Virus record (IMG/VR): IMGVR_UViG_3300042477_000769
From: a virus
Taxonomy: Duplodnaviria > Caudoviricetes
Strand: one strand, 5' to 3'
Length of the DNA: 64,000 nt
Both the position numbers and the translations under genes were made by a program. Under the pieces are notes generated by a model, which worked only from the letters and a program-made list of their open reading frames with translations, did no database searches and was not told the DNA's origin. This document shows positions 1 through 64,000 of this stretch, one piece after another. Position 1 is the first letter of the stretch. Each line of letters opens with the position of its first letter.

Positions 1-232
1 CTGGAAAGAAGCGACTCGAGATGAAGGTACGTTATTAGAGCCATTATATTTGCCCTATAATGTTAACTTAGCCTTGGGACAAACTATCGAAAATGTCATG
101 GCCGCTCGTAAAAAACGTAGCGTAGATGTCTATTGTGGTCATACTCATCACGCTGAACATATCCATGTCTCTCGAAATATTAGGTGCCAAGTAGGTGAAC
201 CTAATCTAAAATGCCACATTTTATATGCCTAA
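1..232 (+). CDS. C-terminal part of a calcineurin-like metallophosphoesterase (5' truncated by window)
   Basis: Frame open from base 2 (WKEATRDE...); contains VYCGHTHH (GHxH motif). Confidence 0.55.
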   Translation, partial: WKEATRDEGTLLEPLYLPYNVNLALGQTIENVMAARKKRSVDVYCGHTHHAEHIHVSRNIRCQVGEPNLKCHILYA

Positions 233-264
233 ATCTGATATATAGAAAGTGGAAAGGACTTTTT

Positions 265-483
265 ATGATCAATATTTATGGTTTAGATATGTCAGTATGT
301 CATGATGACGAAGAAGAACAACTCTGGCTAGAATTTGATGACCCAGATTTTGCTGTTCCCGTAGAATTTCCCAAAAGTGAAAATGGATTAACCTGTCACT
401 CCTGTCAGGAATATTATCCGTATGCCGAACGGCCTAATCAACCCGATGGCACCTTTAAATGTTGGGGGTGCAGAAATTTTTAA
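265..483 (+). CDS. Small hypothetical protein with C-terminal Zn ribbon
   Basis: ATG 265 after AAGGA; CHSC...CWGC. Confidence 0.6.
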   Translation: MINIYGLDMSVCHDDEEEQLWLEFDDPDFAVPVEFPKSENGLTCHSCQEYYPYAERPNQPDGTFKCWGCRNF

Positions 484-723
484 ATGTTAGTTATTTATAC
501 CGAAAACCATAGAAAGCCCATTTCTCATTCCTTTACTCTAGGACAAATATTCCCTACTATTCAAGGTAAACTTCTAAAAGTAGAATTATCAGGCAAAGAA
601 TTACTGAAATATTCAGAAGCTATAGAGTTGCCCATTTGTTATTCTCCCATTATGACCTTAGTCTGGCATCCGCCACATGTTGGTCGTTTAGTTAAATCAT
701 TACGTGAAATATTCAAAGGTTAA
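484..723 (+). CDS. Hypothetical protein
   Basis: 79 aa ORF abutting neighbours. Confidence 0.5.
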   Translation: MLVIYTENHRKPISHSFTLGQIFPTIQGKLLKVELSGKELLKYSEAIELPICYSPIMTLVWHPPHVGRLVKSLREIFKG

Positions 724-725
724 TT

Positions 726-1022
726 ATGTTAGAAGCTATTATTTTAATTTGTGCTATTTTTTCATTATCTTTTCTGCTTAAAGAATCTGCCGGCCCATGG
801 GGCATGATGTCTTGGTTACGACACCAATTATTTAGCAGCCCATATGTCGGAGTCTTTTTCTATAAATTATTTGATTGTTATTTTTGCTTAGGTTGCCATG
901 CCGGCTGGATAATTTACCTATTATCTCAGCCCGTCTGGAGTCTCCCGATGCTGATCTGTTGGTCTTTAGCCGGCGGAACTATTTGCCTCTTATTTGACAA
1001 AATTTTGAAAGGTGCCCTGTGA
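726..1022 (+). CDS. Small membrane protein, DUF1360-like
   Basis: Hydrophobic segments and LFDCYFCLGCH motif. Confidence 0.5.
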   Translation: MLEAIILICAIFSLSFLLKESAGPWGMMSWLRHQLFSSPYVGVFFYKLFDCYFCLGCHAGWIIYLLSQPVWSLPMLICWSLAGGTICLLFDKILKGAL

Positions 1023-2494
1023 GTAAAGTTATTAAAGAAAGCGATTTGCCCAATCTCAATATTCAAGAGTCCATTAAAAGATGGACTCTTAATTTTACCG
1101 ATGTCATCAATAACAATAATAAATTCTATAATATGGAAATTATTAAAACCAATCAAGGTTTTTTTCTCTATTCCCAATATGGTCGAGTCGGAGGTACTGC
1201 CGCTAAAGAATATCGCCCCTGTCAAGATCAACTGCAAGCCGAATCAGAAGGTCAAAAACTAATCAAAAGTAAACTAAAAAAAGGTTATGTCGAAGTTAAA
1301 TTAGCTAAAGCTGATATTGGCTCCTCTGTCGGTCAAACTAAAATAGATACCTCGGTTTCAGTTGACACCCTCAAACGTTTAGGTACTACTGTTTCCTCTA
1401 GTAGCTCTCTGCATCCAGAAGTGCAAAACTTAGTTCGCACCTGGTTCGGAGTCACTCAAGAGTTCGTTAATCTCAATCTAGATACGAAGAAATGTCCTTT
1501 GGGCCAATTATCAGCCGATCAATTAGATTTAGCTCGCCAAATCTTAGACCAAGCTCAACTCATTATCTCGACTCCCAAACCTGATGTATTAGAATTAAAT
1601 AAATTAACTAACCAATATTATTCTAATATTCCTCATAACTTTGGTTACCGCCGTTTAGATGCGGATGCATTAAGATTAGATTCCAATGATAAAGTAGTCA
1701 AAGCTTTTGATATGTTAGATGTCTTTGCCGATGCCAAGAATGTTCAAGCCGTCATGTCTAAAGAATCAGCTATTGATGCACAATATGCGACCTTAAAAGC
1801 AGATCTTAATTACGTAGATCCTAGTTCTCCTATCTTTAAATGGGTGGATGCTATGTTATTAGGTACTCGTGCGTCTAATCATAGCTCCTTAGGTAAACTA
1901 AAAACTAGAAAAGTCTTCCAAGTCCATAGACATGGTGAAGATAAATTCTGGCGAGAAACCGCCGAGAAAATTGCTAAAGATAAATGCAAATTTAATCCGT
2001 CACCAGTTAATGCCGAATTTGTCAAAATGAGACCAGATGTGCCAACAGAATTGGTGAGTTTATATCAGCAAGCTAATATTTTGCCGGCTTGGCATGGGAC
2101 TAGAAGAGCGAATATGATTGGTATTACTACGAAGGGGTTCTTGATTAGACCGTCGGGTGTGCCGTTGGCGGGGAGCATGTATGGTAATGCCGTCTATTTT
2201 GGATTTCACAGTTCCAAGAGCATAAATTATTGCGATGTGAAAGGCTCCCACTGGGCCCAAGGCAATAATAATACTGCTTATCTCTTTCTAGTCGATGCTA
2301 TTTGTGGCAATTCTAAAATTGCCACTGGGGCTTACTCATATACTCCACAAAATATTAAACCTTATCATAGTGTATGGGCTAAAGGCGGTAACAGTGGGGT
2401 TATTAACGATGAGTTAATGTTGTACTATCCTTCTGGGCCGAATCAACAACATAATATTCGTTATATTGTAGAATTTGAAGTTCAGGCGAGATAA
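1019..2494 (+). CDS. Poly(ADP-ribose) polymerase-like protein (WGR + helical regulatory + catalytic domain)
   Basis: NNNKFY...YGRVG (WGR), LTNQYYSNIPHNFG (regulatory), WHGT / GSMYGNAVYF / NDELMLY (H-Y-E triad). Confidence 0.9.
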   Translation: MSKVIKESDLPNLNIQESIKRWTLNFTDVINNNNKFYNMEIIKTNQGFFLYSQYGRVGGTAAKEYRPCQDQLQAESEGQKLIKSKLKKGYVEVKLAKADIGSSVGQTKIDTSVSVDTLKRLGTTVSSSSSLHPEVQNLVRTWFGVTQEFVNLNLDTKKCPLGQLSADQLDLARQILDQAQLIISTPKPDVLELNKLTNQYYSNIPHNFGYRRLDADALRLDSNDKVVKAFDMLDVFADAKNVQAVMSKESAIDAQYATLKADLNYVDPSSPIFKWVDAMLLGTRASNHSSLGKLKTRKVFQVHRHGEDKFWRETAEKIAKDKCKFNPSPVNAEFVKMRPDVPTELVSLYQQANILPAWHGTRRANMIGITTKGFLIRPSGVPLAGSMYGNAVYFGFHSSKSINYCDVKGSHWAQGNNNTAYLFLVDAICGNSKIATGAYSYTPQNIKPYHSVWAKGGNSGVINDELMLYYPSGPNQQHNIRYIVEFEVQAR

Positions 2495-2528
2495 TTTTAA
2501 TATATTAACGAATAGTTATATTCGCCAT

Positions 2529-4577
2529 ATGACGAAAGATAGCATCTGGCAAAAAATACAAAACATAGTTCAAGACCAAGGCGGCAGGTGTCATTCTGTA
2601 GCATATCAGAATAATATTTCCAAATTATCTTTTGAATGTCGAGAGGGTCATACCTGGGAAACTTCTTGGAAAAGTTTGCGCCAAGGATCTTGGTGCCCAC
2701 GATGTGCGATTATTAATTCTCGTGGAACAAACCATATTCGTTTTGATTCCTTGGCTAATATGCAACATATTGCCGAATTGCGTGGAGGCAAATGTTTATC
2801 TGATTTATATCAGGGCTCTCATGTTAAACTTGATTGGCAATGTATGTTGGGCCATACCTGGGTAGCCAAACCTAGCGCAATTAAATTGGGCACTTGGTGC
2901 CCATCATGTAGTGTCGGTATTGGTGAGAGGGTTTGTCGATTAATATTTGAGACGATTTTTCAGGAAACTTTCACTAAAATAAGGCCCGAGTGGTTAAAAA
3001 ACCAGTTAACAGGTCGCAATCTAGAATTAGATGGTTATTGTGAAAAACTAAATATTGCTTTCGAATACAATGGTAGTCAACATTATTCGGAAGTGAATAT
3101 TTATTCAAGGTCTAAATATGACCAAGATAAAATTAACAAATGTCGACAGCACAATGTTAATCTCTTCATAATTAAAGAAATACCTAATATTTCTAAATAC
3201 ACTAACATTATTGACCAAATTAACTGCCAAGCGCAAGGGTTTGGCATAAAGATTCCATCACATATAAATATACCTATTCATCAAGTGTATCAAACTTCTT
3301 CTGGTTTGTTACATTTAGAAGAAATCAGTAAAATTGCGAATCAACGTGGCGGGAAATGTTTATCTCAAAATTATGTAGATAATTCTTTCAAATTAGATTT
3401 TCAATGTGGAGATTGTCATTATATTTGGAAATCTTCCCCCAATTCCATTAAAAATGGCACTTGGTGCCCGCAATGTGCTAATAAATGTGTTTCTTTATCT
3501 CATGCGCAGCAATTAGCGACAGATAAAGGCGGGCGGTGTATATCCGCAGAATATATTAATTCTGTCACTAAAATGATGTGGGAATGTCAATTTAAACATA
3601 CTTGGATGGCTTCGTATAATCAGATCCAATCAGGAAATTGGTGCCCTGCTTGTTTTAAAGATAATAAAAATAAAAGTAAAAAACTTCCTTTAGCAGCTTA
3701 TCAACAAGCTGCGTATAATAAGGGAGGCGAATGTTTATCAACAATAATTAATTCTTGCTATGATAAATTGCTGTGGAAATGTAAAAATAATCATGAATGG
3801 CATGGAACCGCACATGCCATTAAAAATACCAAACAATGGTGCCCTATATGTGCGAAAGAAAAAAGGAAAAACATGAAAAATAAAGTTAAAAAATCAGTAG
3901 AGGAAGTGAAAACTTCACTCCATCAAGTAATGGATCGACTCGGTGTAATAGAATTATCTCGTTACGAATGTTGTGACTGCGAATATAATAGATATTATGC
4001 CTGCCAAAATGGCAGTGATTGCTGTAACACCGATTATTGTCGGTGTGGACGAATTATCGACTTAAAAATTAAGTCAATAGATTTAAATGCGTTAATAAAG
4101 AAAATTTCTGATAACATCACCTTATCGGTATTAGATCAATATGTATTAGATCGTTTATGCCGACTTTGTAAATTATATGATCCTATTCATTGGGATATCG
4201 AAATTGCTGGAGGCTATTACGGAGAAGAATTAGGTGATTGTAAATGTGATTTTTCTGAATTAATCAATCATCTTAAGGAGATTAAAGATCTCTCTGAGAT
4301 AGATAAAGTTAAATATTTATTAAAATTAGAATATGGTTATTTGACTGATAGAGTTCAAAAAATGCAACAGGCGTCAATAGAGACTGTTGATGCTAATCTA
4401 ATTGTATTTCCAAATCAGCTTCATATGATTAAGATTAAAAGAGAAACATTTTATCAGGATTATAATCTTCCGAAAGCGATAGTTTCGCCAAATGATAATA
4501 AATATATGATTATCGATGGAAACCATCGAATGATAATGAATAATCAACAGACAGTTAAGGTAATTGTTTTAACTTGA
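2529..4577 (+). CDS. Zn-ribbon-repeat PD-(D/E)xK endonuclease fused in frame to a Cys-rich/ParB-like protein (possible second start at 3873)
   Basis: Repeated CxxGHxW...WCPxC units; LELDGY...AFEYNGSQHY; C-terminal IIDGNHR; AAGGA before ATG 3873. Confidence 0.7.
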   Translation: MTKDSIWQKIQNIVQDQGGRCHSVAYQNNISKLSFECREGHTWETSWKSLRQGSWCPRCAIINSRGTNHIRFDSLANMQHIAELRGGKCLSDLYQGSHVKLDWQCMLGHTWVAKPSAIKLGTWCPSCSVGIGERVCRLIFETIFQETFTKIRPEWLKNQLTGRNLELDGYCEKLNIAFEYNGSQHYSEVNIYSRSKYDQDKINKCRQHNVNLFIIKEIPNISKYTNIIDQINCQAQGFGIKIPSHINIPIHQVYQTSSGLLHLEEISKIANQRGGKCLSQNYVDNSFKLDFQCGDCHYIWKSSPNSIKNGTWCPQCANKCVSLSHAQQLATDKGGRCISAEYINSVTKMMWECQFKHTWMASYNQIQSGNWCPACFKDNKNKSKKLPLAAYQQAAYNKGGECLSTIINSCYDKLLWKCKNNHEWHGTAHAIKNTKQWCPICAKEKRKNMKNKVKKSVEEVKTSLHQVMDRLGVIELSRYECCDCEYNRYYACQNGSDCCNTDYCRCGRIIDLKIKSIDLNALIKKISDNITLSVLDQYVLDRLCRLCKLYDPIHWDIEIAGGYYGEELGDCKCDFSELINHLKEIKDLSEIDKVKYLLKLEYGYLTDRVQKMQQASIETVDANLIVFPNQLHMIKIKRETFYQDYNLPKAIVSPNDNKYMIIDGNHRMIMNNQQTVKVIVLT

Positions 4578-4592
4578 AAGAATTAAAATAAG

Positions 4593-5066
4593 ATGAATAT
4601 ATTTGTGTTAGATGAGAATATAGATTTATGTGCACAATATCATGTCGACAAACATTGTGTCAAGATGATATTGGAGACTACGCAATTATTAAATAATGCT
4701 GTTTTTGCGCATGATGCAAATTATATACCTATTTATAAACCTACACATCAAAAGCATCCGTGTTCAATTTGGGCCACGGCATCTCGGTCTAACTTTGAGT
4801 GGTTAAATCAATTAGGATTAGCTTTATGTCGTGAATATACTTATCGGTATCATAAGCGGCATAAGTGTCATGATATTTTGGACTATTTTAGTCAATTAGC
4901 TAAAGAGCGGATGCCAGATTCTGGTTTAACTAAATTTGCGATATGCATGCCGGAGGAATATAAGGTAGAGGACCCGATTCTTTCGTATCGAAATTATTAT
5001 CGAGGAGCTAAGGCAGGATTTGCGAAATGGACTAATCGAGAAGCACCGGAATGGTGGAAACCGTAA
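4593..5066 (+). CDS. Pyrimidine-dimer DNA glycosylase (DenV/Pyr_excise-like)
   Basis: MNIFVLD...YHVDKHCVKMILE, THxKHPCSIW, YRNYY. Confidence 0.8.
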   Translation: MNIFVLDENIDLCAQYHVDKHCVKMILETTQLLNNAVFAHDANYIPIYKPTHQKHPCSIWATASRSNFEWLNQLGLALCREYTYRYHKRHKCHDILDYFSQLAKERMPDSGLTKFAICMPEEYKVEDPILSYRNYYRGAKAGFAKWTNREAPEWWKP

Positions 5067-5571
5067 TGTTGAATATAGTTTCTTTAAAAAGAATTCTTTG
5101 GGTCAATTTCACTGTGAAGATGGTCCAGCCTTAGAATATTCTTCTGGTAATAAAGAATGGTATCTTCATGGTCAACTACATCGAGAAGCTGGTCCAGCAG
5201 TAATAAATTTTCAAGGAAATAAATCTTGGTATCTTCATGGTCAGCTCCATCGAGAAGATGGTCCGGCCATAGAATATACTGATGGAGAGAAACATTGGTA
5301 TCTTCATGGCAAAAGACATCGAGAAGGTGGTCCAGCTGTAGAATATAGTGGAATTAAAGAGTGGTATCTTCATGGCCGATGCCATCGAGAAGATGGCCCA
5401 GCATTAGAATGGCCTGATGGATCTAAAGAATGGTATTTTAATGCCCGACTTCATCGAGAAGATGGCCCAGCGATAAACTGGGCTGATGGAACTAAAGAAT
5501 ATTATCTTCAAGGCAAAGAATATACAGAAGAAGAGTATTGGCGAGTAATTAAATTAAAAGTTTTGTGGTAG
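5020..5571 (+). CDS. HREDGPA-repeat protein (start uncertain: TTG 5020, or out-of-frame ATG 5066)
   Basis: 22-aa repeats; C-terminal EEEYWRVIKLKVLW. Confidence 0.8.
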   Translation: MRNGLIEKHRNGGNRNVEYSFFKKNSLGQFHCEDGPALEYSSGNKEWYLHGQLHREAGPAVINFQGNKSWYLHGQLHREDGPAIEYTDGEKHWYLHGKRHREGGPAVEYSGIKEWYLHGRCHREDGPALEWPDGSKEWYFNARLHREDGPAINWADGTKEYYLQGKEYTEEEYWRVIKLKVLW

Positions 5572-5575
5572 CAAT

Positions 5576-5824
5576 ATGCAAGAAATTAAAACATTTAAAG
5601 ATGGCGCTAAATATTATTATTGGAATAATAAGTTACATCGAGAAGATGGACCAGCCTTAATAAATTTTGTTGGAGATAAATATTGGTTGCTTTATGGTCA
5701 AAAACATCGAGAAGATGGTCCGGCAGTAGTCCACGCTAATGGGTATAAAGAATATTGGCTTCAAGGCAAAGAATATTCAGAAGAAGAATATTGTCGCTTA
5801 GTTAAACTAAAGGCTTTATGGTAA
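5576..5824 (+). CDS. HREDGPA-repeat protein
   Basis: MQEIK start, 2 repeats, KLKALW end. Confidence 0.85.
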   Translation: MQEIKTFKDGAKYYYWNNKLHREDGPALINFVGDKYWLLYGQKHREDGPAVVHANGYKEYWLQGKEYSEEEYCRLVKLKALW

Positions 5825-5827
5825 AAT

Positions 5828-6484
5828 ATGAATGATTGGATTAATTTTATTAAAGAAGAGAGCCATCAGCCATATTATCGAAATATCTTAGAATTCTTGG
5901 AAGAAGATGGAAAACATCATCTTATTTATCCGGCCAGTCAAGATATTTTTAATGCATTTTTCTTATCTCCTTTAGAAACAACGAAAGTAGTGATCTTAGG
6001 ACAAGATCCTTATCATAATCCTGGAGAAGCCCATGGCTTATCCTTTTCCGTCCAAGAAGGAGTCAGGATTCCTCCCTCATTAAAGAATATTTTTAAAGAA
6101 TTAGTTAGTGATTTAGGTATTTCTACTCCTATTTATGGAGATTTGACTAGTTGGGCACAGCAAGGAGTATTATTATTAAATTCTTGTCTGACAGTCAAAA
6201 AAAACGAACCTAATTCGCATAAAAATATTGGTTGGCATTTATTTACGGATCGAGCGATACAGAAAGTATCAGCTCAAGGTCGACCGATAGTATTTATATT
6301 GTGGGGTAATTTTGCCAGACAGAAAAAGTCATTAATTGTAGGTAATCATCTGATTTTAGAATCAGCTCATCCATCTCCATTAAGTGCTCATCAAGGATTT
6401 TTTGGATCTCGACCCTTTTCTCAAGCCAATCAATTTTTAATTTCTCAAGGAGAAGAGCCCATTAAATGGGAGTCAATATGTTAG
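5828..6484 (+). CDS. ung: Uracil-DNA glycosylase family 1
   Basis: GQDPYH, VLLLN, LWG, HPSPLS motifs. Confidence 0.95.
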   Translation: MNDWINFIKEESHQPYYRNILEFLEEDGKHHLIYPASQDIFNAFFLSPLETTKVVILGQDPYHNPGEAHGLSFSVQEGVRIPPSLKNIFKELVSDLGISTPIYGDLTSWAQQGVLLLNSCLTVKKNEPNSHKNIGWHLFTDRAIQKVSAQGRPIVFILWGNFARQKKSLIVGNHLILESAHPSPLSAHQGFFGSRPFSQANQFLISQGEEPIKWESIC

Positions 6485-6543
6485 AAATAGTAGAGGGTAA
6501 TCTGTTAGAGGCTACTGAACAATATATTGCTCATGATCTTTAG
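6478..6543 (+). pseudogene. 5' fragment of a macro-domain gene truncated by an IS end
   Basis: MLEIVEGNLLEATEQYIAH resembles a phage macro-domain N-terminus, then runs into IS left-end sequence and stops. Confidence 0.65.
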
Positions 6544-6574
6544 GCAAGGACACCCTCAGCCTTGTGCTGAGGGA
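6535..6574 (+). mobile_element. Isolated IS605-type left-end remnant
   Basis: 39/40 identical to 11993-12032, including hairpin CCCTCAGC-cttgt-GCTGAGGG. Confidence 0.9.
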
Positions 6575-6971
6575 CCAACGACATCGAGAAGATGGTCCAG
6601 CAGAAGAATTCTCCAATGGATACAAATATTGGTGGCTCAATGGACGATTACATCGAGAAAATGGCCCAGCAATCGAAGAAGGCCCAGATAAACACTGGTT
6701 TATTCAAGGCATTCGGCATCGAATAGGCGCCCCAGCCATTGAAGAAAATGGAGATAAAGAATGGTGTATAGAAGGAAAGCGACACCGAGAAGATGGTCCG
6801 GCCATAGAGCGAGCTAATGGAGATAAAGAGTGGTATCTTCGTGGTCAACGACATCGAGAAGATGGTCCGGCAGTAGAATATGTTGATGGAAGAAAATATT
6901 GGTACCTTCAAGGCACAGCATATACAGAAAAAGACTATTGGAGAGTGGTTAAATTAAAAGCATTATGGTAA
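6564..6971 (+). CDS. 5'-truncated HREDGPA-repeat gene fused to IS end (GTG from the IS hairpin)
   Basis: Lacks MQEIK start; repeats begin directly after the IS remnant. Confidence 0.7.
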   Translation: MLRDQRHREDGPAEEFSNGYKYWWLNGRLHRENGPAIEEGPDKHWFIQGIRHRIGAPAIEENGDKEWCIEGKRHREDGPAIERANGDKEWYLRGQRHREDGPAVEYVDGRKYWYLQGTAYTEKDYWRVVKLKALW

Positions 6972-6975
6972 TAGT

Positions 6976-7293
6976 ATGAAAGAAATTAAAATAGATGAAG
7001 ATGGAACTAAAAGATATTATTGGAACGGTCGATACCATCGAGAAGATGGACCGGCCATAGAATTTGTTAATGGGGATAAACAATGGTATCTTCATGGTCA
7101 ATGGCATCGAGAAGATGGCCCAGCGATAGAGCATTCTGATGGATATAAACATTGGTATCTTCATGGTGAACGACATCGAGAAGATGGTCCGGCAGTAGAA
7201 TATCCTTATGAAAGAAAATCTTGGTATCTTCAAGGTAAATCATATTCAGAAGAAGAATACTGGAGAGTGGTTAAATTAAAAGCATTATGGTGA
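6976..7293 (+). CDS. HREDGPA-repeat protein
   Basis: MKEIK start, repeats, KLKALW. Confidence 0.85.
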   Translation: MKEIKIDEDGTKRYYWNGRYHREDGPAIEFVNGDKQWYLHGQWHREDGPAIEHSDGYKHWYLHGERHREDGPAVEYPYERKSWYLQGKSYSEEEYWRVVKLKALW

Positions 7294-7296
7294 AGT

Positions 7297-7608
7297 ATGC
7301 AAGAAATTATAGCAGACGAATTTGGTAAATATTACTATTGGAATGGGGAATTTCATCGAGAAGATGGTCCAGCGATAGAATATATTGATGGTTCTAAAGA
7401 ATATTGGATTCATGGCAAAATTCATAAAAATAATGGACCCGCGATAGAGCATCAGGCGGATAAATATTGGTATCAACATCATCATCGTCATCGAGAAGAT
7501 GGTCCGGCGGTAGAATATGCTGATGGAAGTAAAAAGTGGTACCTTCAAGGTAAAGAATATTCAGAGGACGAATACTGGAGAATCGTTAAGCTCAAAGCTT
7601 TATGGTAA
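7297..7608 (+). CDS. HREDGPA-repeat protein
   Basis: MQEII start, repeats, KLKALW. Confidence 0.85.
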   Translation: MQEIIADEFGKYYYWNGEFHREDGPAIEYIDGSKEYWIHGKIHKNNGPAIEHQADKYWYQHHHRHREDGPAVEYADGSKKWYLQGKEYSEDEYWRIVKLKALW

Positions 7609-7612
7609 TAGT

Positions 7613-7999
7613 ATGCAAGAAATTAAAATAGATCAACGTGGAACTAAAGAATATTATTGGAATGACCAACTCCATCGAGAAGATGGACCAGCTATCGAAT
7701 GGTATGATGGAGATAAATTTTGGTATTTTCATAATCAACGACATCGAGAAGATGGTCCGGCTGTAGAGCATGTTAATGGAGATAAAGAATGGTTTCTTCG
7801 TGGTAAATTACATCGAGAAGATGGTCCGGCCATAGATTGGGTTAATGGATTTAAACAGTGGTATCTTCATGGTAATCTTCATCGAGAAGATGGTCCAGCA
7901 GTAGAAAATGCTCGTGGCGATAAATATTGGTACCTTCAAGGCAAACAATACACAGAAGGAGAATATTGGCGAATGCTTAAATTAAAAGCTTTGTGGTAA
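7613..7999 (+). CDS. HREDGPA-repeat protein
   Basis: ATG 7613 matches family start MQEIKID. Confidence 0.85.
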   Translation: MQEIKIDQRGTKEYYWNDQLHREDGPAIEWYDGDKFWYFHNQRHREDGPAVEHVNGDKEWFLRGKLHREDGPAIDWVNGFKQWYLHGNLHREDGPAVENARGDKYWYLQGKQYTEGEYWRMLKLKALW

Positions 8000-8003
8000 A
8001 CTT

Positions 8004-8459
8004 ATGCAAGAATTAAAAATAGATCAAGAGGGAAATAAGTTTTATTACTATAATGGCCAGTTCCATCGAGAAGATGGTCCAGCGATAGAACGGACTAATG
8101 GAGATAAAGAATATTATCGTTATGGGGTTCTTCATCGAGAAGATGACCCAGCCATAGAATATGTTGATGGAAGTAAAGAATATTGGGTTAATGGCCGATT
8201 ACATCGAGACGCTGGCCCTGCTACAGATTATCCTAATGGACATAAATTCTGGTATCTTCATGGTCAACGTCATCGAGAAGATGGTCCAGCAGTAGAATAT
8301 ACTGATGGAAGCAAATGGTGGTATCTTAATGGTAAATTACATCGAGAAGATGGCCCTGCGAAAGAATTTTCTAATGGAGATAAATTCTGGTATCTTCAAG
8401 GCAAAAACTATTCAGAAGAAGAATATTGGCGTTTAGTTAAGTTGAAAGCTTTGTGGTAA
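8004..8459 (+). CDS. HREDGPA-repeat protein
   Basis: Family start/end motifs. Confidence 0.85.
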   Translation: MQELKIDQEGNKFYYYNGQFHREDGPAIERTNGDKEYYRYGVLHREDDPAIEYVDGSKEYWVNGRLHRDAGPATDYPNGHKFWYLHGQRHREDGPAVEYTDGSKWWYLNGKLHREDGPAKEFSNGDKFWYLQGKNYSEEEYWRLVKLKALW

Positions 8460-8480
8460 TTTTTAAAAATACAGCTCCCC

Positions 8481-8508
8481 TTGCGTCCAATTTATTAAAT
8501 ATTACATT
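8481..8508 (+). promoter_or_regulatory. Sigma70-like promoter
   Basis: TTGCGT-16 nt-TACATT after an A/T tract. Confidence 0.5.
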
Positions 8509-8549
8509 GAGTCTTGGAGACCGGGAACCCAAATAAAAAGGAAAAAATT

Positions 8550-9011
8550 ATGAATTCATTAGACAATGAAGTGAGAAGTGTAATTACTGAATTTATGTCG
8601 CAGGACAAATTATTTACTGCTTTAGATGTCAGCAAAAAAGTTAAATTAACCTGTCCTTTTGCTCGACATTCTGAAGTTAGAGAATTGGTTCGTCAAATGT
8701 TTAAGACTGACATTGTGCCATTACATTGGAATCGCACTTTAATTTCAGTGACCTTAGCTGATGGAACTGTAACTGATACTTTTTTGTATCATCCAGTGCC
8801 AGCTCCAGCTAATGTAGCGGATGTTTACCAACAAGCTTCAATAAACGTTACGCCATACGCCGATCCTTCTGGACAATTATCATTATTTGCTAATACCGTT
8901 GCCTCTTCTTCTACTCCGGTTGCACCGACTCCGGTTACACCGACTCCAGTCTCAGCAAAAGATAGATGGGCAGATTTATTTAATTCCGCATCTTTGTTTC
9001 CTGGAAAATAA
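8550..9011 (+). CDS. Hypothetical protein with Pro/Thr-rich tail
   Basis: ATG 8550 after AAGGA; TPVAPTPVTPTPV. Confidence 0.7.
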   Translation: MNSLDNEVRSVITEFMSQDKLFTALDVSKKVKLTCPFARHSEVRELVRQMFKTDIVPLHWNRTLISVTLADGTVTDTFLYHPVPAPANVADVYQQASINVTPYADPSGQLSLFANTVASSSTPVAPTPVTPTPVSAKDRWADLFNSASLFPGK

Positions 9012-9397
9012 TGCAAGAAATTAAGATAGATTCATTTGGCTCTAAAAGATATTATTGGAATGGTCAGCTACATCGAGAAGATGGTCCGGCAATAGAATAT
9101 ACTAATGGATATAAACAATGGTGTTTTCATGGAGACATCCATCGAGAAAATGGGCCAGCTATAGAGTGGGCTAATGGAGATAAAGAATGGTATTTTCATG
9201 GCAAATTACATCGAGAAGACGGTCCAGCAATAGAATATACTACTGGTGGTAAAATTTGGTATCTTCATGGTCAAAAACATAGAATAGCTGGTCCAGCCAG
9301 ATTATTTCCTAATGGACATAAAGAATGGTGGCTTCAAAATAAACAATATTCAGAGAAAGAATATTGGAGAGTAGTTAAGTTGAAATACTTATGGTAA
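9011..9397 (+). CDS. HREDGPA-repeat protein
   Basis: Family motifs; TAATG coupling to upstream gene. Confidence 0.85.
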   Translation: MQEIKIDSFGSKRYYWNGQLHREDGPAIEYTNGYKQWCFHGDIHRENGPAIEWANGDKEWYFHGKLHREDGPAIEYTTGGKIWYLHGQKHRIAGPARLFPNGHKEWWLQNKQYSEKEYWRVVKLKYLW

Positions 9398-9401
9398 AGT
9401 T

Positions 9402-9812
9402 ATGCAAGAAATTAAAATAGATAACTGGGGTATTAAAAGATATTATTTAAATAATCAGCTTCATCGAACAGATGGTCCAGCGGTAGAATATGATAAGTCT
9501 GGAGAAGGAGAATGGTATCTCAATGGAGAGCGCCATCGAGAAGATGGTCCGGCGGTAGAATATGCTACTGGATCTAAATATTGGTTTCGTCATGATAAAT
9601 TACATCGAGAAGATGGTCCTGCCGTAGAATCTGCTTATGGAGATAAAGAATGGTATTATCATGGTAAACTTCATCGAGAAGATGGTCCAGCGATAGAATA
9701 TGGTGTTAATTCAATTAAAGGATCTGCTGGAACTAAAGAATATTATCTTAACGGTCTGAAATATTCAGAAGAAGAATATTGCCGTGTTTTTAAGTTAAAA
9801 GCTTTATGGTAA
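9402..9812 (+). CDS. HREDGPA-repeat protein
   Basis: Family motifs. Confidence 0.85.
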   Translation: MQEIKIDNWGIKRYYLNNQLHRTDGPAVEYDKSGEGEWYLNGERHREDGPAVEYATGSKYWFRHDKLHREDGPAVESAYGDKEWYYHGKLHREDGPAIEYGVNSIKGSAGTKEYYLNGLKYSEEEYCRVFKLKALW

Positions 9813-9815
9813 AAT

Positions 9816-10127
9816 ATGCAAGAAATTAAAGAAGATATATATGGAAAATATTATTATTGGAATGGTCTGCTCCATCGAGAAGATGGGCCAGCAGTAGAAT
9901 ATACTAATGGATATAAACAATGGTATCTTCATGGTCAACGTCATCGAGAAGACGGTCCGGCCATAGAATATGATGATGTCAAATGGTGGTACTATCATGG
10001 TAACCTACATCGAGAAAATGGCCCGGCGGTAGAATATGCTGATGGAAGTAAACAATGGTTTCTTCAAGGTAAAAACTATTCAGAAGAAGAATATTGGAGA
10101 GTTGTTAAATTAAAAGCTTTATGGTAA
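9816..10127 (+). CDS. HREDGPA-repeat protein
   Basis: Family motifs. Confidence 0.85.
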   Translation: MQEIKEDIYGKYYYWNGLLHREDGPAVEYTNGYKQWYLHGQRHREDGPAIEYDDVKWWYYHGNLHRENGPAVEYADGSKQWFLQGKNYSEEEYWRVVKLKALW

Positions 10128-10131
10128 AGTA

Positions 10132-10380
10132 ATGCAAGAAATTAAAATAGATGAACGTGGAACTAAAAGATATTGTTGGAATGGTAAGTTGCATCGAGTA
10201 GGTAGTCCTGCGATAGAATGGTCTAATGGTAATGAAGAATGGTGGTTTAATGGTCAGCGACATCGAGCAGATGGACCAGCCATAGAATATGCTGGTGGAA
10301 GTAAAAAGTTTTATCTTCAAGATAAACACTATTTAGAGGAAGAATATTGGCGAATTGTTAAATTAAAAGCTTTATGGTAA
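10132..10380 (+). CDS. HREDGPA-repeat protein
   Basis: Two degenerate repeats, KLKALW. Confidence 0.85.
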   Translation: MQEIKIDERGTKRYCWNGKLHRVGSPAIEWSNGNEEWWFNGQRHRADGPAIEYAGGSKKFYLQDKHYLEEEYWRIVKLKALW

Positions 10381-10815
10381 AAAATCTTGTCGACCTAATT
10401 TGCTTGGTAAATTAAGAAGCTTAGTCAAACTATTCACCGACACCTGAGATAATAATTTATGTTTTCCAAAATCAATTTGGTTTTCTTGCAGAAAATGATC
10501 AATTTCTGTTTGCATTCGATGTAAACGTTCTTGAGTATCAGGATGTAATATAAAATTAATAATGCGAAGAACACTTTCCGTCATATTATGCCCGGAAACT
10601 TCTTTGTTCAATCTCACTAATTGATAGAATATCTGTACCAATTCTTTCCATTGTGGTTCCGGATAATCTTTCATCCGCAAAGCTAAGAGATCCCCTTCCA
10701 TCTCATTAACAATGCTCGTTAACTCTTTCGATAAATCTATCCCCATCTCCTCTTGTCCGAGAGAAGTTTTGAAATAAAATTGGTCTGCTAACTTAAGAAT
10801 GTTTGATAATTCCAT
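10372..10815 (-). CDS. Hypothetical helical protein (track marks it +; it is -)
   Basis: Reverse complement of 10815 reads ATG GAA TTA TCA (MELSNILKLADQF). Confidence 0.7.
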   Translation of the reverse strand: MELSNILKLADQFYFKTSLGQEEMGIDLSKELTSIVNEMEGDLLALRMKDYPEPQWKELVQIFYQLVRLNKEVSGHNMTESVLRIINFILHPDTQERLHRMQTEIDHFLQENQIDFGKHKLLSQVSVNSLTKLLNLPSKLGRQDFLP

Positions 10816-11440
10816 GCATAATAATGTAAAAATATTCAATAATTTACAAGAATTTTGGGATTATTTTGAATTTTGCCCCATTTGTCAACAAAATAATCGC
10901 CACATCTATCAAATCGGGTTTTTACCACCTTATGTGGCTAAAGAAACATTCACTAAACAATCCGAAATATTACATATTGCCGCAGTATTTAGTATTAATC
11001 AACATGCTTACTCAGGTACTTTACAATTAAATTGTCAAAATAATACCTTTAACTTTTCATTAAAAGAATTTATCTTCTTAACGAATGCTAAATTTAAAAA
11101 CATTTTATCTTGTTATTTAAAAGCGGATTGTTTTCATTGTAACTGTAGTTACATTCATGGCCTTATTCAGTTAAATCTATTAACTCAAACCATTTCCAAT
11201 TTTGATATTGTGCGTGAAGTAGTTCATTTACTTGATTATGAAGATAAATTTAATATTCAATTAAAGTTTAAAGACAATGAAATGCAGATATCACAATATA
11301 CTTCACTTAATATTGGTGAAAATAATCAACCATTGTTAGTTGATGATAATCAAGTGATGACTCTACCTCTGGTTCCTTTAGATTTTACCAATATTCCAAA
11401 AGTTATTTCTCGATTAAAAACTATGATGCTGTTATTTTAG
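10799..11440 (+). CDS. Hypothetical protein with CxxC pairs, probable paralogue of 45473
   Basis: FWDYFEFCPIC, CFHC, C-terminal PLDF...RLKTMMLLF; alternative ATG 10814. Confidence 0.7.
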   Translation: MFDNSMHNNVKIFNNLQEFWDYFEFCPICQQNNRHIYQIGFLPPYVAKETFTKQSEILHIAAVFSINQHAYSGTLQLNCQNNTFNFSLKEFIFLTNAKFKNILSCYLKADCFHCNCSYIHGLIQLNLLTQTISNFDIVREVVHLLDYEDKFNIQLKFKDNEMQISQYTSLNIGENNQPLLVDDNQVMTLPLVPLDFTNIPKVISRLKTMMLLF

Positions 11441-11502
11441 CCGCATGCAATAACCCTGCCAACCGCCCGCGCTCCCAGCGACTAAATTTTTTTACGCGGA
11501 CC

Positions 11503-11531
11503 TTGACATACCGCTAAGGTGGGATTATATT
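11503..11531 (+). promoter_or_regulatory. Strong sigma70-like promoter for the repeat/tRNA locus
   Basis: TTGACA-17 nt-TATATT preceded by AAATTTTTTT tract. Confidence 0.75.
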
Positions 11532-11598
11532 TTAACCGTGTCAACAAGCAGAAGACAGAGCAGCAATGGAAGCTGGAATCCTTAAATATCCAGACTAT

Positions 11599-11673
11599 GT
11601 CTCCATGGTCTAATGGAAGGGCAGCGGGCTTCTAATCCGCTTTATGTAGGTTCGAGTCCTACTGGAGATGCCA
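11599..11673 (+). tRNA. tRNA-Arg(UCU)
   Basis: GTCTCCA/TGGAGAT acceptor, GCGGG-cttctaa-TCCGC anticodon arm, GTAGG-ttcgagt-CCTAC T arm, encoded CCA. Confidence 0.93.
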
Positions 11674-11992
11674 AGTGATAATTATCCCTAACAATGGAAG
11701 CTAGAATCCTTAAATATCTAGACGAGCAACCCTCTGTGGGCTGCAATGGAAGCTGGAATCCTTAAATATCCAGACTACGTAGGAACTTTATGATTAAATT
11801 AATTTACGACCAGGCAGTTGCCAAACTAAGTAACCAAAAAGATAATTTAGATCAATTAATTAAAGAAACTACAGGATCCGAAATTGGCAATTTTATCCAA
11901 AGGGTGTTGAGTTGGTATCATGATGAAACTAAGAAACAGTTCCTTTGGGAAATATTTAATAAAGTCTTTGATTTAAGTCCTGTTTTGTTCAT

Positions 11993-13264
11993 GATTTTTA
12001 GGCAAGGACACCCTCAGCCTTGTGCTGAGGGAGGAATTGCCTCTCCTTTCTGCTATCTAAATAATTTTTTCTTTTACACAAAACTTCCTATATTTATAGG
12101 ATATATCACTACATATGAGGTTAAATAGAACGGTCAAATTAAAACTTGATGTCAAGGCAGAAGAAATTCTACCTTCACTTCAGGCGTATACTGCTGCTTT
12201 TAATCTTGTCTGTCAAGTAGGTTACAAGAACAAAATAACTAATTCTATTAAACTGCATAAATTAACCTACCAAGATTGTCGAACTAACTTTAATTTACCG
12301 TCTCAATTAGCTATTTCTGCTAGAACTAAAGCCACTGAAGCTTTAAAAGCCATTAAGAGTAAAAATAAGTATAGTAAATGTCCACAGTCAAAGTTAGCTG
12401 CTATTCGACTAGATTGTAATAGCTACTCTATCGCTAAATCTGGAGTTGTATCTATTCTGACTCTTGCTGGCAGAAAGAAAATTAAACTAGATATTCCTAG
12501 ATATTATCAGCATTACTTTACTGATTGGAAATATACTAGTGCTGACCTTCTGATTAAGAAGAATACTGTCTATTTGCATATCTCTTTTGAGAAAGAAAGA
12601 GAAGACGTAAAATCAAACGGTAAGTTTTTAGGAATAGATCGAGGTATCAAAAAGTTAGCCGTTACTTCAGATAATAAGTTTTATTGCGGAAGTAAATTAA
12701 AGTCAATATGTAATAAATATAAAGCATTAAGAAGAAAATTACAGCAAAGTGGTAGTCAATCTGCTAAAAGACATCTTAAATACCTTTCAGGTAAAGAAAA
12801 ACGGTTTAAGGCAGACATTAACCATCAGATTAGCAAACAGATTATTAATAGTTTAAATCCAGGCGACACTCTAGTATTAGAAAAATTAACTGGTATTAGA
12901 AGATTACGTATGAGAAAACCTCAGAGATCAGCCTTGAATAGTTGGAATTATTATCAACTAGAGCAGTTCCTAATTTATAAAGGTCAGGCAAAAGGCATAC
13001 AAGTAGTCCATGTTAATCCTGCTTATACGAGTCAACAGTGCAGCAAATGCAATTATGTTGATAAGAAAAACAGGAAGACTCAAACTAACTTTTGTTGTCA
13101 AGGATGTGAATTTAAACTAAATGCAGACTTAAATGCTAGTAGAAATATTAGCAGACGAGCATTAGATGACTATATGTTGTTTAATGGGGCTGAAGTCAAT
13201 CAGCCTATGGTAGGAGCAGCGAAGCTACTTACAAGCCACCAGCCTTGTGCTGGTGGTAATTGAC
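11993..13264 (+). mobile_element. Non-autonomous IS200/IS605-family element (tnpB only)
   Basis: Left hairpin 12011-12031, right hairpin 13236-13256 with the same CTTGT loop, right end TTGAC, no target duplication. Confidence 0.88.
12115..13263 (+). CDS. tnpB: TnpB RNA-guided endonuclease
   Basis: RuvC GIDRG / LVLEKL / NADLNA intact; CSKC...CQGC finger. Confidence 0.92.
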   Translation: MRLNRTVKLKLDVKAEEILPSLQAYTAAFNLVCQVGYKNKITNSIKLHKLTYQDCRTNFNLPSQLAISARTKATEALKAIKSKNKYSKCPQSKLAAIRLDCNSYSIAKSGVVSILTLAGRKKIKLDIPRYYQHYFTDWKYTSADLLIKKNTVYLHISFEKEREDVKSNGKFLGIDRGIKKLAVTSDNKFYCGSKLKSICNKYKALRRKLQQSGSQSAKRHLKYLSGKEKRFKADINHQISKQIINSLNPGDTLVLEKLTGIRRLRMRKPQRSALNSWNYYQLEQFLIYKGQAKGIQVVHVNPAYTSQQCSKCNYVDKKNRKTQTNFCCQGCEFKLNADLNASRNISRRALDDYMLFNGAEVNQPMVGAAKLLTSHQPCAGGN

Positions 13265-13851
13265 GGATACTTTTCATGGTTTTGTGGTAAATTGTTTATT
13301 GGATGATTCTGCTTTTCGAGTAGAATATCGTAAGCTGTTTATAGACGAAAACTATGATTTGGTTTGGGAAAATAATGAACACAAAACGGTTCTTTCATCT
13401 AAAGATGACCCAGACTCAGATCCGGTTGTCATTTGGGATAATGATGGAACTCAAAAAGTATCTTTATTGATGGAAGCGATGGATCATGCTGAATTGCGCC
13501 ATCTGCGAAGGCAGCAACAGAACGAAAAAATAAAGGAAATGTTTAGCGAAATTCGCGGCAGCTCCTAGCAACTAAATTTTTTTTCTGCGCACTTAAGTAC
13601 ATCAATGGAAGCTGGAATCCTTAAATATTCAGACGTAGCGGCAGCAATGAAAGCTGGAATAGTTAAATATCCAAACAATATCCAGATGCAAAATCCGTGC
13701 CAAGGGGTGCGTCGCTGCTCCCAGCGACTAAATTTTTTTCTGCGTACCTAAGCACAGACGATCGGTATCTCCGTGTGGCATAGGTAGCGATGGAAGCTAG
13801 AATCCTTAAATATCTAGACAATGTCTAGAAAAAACAATAGAAAGGGCCTAC

Positions 13852-14148
13852 ATGCCACGACCAACATCAATTACCCCAGAGGATTTAGCGAGATGGGATA
13901 AATTAATAGAAGAAGAATTAGATACTAACTTATCTAGTAATTTACTGTTTCGAGAAGTTTGTTATGCCGGACAATGGTTAGCAGAACAATTGCATCAATT
14001 GAATTGTTCCGATGAAATGATTGTCAGAATTATTTTTACCGCCGGCCGACTCTCCTTTGGAAGAGATCCTTGGGAAATTTCAACAATGTTATTAACAGGT
14101 TATCAAAATAATGAACTTAAATACGAAGACCCTAAATTAATTAATTAA
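13852..14148 (+). CDS. Hypothetical protein directly after repeat 6
   Basis: 98 aa ORF, GAAAGGG upstream. Confidence 0.7.
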   Translation: MPRPTSITPEDLARWDKLIEEELDTNLSSNLLFREVCYAGQWLAEQLHQLNCSDEMIVRIIFTAGRLSFGRDPWEISTMLLTGYQNNELKYEDPKLIN

Positions 14149-14211
14149 TTAATTAGCAATTCTAAAAATTATATTTTATAAGTAAATGGTTATTTATAAA
14201 ATTTGTAAGTA

Positions 14212-14239
14212 TTGACACGACATTTTTAATGTTTACATT
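14212..14239 (+). promoter_or_regulatory. Sigma70-like promoter for AAA-VWA operon
   Basis: TTGACA-16 nt-TACATT. Confidence 0.6.
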
Positions 14240-14273
14240 AAGTAAAATTCAAAATATTGGAGATTGACGCAAC

Positions 14274-15407
14274 ATGGCAAAGAAAAAGCAAGATGAACAG
14301 GTAATGGCTACTTCGGACTTCAACCTAGAGAAGTTGAGCACCAAAGATTTATCAACCCACATCGCTTCGACTATTAAGGTTGGAGGAAATGTGGCGATCT
14401 TTGGCCGCAGAGGTACTGGTAAGACTGAAATCTCGAAACAAGAGATTAAGAAAGCCGAGGCTGCCGAGGTATACATTAACCTTTCCGTGATGGAACGAGT
14501 AGATTTGGGAGGATATCCCAATATCATGGGAGGTTCCTCGCAAAGGAAGTTTGTCGACTTCTTACTGCCGCAGTTCTATGAGCAGATGATTTCTGGTGAT
14601 AAACCAGTGGTTGCTCTTCTAGACGAAGTGGATAAGGCAGACCCCAGTCTGTGGGCGCCGTTACTAGAGTTTACTCAGTTCCATTCGATCAATGGTCAGA
14701 AACTCAATAACCTACAAGCCGTTATCATGACTGGTAACTTAATTTCTGAAGGTGGTATGCGTCCCAGTCTACCTCTCTTAGATAGAGCAGAGAAGTATCT
14801 AGTAGAAGCGGATGCTAACTCTTGGTTAGAGTGGGCTGGTAAGTCGGGACGGATTCATCCATCTATTACGGCCTATATTACGGATCATCCGAAGGACCTA
14901 TTTGGCGCAGTTGATCCAGAGGATCGTTATGCAGATCCTTCACCCCGAGGTTGGGCAGGAGCTTCTGAAATGCTCTTCAAGGGCGAAGAATTAGGTTGGG
15001 GAACAGACCTTCTGAATAAGAAGGTGTGTGGGCGTGTAGGTAAAGATGCTGGTATTAAGTACAGCAATTATTATGAGCACTACCAGCAGTTATTGCCGAT
15101 GGTCGATAAGATCTATCGCAACGAAGATGTGAGTCATGAGTATCGTGGTTTGGAGCCCACCAAGAAGCTGGTCATTTGTATGATTGTGTGTGCACGACTG
15201 GCATCTCTCCTTGACCAAGGTGCAAATAAGGCGAGTAAGGCAGCGATTACTCACGTAGGTAATTTTTTGAATAACGTGAGTCCAGAGTTATTATTGATTT
15301 CGGTGAGAAGTCAGATTCAATTGGAGCGGGTGATGAAACATAAGATGGATGACCACCCTGCTTGGGAACCATTCTTGGCCAAGTTGAATGCTTCGTTGAA
15401 GTCCTGA
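14274..15407 (+). CDS. MoxR-like AAA+ ATPase
   Basis: GRRGTGKT Walker A, LLDEVDK Walker B, PSPRGW. Confidence 0.88.
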   Translation: MAKKKQDEQVMATSDFNLEKLSTKDLSTHIASTIKVGGNVAIFGRRGTGKTEISKQEIKKAEAAEVYINLSVMERVDLGGYPNIMGGSSQRKFVDFLLPQFYEQMISGDKPVVALLDEVDKADPSLWAPLLEFTQFHSINGQKLNNLQAVIMTGNLISEGGMRPSLPLLDRAEKYLVEADANSWLEWAGKSGRIHPSITAYITDHPKDLFGAVDPEDRYADPSPRGWAGASEMLFKGEELGWGTDLLNKKVCGRVGKDAGIKYSNYYEHYQQLLPMVDKIYRNEDVSHEYRGLEPTKKLVICMIVCARLASLLDQGANKASKAAITHVGNFLNNVSPELLLISVRSQIQLERVMKHKMDDHPAWEPFLAKLNASLKS

Positions 15408-15444
15408 GATAAGTAGTAGGCATATTAAGTATGGGAGTTAAATA

Positions 15445-17097
15445 ATGCAGTTTTCTAAAGTGATTGGAAAAATTGATCCAAAATTAGTGGAACAAGCCGA
15501 AGAGAAGCTATCTCAAATTTTCATTGATTTAGGTACTCAATATAAGAACGTGTATGTGGGTAGCGGTTTGGGAGGAGATCCATTAATTTTCGGATTAATG
15601 TATCCTGTCGAGCACATCTGCACTATGAATATGCCTACTGCTGCTACCGATGGTAAGAGATATTATTGGAATCCTAAGTTTGTGTTAAAGCAAACTAAGA
15701 TTGGATTACGTATTATCTGTAGCCATGAAGCGTGGCATGCTATTTACATGCACCCTCAACGAAGAGGTTCGAGACTTCCTAAGTTGTGGAATATTGCCGT
15801 TGACTATATCGTTAATAATATGGTGATGGAAGACCTGAAGGCACGAGGTTTTGATCCGAAAGAAAAGTTTACTACTCATTTAGGCAAGTATATGCTGTTA
15901 GAAGAGTATGCTGAACTGCTTAAAAATCCTTTTAAGCCACCGGCTGGTTTTGAGGATCTTCTTAAGAAGAAAGAAGCTTCTTCATCGGTAGCTTTACCGG
16001 CTCCCGATGAGGATCGCGAATTAACTCCAGAGGAAATTGAAGAGTTAGAGCGTCAAGAAAAGCGTGAAACTTTTTATTTTGCCGATCCTGATTTATCGGA
16101 GGAGATGAAGCGACCAGAAAAGATTTACGACTATTTGTATGGTTTATTGCCCAAATGTCCAAAATGTGGTTCTGTTGGCTTATATAAGCCTCCTCCCAAA
16201 AATAAGGATAAGGGGCAAGACTCTTCTGGTCAAGACGACAAGAATGACCAAGCGCAATCTAAGTCGAAGGGCAAAGGAAAAGGTAAGAAAAACGATCAGC
16301 ATGACCATGGTGATGGTAATTCTTGCGGTTGCCCTGATGGCCAATCAGGAGACCAACCTGGTGAAGGCCAAGGTTGTTGTGATGGCGGTTTAGATATTTT
16401 CGGATTAGGTGGAACTGTAGATGACCACATGGATACTTCTGAGTCTGAGGAAAAACTCGCTAAGCGTATTGCGGATGCGATGACTGTGGCTCAAAAGATG
16501 GCTGGTCATGTACCATCTGCCTTAGAAGATGAATTGGGACTGTTAACTGCTCCTAAAGTAAGTGCCAAAGATTTTATTAGGACTCGCCTATTAAAAGCTA
16601 GGGCTGGTAATGGTCGTAATGATTGGACTCGTTTTAGAACTCGACCCATGTTTAGTGGTTTACTCGTTCCTAAACGAAGAAATTATTATGCCCATTTTGG
16701 TTGTCTACTTGATACCAGCGGCTCGATGAGCCCGGATGATATGGCTTTCGGTCTTTCGCAATTAGCTGCACTTGATGAGAGATCAGAAGGTACGGTAGTC
16801 CCGGCAGATGCAGAGATTTATTGGGAGCAAGCTACTAAGCTTAAGAAAGCTAATTTTGAAGAGCTATCTAAAGTCAAAGTAGTGGGTCGAGGAGGAACCA
16901 AATACGCTGAATTCTTTGATGACTATCTAGATAAAATTGGAGAGTGCGACTTTTTAATTGTTATTACTGATGGTTATCTGTTAGATACAGATGTGGCCGA
17001 AATGAAAAATCCCGGCAAAGATGTTATTTGGCTATTAACTGCTAATAGTTCATTTAACGCGCCATTTGGTCGAGTCTTTGATTTACATAGCATGTGA
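15445..17097 (+). CDS. DUF2201-type metallopeptidase-VWA protein
   Basis: TAATDG, HEAWH; LDTSGSM, GRGGT, ITDG (MIDAS). Confidence 0.88.
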   Translation: MQFSKVIGKIDPKLVEQAEEKLSQIFIDLGTQYKNVYVGSGLGGDPLIFGLMYPVEHICTMNMPTAATDGKRYYWNPKFVLKQTKIGLRIICSHEAWHAIYMHPQRRGSRLPKLWNIAVDYIVNNMVMEDLKARGFDPKEKFTTHLGKYMLLEEYAELLKNPFKPPAGFEDLLKKKEASSSVALPAPDEDRELTPEEIEELERQEKRETFYFADPDLSEEMKRPEKIYDYLYGLLPKCPKCGSVGLYKPPPKNKDKGQDSSGQDDKNDQAQSKSKGKGKGKKNDQHDHGDGNSCGCPDGQSGDQPGEGQGCCDGGLDIFGLGGTVDDHMDTSESEEKLAKRIADAMTVAQKMAGHVPSALEDELGLLTAPKVSAKDFIRTRLLKARAGNGRNDWTRFRTRPMFSGLLVPKRRNYYAHFGCLLDTSGSMSPDDMAFGLSQLAALDERSEGTVVPADAEIYWEQATKLKKANFEELSKVKVVGRGGTKYAEFFDDYLDKIGECDFLIVITDGYLLDTDVAEMKNPGKDVIWLLTANSSFNAPFGRVFDLHSM

Positions 17098-17116
17098 GCT
17101 ATATCTCTTTTTGATG

Positions 17117-17153
17117 TGTTATAGGGGTGGTGTTATTAGTCACCCCTATAACA
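17117..17153. terminator. 13-bp inverted repeat after VWA gene, probable terminator
   Basis: TGTTATAGGGGTG-11 nt-CACCCCTATAACA. Confidence 0.6.
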
Positions 17154-17243
17154 TCGCGAGACTAAAATGAGTTATTTTGAAATAGTTTTCATAGCCGCCC
17201 TATTAATTATAGGGTTATTTATTAACTTAAATAAAGAGTAATT

Positions 17244-17726
17244 ATGGTATCTCAATTAGCGATGGCAGGAGGCTTATTTGCATTACTGTCATTTATTCAT
17301 TTTGTAGTTGATTGGGTGTTTCAAACTCATCAAGAAGCGATGATTAAACATAATCATCCATGGGTAAGAGCCAAACATTGTTTTATTTATACTATTGGTT
17401 TTATGCCAATTCTATTTGCCTTGGATTTCCCGTTTTGGAAATGGCTGATTTCTGTTGGCGTCTTATTTATTTCCCATTTTTATTTAGATACTTATCATTT
17501 AGTGTATCTGTGGGCTAAATATATAAGAAAACCACCAGAAATGGTTACTCCTGAAACTAAAACCCATGTAGACGGTTACATTGAGGTTTTACCTCCTAGC
17601 TCTAAACGTGGATTTATTAAGTTTGTTGACACTACATTAGGAAAAATTTTAATGATTTCTATTGACCAAATAAGCCATTTAATGTTCTTATGGGTCATAG
17701 TTTTACTGGCGATAATCAAATTATGA
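17244..17726 (+). CDS. DUF3307-like membrane protein
   Basis: HFVVDW, HFYLD, DQISH in hydrophobic helices. Confidence 0.7.
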   Translation: MVSQLAMAGGLFALLSFIHFVVDWVFQTHQEAMIKHNHPWVRAKHCFIYTIGFMPILFALDFPFWKWLISVGVLFISHFYLDTYHLVYLWAKYIRKPPEMVTPETKTHVDGYIEVLPPSSKRGFIKFVDTTLGKILMISIDQISHLMFLWVIVLLAIIKL

Positions 17727-19834
17727 AATTAACAGCAACCAAACCTTATTTAGAGACTTCAGGTCAAGAAGAAGAGAGATTCTTTTCTATCCAAGACACG
17801 GGAATGTTATTTGACATCTTGAGAAATAAGATGTATTCTAATCCCATCTTAGCTATTGCTCGAGAAATCTCGTGTAATGCACGAGATGCTCATCGAGAAG
17901 TAGGGAAAGATGATGAGCCAATTCATATTCAGCTGCCTAATCGTCTACAACCAGAATATAGAATTAAAGATTTTGGACCTGGTATTAGTCCAGATCGTAT
18001 GTATAATATCTTTATTAAGTATACGGCGAGTACTAAAAGACACGACAATGTTCAAACGGGAGGTTTTGGATTAGGTGCTAAAACTCCATTTTCTTATAGT
18101 GATTCTTTTTCTATTGTCACAGTTCATGATCACATTAAATACGTTTATAATTGTTTGATTGATGAAACGAAAGTAGGTAAAATTCTTTTAGTTCATCAAG
18201 AGGCCACTACGCAGCCTAGTGGTACGGAAATTATTATTCCGGTGTTAGCTAAACATTTCACTGAATTTATGACTTGGACCGAGCAAGCCTGTCGGTATTG
18301 GAAGGTTCGCCCCATTATTTTTGGCAATAAATTAGAGTGGGAATCCGAAGAATATGTGTTACAACAGCCTCAGTGGGCGTTACTAGATAATAAAAGTGAG
18401 AGACATCATCTCAAAATTATTGTAGATGGCGTACCTTATTCGGTAGATAGCTCAGTGTTAAGCAAGTATGGAAATATTGAGATAGTCGATGCTTGTTATC
18501 GGCAGTTTATTTTATATTTTGAAGTTGGAGAATTAAGTCTTTCTTCTAATCGAGAACAAATTTATTTAGATGAGCCAACTCAAAAGAAAATTTTAGATAG
18601 ACTCAAGCAAATTAAAAAAGAAATAAATAATATTCTTCAAGAAGAATTAAATAAATCTAATAATTTGTGGGAAGCTAATTCTTACTATCATCAAATTATT
18701 AGCAAAAAATTTAATCTTAAATTCTTTTCCAATTTTTCTTGGAAAGATGTTCCATTGCAACCATCTAACTACGTAACCCTCCCATGTAATGTTTTCCATT
18801 TTGGAAAAGGCTCTTATTCTGGTAGGTACCGAGCGGCTGCCGATAAAATTTATCGACAAGTAAGAACACATGTTTCGTTTGAAAAACAATCAGCCTTATA
18901 CATTAATGATGTGGAATTGAATGAAGTATCATCACGACATGTCAAAAAAGCATTTGAAAATGATCCTAGCTTAATGCATATTCAGGTTATTTCACCAGAT
19001 TCTCCTGAAACTTTGCAGAAAATACAAGATAATTTCAATTTAGACCAAATGGAGCCACGATTACTCTCCAGTATTACTACAGCTACGGGAAAGAAAAAAT
19101 CTACTACTACTCAGAAATTCATTATTTATAAATTTGACCCGCAAACAGAAAGCTTTCAAAAAGTACCTTTTGCTTCGGTTAAAAAAGATACTAATGAAAA
19201 AGTGCTCTGTAATATTTATAAACCGTCTCGCAGAAATGCCAAATATTCTTTAGATTCCAACTCTTATAGTTATTGGGTAGATCCTGAACTATTGAATGCG
19301 ATTTATTACGATAAATCGGGTCGCGTTAGTAATATTTCTTTTTATGGAGTAGTTAGCCACACCCCACAAGCTAAAATTATAGAAAATTTATCACAGTTTA
19401 TTCCATTAAACCAGTTTATTTCAGATCGGATAGCTAATCCCTCTATTTTTGAGATGAAAAGAATTAAATTCTTCATGGAAAATGATTATTCTGATTGGCG
19501 ATACCATTGCAATCGACAGATTTTATCTGATTTAATTTCAAATAAAGATAGTTTTGCTCTTACTTGGTGTAAATCTTTTATAGATTTTAAAGCAGCTTCT
19601 AAGTTGGAAAAAATAGCCGTGTCATTGTATGAAAAAATACATGGGCCAATTCCAAATTATGATGTACAGCAATTTGCTCAACAACACCCAGAATTAAATC
19701 TATCTTCTTTAGATGAGAAGTTTAAAGAAAAATATCCCTTATTAGCTCACTTACGTGATACTTCCAATTTAGAAGATCATATGGCAAATTATATCAATTT
19801 AATTGACAATCAACAAGGACAAAATTATGAATAA
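17723..19834 (+). CDS. rIIA: rIIA-like protein (GHKL ATPase N-terminus)
   Basis: REISCNARDAH, DFGPGIS, GGFGLGAK; followed by rIIB. Confidence 0.88.
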   Translation: MKLTATKPYLETSGQEEERFFSIQDTGMLFDILRNKMYSNPILAIAREISCNARDAHREVGKDDEPIHIQLPNRLQPEYRIKDFGPGISPDRMYNIFIKYTASTKRHDNVQTGGFGLGAKTPFSYSDSFSIVTVHDHIKYVYNCLIDETKVGKILLVHQEATTQPSGTEIIIPVLAKHFTEFMTWTEQACRYWKVRPIIFGNKLEWESEEYVLQQPQWALLDNKSERHHLKIIVDGVPYSVDSSVLSKYGNIEIVDACYRQFILYFEVGELSLSSNREQIYLDEPTQKKILDRLKQIKKEINNILQEELNKSNNLWEANSYYHQIISKKFNLKFFSNFSWKDVPLQPSNYVTLPCNVFHFGKGSYSGRYRAAADKIYRQVRTHVSFEKQSALYINDVELNEVSSRHVKKAFENDPSLMHIQVISPDSPETLQKIQDNFNLDQMEPRLLSSITTATGKKKSTTTQKFIIYKFDPQTESFQKVPFASVKKDTNEKVLCNIYKPSRRNAKYSLDSNSYSYWVDPELLNAIYYDKSGRVSNISFYGVVSHTPQAKIIENLSQFIPLNQFISDRIANPSIFEMKRIKFFMENDYSDWRYHCNRQILSDLISNKDSFALTWCKSFIDFKAASKLEKIAVSLYEKIHGPIPNYDVQQFAQQHPELNLSSLDEKFKEKYPLLAHLRDTSNLEDHMANYINLIDNQQGQNYE

Positions 19835-20693
19835 AAAACTATCTTATGCTATTACTGACAAAAATATTACCGTTAACTATGATGGTCAGACACATATTGT
19901 CTCTCGATCAGAAGATCCAACCTTAGCAGAACAGCTATTACAAGCTTTACGAGAAAATCGACAGGATGAGATTCCAGATCTAATCAGTGCCGCTACTCGC
20001 ATTGAATCTTATGGGCAAGGAGACTTTAAAGTAGTAAATGGTGAAGTCCATATCAATGGTCAACCTGTTCATAGTTCGTTAGCTAAGAAAATTCTAGATT
20101 TTCATAGCGACAAACTACCTCATTTACCTTTAGTTAATTTTGCTAAAAATTTACAAAGAAATCCTTCTTTTCGTGCAGTTAATGAATTGTTTAATTTTCT
20201 AGATAAAAATGACCATCCCATTACTGAAGATGGCAAATTTATTGCTTATAAAAAGGTTCGACCCGATTTTAAAGATATCCACTCTGGAACCTTTGACAAC
20301 TCTCCTGGGCAAGTTGTCTCCATGCCTCGTAACCAAGTAGATGAGGACCCTACTCGCACTTGTAGTGCTGGCTTGCATGTAGCTAACTGGACTTATGCTC
20401 ATGATCATTTTGGGTCTCCTTCTGATGTCATGTTAGAAGTAGAAGTGGATCCGGCCGATGTCGTCTCCGTCCCGGTTGACTATGATAGCTCTAAAATGAG
20501 AGTCTGCCAGTATACAGTGTTAGGTGTGGTAGATCGCCAGCATTCATCCAACGATCGTCTTCGTTCTAATAGTTCAACATTTTCTTCTAGTCATGAAGAA
20601 GATGACTTCAAAGATGAAGAAGATGATTTTGAAGATGAATATGGAGATTATGACGATGATGATTATAACGACTTTTATTATACGCAAGGCTGA
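19827..20693 (+). CDS. rIIB: rIIB-like protein with acidic tail
   Basis: PITEDGKFIAYK, CSAGLH, DVVSVPVDY, KMRVCQY. Confidence 0.85.
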   Translation: MNKKLSYAITDKNITVNYDGQTHIVSRSEDPTLAEQLLQALRENRQDEIPDLISAATRIESYGQGDFKVVNGEVHINGQPVHSSLAKKILDFHSDKLPHLPLVNFAKNLQRNPSFRAVNELFNFLDKNDHPITEDGKFIAYKKVRPDFKDIHSGTFDNSPGQVVSMPRNQVDEDPTRTCSAGLHVANWTYAHDHFGSPSDVMLEVEVDPADVVSVPVDYDSSKMRVCQYTVLGVVDRQHSSNDRLRSNSSTFSSSHEEDDFKDEEDDFEDEYGDYDDDDYNDFYYTQG

Positions 20694-20697
20694 TTAA

Positions 20698-21306
20698 TTA
20701 TTGCCACTGTTTGTTCTTCACAATTCGGTGTATTTGCGTGCTCGATACACCGAATTGCCGGGATAACTGACTTAAACTATAATTACCTGTAGCATATAAT
20801 TGGCGTATTTGATCTATTTGTTGGTCAGTTAATTTTCGACGGCAACTTAATAATGCCGCCTTCACATGAGCTTTCATCTTATTGCCAAAATTGCCATTAG
20901 CAGCCCCATATAAGCGCTTTCCATACATTGGATTACCTGGACCTGCATGTAAGTGAGATAGTTTTAATTTTTGTGCAGTGGAACAGGGCCGGCCTATTTG
21001 GCCTTCTCCTCCGGCCGTTTGATTATACAATTGATAGCGATTCAAGATTAATTCGGCAATCCAGTTTATTTCGGCTTGACAGGCATCTTCCCAAGAATTA
21101 AATTCTTCAACCACCTTAAAAGTAAAGTTATTAACTCCATATTTAGCAAGAGCTTGATGGATAGGATATTTTTTATTTTTTAGAGATTGTGATTGATGAC
21201 GCTTCCATCGTTTAGCCGGATGACGAGTAATGCCGACATACATTTTATGAGTAATGTGATTAAAGATTAAATATAGAAAGCAAGCGACAGGCAAAGATGG
21301 TGGCAT
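20698..21306 (-). CDS. GIY-YIG homing endonuclease with NUMOD/HTH tail (track marks it +; it is -)
   Basis: LYLIFN...MYVGIT, YNQTAGGEG, GNPMYGK; ATG 21306. Confidence 0.85.
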   Translation of the reverse strand: MPPSLPVACFLYLIFNHITHKMYVGITRHPAKRWKRHQSQSLKNKKYPIHQALAKYGVNNFTFKVVEEFNSWEDACQAEINWIAELILNRYQLYNQTAGGEGQIGRPCSTAQKLKLSHLHAGPGNPMYGKRLYGAANGNFGNKMKAHVKAALLSCRRKLTDQQIDQIRQLYATGNYSLSQLSRQFGVSSTQIHRIVKNKQWQ

Positions 21307-21345
21307 GGCGCAGATATATATCGTCAAGAATAAAGGGACATAACA

Positions 21346-22488
21346 ATGAACAATAATATTGCAGTGTTGGGGGCTCAGAGCGGAGATGAAGGTAAGGGCC
21401 ATATCGTGCACTACCTCGCCCCCAACTACTCCTGGATCATTCGCTACAACGGTGGAGCCAACGCTGGTCATACCATCTACCGAGATGGTAAAAAATATGT
21501 ACATAACTTATTGCCTTCTATTGATTTTCGAGCTGCTCGCTCTAAAGCTTATTTAGGGTCGGGTATGGTAATTGATTTAGAGAAGCTACTAGAAGAAGTA
21601 GTTATTGCTGAGCAAGATTTTCCGGGTGCTGCTAGTAAAATTTATGTAGATAAGAACGCTTTTATTGTTACTAATCAGCACAAATTAGAGGATAAAGCCA
21701 ATAATGCTCATATTGGATCTACTAATCGTGGAATTGGTCCGGCATATACTGATAAAATTGGTAGAAAAGGTACTAGAATAACTGATTTGCTCTCTGTCAA
21801 AGAGAATGAATACTCCGCTTTATTAGATAAGCTCAAATCGTTAGGAGTAAAATTTACTTCTTTGTTAGAAGTAAAATCAGAAATGTTAGATGTCTCGCTT
21901 CTATTTGAAGGCGCCCAGGGTGTGTTATTAGATATTAACCAAGGAATTTATCCTTATGTTAGCTCTAGTGATTGTACTCTGGGGGGCATTTATGCAAATG
22001 GTTTTGCATTTGCTGCGCCTAAAACTATTTATGGGGTAGCTAAATGCTATGCCACCAAAGTGGGTGAAGGGCCCTTTCCTTCCGAAATTTTTGGCCAAGA
22101 AGCCGCCAGACTGCGGGAATTAGGCAAAGAATATGGAGCGACGACCGGCAGACCTCGTAGAATTGGCTGGTTAGATATTCCTGCGTTACAATATGCATGT
22201 CAAGTGAGCGGAATTACTCATCTAGTCTTAACTAAATTAGATATTTTAGCCGGAATGGAGCAAGTACCAGTTGCTATTAAATATCAAACTCCTGTCACGG
22301 AAGCCAAAGATTTCTTTTCTGCTTCTCCTATTTACCAGAATTTTCCTGGATGGAATCATTGTAAATTTGCCAATGATTTTTCTGAAGAGAATTTAAATAA
22401 ATTTATCAACATGATTAGTACGGCGACAGGGTGTCAGATCTCTTTAGTGTCTTGTGGAACATCTCCTAATGATATTTATTGGTTATGA
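21346..22488 (+). CDS. purA: Adenylosuccinate synthetase
   Basis: GDEGKG, GGANAGHT, FEGAQG, GATTGRPRRIGW. Confidence 0.93.
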   Translation: MNNNIAVLGAQSGDEGKGHIVHYLAPNYSWIIRYNGGANAGHTIYRDGKKYVHNLLPSIDFRAARSKAYLGSGMVIDLEKLLEEVVIAEQDFPGAASKIYVDKNAFIVTNQHKLEDKANNAHIGSTNRGIGPAYTDKIGRKGTRITDLLSVKENEYSALLDKLKSLGVKFTSLLEVKSEMLDVSLLFEGAQGVLLDINQGIYPYVSSSDCTLGGIYANGFAFAAPKTIYGVAKCYATKVGEGPFPSEIFGQEAARLRELGKEYGATTGRPRRIGWLDIPALQYACQVSGITHLVLTKLDILAGMEQVPVAIKYQTPVTEAKDFFSASPIYQNFPGWNHCKFANDFSEENLNKFINMISTATGCQISLVSCGTSPNDIYWL

Positions 22489-22489
22489 T

Positions 22490-22684
22490 ATGTTATGGAG
22501 CGAATTAAATTATACCGATCAATTAAAAATAATTAATAGAATTCTTGATCTCTGTGATCAAGAAAATAATTTAGCCAATAAAATTGGATTATTGGCTGCC
22601 GTCAATGAATTAGAAATATGGAGCAATTCTCCATGTTATTCATTTGATGAAATGTGTGTAGTATCGGCCACCGATCCAGAATAG
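22490..22684 (+). CDS. Small hypothetical protein
   Basis: ATG 22490 just after purA stop. Confidence 0.5.
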   Translation: MLWSELNYTDQLKIINRILDLCDQENNLANKIGLLAAVNELEIWSNSPCYSFDEMCVVSATDPE

Positions 22685-22691
22685 GAAAGTT

Positions 22692-23801
22692 ATGAGTCAT
22701 TCAGTTATTGACACTATAGTTAAGCAAAGTCCTCATTTAAATTGGATAGATAATGGAACTTGTTTATTAGTTCGACATGGCTCTCATGCGTATGGAACTA
22801 ATACTGAATCTTCGGATGAAGATTTCAAAGGGATTACTATTCCTCCTTCGAGATATTTTCTAGGATACTTACAACGTTTTGAGCAGGCAGAATTAAAAGA
22901 TCCAGATGCGGTTATTTATGATATTAGGAAGTTTTTCCACTTAGCAGCGGATTGTAATCCCAATATTATTGAAGTTTTACATACGGATCCGGCCGACCAT
23001 TGTATTGTCTCTCCGATTGGAGAGATAATTTTGGATCATAAAAATGATTTTTTATCTAAAAAGGCTAAACATACATTTAGTGGTTATGCTATTAGTCAAT
23101 TACACCGAATCCAATCTCATAAAAGATGGATTATGAATCCGCCTCAGGCACCTCCAACCAGAAAAGAGTTAGGTTTACCGGAGCAAACTTTGATTCCGGC
23201 GGATCAATTAGCGGCGGCCGAAGCGGCAGTAAAAAAAGAATTAGATGCTATGTCTTTTGATTTTATGGATTCCTTGCAAGATTCTACTAAAATTGAAATT
23301 AAAAATGCTATGGCTAAATATTTATCGGAGCTGAAAATAACGGCTGATGAGCAATTTGCAGCTATGGCTCGAAAAATAGGATTTAATGATAATTTTATTG
23401 AAGTTATGGTGCAAGAGAGAAAATATTCTCAATTAAAGAGAGAGTTTGATCAATATCAAAGTTGGAAGCAAAATCGTAATCGTAAACGATTCGAATTAGA
23501 AGAAAAATTTGGTTATGATTGCAAACATGCGTATCATTTGGTAAGATTGCTGCGTATGTGTAAAGAAATGCTCTTAACAGGAAAAGTAATTGTTAAGCGA
23601 CCAGATCGAGAAGAGCTATTAGCCATTCGCAATGGAGCATGGACTTATGATCAATTAATTGAGTATGCTAAAACAGAAGAAAAATCACTAGATGAGTTGT
23701 ATTTACCTACGCAGGTTTTGCCTAAAACTCCTAATCAAATAAAATTAGACGAATTATGTGTCGATTTAGTTGAAAAACATTTCTTTTATGCAAGAAATTA
23801 A
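22692..23801 (+). CDS. Pol-beta superfamily nucleotidyltransferase
   Basis: HGSHAYGTNTESSDED, NPNIIEVL, KHAYHLVRL. Confidence 0.85.
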   Translation: MSHSVIDTIVKQSPHLNWIDNGTCLLVRHGSHAYGTNTESSDEDFKGITIPPSRYFLGYLQRFEQAELKDPDAVIYDIRKFFHLAADCNPNIIEVLHTDPADHCIVSPIGEIILDHKNDFLSKKAKHTFSGYAISQLHRIQSHKRWIMNPPQAPPTRKELGLPEQTLIPADQLAAAEAAVKKELDAMSFDFMDSLQDSTKIEIKNAMAKYLSELKITADEQFAAMARKIGFNDNFIEVMVQERKYSQLKREFDQYQSWKQNRNRKRFELEEKFGYDCKHAYHLVRLLRMCKEMLLTGKVIVKRPDREELLAIRNGAWTYDQLIEYAKTEEKSLDELYLPTQVLPKTPNQIKLDELCVDLVEKHFFYARN

Positions 23802-24174
23802 GATAGATGAATTTGGTAATAAAGAATATTATTTGAATGGCCAACTGCATAGAGAAGATGGGCCAGCGATAGAATTTGTTAATGGAGATAAAGAGTGGTA
23901 TCTTCACGGTCTTCTCCATCGAGAAGATGGACCAGCAATAGAATATCCTAATGGATATAAAGCATGGTATCGTCATGATCAACGGCATCGAGAAGGTGGT
24001 TGCGCAGTAGAATATGCTAATGGAGATAAAGAGTGGTGGCTTTATAATCAACTACATCGAGAAGATGGACCTGCCGTAGAATGGGCTAACGGCTATAAAG
24101 TGTGGTGTCTTCAAGACAAAGAATATACCGAAGAAGAGTATTGGCGAGTAGTTAAGCTAAAAGCTTTATGGTAA
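23788..24174 (+). CDS. HREDGPA-repeat protein
   Basis: ATG 23788 matches family start; overlaps upstream gene end. Confidence 0.85.
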   Translation: MQEIKIDEFGNKEYYLNGQLHREDGPAIEFVNGDKEWYLHGLLHREDGPAIEYPNGYKAWYRHDQRHREGGCAVEYANGDKEWWLYNQLHREDGPAVEWANGYKVWCLQDKEYTEEEYWRVVKLKALW

Positions 24175-24178
24175 AGTT

Positions 24179-24634
24179 ATGCAGGAAATTATCATAGATA
24201 AATATGACAATAAAGAATATTTTTGGAATGGTCGTTTACATCGAGAAAGCGGACCTGCCGTAGAGCGGTTTGATGGAACTAAATATTGGTACTTTCATGG
24301 TCAACGACATCGAGAAGATGGCCCGGCAGTAGAAGATGCTAGTGGCACTAATGCATGGTGGATTTATGGTCAACTCCATCGAGAAGATGGACCAGCTATA
24401 GAATATGATAGCGGATCTAAAGAATGGTGGCTTCATGGTCAACAACATCGAGTTGATGGTCCGGCCATAGAATTTGCTGATGGAACTAAATATTGGTATT
24501 GTCATCAACAATTACATCGAGCGGATGGTCCAGCCATAGAATGGTCTAATGGACATAAAGAGTGGTATCTTCAAGGCAAACAATATACAGAAGAAGAATA
24601 TTATCGAATGCTTAAATTACAGGCTTTATGGTGA
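24179..24634 (+). CDS. HREDGPA-repeat protein
   Basis: Family motifs. Confidence 0.85.
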   Translation: MQEIIIDKYDNKEYFWNGRLHRESGPAVERFDGTKYWYFHGQRHREDGPAVEDASGTNAWWIYGQLHREDGPAIEYDSGSKEWWLHGQQHRVDGPAIEFADGTKYWYCHQQLHRADGPAIEWSNGHKEWYLQGKQYTEEEYYRMLKLQALW

Positions 24635-25308
24635 ATAAATCTATTCAAATCAAGACCACTAAAAATGGAGATGTAAAATATTATTTTCATAGCCAGCTCC
24701 ATCGGGAAGATGGTCCGGCAGTTGAGTGGTCTAATGGTGATAAATCCTGGTACCGTTATGGCAAAAAACACCGACTAGATGGGCCTGCTGTCCAGACTAT
24801 TTATGGAGATAATGAGTGGTGGTTTCGCGGCATACTTCATCGTGTTGATGGGCCCGCTATAAAGTACAGTAATGGATTTAAAGAGTGGTACCTTCATGGT
24901 CAGCGACATCGAGAAGATGGTCCCGCGGTAGAATATGTTGATGGAAGTAAATCATGGTGGATTCATGGCCTTCGACACCGAGAAGATGGTCCGGCAATAG
25001 AGTATACTAATGGCAGTCAATTATGGTATTATAATAATAATTTACATCGAGAAGATGGTCCAGCCCTAAAAAATACTAATGGAGATAAAAAGTGGTATCT
25101 TCATGGAAGTTTGCATCGAGAAAACGGTCCCGCCATAGAATGGTTTGATGGAGCTAAAGAATGGTGGATTAACGATCAGAGACATAGAGAAGATGGTCCG
25201 GCCATTGAATCATTAAATTTTAATAAATGGTATCTTTATAATCAAAAAATAAACGTCTCTTCTCAACAAGAATTTGACAGGTTTTTTAAATTAAAAGCTT
25301 TATGGTAA
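24628..25308 (+). CDS. HREDGPA-repeat protein (8 repeats)
   Basis: Longest member; variant C-terminus SSQQEFDRFFKLKALW. Confidence 0.85.
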   Translation: MVNKSIQIKTTKNGDVKYYFHSQLHREDGPAVEWSNGDKSWYRYGKKHRLDGPAVQTIYGDNEWWFRGILHRVDGPAIKYSNGFKEWYLHGQRHREDGPAVEYVDGSKSWWIHGLRHREDGPAIEYTNGSQLWYYNNNLHREDGPALKNTNGDKKWYLHGSLHRENGPAIEWFDGAKEWWINDQRHREDGPAIESLNFNKWYLYNQKINVSSQQEFDRFFKLKALW

Positions 25309-25312
25309 AGAT

Positions 25313-25696
25313 ATGCAAGAAATTAAGATAGATGAATATGGCACTAAAAGATATTATTGGAATGGTCAACTACATCGAGAAGATGGCCCAGCAGTAGAAT
25401 TTATTAATGGCGATGAAGAGTGGTACCTTCATGGTCAGCGACATCGAGAAGATGGTCCGGCCTTAGAATATATTGATGGAAGTAAATCATGGTGGTTTCA
25501 TGGCCAACGACATCGAGAAGGTGGTCCGGCCATAGAATATCGTAATGGAGAGAAATCGTGGTTTTTTCATGGCCACAGACATCGAGAAGATGGCCCGGCC
25601 GTAGAATGGACCTATATTAATCACTATTATTTGCAAAGTAAAAAATATGCAGAAGAAGAGTATTGGCGCTTAGTTAAATTAAAAGCTTTATGGTAA
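25313..25696 (+). CDS. HREDGPA-repeat protein
   Basis: Family motifs. Confidence 0.85.
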   Translation: MQEIKIDEYGTKRYYWNGQLHREDGPAVEFINGDEEWYLHGQRHREDGPALEYIDGSKSWWFHGQRHREGGPAIEYRNGEKSWFFHGHRHREDGPAVEWTYINHYYLQSKKYAEEEYWRLVKLKALW

Positions 25697-25700
25697 AGTA

Positions 25701-26087
25701 ATGCAAGAAATTAAGACAGATCAGCATAGAACTAAATACTACTATTGGAATAGTCTATTACACCGAGAAGATGGTCCAGCTATAGAAAGAGTAAATGGTA
25801 ATAACGAATGGTATCTTCATGGATACCGGCATCGAAAAGACGGTCCAGCCTTTATTTCTGGAAAAATACAAAAATATTGGCTCAATGGCAAATTACATCG
25901 AGAAGATGGCCCCGCAGTTATTTATTATGAAGAATTTACGGAGTGGTATTATCAAGGGCTTAAGCATCGTATTAATGGTCCGGCGGTAGAATATAGTGAT
26001 GGATTTAAGAGATTTTATTTGAATGGTAAAATAATAGAATCGGAAGAAGAATATTGGCGGTTAGTTAAGTTAAAAGCTTTCTGGTAA
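25701..26087 (+). CDS. HREDGPA-repeat protein
   Basis: Family motifs; KLKAFW. Confidence 0.85.
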   Translation: MQEIKTDQHRTKYYYWNSLLHREDGPAIERVNGNNEWYLHGYRHRKDGPAFISGKIQKYWLNGKLHREDGPAVIYYEEFTEWYYQGLKHRINGPAVEYSDGFKRFYLNGKIIESEEEYWRLVKLKAFW

Positions 26088-26091
26088 AGTA

Positions 26092-26409
26092 ATGCAAGAA
26101 ATTAAAAAAAATCAAATGGGCGCCACAGTATCTTACTATAATAATCTTCTCCATCGAGAAGATGGTCCAGCAGTAGAATATCCTTCTGGCCATAAAGAAT
26201 GGTGGAATCATGATCGATTGCATCGGGAAGATGGACCTGCCATAGAATTTGCTCATGGAACTAAAGTGTGGTATTTTCATGGAAAATTACATCGAGAAGA
26301 TGGTCCGGCTTTAGAAAGTGAAAATGGTACTAAAAAATGGTATCTTTATAATAAAGAATATACAGAAGAAGAATATTGGAGAGTAGTTAAATTGAAAGCT
26401 TTGTGGTAA
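26092..26409 (+). CDS. HREDGPA-repeat protein
   Basis: Family motifs. Confidence 0.85.
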   Translation: MQEIKKNQMGATVSYYNNLLHREDGPAVEYPSGHKEWWNHDRLHREDGPAIEFAHGTKVWYFHGKLHREDGPALESENGTKKWYLYNKEYTEEEYWRVVKLKALW

Positions 26410-26412
26410 AGT

Positions 26413-26554
26413 ATGCAAAAGATCATACTGATTACATCGAGAAGATGGCCCGGCTTTATCAAGAAATGATGGCCACAAAGAATGGTACTTTCAAGGTAAA
26501 AAATATTCAAAACAAGAATATCAGAGAGCAATCAAACTTCAAATTTTGTTATAA
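26413..26554 (+). pseudogene. Deleted, frameshifted HREDGPA-repeat gene
   Basis: ATG CAA AAG ATC is out of frame with the single LHREDGPA unit and tail. Confidence 0.75.
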
Positions 26555-26557
26555 ACA

Positions 26558-27073
26558 CTAATAATATTTATGTTTAGACTTGACTTTAGCTTTATCGGTA
26601 TTTTCTACATATTGTTTATTTTTTCCTTCTTGTTTTTTCTTTTTATCTGTCGCCTCTCTTTCTGCAGGCGTTAAAGATTCCCATTTTTCTTCTGGTAAAT
26701 ATCTTCCAACATAATTAGTATCATCTACTTTAGCCTTATCTTTCTTTTTAAAATCAGATAAATACATCCACTTTTGTTTGGTCCATTTTTTCATTTTATT
26801 ATTTTTAGCTGTTGGTTTTTTACCTTTAAATCCGCCACCTCGTTGTTTGTATAATTTAAGAGCCAGTTGCATAGCTCTAGCGGAATGCTTACCTCCCATA
26901 CGAGACTTAGCTTCACTTTTACACCGACTCCACAGTTCTGGATTTGTTTTTACTGCTATACCAGCAGGTTTTTTAGCTTTAGAGGCTTCTTTAACTAAAG
27001 TTAAGTATTTTTCTTCTAAATATTCTGCAACAACATATAAATAGTTAAGCGGATCAATTAAATCATTTATCAT
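26558..27073 (-). CDS. Basic protein resembling the viral DUF5872 family (track marks it +; it is -)
   Basis: SARAMQLALKLYKQRGGGF, KKWTKQKW, RYLPEEKW. Confidence 0.65.
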   Translation of the reverse strand: MINDLIDPLNYLYVVAEYLEEKYLTLVKEASKAKKPAGIAVKTNPELWSRCKSEAKSRMGGKHSARAMQLALKLYKQRGGGFKGKKPTAKNNKMKKWTKQKWMYLSDFKKKDKAKVDDTNYVGRYLPEEKWESLTPAEREATDKKKKQEGKNKQYVENTDKAKVKSKHKYY

Positions 27074-27096
27074 ATCTATAATAGCAAAATATTATT

Positions 27097-27342
27097 ATGC
27101 ATTACGTTTTGAATGTGCCAGGATTGATACAGCATATGTTTGATGGAAAAATCCATCGAGAAGATGGCCCGGCTCTTATCCTAGATATGGGTATTGATAT
27201 TTGGTATCAAAATGGAAAAATACATCGAGAAAATGGTCCTGCGATAGAATTTAAGAATGGAGATAAAAAGTGGTTTCTCCAAGATCGAGAATATACAGAA
27301 AAAGATTATTGGCGAATGGTTAAATTAAAAGCCTTATGGTGA
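27097..27342 (+). CDS. HREDGPA-repeat protein
   Basis: Divergent N-terminus, 2 repeats, KLKALW. Confidence 0.8.
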   Translation: MHYVLNVPGLIQHMFDGKIHREDGPALILDMGIDIWYQNGKIHRENGPAIEFKNGDKKWFLQDREYTEKDYWRMVKLKALW

Positions 27343-27346
27343 AATT

Positions 27347-27805
27347 ATGGATAAAATAGAAATTGAGAAGGGTAAATATGGAGATTACCATTATTGTAAT
27401 GGAAAACTACATCGACACGATGGCCCGGCGATAGATTCTATTCTTGGAGTTAAAGAATGGTATCTTCATGGCAAACTTCATCGGGAAGATGGTCCTGCCT
27501 TCATAAATTTGGCTGGAGATAAATATTGGTTTCGTCATGGAAAATGTCATCGGGAAGATGGCCCCGCCAAAGAATATACTAATGGTAATAAATTCTGGCT
27601 TATTAATGATCAACTTCATCGAGAAGATGGTCCGGCTGCAGAATATGCTGATGGTTCTAAAGAATGGTTTATTCATGGGCAACGTCATCGAGAAGATGGT
27701 CCTGCCGTAGAAGAAGTTGATGGAAGAAAATATTGGTACCTTCAAGGCAAAAAATATACCGAAGAAGAATATTTAAGAATAGTTAAATTAAAAGCTTTAT
27801 GGTAA
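27347..27805 (+). CDS. HREDGPA-repeat protein
   Basis: Family motifs. Confidence 0.85.
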   Translation: MDKIEIEKGKYGDYHYCNGKLHRHDGPAIDSILGVKEWYLHGKLHREDGPAFINLAGDKYWFRHGKCHREDGPAKEYTNGNKFWLINDQLHREDGPAAEYADGSKEWFIHGQRHREDGPAVEEVDGRKYWYLQGKKYTEEEYLRIVKLKALW

Positions 27806-27808
27806 AGT

Positions 27809-28129
27809 ATGCAAAAAATAAAGATAGATAAAGTAGGTAATAAAAAATATTATTGGAATGGTCAGCTTCTTCATCGAGAAGATGGTCCAGCGGTAGAATA
27901 TACTAATGGCGGTGAAGAGTGGTATCTTCATGGCAAAAGACATCGAGAAGATGGTCCAGCGGCAGAATATGCTAATGGAGATAAACATTGGTATCTTCAT
28001 GGTCAACGCCATCGAGAAGACGGACCAGCGATAGAATGGGCTGATGGAACTAAAGAATGGTATCTTCAAGGTAAAGAATATTCAAAAAAAGAATATTACA
28101 GAAGAGTTAAGCTCAAAGCTTTATGGTAA
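27809..28129 (+). CDS. HREDGPA-repeat protein
   Basis: Family motifs. Confidence 0.85.
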   Translation: MQKIKIDKVGNKKYYWNGQLLHREDGPAVEYTNGGEEWYLHGKRHREDGPAAEYANGDKHWYLHGQRHREDGPAIEWADGTKEWYLQGKEYSKKEYYRRVKLKALW

Positions 28130-28188
28130 AATAATAGCAAAATTTTATTTTAAATTTTTCGCGAAACAGTTCAGATATATAACTATAT

Positions 28189-29295
28189 ATGAATAGTTTT
28201 GAGAACTTAGTCCATATTAATCAAGAACAAGCTTTATTTTTAACTAAATTTTTTATTCGTTCTAATAAAAATATTTTCCTATTTGGCCAAAAAGGAGTCG
28301 GTAAAACACAAATTGCCATGCAAGCGGCACAAGAGTGTGATTTGAAAGTTAAATATATTAATTTAAGCGTTATTGAGCGGCCAGATTTAGCAGGATATCC
28401 TAATATCTTGTCTTCAGATGACATTGTTACTTTTAAATCTCCTTCTTTTTTACCTAGATTATTAGATAATGTTAAGCCAGATAATGTTTTATTATTTGAT
28501 GAAGTAGATAAAGCCGCTCCCGAAATAACGGCTCCTCTACTAGAAATTTTACAATCTAAATCTATTAATGGTACGCCCATCAATGCCGCTGCGTGTATTT
28601 TAACTGGAAACTTAATTAATGAAGGAACCTATTCTAATTTAATTAGTACCGCTATCCTTGATCGAGGCGCGAAATATATCCTCTCCTTCTCTATGGAGAA
28701 ATGGGTAGATTGGGCCAAAGCGAATGATGTTCATGATTTAATTTTAGGCTTTTTAAAAAGCAATCCGCAATTTGCCTGCTCTAAAGTAGAAGATACGTGT
28801 TATGCTTCCCCATCTCCTAGAAGCTGGACTTTAGCATCAGAAGCACTATTTAAAGCACAACTATCTAAAATAGTGGATATTGAAAGTGTTACCCAGATTG
28901 TATCTGGGTTTGTGGGCAATGAAGCGGGTCTAAGATTTAGAATCTGGTACGAACATTATCGTAAATTTGAGCCAGCTATTCATTCTTTGATAGAAGAAGG
29001 CGGTATGACTTATGATTTCAATAGTTTATTGCCGACAGAAAAAATAGTTTTTGTTATTTCTGCCTGTTATCATGCTAAACAAAAAGTATTAAACCCCACT
29101 ATTAAGAATAGATTTCTATATTTAGAAAATTTATGTAATTTCTTTTCTACTTATCAAGTAGATTCAGAAGTCCAAATGATGGGGTTATATAATTCATTTG
29201 ATTTTGAAATGATTACTAAACATAAATTATATGAATGTAAGAAGTTTTTTGATGTCTTTAGTAGTCTAAATGCCAATATTAACATTAAAAAATGA
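28189..29295 (+). CDS. MoxR-like AAA+ ATPase, paralogue of 14274
   Basis: GQKGVGKT, LLFDEVDKA, PSPRSW. Confidence 0.85.
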   Translation: MNSFENLVHINQEQALFLTKFFIRSNKNIFLFGQKGVGKTQIAMQAAQECDLKVKYINLSVIERPDLAGYPNILSSDDIVTFKSPSFLPRLLDNVKPDNVLLFDEVDKAAPEITAPLLEILQSKSINGTPINAAACILTGNLINEGTYSNLISTAILDRGAKYILSFSMEKWVDWAKANDVHDLILGFLKSNPQFACSKVEDTCYASPSPRSWTLASEALFKAQLSKIVDIESVTQIVSGFVGNEAGLRFRIWYEHYRKFEPAIHSLIEEGGMTYDFNSLLPTEKIVFVISACYHAKQKVLNPTIKNRFLYLENLCNFFSTYQVDSEVQMMGLYNSFDFEMITKHKLYECKKFFDVFSSLNANINIKK

Positions 29296-29305
29296 AAGTT
29301 AAAAT

Positions 29306-30277
29306 ATGTTAACAGTAACTTTAACCTGTGGAATTCCGGGTAGCGGAAAATCAACCTGGGCCAAAGAAGAAGTCAGTAAAGATCTAGATAACGTGACTAG
29401 AGTTAGTCGTGATGATTTGCGTGTCATGATGCATAATTATCATTTTTCATCTAGTAATGAAAAACTAGTTGTAGCGACGAAACTACATATAGTTCGTCAA
29501 GCTTTGCTAGCTAATAAACATGTTATTATCGATGAAACCAATTTAAATCCACGTAATTTCCAAGAAATTTGTAATTTAGTTAAATCTTTAAAGATAGATT
29601 GTCAAGTACAAGAAAAAGTATTCTTTCTCGAATTGGAAGAAGCTATTGCTAGAGATGCTCAACGTACTGGTCACTCTCATGTAGGCGAAAAAGTAATTCG
29701 CCAGTTTTGGTCCAAGTCAGGTAAAGATAATTTTAAAAATTACCAACCAAAAGTAGAAATATTCTCTCGACAGGTAGAGCCGGTTATGCCTCCTATAGTA
29801 CCTATAAATGTAAATTTGCCGCCCGCTGTGATTTGTGATTTGGATGGAACATTATCTTTATTTAATGTTAAGAAATTTGATGGCACTTCTGAGATGAGAC
29901 ATCCGGGAGCCCATTACCGATCACCTTATGATGCTTCTAACTGTGATGAAGATGCTGTTAATCTGCCTGTATTAACAGTCCTTAATTCGTTACATCAATT
30001 AGGAAACAAAATTATCTTTTGTTCAGGTCGAGAAGATAAATATCAGGATCCCACTGAGCGCTTTTTGAAAAAACATGTTACTTTTCCATATCAGTTGCAT
30101 ATGAGACAAACTGGCGATAATCGTAAAGATGCTCTTATTAAAGAAGAAATTTACCACCAGTATATTGCTCCTAATTATCGGGCCTTCTTAGTTATGGATG
30201 ATCGTTCCCAAGTCATTGCTTTATGGAGAAATAAATTAGGATTGCCGACCTTTCAGGTTAATGACGGTGATTTTTAA
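29306..30277 (+). CDS. pseT: Polynucleotide 5'-kinase/3'-phosphatase (T4 PseT-like)
   Basis: GIPGSGKST kinase; DLDGT and SGRE HAD phosphatase. Confidence 0.9.
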   Translation: MLTVTLTCGIPGSGKSTWAKEEVSKDLDNVTRVSRDDLRVMMHNYHFSSSNEKLVVATKLHIVRQALLANKHVIIDETNLNPRNFQEICNLVKSLKIDCQVQEKVFFLELEEAIARDAQRTGHSHVGEKVIRQFWSKSGKDNFKNYQPKVEIFSRQVEPVMPPIVPINVNLPPAVICDLDGTLSLFNVKKFDGTSEMRHPGAHYRSPYDASNCDEDAVNLPVLTVLNSLHQLGNKIIFCSGREDKYQDPTERFLKKHVTFPYQLHMRQTGDNRKDALIKEEIYHQYIAPNYRAFLVMDDRSQVIALWRNKLGLPTFQVNDGDF

Positions 30278-30302
30278 AAATACTTCGGGTTAAATTTCTA
30301 AT

Positions 30303-30330
30303 TTGACAGCCAATTTAGAAAAATTACGTT
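30303..30330 (+). promoter_or_regulatory. Sigma70-like promoter
   Basis: TTGACA-16 nt-TACGTT. Confidence 0.55.
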
Positions 30331-30340
30331 AATTTAACAG

Positions 30341-30430
30341 TTGGCAGACTACCACGTCCATGGCGGGCATGGCACTTGGCGCCGGGCGAATGTTATAAGT
30401 TCTCCCGGCGTGTTTCTAACATTAGGAAGC
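30341..30430 (+). ncRNA. Candidate GC-rich structured leader/small RNA
   Basis: Stems CCATG/CATGG, CGCCGGG/CCCGGCG and TTTCTA/TAGGAA directly after promoter. Confidence 0.4.
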
Positions 30431-30436
30431 GAAGAG

Positions 30437-30676
30437 ATGGACACGACATCAGCGATTATTTTATTGGTAGTTATTTATATTTTATATGTTCTGTTGGTTA
30501 AAGGATTATTGTGGAAAATAATTTTAGGAGTATTTGGCTGGTTAGGAATGTATTGGTATTTATCAGGTTTTCCAGCCCTTCAGAGTTATCCATTGGATAA
30601 TAATACTTTTACCTGGGCCACTACTATTCCCAGTCTAATAATTTTATTAGCCATGCTTTACACGAAAGAAAACTAA
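30437..30676 (+). CDS. Small membrane protein
   Basis: ATG 30437; three hydrophobic stretches. Confidence 0.65.
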   Translation: MDTTSAIILLVVIYILYVLLVKGLLWKIILGVFGWLGMYWYLSGFPALQSYPLDNNTFTWATTIPSLIILLAMLYTKEN

Positions 30677-30677
30677 C

Positions 30678-31922
30678 ATGTTATTAGTTCAGCAATTTTT
30701 ACGCAATAAGTCCTTTAAGCAATTACAAGAGCAACATGGAGTGTATGCTTCTTTTTCTAAAAGCGGCCATAAATGGTCCCTCAATTATGACCAAATTGAA
30801 GCGCAAGAATCAGACTTGTTGGCTCAACAATGTCGAGGTCTGATTTTATCAGCTCACGGCAAGTCACTTGCCTCACAAGCGATAGTGACTAATAAGAAAT
30901 TATCTTATGACCATCTTATTCCTGGAGAGACGCAAATTCTAGCTTATCCTATGAATAGATTTTTTAATTATGGTCAAGGTTCTGCTGCTAATATTAATTG
31001 GAATGACCCGAATTTAGCGATTCTAGAAAAATTAGACGGCACTTTATGTATTGTCTATTGGGATCCATTTACCACACAATGGTGTGTGGCTACTCGTTCT
31101 GTTCCAGAAGCAGATTTATTAATGGATAATGGTACTTTTACTTTTCGGTCGTTATTTGAAAAAGCGATTCAAGAGACGTTAAAAGTCTCATTTGAGACTT
31201 TTACGCTATCTCTTAACAAAGATTATACTTATTGTTTTGAATTAACTACACCGTATAATAGAATTGTGGTAGCTTATCAAACTTGCCAAATAACTTTATT
31301 AGCCGTACGTAATACTATTACTTTACAAGAAGTAAATTTACACCAACTAGATGTGGGTAATTTGCCCATAGTCAATAGTTATCAATTCTCCTCAATTAAT
31401 GATTTGGTGAGCTGGGTTCATTCTAGAAATCCAATGCAACATGAAGGAATTGTCGTTAGAGATTCTCTGTTTCAGAGAATTAAAATTAAAAATGCTGATT
31501 ATGTGGCTTATTCTAAGGCCAGAGATCATTTATCTGTTTCTTCTAGAAATTGTTTGCAAATCATCTTAAATGAAAAAGATGATGATGTTATTCCTTTCTT
31601 ACCCGAAGAAATAGTTAATAATCTTCAAAAGATTAAACATAATGTTAAACTTCTTATTAAAGAGTATGATGATTGCTTTAAAAGATCAAAAGAGCAGGCG
31701 GATTTAATTAATCCAGGAGATAAGAAAACATTTGCGTTAATTGTTACTAAAAATAAACACTATTGGTCTGCTCCCTTATTTGCTATGTTTGACGGTAAAG
31801 CTTCTAATATGAGAGATTTTATCCATCAAAACAGCAAAGAAGGAACTTGGTCTGCTTCATTTTTAGATAATTTATTAAAATTAATGGATATCTCACCTCA
31901 AGTTAGTGTATCAACTAATTAA
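30678..31922 (+). CDS. RNA ligase (T4 Rnl1-like)
   Basis: CRGLI, EKLDGT motif I, FEL, HEGIVVRD; near pseT. Confidence 0.85.
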   Translation: MLLVQQFLRNKSFKQLQEQHGVYASFSKSGHKWSLNYDQIEAQESDLLAQQCRGLILSAHGKSLASQAIVTNKKLSYDHLIPGETQILAYPMNRFFNYGQGSAANINWNDPNLAILEKLDGTLCIVYWDPFTTQWCVATRSVPEADLLMDNGTFTFRSLFEKAIQETLKVSFETFTLSLNKDYTYCFELTTPYNRIVVAYQTCQITLLAVRNTITLQEVNLHQLDVGNLPIVNSYQFSSINDLVSWVHSRNPMQHEGIVVRDSLFQRIKIKNADYVAYSKARDHLSVSSRNCLQIILNEKDDDVIPFLPEEIVNNLQKIKHNVKLLIKEYDDCFKRSKEQADLINPGDKKTFALIVTKNKHYWSAPLFAMFDGKASNMRDFIHQNSKEGTWSASFLDNLLKLMDISPQVSVSTN

Positions 31923-31945
31923 ATTAAAAGATATATTAATTAGGC

Positions 31946-32680
31946 ATGCAACGATACCTATTTGAAACGGATTATAGTGAAGATTGCTTAAAGTGGTTAA
32001 AAATACGAGATGTTTTCTTTCAGAAGGTGCGGTTTAAGAAACATTCTGCACCTTCTATGGAGGATTTAGACCAGTTACAAACTGAAATTATTCAAGATAA
32101 AAATCCCGCCTTAGCTTATTTCTTTTCCACTGAATTTAGCTATAAACCGCATTTAATGCAACAAATTGTGTTAGAAGCCAAAAACCCCAAATATTGTTTT
32201 TTATTTGCTCAAAATATTAAAAATTGCGATATAAAAGCTCTGCAAAAAATAGTTGTCGAATCTAATAATACTAAATATATTTGTAAATTTGCGTGTTTTG
32301 TACTAGAAGCAGAGATAAAGCCATTAGAGCAAATTATTTTGACCTCGAAAAATGTTAGATATGCTCATATGCTACTGAAACATGTAAAAGGCACCAATAT
32401 TTTAGACATTAAAAATATTATTTTGACTTCTGAAAAACCTAGATATTTATTTGAATTAGCTAAACACACTAAAGATCCAAAAGATCTGGCTCAAATTGAA
32501 GATTTGATTATCAAAGCCAATTCTTTTACCTATATGAGGTTAATGGCGGAAAAAATTAAAGGAGCCAATATAGATAAATTAGAACAGGCCATTTTAGATA
32601 CCCACAATATTCCAGAGATTAAAAAATTTGCTAGATATGTAAAACGGTCTAAAATGAAAAATTTTCTGATAGTTTTATGA
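31946..32680 (+). CDS. Hypothetical helical-repeat protein
   Basis: Recurrent LEQ.IL...Y..FA units. Confidence 0.7.
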   Translation: MQRYLFETDYSEDCLKWLKIRDVFFQKVRFKKHSAPSMEDLDQLQTEIIQDKNPALAYFFSTEFSYKPHLMQQIVLEAKNPKYCFLFAQNIKNCDIKALQKIVVESNNTKYICKFACFVLEAEIKPLEQIILTSKNVRYAHMLLKHVKGTNILDIKNIILTSEKPRYLFELAKHTKDPKDLAQIEDLIIKANSFTYMRLMAEKIKGANIDKLEQAILDTHNIPEIKKFARYVKRSKMKNFLIVL

Positions 32681-34015
32681 TCTCCTCGCCAGAATACCCA
32701 TAGCCTTGTGCTATGGGATGAATGGCGCACCTCCCTGTAACTTTCGATAAGTTTAATAGATAGTAAATTTTTACATCTTTTACTTTTTTGTGTAAAAATA
32801 TGCATACTATGAAATATAGTTATGCAGAAAGTGCTTAAAGGTTATAAATATCGTATCTACCCCACTGAGGAACAAAAGAAATTTTTGTCTCAACAGTTTG
32901 GATCTGTAAGATGGATCTATAATCATTTTCTTGCAAAACGTAAAGATGATTACCTTAACAATAAAAAAACATTAAACTATCATGATGATGCAAAAGCTCT
33001 TACTGAATTAAAATCTCAAGATGGTTATGAATGGTTATATAATATTAATTCTCAAACGCTTCAATCGGCTTTAAGAAATTTAGATTCCGCATATTTAAGA
33101 TTCTTTAAAAAGCAAGCTAGATTTCCTAACTTTCATAAAAAATCTAATCGGCAGTCTATTAAAATTCCACAGCATTTTAAAGTTGTTAGCAATTATTTGC
33201 ATATTCCAAAACTTAAAACTACTATAAAAATTAAACTTCATCAAAAACTACCAGAAAATAAAGAGTGTCTTTTTATTTCTAGAAATCCTTCTGGTGAATA
33301 TTATGCTGTTTTTCTTTGCGAAGTAGAAGTACAAGAACTACCAAAAAATAATATTTCTATAGGAATAGACTTAGGTCTAAAAGATTTAGTAATTACCTCT
33401 GAAGGAGCAGTTTTTCAAAATCATAAATTCTATAGAGCTTCAGAAAAGCAGCTAAAGTTTCAACAAATAAAATTATCTCGTAAGAAAAAAGGTTCTAAAA
33501 ATAGAAATAAACAACGAATCAAAATAGCTAAATTATATCAAAAAGTTTCTAATAAAAGATCAGATGAGTTACATAAGATAACTCATCAGCTAGTTAGCGA
33601 AAACCAAGTTATCATAGCCGAGAGTTTATCAGTTAAAAATATGATTAAAAATCATAAATTAGCAAAAAACATTCAAGATGCGTCTTGGGGAGAATTGATA
33701 AGACAGATAGAATATAAATCTAAATGGTACGGTAGAACTTTTCATCAGATAGATAAATTTTTTCCAAGTAGTAAAACTTGTAATTCTTGTCAATTTGTGA
33801 TTGATGTGTTACCTCTAAATATTAGAGAGTGGGATTGCCCAAAATGCAATCGGCATCATGACAGAGATTTAAATGCTGCTTTGAATATCAAAGATAAAGG
33901 TTTAAAAGACTTGGGGTTATGGAACGTAACCCCGCATCAAAAACTTAGTGAGGCGTCAGCAATAGCTGAGTCTATGACCTAAGAAGCCACTACCTTTATG
34001 GTAGTGGTAGTTCAC
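32679..34015 (+). mobile_element. Non-autonomous IS605-family element (tnpB only)
   Basis: Left hairpin CCCATAGC-cttgt-GCTATGGG (32697-32717); right hairpin CCACTACC-tttat-GGTAGTGG; ends TTCAC. Confidence 0.85.
32822..33982 (+). CDS. tnpB: TnpB (IS605 OrfB with N-terminal HTH)
   Basis: YKYRIYP, GIDLG, IIAESL, CNSC...CPKC, DRDLNAA. Confidence 0.93.
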   Translation: MQKVLKGYKYRIYPTEEQKKFLSQQFGSVRWIYNHFLAKRKDDYLNNKKTLNYHDDAKALTELKSQDGYEWLYNINSQTLQSALRNLDSAYLRFFKKQARFPNFHKKSNRQSIKIPQHFKVVSNYLHIPKLKTTIKIKLHQKLPENKECLFISRNPSGEYYAVFLCEVEVQELPKNNISIGIDLGLKDLVITSEGAVFQNHKFYRASEKQLKFQQIKLSRKKKGSKNRNKQRIKIAKLYQKVSNKRSDELHKITHQLVSENQVIIAESLSVKNMIKNHKLAKNIQDASWGELIRQIEYKSKWYGRTFHQIDKFFPSSKTCNSCQFVIDVLPLNIREWDCPKCNRHHDRDLNAALNIKDKGLKDLGLWNVTPHQKLSEASAIAESMT

Positions 34016-34067
34016 AAAAATACTGTTAATATGGCATATATGTTATGCTATAACCAAAGTAGGCCGT

Positions 34068-34694
34068 ATGAAATTTGGTGGTGAGTTAGTATCTTTAGGT
34101 TTAACTATTTGTGCTATTTTCTTTCTCTTCGTCTTAACCGAACAGCCACCACACACATTCCAAGCAGATACTCCTACCTACCCTCAACAAGTAAATTCTC
34201 ATTTCTATATTGACCGCAATTTCTCATTAGAAGAGAAACATATTATTTTAGAATCAATCCAAGATTGGAAACGGGCGACTAAAGAAATTGTTAATTACCA
34301 GCCTATTATCTTGCCAAACAATAACCCTATTAATTTTAATGACGCTCTATTCATTATAAAAATATCTCCAGATAATCCTGAAGTCTTACGTTCAGCTGAT
34401 GAAAGCGATTTATTAGCCTTTTATACTAACAAGAATGGTATTCCCACTATTAATATTGTGGATGGTCGAATACCAGCCACCGTCTTTAAAAGTGTTATCA
34501 TGCATGAAATTGGTCATGCGTTAGGATTAGACCATCAATCTTCAGAACAAGACATGTACACGCTCATGTATCCATACGCGTTCATATCTTTTGATGATAT
34601 TATGATAGTTACCAGTTCTGATGTTATCACGAAAACTGATTTAACGCAATTTTGCCTTCTTTATTTGTGCGACGTTAACAATTTGTTGCCTTAA
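34068..34694 (+). CDS. Matrixin-like zinc metalloprotease with N-terminal anchor
   Basis: HEIGHALGLDH and LMYP Met-turn. Confidence 0.85.
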   Translation: MKFGGELVSLGLTICAIFFLFVLTEQPPHTFQADTPTYPQQVNSHFYIDRNFSLEEKHIILESIQDWKRATKEIVNYQPIILPNNNPINFNDALFIIKISPDNPEVLRSADESDLLAFYTNKNGIPTINIVDGRIPATVFKSVIMHEIGHALGLDHQSSEQDMYTLMYPYAFISFDDIMIVTSSDVITKTDLTQFCLLYLCDVNNLLP

Positions 34695-34799
34695 CAATCA
34701 GTTTCTAGTCGATATAGAAGTAGTTGCTAATATCTTAGCATTAACTTTAGATACCAAATCTAATTGGTCCAGTAGTGGAGACTAAAGAGTGTGTATTAA

Positions 34800-35144
34800 A
34801 TGATTTATACTGATAATCAGCTGGTTCATTTAGCTCAAAATAATCCTAAAGAATTAGTTAGATTATTAAATAATCCTCATACCACGACCAAAATGTTAGT
34901 GGTAGGAATAGAAATTTTAAGTTTAGAAGTATTAGACGAATCATTAGTTTTACCCATATTGCGTTTGTTTACTAAACATATCAACGCCTCCGTTCGCGAA
35001 TCTGCTTGCATAGGTATTGCTACTTTTTATGAGCGTAAAACTCTGCCCACTGATTTAGTGGATCGGTTAAAAATTATGTCTACTACTGATCCTTCTCCTA
35101 GTATTAAAGAAATTACTAAAGAAATATTAAACAATTTAGCTTGA
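34800..35144 (+). CDS. Hypothetical protein, HEAT-like repeat
   Basis: HINASVRESAC...DPSPSIKE. Confidence 0.55.
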   Translation: MIYTDNQLVHLAQNNPKELVRLLNNPHTTTKMLVVGIEILSLEVLDESLVLPILRLFTKHINASVRESACIGIATFYERKTLPTDLVDRLKIMSTTDPSPSIKEITKEILNNLA

Positions 35145-35150
35145 AAAATT

Positions 35151-35675
35151 ATGAAAGACCAACAACAAGATTTATTTAACAGTATTTTTGATCCTACTGT
35201 CGATGCTATTTGTATTACTACCAATGGTCAATACACCGAAGATGGTGTAGCTGCCATGTTTGGGGGTTGTGCTGGTGTATGTGCTCGAAAATGGCCTGCA
35301 ACAGCCAAAAGATTAGGCAAGTTATTACGCACGGTGCACCAAAACATTCCTTTTATTATTGGAGCTCTTAATAAAGAAGGAGAATATATTACTCCTACCA
35401 ATTATTCTTTACATAATAAAGCGTTTAAGTGTCTAATTATTAGTTTTCCGACTCTCAATTTTTTAGGAGAGCTAGCAGACTTGGAATTAATTCAAACCTC
35501 AGCTGCGCAATTAAAAGAAATTGCGGATCGTTGGCAACTAAAAAATATATTAATACCACGCCCCGGATGTGGTATAGGTGGATTAGACTATTATCAACAA
35601 GTACAGCCAGTACTTTCTCAATATTTAGATGATAGATTTACAATTGTTTGCCAACCCAACGATCAATTACTATGA
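35151..35675 (+). CDS. Macro-domain (ADP-ribose binding/hydrolase) protein
   Basis: DAICITTNG, GGCAG, IISFPT, IPRPGCGIGGL. Confidence 0.75.
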   Translation: MKDQQQDLFNSIFDPTVDAICITTNGQYTEDGVAAMFGGCAGVCARKWPATAKRLGKLLRTVHQNIPFIIGALNKEGEYITPTNYSLHNKAFKCLIISFPTLNFLGELADLELIQTSAAQLKEIADRWQLKNILIPRPGCGIGGLDYYQQVQPVLSQYLDDRFTIVCQPNDQLL

Positions 35676-36151
35676 TAATCAATGAATCCATTAAAAAAAC
35701 ACAACATAATTTAGCTAAATTACAGGCAGTAGCGGCTATTTTTCCTAATGCCAGTATCGGTAGTACTGGTCTTTTTAGCGATGCTCAAGTTAATAAGAAT
35801 TATACGAATTTTAAATTCGAGAGTTACTATAATTCTTTATATGTCTTGCCATATTATGAAGTCCCCTATACTTTTGACGGTATCGAATATACTATAAATG
35901 TATATAGCCGTCCCCGTAGAAATCGATTAGCTAAATCAAATATTATTTTTAATAAAAACGGCGTTCTCACCCGAGAACGAGAAATATCTTTTTGTAAGTT
36001 TAGTGTTAATTTGAAAAATAATAATTTTAAATTAGACTTATTAGAATCTTGCAAGTTAGAGGTCATGAAGTTTATTAGATCTTATCCTAATGCCAAGATA
36101 GATATGAAGCATCTAGATCCTAGATTACAGAAACTCTTAATCCTCCTATAA
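35672..36151 (+). CDS. Hypothetical protein
   Basis: Long ORF overlapping the macro gene stop; ends RLQKLLILL. Confidence 0.65.
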   Translation: MIINESIKKTQHNLAKLQAVAAIFPNASIGSTGLFSDAQVNKNYTNFKFESYYNSLYVLPYYEVPYTFDGIEYTINVYSRPRRNRLAKSNIIFNKNGVLTREREISFCKFSVNLKNNNFKLDLLESCKLEVMKFIRSYPNAKIDMKHLDPRLQKLLILL

Positions 36152-36160
36152 GGAAAAAAA

Positions 36161-36322
36161 ATGAAAATTCTACGATGTAAACTATGTCGAGGAGAAGTTG
36201 ATATTATCTCCGGAGAACTAGCTATTAACAAAAAAATTAAATGCCGAAACTGTGAATATTCCAACGAACCAGATCCCATTAAACAAACAGAAGTTATTGT
36301 TATTCGTAAGAAATCTCAGTGA
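36161..36322 (+). CDS. Small Zn-ribbon protein (not in ORF track)
   Basis: AAGGA SD; MKILRCKLC...KCRNC, 53 aa. Confidence 0.65.
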   Translation: MKILRCKLCRGEVDIISGELAINKKIKCRNCEYSNEPDPIKQTEVIVIRKKSQ

Positions 36323-36326
36323 AATT

Positions 36327-36530
36327 ATGTCAAATATTGAAAATTTCAATCCATTTGAATTAATATATTCTGACACAGAAAAGATGTGGCTAGTTTTGTT
36401 AGCAGATCCTGTCAATCCAGATAATTGTGTGGTGGTTTATCGAAGTTCAAAAGTCGAAGACTGTAATCCAGTATGGGATGCACTTAATAATTTAATGCAA
36501 AAACAAGTTAATCACTTAATAAGTGATTAA
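36327..36530 (+). CDS. Small hypothetical protein
   Basis: ATG 36327 after upstream stop. Confidence 0.5.
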   Translation: MSNIENFNPFELIYSDTEKMWLVLLADPVNPDNCVVVYRSSKVEDCNPVWDALNNLMQKQVNHLISD

Positions 36531-37317
36531 CCAAGTTTTTCTTTCTTTCTAAGAAAATACTACAATCTTTGTACAAATAACGCGCTATCTTTTTTACATT
36601 TTGATTGCCACCATATTTCAACACATAGATGGGCCGTTCAGTTTTGTTAGAAACAAATATCTTGTTTTTAGATAATCCTAACTGATTAACCAAAATAGTT
36701 TGAATCTGTGTGACAAAATCAAGATTGCCAATAATCTTGAAATGTACAAATTTGTGACCCTTACGATCTTGATCTTGAACCCAGGAACCATCACCATCAA
36801 AAAAGCCCAAGATAAAAGAATTGACAAATTTGTCATCTATCTCAGGAATACTTTCCAAGAAAGTTTTCTTGTTAATTATTCCATATTTGTTTAGAATCGG
36901 GATAATCTGGGTTACTGACATTTGCAGCTGACTATATTCGATTGGAAACTGCTTCTGGCCAATCTTGCAAATTCTGTGATATGTATTAATGGGATGATTG
37001 GCCCCCATAAATGTTCTAAATTTTTCGATATGTTCTTTATCTGAACTTTTCAAGGCTAGAGATAATGTTCTATTAGTGTGCAAACAGCCATCTGCCATTA
37101 AGAACCCTAGCCAATAAGCCTTGTCAGGAGAATCTATCTGATCAAAAACATTAACATTATAACTATATTTAGCATATTTCCTTTTAGGAAGATGAGATAA
37201 ATGTCGTTGAATAGAAGAACAAGAAATATTAGTTAATTGACTAATATTTTTAATGGTTAAGCCGCTCTGATAAAGAGAAATTAACTTTGATAAAAATTGT
37301 TGATTAATTTGAGTCAC
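36508..37317 (-). CDS. LAGLIDADG homing endonuclease with N-terminal HTH (track marks it +; it is -)
   Basis: YWLGFLMADGC and FILGFFDGDGS. Confidence 0.9.
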   Translation of the reverse strand: MTQINQQFLSKLISLYQSGLTIKNISQLTNISCSSIQRHLSHLPKRKYAKYSYNVNVFDQIDSPDKAYWLGFLMADGCLHTNRTLSLALKSSDKEHIEKFRTFMGANHPINTYHRICKIGQKQFPIEYSQLQMSVTQIIPILNKYGIINKKTFLESIPEIDDKFVNSFILGFFDGDGSWVQDQDRKGHKFVHFKIIGNLDFVTQIQTILVNQLGLSKNKIFVSNKTERPIYVLKYGGNQNVKKIARYLYKDCSIFLERKKNLVNHLLSD

Positions 37318-37347
37318 AACTTCAATATATCCGTATATATAAAGGAC

Positions 37348-38124
37348 ATGTACTACTTATCTAGCTGTTCAATTGTTAAAAATGAATACCCTTATATTTT
37401 AGAGTTTTACCACATCCATAAGTTTTTAGGGGTAGAATTTTTCTTGTTTTTTGACCGTTCGGTCGAAGGGCCGCCTTTAACTGAATTATTTAAAGGTCAT
37501 GCTGACGTAGAAGTCATTCATTATCCTGAACCTAATCGGCATGCTCATGCGTGGAGAGATGGGGTGAAGTATTTTCAGGGGAAATCGAAGTGGGTGCAGT
37601 TTGTGGACATAGATCAAGTGGTGGTCCCTGTGCGCTCCCCTGATCTCAAAACCATGCTTCAAGATTACGAGCAAAACCCTGCTCTTGGATTAAACTGGCA
37701 CAGTTTTGGGGGCAATGGTTTAGAGCAAGAACCTGCTGGCCTCTCTACTTATGAAGCATATACTAAACGAGCGGATGGTCAAGCACCCATTAATAACCAT
37801 ATACAATCTATTGTACAAGTAGAACATGCAGAAGTTATTAATTGGAGTGATCCTCATCATCCGCCATTAAAATATGGCAAATGTCAATTTAATGAAAGAA
37901 AAGAAGCCTTTCGAGGACCATTTAATATACCTTCTTCCCAAGAAGTAGGATTTATTGCTCATTACTATACTCGTAGTAAAGAATATTGGGATAAAAAATG
38001 TGCAAAGTTGCGAGCGGATACTGGCACAGTAGGTTCACTGCCGGCAGAATATGATCATCATCAATCCTATATGAATGTCTTTGAAGATCAAACGGTAGCC
38101 AATATTTGGCGTCAAATCAAATAA
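37348..38124 (+). CDS. GT-A fold glycosyltransferase
   Basis: SIVKNE, FVDIDQ (DxD), HYYTRS. Confidence 0.75.
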   Translation: MYYLSSCSIVKNEYPYILEFYHIHKFLGVEFFLFFDRSVEGPPLTELFKGHADVEVIHYPEPNRHAHAWRDGVKYFQGKSKWVQFVDIDQVVVPVRSPDLKTMLQDYEQNPALGLNWHSFGGNGLEQEPAGLSTYEAYTKRADGQAPINNHIQSIVQVEHAEVINWSDPHHPPLKYGKCQFNERKEAFRGPFNIPSSQEVGFIAHYYTRSKEYWDKKCAKLRADTGTVGSLPAEYDHHQSYMNVFEDQTVANIWRQIK

Positions 38125-38158
38125 TCAATTATCATATCGATAACATCATATAATATAC

Positions 38159-38857
38159 ATGGATCCTAATAATAAATATTCTCAAATGCAACAAGATCAA
38201 TATGATAATCAGGCTAATGTCTGGACTACTGATTATCGAGACCCGGTGGTTGGCTCTTTTGATAGCCATAATAATTGGCCAGATTATGATAACTACTTAT
38301 TCAAGGGGTTTGATACAAGTAATAAGATTGCTTTAGATTTTGGTTGTGGGCCAGGAAGAAATATTGTTAAATTTTCTTCTCTTTTTAAGAGAATAGATGG
38401 GGCAGATATTTCAGATATTAATTTAAAAAATGCTAAAATATGGTGTCAACACAATAATGTGGCTGTTCCATTACTATTTAAAAACAATGGGGTGGATTTA
38501 AGTAATATTTGTCATGAACTATATGATATCGTTTTTAGTACTATCTGTTTGCAGCATATTTGTGTTCATGAAATAAGATTCAATTTAATGAAAGAGTTTT
38601 ATCGAGTCTTGAAGCCTGGAGGATCTGTGTGTTTACAAATGGGTTTTGGTCCAGGTCATCCTATGACAGTAGGATATTATGAAAATTATTATGATGCTCC
38701 AGGTACTAATAGTGCTTGTGATACTCGGGTAGACTCGACAGATGAATTAAAAAATGATTTAGAATCAATTGGTTTTCATAGTTTTAATTTTGATCTTCGC
38801 CCAACTGGGCCTGGAGATAGTCATGATAATTGGATCTTTTTCCGAGCCACTAAATGA
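38159..38857 (+). CDS. Class I SAM-dependent methyltransferase
   Basis: LDFGCGPGR, RVLKPGG. Confidence 0.88.
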   Translation: MDPNNKYSQMQQDQYDNQANVWTTDYRDPVVGSFDSHNNWPDYDNYLFKGFDTSNKIALDFGCGPGRNIVKFSSLFKRIDGADISDINLKNAKIWCQHNNVAVPLLFKNNGVDLSNICHELYDIVFSTICLQHICVHEIRFNLMKEFYRVLKPGGSVCLQMGFGPGHPMTVGYYENYYDAPGTNSACDTRVDSTDELKNDLESIGFHSFNFDLRPTGPGDSHDNWIFFRATK

Positions 38858-39288
38858 TTAAAATATCTCATCGGGGCAACATTACTGGGCCCAATCCAGA
38901 GTTAGAGAACCATCCAAATTATTTATTACAAGCCATTAATCATGGATTTCAGGTAGAAGTAGATGTCTGGTTTGTTAATAATCAATTTGTGTTAGGTCAT
39001 GATGAGCCGCAATATGAAGTTACCCCGCAATTTATTATGAATTCTCATTTTTGGCAGCATGCTAAAAATATAGAAGCTTTATTACAGATGTTATTGTTAG
39101 ACCGCAATTTAATAAATTGCTTTTATCATCAGACAGATGATGTCACTTTAACTTCCCAGGGGTGGATTTGGACTTATCCGGGCAAGTATATTACTGGGCA
39201 ATCTATTGCCGTGATGCCAGAAACAGTTAGTAATTGGGATATCTCTCACGCTGCTGGAGTTTGCACTGATTATCCATATTTATTCTAA
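38854..39288 (+). CDS. Minimal GDPD/PLC-like phosphodiesterase
   Basis: ISHRGN, EN, EVDV, LGHD, GVCTD. Confidence 0.75.
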   Translation: MIKISHRGNITGPNPELENHPNYLLQAINHGFQVEVDVWFVNNQFVLGHDEPQYEVTPQFIMNSHFWQHAKNIEALLQMLLLDRNLINCFYHQTDDVTLTSQGWIWTYPGKYITGQSIAVMPETVSNWDISHAAGVCTDYPYLF

Positions 39289-39343
39289 ATGTTAGCCATA
39301 GATATCTATGACTAGGGCCATATTTATCTTAAAGTGAGATTTT

Positions 39344-40714
39344 ATGGCTATTAAGATCATAATTGCAGATATGGATGGGGTGCTAATCGATTTAAGAGAG
39401 CTTCACTTTGAAGCGCTGAATCAAGCTTTAGCCACGGTAGATGAAAAATACAGGATCTCTATAGACGAGCATGTCAAAATATTTGATGGTTTATCCACCA
39501 AAAAGAAATTAAAGATGTTATCTGACATGAAAGGGTTTCCTGCAGATAAATATGAAGAAATCAATGAACTAAAACAAAAATTTACTATTGAATTATTAGA
39601 AAATTTTAGTAACATTAATGGAGAAATAGTTAATACTATTACTAAATTAACCCAAGAGGGTTATAAATTTTATGTAGCTTCTAATGCGGTAAGAAGAACC
39701 ATCGAATTAGTACTGGAAAAATTAGGGATTACGCATTTAGTAGACAAATTATATTCTAATCAAGATGTTATTAATCCTAAACCTAATCCGGAAATTTATT
39801 TAAAATGTATTTCTGAGGCTGGTGTGTCACCAGATGAAGCATTAATTATTGAAGATTCTAAACATGGACGTCAAGCCGCTGTTAAATCGGGAGCCCATGT
39901 TTGTGGAGTAGATAATAGTTTTGATTTTACCTATGAACGTATCAAAATGATGTTAGAAACTGCTCAGCCTAAACCAGTGAAATGGGCTGGTAAGTCAGAT
40001 GTTACGGTGTTAATACCGATGGCAGGAGCTGGCTCTAGATTTGCCAAATGTGGATATCAACTACCTAAGCCATTAATTGATGTTAATGGGAAGCCAATGA
40101 TTCAAAGGGTAGTAGAAAACCTAAATATAGATGCTCAGTATATTTTTGTGGTACAACAAGAGCATTATCAAAAATATAATTTATCTACCTATTTATCTTT
40201 AATTGCTCCTGGTTGTACAATTATCCAAACTAATGGGCTGACTGAAGGCGCAGCCTGTACTACTTTATTGGCTAAAGAATTTATTAATAATTCCAGGCAC
40301 TTATTAATTGCTAATTCTGATCAATTAGTAGAATGGGATAGTTGTGATTTTATGTATAATATGTTGTCGGATGACGCAGATGGTGGGATTCTGACATTTT
40401 ATGCAGAAGACACTAAATGGTCGTATGTTAAATTAAATGAACAAGGTTATGCGTGTGAAGTGGCGGAGAAAAAAGTTATTAGTCACGAAGCTAGCTGTGG
40501 TATCTATTATTGGAAAAAAGGTTCGGAATATGTTAGATTAGCCGAAGAAATGATTGCTAATAACATTAGAGTTAATAATGAGTTTTATGTGTGTCCAGTA
40601 TATAATCAATTATTTGCTATTAATGGTAAAGTTAAAGTATACCGAGCTAATAATATGCATGGTTTAGGTACACCTGAAGATTATCAGCATTACTTAAACA
40701 AGTGTGGGCAATAA
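39344..40714 (+). CDS. HAD phosphatase fused to sugar-phosphate nucleotidyltransferase
   Basis: DMDGVL, KPNP, IEDS; IPMAGAGSRF, PKPLI, ANSDQ. Confidence 0.85.
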   Translation: MAIKIIIADMDGVLIDLRELHFEALNQALATVDEKYRISIDEHVKIFDGLSTKKKLKMLSDMKGFPADKYEEINELKQKFTIELLENFSNINGEIVNTITKLTQEGYKFYVASNAVRRTIELVLEKLGITHLVDKLYSNQDVINPKPNPEIYLKCISEAGVSPDEALIIEDSKHGRQAAVKSGAHVCGVDNSFDFTYERIKMMLETAQPKPVKWAGKSDVTVLIPMAGAGSRFAKCGYQLPKPLIDVNGKPMIQRVVENLNIDAQYIFVVQQEHYQKYNLSTYLSLIAPGCTIIQTNGLTEGAACTTLLAKEFINNSRHLLIANSDQLVEWDSCDFMYNMLSDDADGGILTFYAEDTKWSYVKLNEQGYACEVAEKKVISHEASCGIYYWKKGSEYVRLAEEMIANNIRVNNEFYVCPVYNQLFAINGKVKVYRANNMHGLGTPEDYQHYLNKCGQ

Positions 40715-40717
40715 ATT

Positions 40718-42238
40718 ATGGCTTTTGATGGTAAATATTTAGATTGGAATCAAAAAAGAATTAAAGGAATAATTGATTATTTTGGTCATCAATCTATTTT
40801 TGGCAAAAAAGTTTTAGATTTAGGTTGTGGTTATGGTGATATTAGTGGAGCTTTATATCGATTAGGCGCAGAAGTAACTGCGGTGGATATACGACAAGAA
40901 CATTTAAAAATAACTGCTAAAAAGTTTCCTGGCATTAAGGTGGTAAAAGCAGACTTAGATGTTAATTGGCCTTTTGTTGGTAAAAAGTTTGATATTGTTT
41001 TAGATTTAGATTTAGTCTGTCATTTATTTGATTATGAGGCTCATTTGAAATCAGTATGCTCTTCTGCTGATCATCTGGTTTTAGATACTGCAGTATGTGA
41101 TTCAGATGATCCATATAAGAGCGTCTTAGTAGAAGAGAATAAAAATATTTATGATATGTCTGGTAATGGTCGTGGATGTCGTCCTAGTCCAGCAGCCATT
41201 GAAAGAGTATTAAAAGCCTGCGGCTTTACTTTTACTCGTCTTGATCAAGCTAAATTTAATTCGGGACCCTATATTTATAATTGGAGCCCGACTAATGATG
41301 GGAGTCATTCTCCTAATAAAAGACGACTCTGGTTTGCTGTCAAAAATCAACACTTACAACCAGCGTTACCAACACCGCCCACTGAAACTTCTCCCGCACC
41401 ATTTAATATGGTACCTAAAACATCTAATGTTTTGCAAAATAGCAATATTTTTCTTCCTGGATTTTTAATGAATCAACAAAAAGAATCAACTGATAATAAA
41501 CTAGATAAAAAACCCAAAGTAGCATTATGTATTTCTGGGCATTTAAGAACTTTTGAGTCTAACTTTAAAACAGTCAAAGAGCACATTCTAGATAAATTAG
41601 ATTGCGATGTGTTTATTCACACTTGGAATACTTTAGGAACTCCTGCTAGACCTGGGGATTCTAATTTATATATAGCTGATACCAATCGATATGCAAATAT
41701 CATACAACAAATGTACCAGCCTAAAAAGTTTATTATTGAAAATAGTAAACAATTTGAAATAACTCCCATTATGCATCAACAAAGCCGTGAACATAGAGAT
41801 ATTCCTGGGATGTTATCTATGTTTTATAAAATAGAGGAATGTAATAAGATTAGGAAAGAATATGAACAAGAATACAATATTAAATATGATTTCGTTGTTA
41901 GATTCCGAGGCGACCTCTGGATGGAAAGTCCGTTACCAATCGATACTAGAACTACTGCTAACCATTTATATTTGCCAATTTTCGGTCATTTTGGCGGTGC
42001 TTGCGACCAAATAGCTTTCGGTAGCCCAGAAATTATGGATAAATACTCTTGTATGTTTTCTAATTTTGAAAAACATTTACATGCTGGATGTATTGTTAAT
42101 CCAGAAAAAATGTTATTATTTCATTTGGATCGAATGGGCGTGCCAATTGCTAAAGCTCCCATTAAATTTGTTATTAGAAGAGCGAATGGTTTAGTTCAGG
42201 ATAATATGTTGTTAGAAAAAGCTTGGGGATGGATTTAG
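40718..42238 (+). CDS. Methyltransferase fused to putative glycosyltransferase-like domain
   Basis: LDLGCGYG; Pro-rich linker; ALCISGHLR, DVFIHTW, RFRGD. Confidence 0.7.
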   Translation: MAFDGKYLDWNQKRIKGIIDYFGHQSIFGKKVLDLGCGYGDISGALYRLGAEVTAVDIRQEHLKITAKKFPGIKVVKADLDVNWPFVGKKFDIVLDLDLVCHLFDYEAHLKSVCSSADHLVLDTAVCDSDDPYKSVLVEENKNIYDMSGNGRGCRPSPAAIERVLKACGFTFTRLDQAKFNSGPYIYNWSPTNDGSHSPNKRRLWFAVKNQHLQPALPTPPTETSPAPFNMVPKTSNVLQNSNIFLPGFLMNQQKESTDNKLDKKPKVALCISGHLRTFESNFKTVKEHILDKLDCDVFIHTWNTLGTPARPGDSNLYIADTNRYANIIQQMYQPKKFIIENSKQFEITPIMHQQSREHRDIPGMLSMFYKIEECNKIRKEYEQEYNIKYDFVVRFRGDLWMESPLPIDTRTTANHLYLPIFGHFGGACDQIAFGSPEIMDKYSCMFSNFEKHLHAGCIVNPEKMLLFHLDRMGVPIAKAPIKFVIRRANGLVQDNMLLEKAWGWI

Positions 42239-42924
42239 TGAAAATTGCTATTTGTTTATCTGGACATTTAAGAAAATTTGATCAAACTGCTGCGAGTTTA
42301 TTCAAATTTCTGGCCGTAGGCCATGAATATGATATTTTTATTCATACTTGGGACTATATGGGCTATAGTTGTTTATATAAAACAGATAATACCCAAGATA
42401 TTACTCAAAAATATTTAACAAGAATTGAGCAACTTTATCATCCTAAGAAAATAGTAATTCAAAATTCTTTATTTTTAGAAGAACTGAAATTAGACAGCAT
42501 GCAGTATGCGCCACATTTAATTAATGTGCCAAAACCTGTGTGGCACATGTCTAGCATGTTTTATAAAATATATGCGGCCAATGAATTAAGAAAACTGTAT
42601 CAGTTAGAAACCGGAACTAAATATGATTGGGTAATCCGCTGTCGACCCGATCTATTATTTCATGGGCTGACTCATTTACCTACCGAATTTATTCCCCAAA
42701 ATATTTATTTGCCTTCACATTTATGTGGTCATAACTGGTTATGCGATCAATTTGCTATTGGCATGCCCGATGATATGGACTTATATTCCTCTTTTTTCTT
42801 TGATATTCCTGAATATTTTAAAGCCCAAAAAGAATATCGCCCTGAAGTATTTATGAGTCATTGTATGAATTTTAAAAAATTAAACCCAGTTATGTGGGGT
42901 TGTCATTTTTCAATATTACGATAA
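42223..42924 (+). CDS. Putative glycosyltransferase-like protein, paralogue of the preceding C-terminal domain
   Basis: AICLSGHLR, DIFIHTW, RCRPD, CDQFA. Confidence 0.65.
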   Translation: MGMDLVKIAICLSGHLRKFDQTAASLFKFLAVGHEYDIFIHTWDYMGYSCLYKTDNTQDITQKYLTRIEQLYHPKKIVIQNSLFLEELKLDSMQYAPHLINVPKPVWHMSSMFYKIYAANELRKLYQLETGTKYDWVIRCRPDLLFHGLTHLPTEFIPQNIYLPSHLCGHNWLCDQFAIGMPDDMDLYSSFFFDIPEYFKAQKEYRPEVFMSHCMNFKKLNPVMWGCHFSILR

Positions 42925-42949
42925 TTGTGAGTTATATTAAGTAAATAAT

Positions 42950-43723
42950 ATGTCTAATAAATTAAAAGATAGAATTGCTTCGTATTATGAAGCCAGCGAC
43001 TATCGATTACTTAATCGAGTTCCGCTTATTATTTGCTTAAATGGAAGGAATTTTTCTAAAAATACCGAGTTATTAGATAAGCCCTTTTGTAACATTTTTT
43101 CTGAATGTATGATTTCTACCACTTTACGATTATGCTCTGAAGTAGAAGGCTGTATTTTTGCCTATCAACATAATGATGAAATTGTGTTAGCTCTTCGTAA
43201 TGATCAAAATAACGAGACTGCTCCTTGGTATGATAATAAATTACAAAAAATATGTTCCTTAACGGCAGCCATTTCTTCTTTGCATTTTTTAAATGCTAGT
43301 TTACAGGCAGAATTAAACTTGATAGGAAACCCTATTTTTCTATCTCAAGTATTTGTAGTCCCTAATGTGGTAGAGGCCATTAATACCTTAATTTTAAAAC
43401 AACAGCAAAATTTTCATACTTCGATTCAATTTGCTTGCTTTTATGAATTATTAAAAAAATATGACAAACATAACATTAAAGACATGTTAAATGGTTTAAG
43501 TATTGATGAAAAAATTGATCTGTTAAAACAAGAAGTGGATATTGATTTTAATAGTTATCCTCTGGCTTTTCGAAGAGGCGTGGCTTGTTATAAAGTCCCT
43601 CGTATTACTAATGATGGTTCTACTAAAAATAAATGGACCATTAACCATGAATTACCTATTTTTACTAAGGATCAGTCCTTCTTGTCAAATATTTTTAAAA
43701 ATGGCGCCGATATTTTTAGGTAA
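42950..43723 (+). CDS. tRNA-His guanylyltransferase (Thg1)-like protein
   Basis: LNGRNFS, YQHNDEI, KLQKICS. Confidence 0.75.
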   Translation: MSNKLKDRIASYYEASDYRLLNRVPLIICLNGRNFSKNTELLDKPFCNIFSECMISTTLRLCSEVEGCIFAYQHNDEIVLALRNDQNNETAPWYDNKLQKICSLTAAISSLHFLNASLQAELNLIGNPIFLSQVFVVPNVVEAINTLILKQQQNFHTSIQFACFYELLKKYDKHNIKDMLNGLSIDEKIDLLKQEVDIDFNSYPLAFRRGVACYKVPRITNDGSTKNKWTINHELPIFTKDQSFLSNIFKNGADIFR

Positions 43724-43743
43724 ATTTTAAAAAATATCCGCCC

Positions 43744-43771
43744 TTGACATCGGGTAATATCGCGTTATATT
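43744..43771 (+). promoter_or_regulatory. Sigma70-like promoter for tmRNA
   Basis: TTGACA-16 nt-TATATT. Confidence 0.7.
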
Positions 43772-43816
43772 AGAAAGGCTCTAATTGCTCCATAAACAGA
43801 GCAAAGACGAGGCTAT

Positions 43817-44169
43817 GGGGATAATATAGATTCGACGTAGTTTGACATAATAGTATGCAGGTCCCTGATGATTGCCAGAGGGTTAACACAGCAATCAACG
43901 TATAAATGCTAACGATAATGCATTTGCTCCACAAGCTCTTGTAGCTTGATTGGATAGTCTAAGAAGAGATTTCTTTGGTATTCTACTAGGCTATTAACCA
44001 CTAAAGATAGATGTAATCTTGGTTACGGATGTTACATTAAATTACACAGTATCTAGCCGGGATGGGCGAATCCAAACAATGTTGATTAGTACATTAAACT
44101 AATCTAAACTTGTGAATGAATTCTATTTATGGATAATTGCGGACGGTGGGGCAGTGCCACCTATCTCCG
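43817..44169 (+). ncRNA. ssrA: tmRNA, tag (A)ANDNAFAPQALVA
   Basis: GGGGATA/TATCTCC acceptor with G3-U, GATTCGAC, tag ORF 43908-43949 after ATAAAT, T arm GGTGG-ggcagtg-CCACC. Confidence 0.92.
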
Positions 44170-44215
44170 CTATTAATTTCTCATCATCTCCACTCAAAGT
44201 GATATATAGTTTCTT

Positions 44216-44765
44216 ATGATGAGTGAGAAAACTATTGAAATTACTTGCACTACTTGTGGAAAACAATTTAACAAAGCATTAAGAGAATATAATCGCCAAA
44301 TTAAAAGAGGTAATTCTAGATTTTTTTGTAATTTGAAATGTACAGCAATTACTCGCAATAAAGAAAATCCACAACCTGGAAATCTTCAAAATTTAATTGC
44401 TATAATCGACGAGACGATTATACTCCATTTAGATGGTTTGTGAATCGTGGGAAATATCGCTCTAAAAAAAGGGTAGATATGATTGTGATATAACGGTTGA
44501 ATACCTGAAAGAACTTTGGGATATTCAACAGGGAATTTGTCCTATAACTGGTTGGACTTTGATTTTACCTCAAAATTCATCGTATCCTTGGGCGAATAAA
44601 AATCCAGCTAATGCCAGTTTAGATAGAATTAATAATACTTTAGGTTATATCAAAAATAATGTGAGATTTGTTGCTGTAATTGCTAATTTAGCCCGCCAAG
44701 ACTATGCTGATAAACAAGTTTTATATTTCTGTCAATCTGTAGTTAATAATTTAGAATCAAAATGA
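44216..44765 (+). pseudogene. HNH-type endonuclease with two frameshifts
   Basis: CTTC...FCNLKC, then DITVEYLKELW...CPITG, ASLDRINN in successive frames; breaks near 44400 and 44470. Confidence 0.7.
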
Positions 44766-45064
44766 ATTTAGCTAAACAATTAAGAATTTCTTATCATTTG
44801 GCTCATTGTGAACCTATAGTTCACAAATTGCGAGAACATAAAGAATTGGATTTGGACGAAAAGTCCTGGGTCCTTAATTTGTTTTGTACGAATAATGACA
44901 ATAAAGATAGTGGAAAAATTTCCTTTCTTTTGTACGCAGATAATAAAAATGAAGCTCAGTCCTTATAGATTTTATCTAATAAGATAGAAGACAAAGAGAT
45001 TTTATCTGATGAAGATTGGCGTTTTATTTTGAATGGTGTATTGCGCTATCTCCACAAATTCTAA
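44762..45064 (+). pseudogene. Hypothetical gene with in-frame TAG (44966-44968)
   Basis: 31 more protein-like codons follow in frame up to TAA 45062. Confidence 0.45.
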
Positions 45065-45071
45065 CTGAAAG

Positions 45072-45431
45072 TTGAAACGTAAAATGCATAAAGTATATGC
45101 TGTTGGTGTAATTCACGCCGAATTAATAGATAATCGGGACCCTAAAGAACCCGTCTGGAAGATTCAATCTTCTAGATTATGGTCATTATTTTCTTCTTTT
45201 GAAATGGCACAGAATAAAATTCTCCATAATTATGGGGATATTTTTGAAAATTATTATAATTTTGGATTAATTGAAGAAATTACTTTGGCCGATTCGGTAA
45301 ACCAGCAAGGTAGTTACCCTACACCACCGCAATGGTGGTATCAGGCTTCTGTAGTAGAAGATAATTGTTTGATTATACCTATTCCTCGACCCAACATGAA
45401 CTGTCAAATTGAATGTTTTTTAGTCGGCTAA
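45072..45431 (+). CDS. Hypothetical protein
   Basis: 119 aa ORF. Confidence 0.6.
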   Translation: MKRKMHKVYAVGVIHAELIDNRDPKEPVWKIQSSRLWSLFSSFEMAQNKILHNYGDIFENYYNFGLIEEITLADSVNQQGSYPTPPQWWYQASVVEDNCLIIPIPRPNMNCQIECFLVG

Positions 45432-45472
45432 TTTCCATTTGTATAAAAAAATAACACAGCGTTAATATTGCT

Positions 45473-46039
45473 ATGAGTAAAGTTTTTACTGATTTTAAAT
45501 CATTTTACGATTATATTCCTGACTGCTTACTCTGTCATCATCCATTACTATTTTATATCAGTGGTTGGGATCATAACTTAAGGAGTTATGCTACCTATAA
45601 TTTTAAATTAGAAAATAATCAATTACGAGCTAGATTGAATAATACAAATGACGATTCTATCATTATAGATTGCTCTAGTAATCAAATTATTGAAAATGAA
45701 GTCAAAATTATTAACATGAGCGGCTCACCAGCTATTTCTGTTTATAAAAAATGTAAAAAATGTAAATTTCACATCTATGCTAGACTAATAAATAATGAAA
45801 TTATTCTTCTCTTTGAAGAAATTGAATATTATTCTAATAAAGATCCTGGAAAACTATCGTATTTTTTATATTTAAAAAATGTTTATTTTAAAACTTCCAC
45901 TTCTAATGATATGGATTGCTCTTATATTACTTTAAAACCTGGTAAAAGAATGAAGATTCGAATGCCCATTGATCTGTCAGAAGTACAATCGTTACGTCAA
46001 TTAAAGAAAAAAATTGACACCGTACTAACCTTACTATAA
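45473..46039 (+). CDS. Hypothetical CxxC protein, probable paralogue of 10799
   Basis: FYDYIPDCLLC, CKKC, PIDL...KKKIDTVLTLL. Confidence 0.7.
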   Translation: MSKVFTDFKSFYDYIPDCLLCHHPLLFYISGWDHNLRSYATYNFKLENNQLRARLNNTNDDSIIIDCSSNQIIENEVKIINMSGSPAISVYKKCKKCKFHIYARLINNEIILLFEEIEYYSNKDPGKLSYFLYLKNVYFKTSTSNDMDCSYITLKPGKRMKIRMPIDLSEVQSLRQLKKKIDTVLTLL

Positions 46040-46095
46040 TTAGATATATATATTTAGTATGTTCAACAGATATTTATAGATTTTTGCTCGCGGTC

Positions 46096-46148
46096 CTCCT
46101 AAGTCGGTAACTTTTCTCAACGTAAAGATGTTACCATTTAACTAGGAG
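46096..46148 (+). promoter_or_regulatory. Hairpin sequestering the SD of ORF 46156
   Basis: CTCCT(A)AGT pairs with ACTAGGAG; inner GGTAAC/GTTACC. Confidence 0.5.
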
Positions 46149-46155
46149 CTTAACT

Positions 46156-46506
46156 ATGCATTATTTAAATAGCCATAAATCTAAATTATTATTAATTAGT
46201 CAAATTAACGGACTAACTTTAACCTCTAAAAAGAATAAAAGAAAACTGATCAAAGCTAAAACTGTTTCTAATCAAGGCTTTTTCTGTTCGGAAAAAAGAT
46301 ATATTAAAAAAATAATTCGTCATTATTTATTAGCTTATGCGTTTTTAGAACAAAAATCATATAAATCAGTAGAGAGAAGCTGTAAAGAACAACCCTCTGC
46401 TTCCGAAATATTTGAAATAATTAAACAATTAGGCTTGGTCAAAAATAATAATATTTCTCAACAATCCATCCAACAATGGATGTCGAAATCGGAGGAAAAT
46501 ATATGA
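46156..46506 (+). CDS. Hypothetical basic protein
   Basis: AGGAG SD; RHYLLAYAFL. Confidence 0.7.
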   Translation: MHYLNSHKSKLLLISQINGLTLTSKKNKRKLIKAKTVSNQGFFCSEKRYIKKIIRHYLLAYAFLEQKSYKSVERSCKEQPSASEIFEIIKQLGLVKNNNISQQSIQQWMSKSEENI

Positions 46507-46532
46507 GTTATTAGATCCGACCGACCGATAAA

Positions 46533-46835
46533 TTGTATATTATTATTCGCACTGATTTGACTCCAGGTCAAAAATTAGCTCAAGCTTGTCATGTAGCTTT
46601 TTCTTTCTGTCAAGAAAATCAGGAAGTTACTCATCATTGGATAAATATTTCTAATTATATCTGCCTCTTAGAATCTAATAATATCGAACATTTATTTGAT
46701 CAAGCTAAAATGTGGAACATTAAATGTTCCTCTTTTAGAGAGCCAGATTTAGATTATATGATGACGGCATTAGCCTTAGAACCTGGACCACTAACTAAAA
46801 AATTGTGTAATAAACTACCATTAGCTCTCAAATAG
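46533..46835 (+). CDS. Peptidyl-tRNA hydrolase 2-like protein
   Basis: IIIRTDL..GQKLAQACH, FREPDL...TALAL. Confidence 0.75.
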   Translation: MYIIIRTDLTPGQKLAQACHVAFSFCQENQEVTHHWINISNYICLLESNNIEHLFDQAKMWNIKCSSFREPDLDYMMTALALEPGPLTKKLCNKLPLALK

Positions 46836-46845
46836 AAAGAAAAAT

Positions 46846-47379
46846 ATGGAAAATACTGCTCCTGCTCGTGAATTTAGAATCCGAACTAATTTCCACATTC
46901 GTGTCCCTCAAGTAAGATTGGTGGATAGTGATGGAACTAATTTAGGAATTATTGCTACTAAAGACGCCATTAAAATGGCACAAGATAAAGCTTTAGATTT
47001 AGTAGAGATAAATCCGAGATCTGTTCCACCAGTGTGCAAAATTATGGATTATGGTAAATTTAAATATGAAGAAAAGAAAAAAGCTCAGGCAGCCAAGAAA
47101 AATCAACAAGTTCAAGAGTTAAAAGAACTTACTTTTCGACCTAATACGGATGTAAATGATTTAGCTCATAAAGTTGCCCAAGCTAAAGGTTTCTTATCTG
47201 AAGGAAATAAAGTTAAATTTACTATTAAATTCCGAGGCCGAGAAATTACCCATTTAGACATTGGGCGTGAAAAAATAACTTGGATTGCTCAACAATTACA
47301 AGGCTTAGTGGTAGCTGGAGCGCAACCATTTTTAGAAGGTAAATTTATGACTATTACCTTTTTGCCTGTTAAAAAATAA
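46846..47379 (+). CDS. infC: Translation initiation factor IF-3
   Basis: N..IRVPQVRLVD, LDLVEI, PPVCKIMDYGKFKYE, VKFTIKFRGRE. Confidence 0.96.
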   Translation: MENTAPAREFRIRTNFHIRVPQVRLVDSDGTNLGIIATKDAIKMAQDKALDLVEINPRSVPPVCKIMDYGKFKYEEKKKAQAAKKNQQVQELKELTFRPNTDVNDLAHKVAQAKGFLSEGNKVKFTIKFRGREITHLDIGREKITWIAQQLQGLVVAGAQPFLEGKFMTITFLPVKK

Positions 47380-47411
47380 TAACTTAAGTTATATTAATTC
47401 CATAGGAATCT

Positions 47412-48128
47412 ATGGTTCAAGGAATTATTTTAACTGGTGGTACGGGTAGTCGATTATTACCACAAACTAAATTGTTTAATAAGCACATGTTAAGTCTCAA
47501 TGAGAGGTTTATCATTGACTACCCGTTAGCTTCGCTCAAACATCTTGGAGTAACAGACCTTATTGTCGTTTTAGGTGGCAACCATTTTAGTCAAGTAGTT
47601 GATTATATCAAAAATGGCGAAGAATTTGGCTTTAATAGTACCAATTACGTTTACCAAGAAAAACCTTCTGGAATTGCTCAAGCTATTAATTTATGCCAAC
47701 CCTTTATTAAAGGAAATTTTTCGGTAATTTTAGGAGATAATATTTATGAATGTCCGTTGACTTGGTCATCTGCGGATGATAGCCATGCACAAATTATGTT
47801 AGCAAATCATTCAGATTTGACTAGATTTGGTGTGGCTTCTATTAAGAACAATAAAATTGTTAATATTGTCGAAAAGCCAAAAACTCTCAATCAAAACTGG
47901 CTAAATTTAGCCATTTCTGGATGTTATTTTTTTACTCCTCAATTCTTTGATTATTTTAAAAATTTGCAGCCTAGTGCTCGTGGTGAATATGAAATCACAG
48001 ATATTATCTCTAAATATCTGGAACATGGAAAGCTAACTTATAGTATGGTCCATGGGCTATGGAGTGATGCTGGAACTCACGAATCAATTAATTTTATTAA
48101 CAATTACTTTTATCAGAAAAAATTATGA
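47412..48128 (+). CDS. rmlA: Glucose-1-phosphate thymidylyltransferase
   Basis: LTGGTGSRL, QEKPSGIAQA, LGDN, EKP, SARGEYEITD, WSDAGT. Confidence 0.9.
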   Translation: MVQGIILTGGTGSRLLPQTKLFNKHMLSLNERFIIDYPLASLKHLGVTDLIVVLGGNHFSQVVDYIKNGEEFGFNSTNYVYQEKPSGIAQAINLCQPFIKGNFSVILGDNIYECPLTWSSADDSHAQIMLANHSDLTRFGVASIKNNKIVNIVEKPKTLNQNWLNLAISGCYFFTPQFFDYFKNLQPSARGEYEITDIISKYLEHGKLTYSMVHGLWSDAGTHESINFINNYFYQKKL

Positions 48129-48949
48129 AAGTTTTTACTTTAGGCAAGGGATTTATTAGCGATCATTTAGAGTATCCCAATATTGCTGATAGAATGGATA
48201 CTAGCTCAAAAGCTATTAAATTATGGATAGATAAATATAAGCCCGAGGTCTTAATTAATTGTATTGGTAAGACTGGCCGGCCTAACGTGGATTGGTGTGA
48301 ATCCAATCAAGAAGAAACTGCTAAAATGAATACAGCGTTTCCTATTCTATTAGCCGATGTCTGTCAAGAAAAATCTATCCATTTAATCCAAATGGGCTCT
48401 GGTTGTATATTTTTTGGCCCTTCACCTCATGCCTTATCTACTTTAGATTCTGGCTGGACAGAAACAGATTTCGCTAATCCTCAGTCTTTTTATTCTAAAA
48501 GTAAATATGCTTGTGACCTGATGATAGGTCACATGAAACATGTTACTACTTTAAGAATTAGAATGCCTATTTCTGATAAAAATCACCCTCGAAATTTAAT
48601 TAATAAAATTAAGGGTTATCAACAAATTATTGATATTCCTAACTCGATGACCTTTATGTCTGACTTAGTAGAATGTATTAAATGGGTAATAAAAGGCTCT
48701 CAGACGGGAATCTTTCATGTAGCTAATCCTGAGCCAGTCACGGCAGCTCAAATTATGCAAGAATATCAAAAATATTTTCCATCTCATTCATTTTCTATTA
48801 TTGATGAGTCCAAATTAGACCAGCTCACCATAGCAAAAAGGTCTAATTGTATCTTAAATACTGACAAATTAAAACATGCCGGATTTCAGATGACTCCCTC
48901 AATAGAAGCGTTAAATAAATGTATGGAACAATATGTTAAATCTCTATAA
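48125..48949 (+). CDS. NDP-4-keto-6-deoxyglucose 3,5-epimerase/4-reductase (NRS/ER-like SDR)
   Basis: GKGFI, GKTGRPNVDWCE, SGCIF, YSKSK, LRIRMPI. Confidence 0.8.
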   Translation: MKVFTLGKGFISDHLEYPNIADRMDTSSKAIKLWIDKYKPEVLINCIGKTGRPNVDWCESNQEETAKMNTAFPILLADVCQEKSIHLIQMGSGCIFFGPSPHALSTLDSGWTETDFANPQSFYSKSKYACDLMIGHMKHVTTLRIRMPISDKNHPRNLINKIKGYQQIIDIPNSMTFMSDLVECIKWVIKGSQTGIFHVANPEPVTAAQIMQEYQKYFPSHSFSIIDESKLDQLTIAKRSNCILNTDKLKHAGFQMTPSIEALNKCMEQYVKSL

Positions 48950-48951
48950 TT

Positions 48952-49857
48952 ATGGGTAAATTATTAGATAATAATTATGTAGATCAAAAGTTATTATCTA
49001 GATCAATTAAAAGAATTGATAATTATGTTAATATGCTGACTCCAATTAGGTTCACCTGCCTAACTTGTGATTATGTGTGGAAAAGTGCGCCTAATAACAT
49101 TATTAACAATAAATCTAATTGCCCTCAATGCTCCAATCGAATAACCGCCTCCAATGAAGAGATAGACCAAGCTTTACTGGGCCGGACATTCAAAAGAATA
49201 AGCAATTACCTTAACAACCATACGAAAATTAAATTTCAGTGTTTATTAGATAATTTTATTTGGGAAACCACTAGCAAATCTATTCTGTTACTTCACAGTG
49301 GTTGTCCCAAATGTGCTAAAGTTAATAAGTTAACTAACGAGGATGTAGACCTTAAATTAAAAAATAAAAATATTCTTCGCTTACAAGATGTTATCAATTC
49401 GGCTACTAAAATATCCGTCCAATGCCTGACCTGTAGTTTTATATGGAATAGTTCTCCACATAATCTATTAACTAAAAATAGAGGTTGCCCCAAATGTAAC
49501 TTGCCGGGATCTAATGAAAAATCAATACTTACTATGTTGGATAGTTATTGTGTTTCTTATATGTCACAATATAATATAAGACATATAGATTCGGGAGCGC
49601 CAAATTATCGAATAGATATTTTTATTCCGGGCAAAAATTTAGCCATTGAGTATCATGGGCGGCAGCATTATCAACCCACTGGATTTGGCTCTAATAATCC
49701 TCAGTTATGTTTTACTAAACAAGTTCAGCGAGATTCATATTTACGCCAATTCTGTCAAAAAAATAATATTTCTCTTCTAGAAATAGATGGTAGAAAATAT
49801 TATGGTGTCAAATTAAAATCATACGTGATTAATCAAATCATTCCATTATTAAATTAA
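48952..49857 (+). CDS. Zn-ribbon-repeat endonuclease (DUF559/Vsr-like C-terminus)
   Basis: CLTC...W...CPxC repeats; IDIF...AIEYHGRQHY. Confidence 0.75.
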   Translation: MGKLLDNNYVDQKLLSRSIKRIDNYVNMLTPIRFTCLTCDYVWKSAPNNIINNKSNCPQCSNRITASNEEIDQALLGRTFKRISNYLNNHTKIKFQCLLDNFIWETTSKSILLLHSGCPKCAKVNKLTNEDVDLKLKNKNILRLQDVINSATKISVQCLTCSFIWNSSPHNLLTKNRGCPKCNLPGSNEKSILTMLDSYCVSYMSQYNIRHIDSGAPNYRIDIFIPGKNLAIEYHGRQHYQPTGFGSNNPQLCFTKQVQRDSYLRQFCQKNNISLLEIDGRKYYGVKLKSYVINQIIPLLN

Positions 49858-49868
49858 AAGGAAATAAT

Positions 49869-50063
49869 ATGTCAAATAAAAATGTTACTATTGCTTTAAA
49901 TGCGAGAAAAGATCGAGATGGGCAGGCGTTTTATGTAGGTAAGATCAAGGCACCGGTTCTGATCGACTGTACTCAAGGCGCGGTTTTTCTTATCTTCGTC
50001 TCTGATAAAGGTCAAGAAGAAATGCAAATTGCGTTAATGGATAATAAAGAGTTGGAGGATTGA
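49869..50063 (+). CDS. Small hypothetical protein
   Basis: AAGGA SD, 64 aa. Confidence 0.6.
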   Translation: MSNKNVTIALNARKDRDGQAFYVGKIKAPVLIDCTQGAVFLIFVSDKGQEEMQIALMDNKELED

Positions 50064-50064
50064 G

Positions 50065-50385
50065 ATGGCTCTTCATTTTGAAGATGTATGGGAAGAGGGC
50101 GAAAAATTACATACTGCTGATAATTCCTCGACTGAAGCGATTTTGGAAGAACTGTTATTGAAAATAAATTTGTATAAGGTTATTTCTTCAAAATCTGAAA
50201 TTCCATTAGAAGAATCTAAAAAGATAAAATCTCGCACTATGGGCGAGATCTTATTAACAATGGCGCATCTATCTTTAAAAGAAGATATTAATGTCTTTCA
50301 AGCACTGAAAACAGCCAATCAATACCGGGCAGCGGAGAATCTTTCTAAGATACCTAAAGAACTAAAACTGCCCGGTCGAAAATAA
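50065..50385 (+). CDS. Hypothetical protein, possibly MazG-like
   Basis: EELL...MGEILL pattern only weakly matches. Confidence 0.45.
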   Translation: MALHFEDVWEEGEKLHTADNSSTEAILEELLLKINLYKVISSKSEIPLEESKKIKSRTMGEILLTMAHLSLKEDINVFQALKTANQYRAAENLSKIPKELKLPGRK

Positions 50386-50721
50386 TCAGCCTAATACTTC
50401 GAAAGTATAAGCTTGTTGCACTTTATTTTCATCTGTTAGCTTTTGTAAAGTAGCTTGAATAATGTTAGCTGCGGCTTGAGATTGTTGACCTTCTTTAAAT
50501 CTAATGTACATCGTACCTCCACGAGCAAAACATTGTGCTAATGTTTTTTGTACATTAAGGGGTAAAGCATCATACAACACTTTGCCTGCATTTTTTTGAG
50601 TAGGCACTGGCTTTAAACTATTAGGTGGGGGTAATTGTTGAGCCAATTTATTAATTATTTTTTGTTGGTTATCAGCAATAGTAACTAACTTCTCAATCAT
50701 TTTCTTGGTATCCATTATCAT
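50386..50721 (-). CDS. Hypothetical protein with N-terminal QQxxxxKLAQ motif
   Basis: AAGGAG SD; KLVTIADNQQKIINKLAQ. Confidence 0.7.
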   Translation of the reverse strand: MIMDTKKMIEKLVTIADNQQKIINKLAQQLPPPNSLKPVPTQKNAGKVLYDALPLNVQKTLAQCFARGGTMYIRFKEGQQSQAAANIIQATLQKLTDENKVQQAYTFEVLG

Positions 50722-50746
50722 TCTCCTTATTAGTAATAACTAAATA

Positions 50747-51148
50747 TTAATATTTTTTACCTGCTGTTTTGGGAGCCGGATCTTTAAAAATCATTCCAAC
50801 TCGACCATCCAGCTCTGGTTTCTGAGCAGCAATTTGTTTTTCAAAATTAGTTTTAAATAGCATTCTAGCATTTTCTGGAATAACTCCAGTCACAATATAA
50901 GTGCTACTGATGACAATGTTGCTATTATCTGGGCTCGTTCCACCCGGAATATATTCTATTGACTCTGGAGTCATACCTGGCACGCCAGAATTAACTGCTG
51001 CTGTCATCCAAGTTTTGGATAAATATTTTTTATTACCTTCAATATCCTCTTTATCTTCTGATAATTGAGCTAATTTTGTCAGCAACATTTGTTGTTTTTC
51101 TGCCAATTTAAATAACTTGGTCAAGATTAATTTATCTTTAGCACTCAT
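50747..51148 (-). CDS. Hypothetical protein with N-terminal QQxxxxKLAQ motif
   Basis: AAGGA SD; KLFKLAEKQQMLLTKLAQ. Confidence 0.7.
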   Translation of the reverse strand: MSAKDKLILTKLFKLAEKQQMLLTKLAQLSEDKEDIEGNKKYLSKTWMTAAVNSGVPGMTPESIEYIPGGTSPDNSNIVISSTYIVTGVIPENARMLFKTNFEKQIAAQKPELDGRVGMIFKDPAPKTAGKKY

Positions 51149-51162
51149 AATAGTCCTTATGG

Positions 51163-51609
51163 TTATTTTCCATTCAATGCTTGTTTTAATAAGTAAACCG
51201 ACTCTTCTCTTTTAGAGGCAATAGCCATGATCATATCATCTAGCCCGAGAGTCATCTTGCCTTCTTTTTTTAAACATTCATAGGCTGACGCAGAGAAAGT
51301 TATAAAATCTTTCTCGACCTCCATAGACATTTCCTTAGGAGAGCCTTCTAAATTACTATACTTTGATAGTATTTTATTAACTAATTCCGTTTGGAAATCG
51401 TAATTCATGATTTCTTCGCCTAAAACTCCAATAAATTTTTCGGCGGCCAAATCTAAATCTTCAGAAGCTGATTCATATAATCTTTTAAATAGTAAATGGT
51501 CTCCATAAAAATTGGAACCTTTGGTAGTCCAATGATTATGCTGATGAATTAACGCCATACATTTTAAAGTGGCGACATATAGCGCGGCAATTTTATTACA
51601 TTTATCCAT
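51163..51609 (-). CDS. Dps/ferritin-like protein
   Basis: HQHNHWTTKG..FYGDHLLFKRLYE, DLAAE. Confidence 0.75.
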   Translation of the reverse strand: MDKCNKIAALYVATLKCMALIHQHNHWTTKGSNFYGDHLLFKRLYESASEDLDLAAEKFIGVLGEEIMNYDFQTELVNKILSKYSNLEGSPKEMSMEVEKDFITFSASAYECLKKEGKMTLGLDDMIMAIASKREESVYLLKQALNGK

Positions 51610-51733
51610 AAATCCCTATTTTTCTTAATGCCATTTAATATAATTTTATTAGTATGTCAGCTTATCTATCCTATTATGTCAGATAGGTGCCGCTGTTTAT
51701 CTTATAAAAACAAACCCTGGATTAAAAACAAAT

Positions 51734-52168
51734 TTGGGAACTGACTCTCGACAAATGAACGGGGGATATTATAGGGGGACTTATGTTATATTTGATCTTA
51801 GGAGAAGCCCATCGGAGTATAATGTGAAAAAACCTAAAGTAGTAAGTTTCTTTCAATTTAAAGATCTTACTTATCAACAAGTAGTAACTGAAATTAATAA
51901 AGAGTTACCTATTAATCTTAAACATAATGAAGAGTTAGTGGATAGGATCCATAAAAAATATCCCATATTAACTAAAACAGAAATCAGCATTATTGTCAAA
52001 GCTGTGTTTCAATCTTTACGCGATTTATTGTTATTAGGAAAGGTATTAAATTTTAATACCTTATTTTTTGATACTAAATTGTATTTTTTTACCCATCTTA
52101 GGGACGGCAATATATTACCTGCACTGAAAGTACAGATGTCGACTCCCCCACCATTGAGGAAAATATGA
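51734..52168 (+). CDS. HU/IHF-like DNA-binding protein (start uncertain)
   Basis: ELVDRIHKK...LTKTEISIIVKAVFQSLRDLLLLGKVL. Confidence 0.55.
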   Translation: MGTDSRQMNGGYYRGTYVIFDLRRSPSEYNVKKPKVVSFFQFKDLTYQQVVTEINKELPINLKHNEELVDRIHKKYPILTKTEISIIVKAVFQSLRDLLLLGKVLNFNTLFFDTKLYFFTHLRDGNILPALKVQMSTPPPLRKI

Positions 52169-52482
52169 GTGCTAAATTAGAAGAATTTGATGTAGAAATT
52201 GATGAAAGTTTAAATATTAATCTTAATGATATTAAGGATAAAATTCCTACCTTCACCTCCGCTAAATTATGTGAAATCATTGTCTGTGATAGATATTTTG
52301 GGTCTTATCCAGAATTAGCGGTATTAAGTATGCAAGAATTATCTACTCGCCGTATTAATGGCGATACTTTTGATTTTGAAGCCTATATAGATAATTCGTT
52401 TAAAGAATTACCCAAATTAGATTTTTCTTTACCTGACATTGGTAATGTTATGAGGCAATTTGCCGGAAAATTCAAACCATGA
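52165..52482 (+). CDS. Hypothetical protein
   Basis: 105 aa, ATGA-coupled. Confidence 0.7.
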   Translation: MSAKLEEFDVEIDESLNINLNDIKDKIPTFTSAKLCEIIVCDRYFGSYPELAVLSMQELSTRRINGDTFDFEAYIDNSFKELPKLDFSLPDIGNVMRQFAGKFKP

Positions 52483-53003
52483 ACCTGGAATTAAGAGAAC
52501 AAATTGTTAAACATATATTAGCTAATTTAGCTATTATTCCTTCTACTTATGTTGCTTTGGATAAAAGTAAATCCTTGAAAGGTCAAGAATTTCTGTTACC
52601 TGAAAAGATCAATTTTCAAGATGAACATGGCCATGTATTATCTAATAAATTGTGGGGATGTCAATTTGCTGCGGAACAGCAAGAATTAAAAATATTATTG
52701 GTAGATTGCTCTACTTCTACAGATATCCCAGAGTATGCGGTCCTAGTATCATTAAAAAACCAGCCCATGTATGGAGTTTATTTAGTTGATAACTCCGAGG
52801 TAGAGTCGGAGGCTTTAATTGCCGTATCTTTAAATGGTAAAGATTGGTTAGAAGCTAATACTTATATTCAATCTACTTTTTTATCTGCAATGGAAAATAT
52901 TAAATCTATGGGGTTAGCTTGGTCAAAATGTCAAGAGTACCAAGACAATTTATCTCATTTATTACAGTTTATTAAATTTCATTCTTATGTCTACGGTGAA
53001 TAA
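52479..53003 (+). CDS. Hypothetical protein
   Basis: 174 aa, ATGA-coupled. Confidence 0.7.
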   Translation: MNLELREQIVKHILANLAIIPSTYVALDKSKSLKGQEFLLPEKINFQDEHGHVLSNKLWGCQFAAEQQELKILLVDCSTSTDIPEYAVLVSLKNQPMYGVYLVDNSEVESEALIAVSLNGKDWLEANTYIQSTFLSAMENIKSMGLAWSKCQEYQDNLSHLLQFIKFHSYVYGE

Positions 53004-53452
53004 TGCGAGGGAAAAAGAAAGATACCCAATTCATTACACAATTTATAACGCAGTGCGTTAGCCAAGGATATTCTCAACAAGAGGAGATGCTAACTATAGC
53101 AAAACATAAAATTGAAGAAATAGATTCTATAATTAAAGAAGCGGAAATAAAAAAAATAGAAAGATCCAAATTATTGGATGTAATTGAGTCTTTAATGTCA
53201 GAACAGGTTAAGTGTGAAGACGATCAAATATTACCACTATATAATATTCAGTATCCTGAAATTAGTCGACAAGTCTGTCATTTAATTAAAACTAAACCTA
53301 TTAGCATTTCTGACATCCAAAATGTTTCTAAAGAGAATATGTTATTTTGTCTTAAACAACTAGTAGAGAATAAAGTTATTTATAAATCAGGAAATTTTTT
53401 ATTACGAGGGGACAACTTTGATAAGTATTTAACTCGGGTTCTTAAAGAGTAA
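53003..53452 (+). CDS. Hypothetical protein, possible C-terminal winged helix
   Basis: LKQLVENKVIYKSGN. Confidence 0.6.
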   Translation: MRGKKKDTQFITQFITQCVSQGYSQQEEMLTIAKHKIEEIDSIIKEAEIKKIERSKLLDVIESLMSEQVKCEDDQILPLYNIQYPEISRQVCHLIKTKPISISDIQNVSKENMLFCLKQLVENKVIYKSGNFLLRGDNFDKYLTRVLKE

Positions 53453-53455
53453 ATT

Positions 53456-53782
53456 ATGTTTAGCGAATCAATAAGTAAAAAGAAACTATGGCAGTATGTT
53501 AACATTAAGATTAACAGAACTATTCATCATTACCATGTATTTAGCGTTATCTCTCTTTTATTTGAAGAGATTTTATCTGAATTAAAAGATAAGGGTGAAA
53601 TTAAAATTCATAATTTTGGTGTACTTTCCTTAAAACACTTGAAGCCTCGTCATTATTTTGATATTACTCGACAACAAGTCATGAGATCTAATGGATATCG
53701 AATTTTAAGATTTACGCTGGCGCCTCGGCTAAAGAAAAAAATTATTTCGTACCTTGACACCTCTACTAAGGAAATTACATGA
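53456..53782 (+). CDS. HU/IHF-like DNA-binding protein
   Basis: EEILSELKDKGEIKIHNFGVLSLKHLKPR...LRFTLAPRLK. Confidence 0.7.
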   Translation: MFSESISKKKLWQYVNIKINRTIHHYHVFSVISLLFEEILSELKDKGEIKIHNFGVLSLKHLKPRHYFDITRQQVMRSNGYRILRFTLAPRLKKKIISYLDTSTKEIT

Positions 53783-54153
53783 GAAAAGGCCATCGACCCA
53801 CGGTTTACGTGTGCATACATTATTCTCAAAAAATCCACTCCGTAGTGGAAGCTGGTACCCCAGCCGACGCTTCGGATAATTTTATAAAAGAATTTACGGT
53901 GAAGCCCGACGAAATTTTGGGGCCGTTCTTTAAGAAGAAACCGCCGCTAGTTGAGTCGACTGCTAATTTGATATTTACCAATCAAACTAAAAATGCAGTA
54001 TATAACGATTGGTTAGTCACTGCTTTCTTATTGAAAGAACCTGCAGAGACAGCATTTTTAGTCTTCTTAAAAAGACTTGATGGTAAAAAAGTTCCACTGC
54101 CTACGGGCACTATTACTGTTCCTATTCACGATTTGAGGTTTATTGAATGTTAA
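53779..54153 (+). CDS. Hypothetical protein
   Basis: 124 aa ORF in operon. Confidence 0.65.
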   Translation: MRKGHRPTVYVCIHYSQKIHSVVEAGTPADASDNFIKEFTVKPDEILGPFFKKKPPLVESTANLIFTNQTKNAVYNDWLVTAFLLKEPAETAFLVFLKRLDGKKVPLPTGTITVPIHDLRFIEC

Positions 54154-54500
54154 CTAAATTATTTACAGAACAAATTAAAAAGAAACTTCTCTCTGACCAA
54201 GAAGAGATCTTACAGAGAGTTTCCCATCGAGCAGATGTTGATACCGATGGCGATGAAGGTGATGAAATACAAGGTAATATGATTATTGAAATGCAAAATC
54301 AATTAAATTCTCGAGATCGAGACAAATTATCCAAAATTACTGAAGCCTTATCTCGAATTGATACTCAAGAATATGGAATCTGTGAAGATTGTGGAGAAGA
54401 AATTTCAGAAAAAAGATTAAATATCAACCCACATTTCATTACATGTATTCTTTGTGCAGAAACTAGAGAGATCGAACAAAAACAGAAACGGAGAGTGTGA
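54147..54500 (+). CDS. dksA: DksA/TraR C4 zinc-finger protein
   Basis: DEGDE coiled-coil tip, ALSRI...YGICEDCGEEI...CILC. Confidence 0.88.
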   Translation: MLTKLFTEQIKKKLLSDQEEILQRVSHRADVDTDGDEGDEIQGNMIIEMQNQLNSRDRDKLSKITEALSRIDTQEYGICEDCGEEISEKRLNINPHFITCILCAETREIEQKQKRRV

Positions 54501-54501
54501 A

Positions 54502-55086
54502 TTGAATACTATTGTATTAGAAGCTACTGAGCATGGCGATATGCCAATTGATGTGTATCAAAAACTTTCTAATGATAGAATTCTCTTTATCTCTGATGAG
54601 ATTCATGATTCATTAGCGGCAGATATTGCAGCTACTCTTTTGCTAAAGGATGCTGAAGATTCAGATAAGAAAATTACTTTATTTATCAATTCACATGGCG
54701 GAGATATTCGTAATGTTTTGATGATTTGTGATATGATGAATATGATTTCCGCGCCTATTGAGACTGTCTGTGTTGGATCGGCGATGGATGAAGCGGCTAT
54801 TATTTTATCTTCTGGAACTCCTGGCATGAGATTCGCCACAAAAAATGCAGTTATTTCTGCTGGTCAATTAGTTAATACTTGGATGGTCAGATCTAATTTA
54901 ACAGATGCCAAAAAGAATTTGGAGCTTATTACTACTGATAATAAAAGAATGATGGAAATTCTAGCCAAAACTTCTAATAAAACTCTTAAACAGGTTATGT
55001 CTCATTTTGAGAGGCGAGTGTTTATGAATTCGCATCAAGCGATGAAATTTGGTTTAATTGACAAGGTAGTAGCTCTCAAAAAATGA
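54502..55086 (+). CDS. ClpP-fold protein lacking catalytic Ser/His (ClpR-like)
   Basis: DRILFI, FINSHGG; GSAMDEAA and ISAGQ replace GxAASM and MIHQP. Confidence 0.8.
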   Translation: MNTIVLEATEHGDMPIDVYQKLSNDRILFISDEIHDSLAADIAATLLLKDAEDSDKKITLFINSHGGDIRNVLMICDMMNMISAPIETVCVGSAMDEAAIILSSGTPGMRFATKNAVISAGQLVNTWMVRSNLTDAKKNLELITTDNKRMMEILAKTSNKTLKQVMSHFERRVFMNSHQAMKFGLIDKVVALKK

Positions 55087-55676
55087 GGAAAAATATGAAA
55101 AACCATTCTGAACATTTAGCTATGCCCCATTTTTCAAGGTATTCTGACACTTATATTAAATTATCTAAACATAGAGTGATCTTTGTGGCTGAAGATTTTA
55201 CCGCTAAAATGGGAGCCGATTTGTCGGCGGTGTTATTATATTTAGACCATGAAGATCATGCCGCTCCTATTGAAATTTATATTCATTCTCAAGGGGGTGA
55301 AATTTCTGGATTATTTAATATTTATGATGTTATTCAGATGATTTCCGCTCCAGTTAAAACTATCTGTGTTGGTAAATGTTATTCTGCTGGAGCAATGTTA
55401 TTGGCCGCCGGAACCAAAGGGCAACGTTTTGCCATGAAAAATTCTAGCATTATGATTCATGGAATTCAAATGGGATTTCCTATTCCAGGAGAAGATACGA
55501 CCAATTCTAAGAATTTATTTAAATATTTAGAAGAGCATAATGATAGTTTTATTAAAATATTAGCTAATCATACTGGACATTCTTTCGAAAAAGTCAAACA
55601 AGATTGTTTGCAAGATTTATGGATGACGCCAAAACAAGCCTTAGAGTATGGGATTATTGATGGAATAATCCAGTAA
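55083..55676 (+). CDS. clpP: ClpP protease proteolytic subunit
   Basis: YIHSQGG, CYSAG (Ser), IMIHG (His), QDLWM (Asp), YGIID. Confidence 0.9.
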   Translation: MRKNMKNHSEHLAMPHFSRYSDTYIKLSKHRVIFVAEDFTAKMGADLSAVLLYLDHEDHAAPIEIYIHSQGGEISGLFNIYDVIQMISAPVKTICVGKCYSAGAMLLAAGTKGQRFAMKNSSIMIHGIQMGFPIPGEDTTNSKNLFKYLEEHNDSFIKILANHTGHSFEKVKQDCLQDLWMTPKQALEYGIIDGIIQ

Positions 55677-55703
55677 TATGGATTTTTTAGATAGTTCAAT
55701 AAA

Positions 55704-56921
55704 TTATAGAATAATATTCCATAACTTATTTTTATAAGGTTTTAATCTTATTGGCTGAACTAATACAGCCTCTATCCCATTGCTAAAAGCGTCTGGGATT
55801 TCCTTTCTTAATATATTATAAGAGCCATTTACATCAGCATTTATTGTTATTCCAGATTTAGATCTAAATAAACCTCTTGTTAATCTTCTTCCCATATATT
55901 TTTTATGCTTTTTAATAGACTCTAAATCTAGAAAACTACATTTACTAGTATAGCTTTCTTCTCTCTCTACAATATCTATTCCCTCTAAAGCACATTTATA
56001 TTTTAACATCTCAAAAAATTTCCGATGTGGAATATTGACAAAATTTTGATTATTTTTATCACCCATATTAGTCTCTTGTTTCCAGGATTTATTGTGTCCG
56101 ATAACTAATTTAGACACTCCATGAGAAACTAAATGATTAACTAAATATCGGCTAGCTTTATGCATATAATCAGATATTTTATCATTTCGCTTAGAAGTAA
56201 GTTTTTTAATTTGTTTTGAAGTTTTTTGCTCTCCTGTTAATTTAGATTGTAATTCAGATCGTTTTTTATTATAAAACTGATTTATAGATTTTAATGGCCC
56301 TCCTGGAATTATAATAGGAGACCCTTTTGTAAAGGTAACTGTTGCCAAATTAGCGACTCCAGGATCTAAAGCAGCAATAACAGTACCTTTAGATTTAGTT
56401 TTTTCGGTTTTATTATAGACTATTTCAACGGTATGGTACATATCACCTGGAGTGATTCTCACTTGACAAATATCTTTATGTAGAATTTTTGTTGGTAATG
56501 GTAATTCTGCAATCCCAGAAGGTGACATTTTTTTCTTAGATATGGCTTGAGAAGTAAAAATTAATAAATTTCTACCTTTAGTTTTATGCTTAAAACCTGG
56601 TAATTTTGGAGTAGAAGTAAATTTACTAGGGTTCTTCTTAAAAGATTTAAGGGCTTTAAAAAAGTTTTTAAAAGCATTATCAACTTGAATTAATACATGT
56701 TGAGCGACTTTAGCTGGTAAAGCTCGATAATCTATTTGTTTTTCTAAAGCGAACTGCTTATCTAAGGCATGATATCCTAGGTAAGTTCTAGTCATTTCAA
56801 AATGTTTTCTAAATGCATAGACAGCAGAATTATAAAGATTCTTTGATAAAAACAACTTATAATCAATAAGTTTTCCTTTGAAGGATTTTTTATTTATTCT
56901 ATGTCTTTCTACTAACTGCAT
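55704..56921 (-). CDS. tnpB: TnpB with rearranged RuvC-II (track marks it +; it is -)
   Basis: MQLVERH start, ALDPGV, VIGHN..WKQ, REESYTS, NADVNG. Confidence 0.88.
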   Translation of the reverse strand: MQLVERHRINKKSFKGKLIDYKLFLSKNLYNSAVYAFRKHFEMTRTYLGYHALDKQFALEKQIDYRALPAKVAQHVLIQVDNAFKNFFKALKSFKKNPSKFTSTPKLPGFKHKTKGRNLLIFTSQAISKKKMSPSGIAELPLPTKILHKDICQVRITPGDMYHTVEIVYNKTEKTKSKGTVIAALDPGVANLATVTFTKGSPIIIPGGPLKSINQFYNKKRSELQSKLTGEQKTSKQIKKLTSKRNDKISDYMHKASRYLVNHLVSHGVSKLVIGHNKSWKQETNMGDKNNQNFVNIPHRKFFEMLKYKCALEGIDIVEREESYTSKCSFLDLESIKKHKKYMGRRLTRGLFRSKSGITINADVNGSYNILRKEIPDAFSNGIEAVLVQPIRLKPYKNKLWNIIL

Positions 56922-57031
56922 AAGTATATATACTGATATTACCTGTTTACAGAAACATTTTTCTATATTTGTCTTCTTTTATGCATAATACATATATTTA
57001 TTTACAATACTAATCATTTCACATAAGTAAT

Positions 57032-58297
57032 ATGATTAAATTATCTAGAAAAAAGTCATCTGATCCATTGCAAGAGCATTTACGGGAGACTAAATCTTTA
57101 TGGAATAAAGATGTTTCTAGTTTTATTACTAATCTAATCAATGTAAAAAAAACCATGAATGGGTCTCCTTCTAAATTTCATCCAGAAAAAGGGACTATTA
57201 AAGAACCGATTTTAGGAGATCCGCAGACATTATTGAATGGTTTAGCTAATGATTTTAGTGAAATTATTCAACATGGCAATAAAATAATTAGTGAACAATT
57301 AGAATATTCTAAAAATAGAAAAAAACCGACTGTTAAATCTCCTAGTAATTTGAGTGATGCCGTTCAAAAAGTACTTACTAGTAGCATTGAATACCAGTTA
57401 CTGGCAGAGGGATCCAATCCACTGACACGTTTTTGGACTCGGTTAAAGAATCCAATGATTGGATTTAGTGAACAGGCTGATTTACGTCGAACTCAAATTT
57501 CTATGTTAAATTCTTGCGCTGATTCTTTTTATGATTTAGATAAATTTCAAGTATTAGTAGTTAAATCTTCTAAAGAATCTATTACTGAGGCGCATAAAAA
57601 ATTAGAATCAGCGGCTCATAATTGGAATTTAGTGTATAGAATTTTTAATAAATTTAAATCAACCTCTTCTACCAATAGAGAAAATATAGTTAATACTCAA
57701 CCATCAGTTAATACTGAACTAATTAATTCTCCAGAAGATAATTCATTAAAAAATGATCTGATTAATCCAGAAATAAACATCAAGCAAATGGTGTTGGATT
57801 ATAAAAATAACATCAAATTTTTACCCGAAATTTTCATTTCTAATGAATTAGATGTTGCGGTAGATAAATTTATTTCTAGTCGAGGAAAGAAAGTTGATCT
57901 TGATTTAGATAAATTATATTATCAAGCGATTGCTCAAGTAAATGAACAGTTAAAAACGGATTTTCATTCTTTCCAAGAAATTGGAGATTTCTTTAAAAAA
58001 TCTTCTTCTATGGAAGAAAATATGATTGAAAAGAAAGCTCAAGACTTTCTAAAAAAGTGGTTAGGCAAAACTAAGCATCAATTAAATTTTTTAAATCCAG
58101 GGACCTCTAACTTTAGATTAAATTGCTTTAAAGAAGCGGAAAATATTAAATCTGATCTAAATAAGATAATGAATATTTTAGAAGATTCTATTAATGTCGA
58201 AGAGTTAGAACCTCTAATGAAATCTGTGAATTCTAATTTTGCTAGTCTAAAAGGACTCATGAGTTCCTTATATTTATCCTCTAGGCCCAACAAATGA
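57032..58297 (+). CDS. Hypothetical helical protein
   Basis: 421 aa ORF. Confidence 0.75.
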   Translation: MIKLSRKKSSDPLQEHLRETKSLWNKDVSSFITNLINVKKTMNGSPSKFHPEKGTIKEPILGDPQTLLNGLANDFSEIIQHGNKIISEQLEYSKNRKKPTVKSPSNLSDAVQKVLTSSIEYQLLAEGSNPLTRFWTRLKNPMIGFSEQADLRRTQISMLNSCADSFYDLDKFQVLVVKSSKESITEAHKKLESAAHNWNLVYRIFNKFKSTSSTNRENIVNTQPSVNTELINSPEDNSLKNDLINPEINIKQMVLDYKNNIKFLPEIFISNELDVAVDKFISSRGKKVDLDLDKLYYQAIAQVNEQLKTDFHSFQEIGDFFKKSSSMEENMIEKKAQDFLKKWLGKTKHQLNFLNPGTSNFRLNCFKEAENIKSDLNKIMNILEDSINVEELEPLMKSVNSNFASLKGLMSSLYLSSRPNK

Positions 58298-58647
58298 AAG
58301 AAGGATTCATCTATATTGAAGAATATATATTTCCAACCTTGTTAGCTGTTTCTGCGGAAGAACAAGCTCAAGGATTGATGTATCAAAAGTGGCCTCCACC
58401 AGTAATGACTTTTATCTATAAACATGCTAGTAATAACAAATTTTGGATGAAAAATACTCCTAGTCCGTTAGATATTTTATTCTGTTATCAAGGTAGAATA
58501 AAACAAATTCATCATGGAGAGCCGTTCTCTACTGCTATTATTGGCGATAATAGTTTAAGTGATTTAGTAATTGAATTACCTCACGGAACAGTTGATAAGT
58601 ATGGGTTTAAAGTGGGCCATAAAGTTGGATTAATTTTTCCGAATTGA
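58294..58647 (+). CDS. DUF192 family protein
   Basis: QGLMY, FWMKNTPSPLDILF, VIEL. Confidence 0.85.
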   Translation: MKEGFIYIEEYIFPTLLAVSAEEQAQGLMYQKWPPPVMTFIYKHASNNKFWMKNTPSPLDILFCYQGRIKQIHHGEPFSTAIIGDNSLSDLVIELPHGTVDKYGFKVGHKVGLIFPN

Positions 58648-58701
58648 TTATTTAAAAATTAATTTTTAAATTCAACCGCGTTTTTTAAACGATGGCATCC
58701 C

Positions 58702-58729
58702 TTGCCAACGTATTTATACTGTTTATCTT
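58702..58729 (+). promoter_or_regulatory. Sigma70-like promoter preceded by a 22-bp palindrome (58650-58671)
   Basis: TTGCCA-16 nt-TATCTT; ATTTAAAAATT/AATTTTTAAAT. Confidence 0.45.
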
Positions 58730-58742
58730 ATACAGACGCCAC

Positions 58743-59744
58743 ATGGAAATAGTTAATAATTTCAATACATTACTTAGGGCATTTAAAATTGATGCTAATT
58801 GCATTAATTACAAACAAATAGATAATTATTTTTATTATGATATTAAACTAAATCACAAAACTAAAGTAAAAGATCTCCAGAAATATGGAGACGAACTATC
58901 GTTAGCCTTAAAAACTCCATGTAAACCAAGTTTGAAGGTACTTCATCATGACGGAATTGTTCGTTTAGAGTTTGCCTCTCCTAGGTCTACTAAATTAAAT
59001 CTCTTCGATCTATTCTCTAATAGATCCTTACCTAAAGGACAAGTTAATTGTTTGCTTGGTCAATCAGTAGATGGTAAAAAAATATGGATGGATTTGGCGC
59101 AGAACCCGCATTTGATAGTAGCAGGTACTACTGGCTCTGGCAAAAGTACTTTAATTCATACCATTATTGCAAATTTATTTAATTATAATGATGTAGATGT
59201 GATCTTAGTTGATCCAAAAGGAATTGAATTCATAGCTTATGAAAAAGCTTTTCCTAATATTGAAATTATTTATACTTATCAACAAGCTTTAAGTATGTTA
59301 TCGGCGGTTTATGAGACCATGGAATTTCGATACTCTAGAATGCGAGCCGGAGTATCCTTAGATAATTTCAAAAATCTCATTATTATTATTGATGAATTTG
59401 CTGATCTCATCATGCAAGATGAAGGAAATGAATTATATTCAGTGTTATTAAAACTTTCTCAAAAATGTCGAGCTGCCCGTATCAATATCATTTTAGCAAC
59501 TCAACGCCCCTCCGTCAAGATTATTGACGGAAATATCAAAGCCAATTTTCCGGCTCGTATTTGCTGTCGAGTAGCCAGCCACGTAGATTCCAAAGTGGTA
59601 TTTGATTCTGTTGGTGCGGAAAATTTATTAGGTAATGGAGATGCAATGTTAAGAGATAACTTTAGAAGTATGGAGCGATTTCAAGTCGCCTATACTAATC
59701 CGGCTGAAATTATTTCGTATTTTGGAAATAATCATGGATTTTAA
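58743..59744 (+). CDS. ftsK: FtsK/SpoIIIE motor-domain protein (no membrane domain)
   Basis: PHLIVAGTTGSGKS, DPKG, IDEFADL, ATQRP, LLGNGD. Confidence 0.9.
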   Translation: MEIVNNFNTLLRAFKIDANCINYKQIDNYFYYDIKLNHKTKVKDLQKYGDELSLALKTPCKPSLKVLHHDGIVRLEFASPRSTKLNLFDLFSNRSLPKGQVNCLLGQSVDGKKIWMDLAQNPHLIVAGTTGSGKSTLIHTIIANLFNYNDVDVILVDPKGIEFIAYEKAFPNIEIIYTYQQALSMLSAVYETMEFRYSRMRAGVSLDNFKNLIIIIDEFADLIMQDEGNELYSVLLKLSQKCRAARINIILATQRPSVKIIDGNIKANFPARICCRVASHVDSKVVFDSVGAENLLGNGDAMLRDNFRSMERFQVAYTNPAEIISYFGNNHGF

Positions 59745-60960
59745 TTCTTTAATTGATCAATTCCTTCAAAAACATTCTCAAGGAATTAATTCTTTAATTA
59801 GTAAATATTTTGACGGAACCACTCAATCCTTAGAAAAAGTTTTAAGACAGGAGCTGCATTTAACTTGTCAAGATTATTTTAGCAAATCTGATTCTAAAAT
59901 AGAAAATTTATTTCCTTTGTTATTTTACACCACCAATAGTATTTGTAAGAAAATATCTTCCTCTCAAACTGCCAATAAAAGTAATTTAATTTGTCCTGGT
60001 TGTTTGTTTTTAGGAACAACACATGTTGTTACAGAACATAACCTGTTATGTTCCTGTTCACAATGTGCTCAAAAAGTATCACAAACATTCGACCCTAAAA
60101 TGAAACACTTTTTTCAAGTGTTTGCTAAACATCATAAAATAGGATTTAGATGCCATGAGTGTCAGCGTTTTATTCCACAGTCTCATATTAATGGGACAAA
60201 TATCTCTTGCCCTTATTTGGATTGTTCTTTTGTTGGCGCCAGTGATTCCCTCCATCGGATGCATCATCCAAAAACAAAAAACAAAATAGATTTTTCCATC
60301 ATAGATGGAATTCTTCCAGAAAAAATAGAAGAAAAATCAATTCGTCATCTTAAAGATATAATTGAATCCCAGAAAAATAACTCCCCGTATAAGAGTTACG
60401 GATCTACTCTACACCATAAATATTTATGTTACCAGGCATATGCGAATATTCTGGATAAATACCCAGAACAATTAACTAATTATTTATTAAATAATAGTCG
60501 TACGGGTGGATTCCAATCTAAATTATTTCAAGAATATATTCGTTTACTAGAGCAATCTCTACCTTTTTCTATCAAAAAAGAAAATAAGTACCATGTAATT
60601 TCTTCTTTATTAGATCCTAATTTGAATTTATTTGATGGTATTAGTGAATTTACAGCGACTGTTAACCAAAAATTAGAAATTAAAAATAATACTCAGGAAT
60701 TCTATATTGGTGGTAGAAAGGGATCAATTGCAGAACCTTTTTATATGGGCAAGATTCTATCTATTATAGATAAAAATACTTCCCAGTGTTATATGGAAAA
60801 TATAATAGAGTATTCTTTTTCAACTATCAAGTTAAAAAATATTAAGCCAGAAACCGTTGTAATAGTTTCTCATTTAAGAATACCTCCGCATTATCAAATG
60901 AATGGCATGGTATATATTAACAGGATTAGAAAAAGTATTATTGACGAGGCAAAAAAATGA
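59734..60960 (+). CDS. Hypothetical protein with multiple CxxC motifs
   Basis: CPGC, CSQC, CHEC, CPYLDC. Confidence 0.7.
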   Translation: MDFNSLIDQFLQKHSQGINSLISKYFDGTTQSLEKVLRQELHLTCQDYFSKSDSKIENLFPLLFYTTNSICKKISSSQTANKSNLICPGCLFLGTTHVVTEHNLLCSCSQCAQKVSQTFDPKMKHFFQVFAKHHKIGFRCHECQRFIPQSHINGTNISCPYLDCSFVGASDSLHRMHHPKTKNKIDFSIIDGILPEKIEEKSIRHLKDIIESQKNNSPYKSYGSTLHHKYLCYQAYANILDKYPEQLTNYLLNNSRTGGFQSKLFQEYIRLLEQSLPFSIKKENKYHVISSLLDPNLNLFDGISEFTATVNQKLEIKNNTQEFYIGGRKGSIAEPFYMGKILSIIDKNTSQCYMENIIEYSFSTIKLKNIKPETVVIVSHLRIPPHYQMNGMVYINRIRKSIIDEAKK

Positions 60961-61391
60961 AAAAGCGTAAAGGAATTATTAAAGTTAATTTATCTTCTCC
61001 GATTTTAGCACGAACTCGGTGCCCTTATTGTAAAGGATTGCCTAATTCCTATTTCTGCATCTCTAATAAATTAATAGATTTTTCTCCTAGAAACATAATT
61101 GATACTTTTGAATTCTTTAAAGATGATATCATTGCCTCTTATCAAACTTCTCACTATTACTATTTTAGCCCTAAAAATTTCACTAGTGTAACTGATTTTT
61201 CTCATCAACCATTCTATAAAAACTATAGAATAGGTAGTCATAGCCTGCATAAAGATGCAGATCTAATTAATAACAATATTACTGAATATTTATCTTGTAA
61301 CTGTCAGCAATCTAGATGGGGTTTTAAATTTAAAACGATGTCTGGCAGGCCAGACATTTATATGAGAAAATCTAAAAAATCATTTCCGTAA
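60957..61391 (+). CDS. Hypothetical protein
   Basis: CPYC...CNC. Confidence 0.6.
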   Translation: MKKRKGIIKVNLSSPILARTRCPYCKGLPNSYFCISNKLIDFSPRNIIDTFEFFKDDIIASYQTSHYYYFSPKNFTSVTDFSHQPFYKNYRIGSHSLHKDADLINNNITEYLSCNCQQSRWGFKFKTMSGRPDIYMRKSKKSFP

Positions 61392-61826
61392 ATTATTTAG
61401 TGTAATAACAGATAATTTATTTTTTACTTCGGCTTCGATAGACTCAAAATTATCCGATAATTCTTCAAATAATTTCCATTGTTTGTTAATTAGCCTATAA
61501 CAAGAATAATAAGACAGTCGAGCGACCGTGTTATAGTAATCTTTACTAGCATATTTTAAATGCTCTGGCGCTAACGTATTGGAAAAAAAGATCCAATCTC
61601 CCAAGTTTTGATAAGTATTAAAATCGTGGCGATGTCTAGCTTGAGAAAATAAAAGCGTTACACTTTCTTTAGATAAATCTAAAGAGGCACTTTTATATTT
61701 ACCATATATGCTAACAATATATGACCGAGTGTCGTATTGACAGTTTATATCTTTTAATAGTTCGTTAAAAAAATCTGTAATATTGTCGTGACAATACATA
61801 CAAATATGTGTTAATATTGCAAACAA
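61380..61826 (-). CDS. Hypothetical protein
   Basis: YQNLGDWIFF...YY...LFEELSDNF. Confidence 0.6.
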   Translation of the reverse strand: MFAILTHICMYCHDNITDFFNELLKDINCQYDTRSYIVSIYGKYKSASLDLSKESVTLLFSQARHRHDFNTYQNLGDWIFFSNTLAPEHLKYASKDYYNTVARLSYYSCYRLINKQWKLFEELSDNFESIEAEVKNKLSVITLNNLRK

Positions 61827-61869
61827 GTCACATAAAATAACAATTCTAACTCCAGAATGGTAGCATCAT

Positions 61870-63672
61870 ATGAGTAGTTCAAAAACATTAGTAATTGTAG
61901 AATCTCCTTCCAAGGCTGATAAAATACAGTCTTATTTAGGTAAAGATTATATTGTACTGGCTAGTAAAGGGCATATTACAGATTTAGCCAAGGGTGGAAA
62001 ACATGGTTTAGGAGTAGATGTAGATAATAATTTTAAGCCTCATTATGTGTTAATGGAAGATAAACTATCTATTTTAGATAATCTTTTGCAAGCTGCTAAA
62101 AAAGTAGATAAAATTTTAGTCGCTAGCGACCCTGATCGAGAAGGCGAAGCGATTGCTTGGCATCTAGCTCAACGATTAGATGGGACAGATAAACCTATTA
62201 AACGAATGGTTTTTAATGAAATTAAAAAAGATAAATTACTCAAATCTGTTAAAGATGTGAGAGATATTGATTTAAATCTCTTTCATTCTCAAGAAGCTAG
62301 GAGAATATTAGACCGTTTAGTTGGGTTTATGGCTTCTCCATTTTTAATGAATTTCTTTGGCCCCAAACTCTCCGCAGGAAGAGTGCAGTCAGTAGTGACT
62401 CGTATGGTAATTGATAGAGAAAGAGAGATTGAATCTTTTACTCCAGAAGATTTTTGGACTATTCAAACTACGTTAACTACTAAAAATAAAGAAAGTTTCA
62501 CTGCAAAATATACTCAAAAAATAACTGATGCTGCCACTGCAGATCAGGTGAAAAAAGAATTGTTATCTTCTGACTATATAATTTCAGAAGTTCTTAGCAA
62601 AGAAGAGAAAGTATATCCTCAGCCACCGTTAGTAACTTCTACTTTACAACGAATTATGTCTAAAAATCATGGTTTTGGAGCAGAAAAAACCATGAAAGCA
62701 GCGCAAGCGTTATATGAATCAGGTTATTGCACCTATATTAGAACCGACTCTGTCAGAGTCGGAGATGAGGCTTTACAAGAAGTTAGGCAATGGTTAGCCG
62801 ATAATACTTATGAAGTTCCTAAAAAACCTTATACCTATAAGAATAAAGATGCCGCTCAGGACGCTCATGAATGTATTCGACCTTCAGATTTAACCTTATT
62901 GCCAGGGCAGAATTATGCTATTCTAGATCCTGATGAAAAATTAGTGTATGAAACTATTTGGAAATATTTTGTAGCAAGTCAAATGATGCCGGCCGTGTAT
63001 GATACGCTGTCTGTCACGGCTCATCCTATTAATAATAGTAATTTTAAAGTTAAAGCCAGCGGTAAAGCTTTGAAAATAAAAGGATATATGGAGATTTTAG
63101 GAGTACAAGATGCTAATAGTATTGATATTCCTAACTTAGCAGTTAACGATCTCGTTTCCTTAGTTGGAAAAAATCCGGTGAAAGTAGATAAAAAGCAAAC
63201 TCAACCGCCCCCACGATTTTCAGAAGATAAGCTAATTAAGGAATTAGTTAATAAAAATATTGGTCGGCCCGCTACTTATGCGGACTTATTAAGTAAAATT
63301 ACGGCAAGAAATTATGTAGAAAAAAAGGGGAATGTTTACCACGCTACCGAATTAGGTAAGAAAATAACCGATGAATTAATTAGGTATTTTTCTTTCATGG
63401 ATTATGATTATACTGCCAAGATGGAATCTCAATTAGATGAGGTGGAGTCGGGTAAAATTAATCATTTAGATATGTTAAAACAATTCTTCCCCGCTTTCAA
63501 ACAAGAATTAAATAACGCTTATGTCAACCATGGCAGTACATTGTGCGACAAGTGCGGAAGTCCTATGGCGGTTAGAAACACTAAAACGGGGGAAAAGTTT
63601 TTAGGATGTTCTAGTTATCCTAAATGTAAAAATACGTTAGAGTTAACACATAACAAGAAAGAACGAGTATAA
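61870..63672 (+). CDS. topA: DNA topoisomerase I (type IA)
   Basis: VESPSKA, DPDREGE, SAGRVQS, TYIRTDS, GIGRP-like NIGRPATY, C-terminal Zn ribbon. Confidence 0.96.
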   Translation: MSSSKTLVIVESPSKADKIQSYLGKDYIVLASKGHITDLAKGGKHGLGVDVDNNFKPHYVLMEDKLSILDNLLQAAKKVDKILVASDPDREGEAIAWHLAQRLDGTDKPIKRMVFNEIKKDKLLKSVKDVRDIDLNLFHSQEARRILDRLVGFMASPFLMNFFGPKLSAGRVQSVVTRMVIDREREIESFTPEDFWTIQTTLTTKNKESFTAKYTQKITDAATADQVKKELLSSDYIISEVLSKEEKVYPQPPLVTSTLQRIMSKNHGFGAEKTMKAAQALYESGYCTYIRTDSVRVGDEALQEVRQWLADNTYEVPKKPYTYKNKDAAQDAHECIRPSDLTLLPGQNYAILDPDEKLVYETIWKYFVASQMMPAVYDTLSVTAHPINNSNFKVKASGKALKIKGYMEILGVQDANSIDIPNLAVNDLVSLVGKNPVKVDKKQTQPPPRFSEDKLIKELVNKNIGRPATYADLLSKITARNYVEKKGNVYHATELGKKITDELIRYFSFMDYDYTAKMESQLDEVESGKINHLDMLKQFFPAFKQELNNAYVNHGSTLCDKCGSPMAVRNTKTGEKFLGCSSYPKCKNTLELTHNKKERV

Positions 63673-63678
63673 AACAAT

Positions 63679-64000
63679 ATGAAAGAAGACGTGAATAATT
63701 CTAGTTATCTAACTCCCGATATACTAGAAAGCCAGGAGCATTTATCGACAGAAATTCTGGCTAAAATGCATCCTTCGGGAAAATGGTCTAATCCAACTTT
63801 ACCTAGACCTCCATCAAATTTTGTTGATTTGATGAATTGGGCCGTCGAATCCTTTGGACCAGCATTAAAAGACCATGCCGTTTTGAATAAATTTATTCAA
63901 AATAGAATTATTATTGATGGGCAGTTCTTGCATTTTTGTCAAGAACATAATGTCACCGTAGAATGTCTATATAAAGATTCTATTATTTCTTGGCAAACAG
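63679..64000 (+). CDS. Hypothetical protein, 3' truncated by window
   Basis: ATG 63679, frame open to window end. Confidence 0.6.
   Translation, partial: MKEDVNNSSYLTPDILESQEHLSTEILAKMHPSGKWSNPTLPRPPSNFVDLMNWAVESFGPALKDHAVLNKFIQNRIIIDGQFLHFCQEHNVTVECLYKDSIISWQT

Follow-up and report, generated by a model that had tools for sequence, protein, structure and literature searches.

In phage T7, irregular duplexes of about 50-60 nt lie between the early genes as RNase III sites. Host RNase III cuts the polycistronic transcript at these sites into units and leaves stabilising structures. Small H-type pseudoknots are found in 5′ leaders, as in the preQ1-I riboswitch aptamer and the autoregulatory pseudoknot of T4 gene 32. 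In rrn operons, an antiterminator is repeated after the spacer tRNAs.

PeSLs (promoter-early stem-loops) are composite motifs of a stem-loop and a promoter that flank variable genes in T4-like phages (PMC4122927; PMC2839356). To count as a solitary repeat unit (SRU), a sequence must match a known CRISPR repeat of the host's subtype and stand alone, with no second copy within 100 bp (PMC10651486). ToxI, CptI and TenpI are repeated pseudoknot RNAs of about 36 nt that are cut out by an endoribonuclease, and phages can carry mimics of them. The repeats of these type III antitoxins are strictly tandem and are followed by a terminator and then by a toxin gene of the ToxN fold (PMC5086642; PMC3475682).

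Here we analyze a repeat, motif B, in a 64,000-nucleotide stretch of virus DNA (Caudoviricetes; IMG/VR record IMGVR_UViG_3300042477_000769), which we call the window. An earlier note had taken motif B for a CRISPR-like repeat and a candidate RNA anti-CRISPR or RNA-processing system. We arrive at another, tentative reading, in which motif B is an RNA element that may punctuate transcripts.

Results

Motif B in the window

The earlier note listed six copies of a 32-nt core, and a scan of the window confirmed all six, each on the + strand. The copies at 11564, 11692, 11744, 13603 and 13788 have 0-1 mismatch each, and the sixth, at 13645, is decayed, with 4 mismatches. No further copy was found in the 64-kb window, and none in 100 dinucleotide-preserving shuffles of it. 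The 5′ extension described for four copies, G[CT][AT]G-C, is likewise present on the 5′ side of four copies in alignment A2. The gaps between the cores are, in order, 96, 20, 1827, 10 and 111 nt.

All features of the locus lie on the + strand. At its left end is a copy of a second motif, motif A (copy 1, 11471-11503, core CCCAGCGACTAAATTTTTT at 11474-11492), directly upstream of the promoter TTGACA-17-TATATT (11503-11531). With 11/12 matches this is the best sigma-70-like site of the region; the earlier note had described a near-consensus sigma70 promoter. Motif B copy 1 (11564-11595, 60.7 bits) has the stem CTGGA/TCCAG and ends 3 nt before a tRNA-Arg(UCU) (11599-11673). By synteny, this is the sole tRNA remaining of an array that relatives carry at this position. 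Copy 2 (11692-11723) has the stem CTAGA/TCTAG. Copy 3 (11744-11775) is 95% identical to copy 1 over 41 nt, flanks included, and the ATG of a 168-aa gene stands 14 nt further on.

The 168-aa gene is split into a 5′ part (11790-11992) and a 3′ part (13265-13568) by an IS200/605-type element with TnpB (11993-13264, ORF 12115-13263). The element is inserted after TCAT and its right end reads ...TTGAC. Intact homologues of 154-168 aa (P0002-P0007) run across the junction LFM|DTF, and three DNA runs show loose ends at 13264. The element is an unrelated passenger in the gene. The content reported between the cores was thus correct for the tRNA and for the 20-nt and 10-nt segments, and it holds for the 168-aa gene only when the 1272-bp TnpB element is removed. 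The 168-aa protein matched no Pfam family, and its AlphaFold model (pLDDT 73) had no PDB match with E≤0.001. Its homologues sit in gene runs without repeats.

Next in order are motif A copy 2 (13561-13593, 2 core mismatches) and motif B copy 4 (13603-13634), which has a G·U wobble in its stem (CTGGA/TTCAG). They are followed by the decayed copy 5 (13645-13676, 48 bits), in which helix S1 (see below) is broken and the closing pair of helix S2 is lost. Then comes motif A copy 3 (13717-13749), whose 5′ part lies in a 7-bp hairpin (13711-13728) with a T run behind it. Motif B copy 6 (13788-13819) stands 32 nt upstream of a 98-aa gene, the first of a conserved block of genes for the 98-aa, AAA and VWA-metallopeptidase proteins. 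No RNA run matched the repeat locus itself, and the single metatranscriptome contig of the region covers 14897-15064, inside the AAA gene.

Motif A and the promoter layout

The sites at 13561 and 13717 had been called decayed promoters. They are not decayed copies of the 11503-11531 promoter; they are copies of motif A, a second conserved repeat with the consensus CCCAGCGACTAARTTTTKT, 7-8 nt, CCTAR. The sister contig G002 has 22 copies of motif A, all on one strand, many of them just upstream of (small) ORFs. Motif A is preceded by non-conserved hairpins. TTGACA-17-TATATT follows it in two places, the second in G002 (L098), where the array's first tRNA lies about 1.3 kb further downstream. A recognisable -35/-10 pair is missing from most copies. 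Motif A and motif B share a TAAAT core.

We inspected motif B for a sigma-70, sigma-54 or ECF promoter; the box spacings were wrong, and only a weak TAGAAT match was listed. An apparent deletion joint from 11492 to 13718 was discarded as an alignment artefact of the repeat, because its left side is only 21 nt and lies within motif A. Six other assemblies of the window locus are 99.97-100% identical and thus provide no strain variation.

Motif B in other contigs and in relatives

IMG/VR contigs that do not overlap the window and come from this megaphage or a sister (about 450 kb) contain seven further copies of motif B. Three are in a tRNA array, one is before the EF-Ts gene, one before the divergent neighbour of EF-Ts and two before other genes. 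G002 does not overlap the window; its metagenome, 3300035663, also contains the window locus in a 100%-identical copy. All copies, in the window and in the other contigs, may belong to one genome.

Each of the 13 copies lies between genes, in the orientation of the gene or tRNA that follows, and this includes the divergent pair on either side of the EF-Ts promoter region. Two copies, window copy 1 and the EF-Ts copy, lie 10-32 nt downstream of TTGACA-16/17-TAnnnT promoters, and four lie 20-83 nt downstream of motif A. The neighbours are tRNA-Arg, -Leu and -Asn, EF-Ts, a Kelch-like gene and ORFs of unknown function. The earlier note held that a motif recurring genome-wide before ordinary genes would speak against its CRISPR-like reading. 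This is partly the case, as copies stand before EF-Ts, the Kelch-like protein and unknown ORFs, and in the tRNA array. A truncated motif B forms the end of an HNH endonuclease gene in G002 (L002, about 13420-13455).

Seven more distant relatives (G004-G010; four of them 97-100% complete) have a syntenic tRNA array and no motif B. When they were searched with covariance model R1, only weak matches of ≤21 bits were obtained, the best three in coding sequence (an IMPDH-like gene and others). Relatives whose AAA protein is 68-76% identical keep the order tRNA array, 98-aa gene, AAA, VWA, and their tRNA spacers are 3-13 nt. As these syntenic relatives lack it, motif B is an added, lineage-specific signal. 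A blastn search of the INPHARED phages with the locus gave no match. Two pattern matches in metagenome contigs lie within coding sequence and have no stem, and we regard them as chance. A literature search with the strings of motifs A and B returned nothing relevant.

Predicted RNA fold of motif B

Positions in motif B are numbered from the A of ATGG. Helix S2 (8-12 with 24-28) is certainly a 5-bp hairpin, and it is paired in 98.5% of cells. At pair 10/26, G-C is replaced by A-U in 6 rows, which bears out the co-variation of CTGGA/TCCAG and CTAGA/TCTAG seen before. Pairs 11/25 and 12/24 show G·U, a pairing in the sense RNA only; on the opposite strand these wobbles would be C·A mismatches. Selection on structure had been proposed, and it holds for the sense-strand RNA, as every change in the 5-bp stem keeps pairing. 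The observed covariation score was reached by 0/500 shuffles, where the covariation consists of few independent events among paralogous copies. Motif B thus shows what is looked for in a structured cis-regulatory RNA, namely compensatory or wobble changes that maintain pairing on the strand that is transcribed, in copies that are paralogous and with few independent events. As a plain hairpin, motif B has a z of about 0, and no copy folds better than its own shuffles.

A second helix, S1 (1-5 with 14-18), probably makes motif B an H-type pseudoknot, to judge from the base pairing. In this fold the second loop is a single A (alignment A1) and the third loop is the A-rich AAAUA. S1 has a U·U mismatch in 12/13 copies. 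The copy that diverges most (L016, minus strand) differs by 6 substitutions. S2 has none of these, and 4/6 turn A-U and U·U of S1 into C-G. For this copy, simulation gave a chance of 0.0066 that 6 random substitutions would leave S1 and S2 both fully paired. In the L017 copy, A·A at 6/13 has become G-C, with a simulated chance of 0.012. The L016 copy has lost the ATG and kept both helices, which argues for RNA structure over coding.

An upstream helix S0 (-4 to -1 with 7-10) was not adopted because it is just 69% paired. In 9/13 copies, including all 6 in the window, position 10 could pair instead with an upstream base, which hints at two competing folds.

Comparison with CRISPR repeats

The CRISPR-like or RNA anti-CRISPR reading was not supported: we found no CRISPR-DR match in Rfam, no array in the species genomes searched and no cas gene among the ORFs scanned, and the spacing is irregular. 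Motif B had no match among all Rfam families, CRISPR-DR families included, even at E≤10. Host genomes had been suggested as a place to look for the 36-mer. In 185,579 prokaryote species, one genome each, there was no motif B array and no second copy. An exact 24-mer of motif B had 0 matches in these genomes, and with a 28-nt pattern that left the stem free there were 10 single matches at chance level and no arrays; this search needs a near-exact core, and a repeat differing in the loop or the 5′ arm would escape it. A Pfam scan of 49 window ORFs, including every ORF ≥200 aa, detected no Cas family. The three TnpB genes of the window are IS200/605 passengers with their own IS ends.

A CRISPR array has regular, unique spacers of similar length, about 20-45 nt; here the gaps range from 10 to 1827 nt, and a tRNA, a gene and a second repeat family lie in them. 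Motif B also differs from Racr or a solitary repeat unit, since no repeat match was found and copies 2/3 and 4/5 are only 20 and 10 nt apart. The locus should therefore not be counted among phage CRISPR mimics, which removes a false lead.

Discussion

We tentatively suggest that one lineage of giant lake phages uses motif B as a structured RNA element in cis, which could punctuate transcripts for processing or stability. It would be transcribed in the sense direction from upstream promoters, namely the sigma-70-like TTGACA sites and possibly motif A. The transcript would fold compactly into hairpin S2 and a probable H-type pseudoknot. A phage or host ribonuclease, or an RNA-binding factor, would read this fold together with the invariant single-stranded bases; our analysis identified no candidate for such a trans factor. 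The most likely role of this recognition would be to separate segments of mixed tRNA-mRNA transcripts by cleavage, to stabilise them, or both. The earlier note's idea of a transcript with a tRNA and mRNAs that is punctuated by the element is plausible. The contexts are mixed, tRNA as well as mRNA, and this is better accounted for by a signal that acts at the RNA level on any transcript than by a translational operator of one particular gene. Motifs A and B together would form a lineage-specific, PeSL-like regulatory cassette. Through homology between the repeated copies, cassettes could also be gained and lost, and the 20-nt and 10-nt "cargo" would be nearly empty for this reason.

Motif B might instead be a DNA promoter for a phage-encoded sigma factor or RNA polymerase, with TAAATA as a -10-like core and a start near the terminal AC. 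With the preceding hairpins, the copies would then be PeSL-like terminator-promoter cassettes. TAAATA is comparable to the T4 late promoter TATAAATA, and a near-invariant, orientation-specific sequence of 30 nt upstream of genes and tRNAs, often with a hairpin in front, is what a promoter could look like. Motif A has the same layout and the TAAAT core in common. We nevertheless consider a promoter unlikely. Compensatory and G·U-tolerant changes in two helices are unexpected of a double-stranded promoter, the 10 nt between the candidate boxes are not a sigma-70-type geometry, and polymerases at copies 42 and 52 bp apart would overlap. The mRNA behind the L016 minus-strand copy would start 1-2 nt ahead of its own Shine-Dalgarno, and there are just 13 copies in about 190 kb.

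Alternatively, motif B could be an antitermination signal similar to nut/put or to the boxA-boxB of rrn operons. A nascent hairpin with a conserved loop would load a factor on RNA polymerase, or act on the polymerase itself, which would then pass the hairpins and T-runs that separate the tRNAs and small genes. Motif B is indeed found downstream of promoters and ahead of hairpin/T-run elements, such as that of motif A copy 3 (13711-13738) and the GTAATTGAT...ATCAATTAC-AATTTTTG hairpins in the tRNA array of G002, and it returns after every one of them. The motif B loop AUCCUUAAAUA agrees at 7/11 positions with what we take to be boxA, UGCUCUUUAACAA, and this is a lead only. However, the boxA-like bases would be partly buried in S1, nut sites show nothing like the tandem copies spaced by 10 and 20 nt, most of the downstream hairpins are not canonical terminators, and an N- or Q-like protein was not identified. 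We regard this as rather improbable.

About equally improbable is that motif B is a phage RNA pseudoknot of a class not described before, with a dedicated factor to read it. As a "self" tag, it would be recognised on phage tRNA and mRNA precursors by a phage-encoded RNA-processing or repair enzyme. As a switch, it would sense a small ligand or a protein.

Without an RNA function of its own, motif B could mark the conserved edges of mobile cassettes, its copies being homogenised by recombination or gene conversion, or it could be where a homing endonuclease cuts. Copies stand on both sides of single tRNAs or genes, the 20-nt and 10-nt intervals resemble deletion scars, the HNH gene of G002 ends in a truncated copy, and the identity of copies 1 and 3 extends into their flanks. 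Such a boundary does not explain the strict co-orientation with genes or the substitutions that preserve pairing. We saw no variant genome with a deletion between two copies of motif B, and the sole joint rests on 21 nt of motif A. The chance that this is the whole explanation is small. A role as cassette boundary is compatible with RNA punctuation and does not exclude it.

We are very doubtful that motif B is an RNA decoy against an RNA-guided or RNA-cutting host defence, whether it mimics a CRISPR repeat (Racr), a type III antitoxin or an anticodon loop. The copies are promoter-proximal, multiple, structured and about 36 nt long. Type III antitoxins are pseudoknots of about 36 nt, and phage TE evades ToxIN with pseudo-ToxI repeats (PMC5086642). 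The window encodes a tRNA/RNA-repair kit of RlaP, PNKP, an Rnl1-type ligase, a Thg1-like protein and tmRNA, which suggests that hosts attack the phage RNAs. Against a decoy, the Rfam and species-genome searches above gave no CRISPR-DR match, array or second copy, and the copies are neither solitary like an SRU nor tandem like a type III antitoxin. No ToxN-like family or fold was found for the gene behind the repeats, its homologues are repeat-free, and a decoy does not need a position before EF-Ts or between tRNAs.

The chance is slimmer still that motif B encodes the first residues of a leader mini-ORF, Met-Glu-Ala-(Gly/Arg)-Ile-Leu-Lys-Tyr-(Pro/Leu/Ser)-Asp plus 1-38 codons, whose translation is coupled to the downstream gene. 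The ATG is kept in 12/13 copies, the frame of copy 3 ends in a TGA that overlaps the ATG of the 168-aa gene (ATGA), and the EF-Ts copy is in frame with EF-Ts. The L017 copy has 3 synonymous changes and one Ile-to-Leu, and the changes in the decayed copy are conservative. But no consistent Shine-Dalgarno stands upstream, and by a count on alignment A1 the changes are synonymous at 4/12 variable sites, about the random expectation. Gly/Arg and Pro/Leu are radical replacements and yet exactly compensate in base pairing, tRNA-side copies have nothing to couple to, and the divergent copy without ATG has both helices intact. A DNA operator, with a dimeric phage repressor bound to the inverted repeat CTRGA-N11-TCYAG, is highly unlikely: the half-sites do co-vary symmetrically just downstream of promoters, but in three copies they are asymmetric and still G·U-paired in RNA, their centres are 16 bp apart and so on opposite helix faces, conservation peaks in the asymmetric 5′ arm and loop, and the orientation is always that of the gene at promoter distances from 10 to >70 nt.

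Genes for tRNAs, translation factors and RNA-repair enzymes are part of giant-phage genomes, and to our knowledge almost nothing is known of how their expression is organised. In the lineage described here, motif A precedes many small genes, and motif B is found in some of the leaders and next to tRNAs; sequenced relatives have neither. The two signals would offer a handle on the transcript architecture of an uncultured phage of about 450 kb. As the RNA element that we favour, motif B may be a compact new fold with a specific partner, and it could be used as a processing tag if it is indeed cleaved.

Among known systems, a type III toxin-antitoxin resembles the locus in its repeated RNA units of about 36 nt that form pseudoknots, a fold that is predicted for motif B too. 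It was rejected: the repeats are dispersed, only 14 nt without a terminator precede the 168-aa gene, and this gene has no ToxN-like family or fold. With SRUs and RNA anti-CRISPRs (PMC10651486), motif B shares the intergenic, promoter-proximal position and hairpin units of about 36 nt in a phage window without cas genes. Unlike SRUs, it has no repeat match found, is clustered and also stands ahead of housekeeping-type genes.

The preQ1-I and T4 gene 32 pseudoknots come close in architecture: they too measure about 30 nt and combine two 5-bp helices with a first loop that is short and a third loop rich in A. Several copies of motif B likewise lie just upstream of a Shine-Dalgarno. There was no match to preQ1-I (RF00522) at E≤10, however, and a 1-nt second loop is too short for a preQ1 pocket, in which the loop contains the specificity C. 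Unlike both pseudoknots, motif B is multicopy, occurs also beside tRNAs and does not sequester the Shine-Dalgarno. Like the T7 RNase III sites, it would be a repeated structured RNA signal after promoters and between genes. Its hairpin or pseudoknot of 28-30 nt is, in contrast, too short for RNase III.

Compared with PeSLs, motif B is a separate, additional element of 30 nt downstream of the promoter. It is not itself a sigma-70 promoter, it has compensatory changes in two helices and it flanks tRNAs; no rearrangement through motif A or B was observed here. The likeness to PeSLs is seen in motif A with TTGACA-17-TATATT and a non-conserved hairpin in front. In PeSLs, lineage-specific, near-identical intergenic motifs of stem-loop and promoter stand beside small variable genes and provide homology for modular shuffling, and the cassettes described here may be similar.

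Motif B in the window

A pattern search found five cores of the 32-nt repeat, motif B, with at most one mismatch (11564, 11692, 11744, 13603 and 13788, plus strand), and the repeat finder (family D15) added a sixth, decayed copy at 13645 (plus strand). The earlier note's observation of six 32-nt copies is thus correct. The core never occurred in 100 shuffles under the pattern search. With a covariance model, the six copies scored 48-61 bits and the rest of the window 13 bits or less. Between the cores lie, in order, a tRNA-Arg(UCU) gene (11599-11673, 3 nt past copy 1), 20 nt, a gene split by an insertion, 10 nt and 111 nt.

The split gene is interrupted by an insertion element with TnpB (11993-13264; Pfam OrfB_IS605 and Cas12f1-like_TNB), which is preceded by the target TCAT and ends in TTGAC. 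Loose ends fall precisely at 13264 in three DNA runs. When the element is taken out, the gene encodes 168 aa, and intact homologues of 154-168 aa span the junction. Related left ends were also found at 6527 and 32671; the first is a solo piece (6527-6574, 96% identical to 11985-12032) joined directly to MORN/HREDGPA-repeat coding sequence. Full TnpB genes are present at 12115-13263, 32822-33982 and 55704-56921 (minus strand).

Elsewhere in the window, an RNA/tRNA repair and rescue kit (22692-23801, 29306-30277, 30678-31922, 42950-43723 and 43817-44172) consists of an RlaP-family nucleotidyltransferase, a PNKP kinase-phosphatase, a T4 Rnl1-type RNA ligase, a Thg1-like protein and tmRNA. Its presence suggests host attack on tRNAs or mRNAs. 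The protein encoded at 1019-2494 combines WGR with PARP regulatory and catalytic domains, the domain layout of eukaryote-type poly(ADP-ribose) polymerases, here in a phage. At 54454-55676, two ClpP-family protease genes stand side by side, with an FtsK/HerA-type ATPase gene (58692-59744) and a type IA topoisomerase gene (61870-63672) nearby.

Motif B beyond the window

Across 185,579 prokaryote species, with one representative genome for each, the exact 24-mer of motif B had no match; a 28-nt pattern that left the stem free gave ten single matches, about the number expected by chance, and no arrays. JGI metagenome contigs yielded only two chance matches within genes. No Rfam family, CRISPR-DR and PreQ1 included, matched at E≤10.

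Motif B is present in three IMG/VR contigs, G001-G003 (72-129 kb; CheckV completeness 17-28%), which do not overlap window 28-64 kb. Because the metagenome from which G002 came (3300035663) also contains the window locus at 100% identity, these contigs may come from elsewhere in the same genome or from the genome of a sister strain. Variation between copies was treated as paralogous. G002 has seven strong copies. Three are within a tRNA array (Glu, Gly, Leu, Leu, Asn, Thr), one is 10 nt past a TTGACA-16-TAACTT promoter and 15 nt ahead of the EF-Ts start, and one, on the opposite strand, is 9 nt ahead of the start of a divergent Kelch-like gene. Another is 83 nt downstream of a copy of the second repeat family, motif A, and the last follows an operon that includes GroES. 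All 13 copies (6 in the window, 7 in G002) are intergenic and co-oriented with the following gene.

In the EF-Ts region of this sister contig (L017 5416-7721), a GroES (Cpn10) homologue lies 1.1 kb beyond EF-Ts, whose longest ORF would begin at the ATG of motif B, 15 codons 5′ of the start bearing a Shine-Dalgarno sequence. An HNH endonuclease gene (L002 12990-13460), flanked by the array's two tRNA-Leu genes, ends in a truncated B that retains only the 3′ half (GTTAAATATCTAGAA), as if it had been inserted into, or had replaced, a B copy. A third repeat, C (TGAATGC...GATTACATT...GGATAAAAA), forms a 9-11-bp hairpin with a T run at L002 12920-12990, L002 13775-13850 and L001 1640-1760; in the array it lies downstream of tRNAs and ahead of B copies.

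Proposed RNA structure of motif B

Positions are numbered from the A of ATGG. In helix S2 (8-12 with 24-28), 98.5% of cells are paired. Six rows have G-C at pair 10/26 and seven have A-U, and G·U occurs in two rows each at 11/25 and 12/24, where the other strand would have C·A. The covariation score was reached by 0 of 500 shuffles. The earlier note's deduction of selection on structure, made from a compensatory stem change, was right in kind.

In its common form, helix S1 (1-5 with 14-18) contains a U·U mismatch and is weak. Six substitutions mark the most divergent copy (L016, minus strand); S2 is free of them, and four fall in S1, where they replace A-U and U·U with C-G. When six substitutions were simulated at random, both helices stayed fully paired with a probability of 0.0066. 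In the L017 copy, A·A at 6/13 becomes G-C (simulated probability 0.012). The interleaved S1 and S2 would probably form an H-type pseudoknot whose loops are AG, A and AAAUA. As a plain hairpin, motif B is no more stable than shuffled sequence, and independent covariation events are few. For these reasons the hairpin is regarded as well supported and the pseudoknot as probable.

In 6/6 window copies, position 10 is complementary to the base 4 nt 5′ of the core (G to C or A to T; columns 6 and 20 of alignment A2). Position 10 has a second partner at position 26, so two competing hairpins are possible. Only 3/7 G002 copies obey this upstream rule.

Interpretation of motif B

Judged from sequence, the best-supported reading is that motif B is a lineage-specific cis-acting RNA element. 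It would most likely punctuate mixed tRNA-mRNA transcripts, as a signal for processing or stability; the main rivals to this role are antitermination and a promoter.

A promoter would account for the orientation of the copies, the hairpins ahead of them and the TAAATA core. However, the changes preserve pairing, tandem copies are spaced at 42 and 52 bp, and the box geometry is unsuitable. It is also possible that motif B is a mini-ORF read from the conserved ATG (MEA[G/R]ILKY[P/L/S]D...), as one copy's ORF overlaps the 168-aa gene at its terminal ATGA and another is in frame with EF-Ts. Yet there is no consistent Shine-Dalgarno sequence and no enrichment of synonymous changes; base-pair compensation coincides exactly with the radical changes, Gly/Arg and Pro/Leu, and the divergent copy keeps both helices without an ATG. 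Asymmetry of the half-sites and of the conservation argues against an operator for a dimeric DNA-binding protein.

A type III toxin-antitoxin system was considered because pseudoknot repeats of ~36 nt precede a gene of ~170 aa, and was rejected as the repeats are non-tandem with no intervening terminator. The 168-aa protein has no Pfam family, no PDB structure matches its AlphaFold model (pLDDT 73) at E≤0.001, and its homologues lie in phage gene runs without repeats. The CRISPR analogy of the earlier note is unsupported: motif B lacks every defining feature of CRISPR or anti-CRISPR that was tested, with the search for related repeats covering Rfam and the representative prokaryote genomes.

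Origin of the locus

For the AAA protein encoded downstream of the locus there are 18 related viral loci (63-76% identity; several in genomes of 350-452 kb). In many of them the homologous AAA gene is preceded by tRNA genes in an array (Leu, Glu, Arg and others). In L032, the sole relative read in detail, the array is followed by the same 98-aa/AAA/VWA-metallopeptidase block. Spacers between the relatives' tRNAs are mostly 3-13 nt. Motif B was absent from the relatives by pattern and by covariance model across whole genomes, and motif A from the four searched. The window locus is thus what is left of the relatives' array, with a single tRNA, re-punctuated with motifs A and B, both restricted to this lineage.

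Motif A and a sigma-70-like site

Motif A consists of CCCAGCGACTAARTTTTKT, 7-8 nt and CCTAR, with window copies at 11471, 13561 and 13717. The sites at 13561 and 13717, formerly read as decayed promoters, thus belong to a separate repeat family. Only at 11471 does the downstream block contain TTGACA, with TATATT 17 nt further; this is the best sigma-70-like site of the region. G002 has 22 copies of motif A, all on a single strand. Many lie 15-60 nt 5′ of small ORFs that have a Shine-Dalgarno sequence, one pair brackets a tRNA-Leu, and some are arrayed in ORF-free units of 80-90 nt. A non-conserved hairpin lies ahead of most copies. A GC-rich stretch of G002 at ~22-27 kb (L091 300-3019, L101 2538-2870) has 14 copies within 5 kb, some of them in such ORF-free arrays, where the sequences between motifs are mutually similar. 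These arrays may represent genes for small RNAs or promoter units in tandem.

Motif A followed by TTGACA-17-TATATT occurs both in the window and in the leader of the G002 tRNA array. This arrangement resembles that of the PeSL cassettes of T4-like phages (PMC4122927), and motif B would then be an extra leader element in a subset of transcription units.
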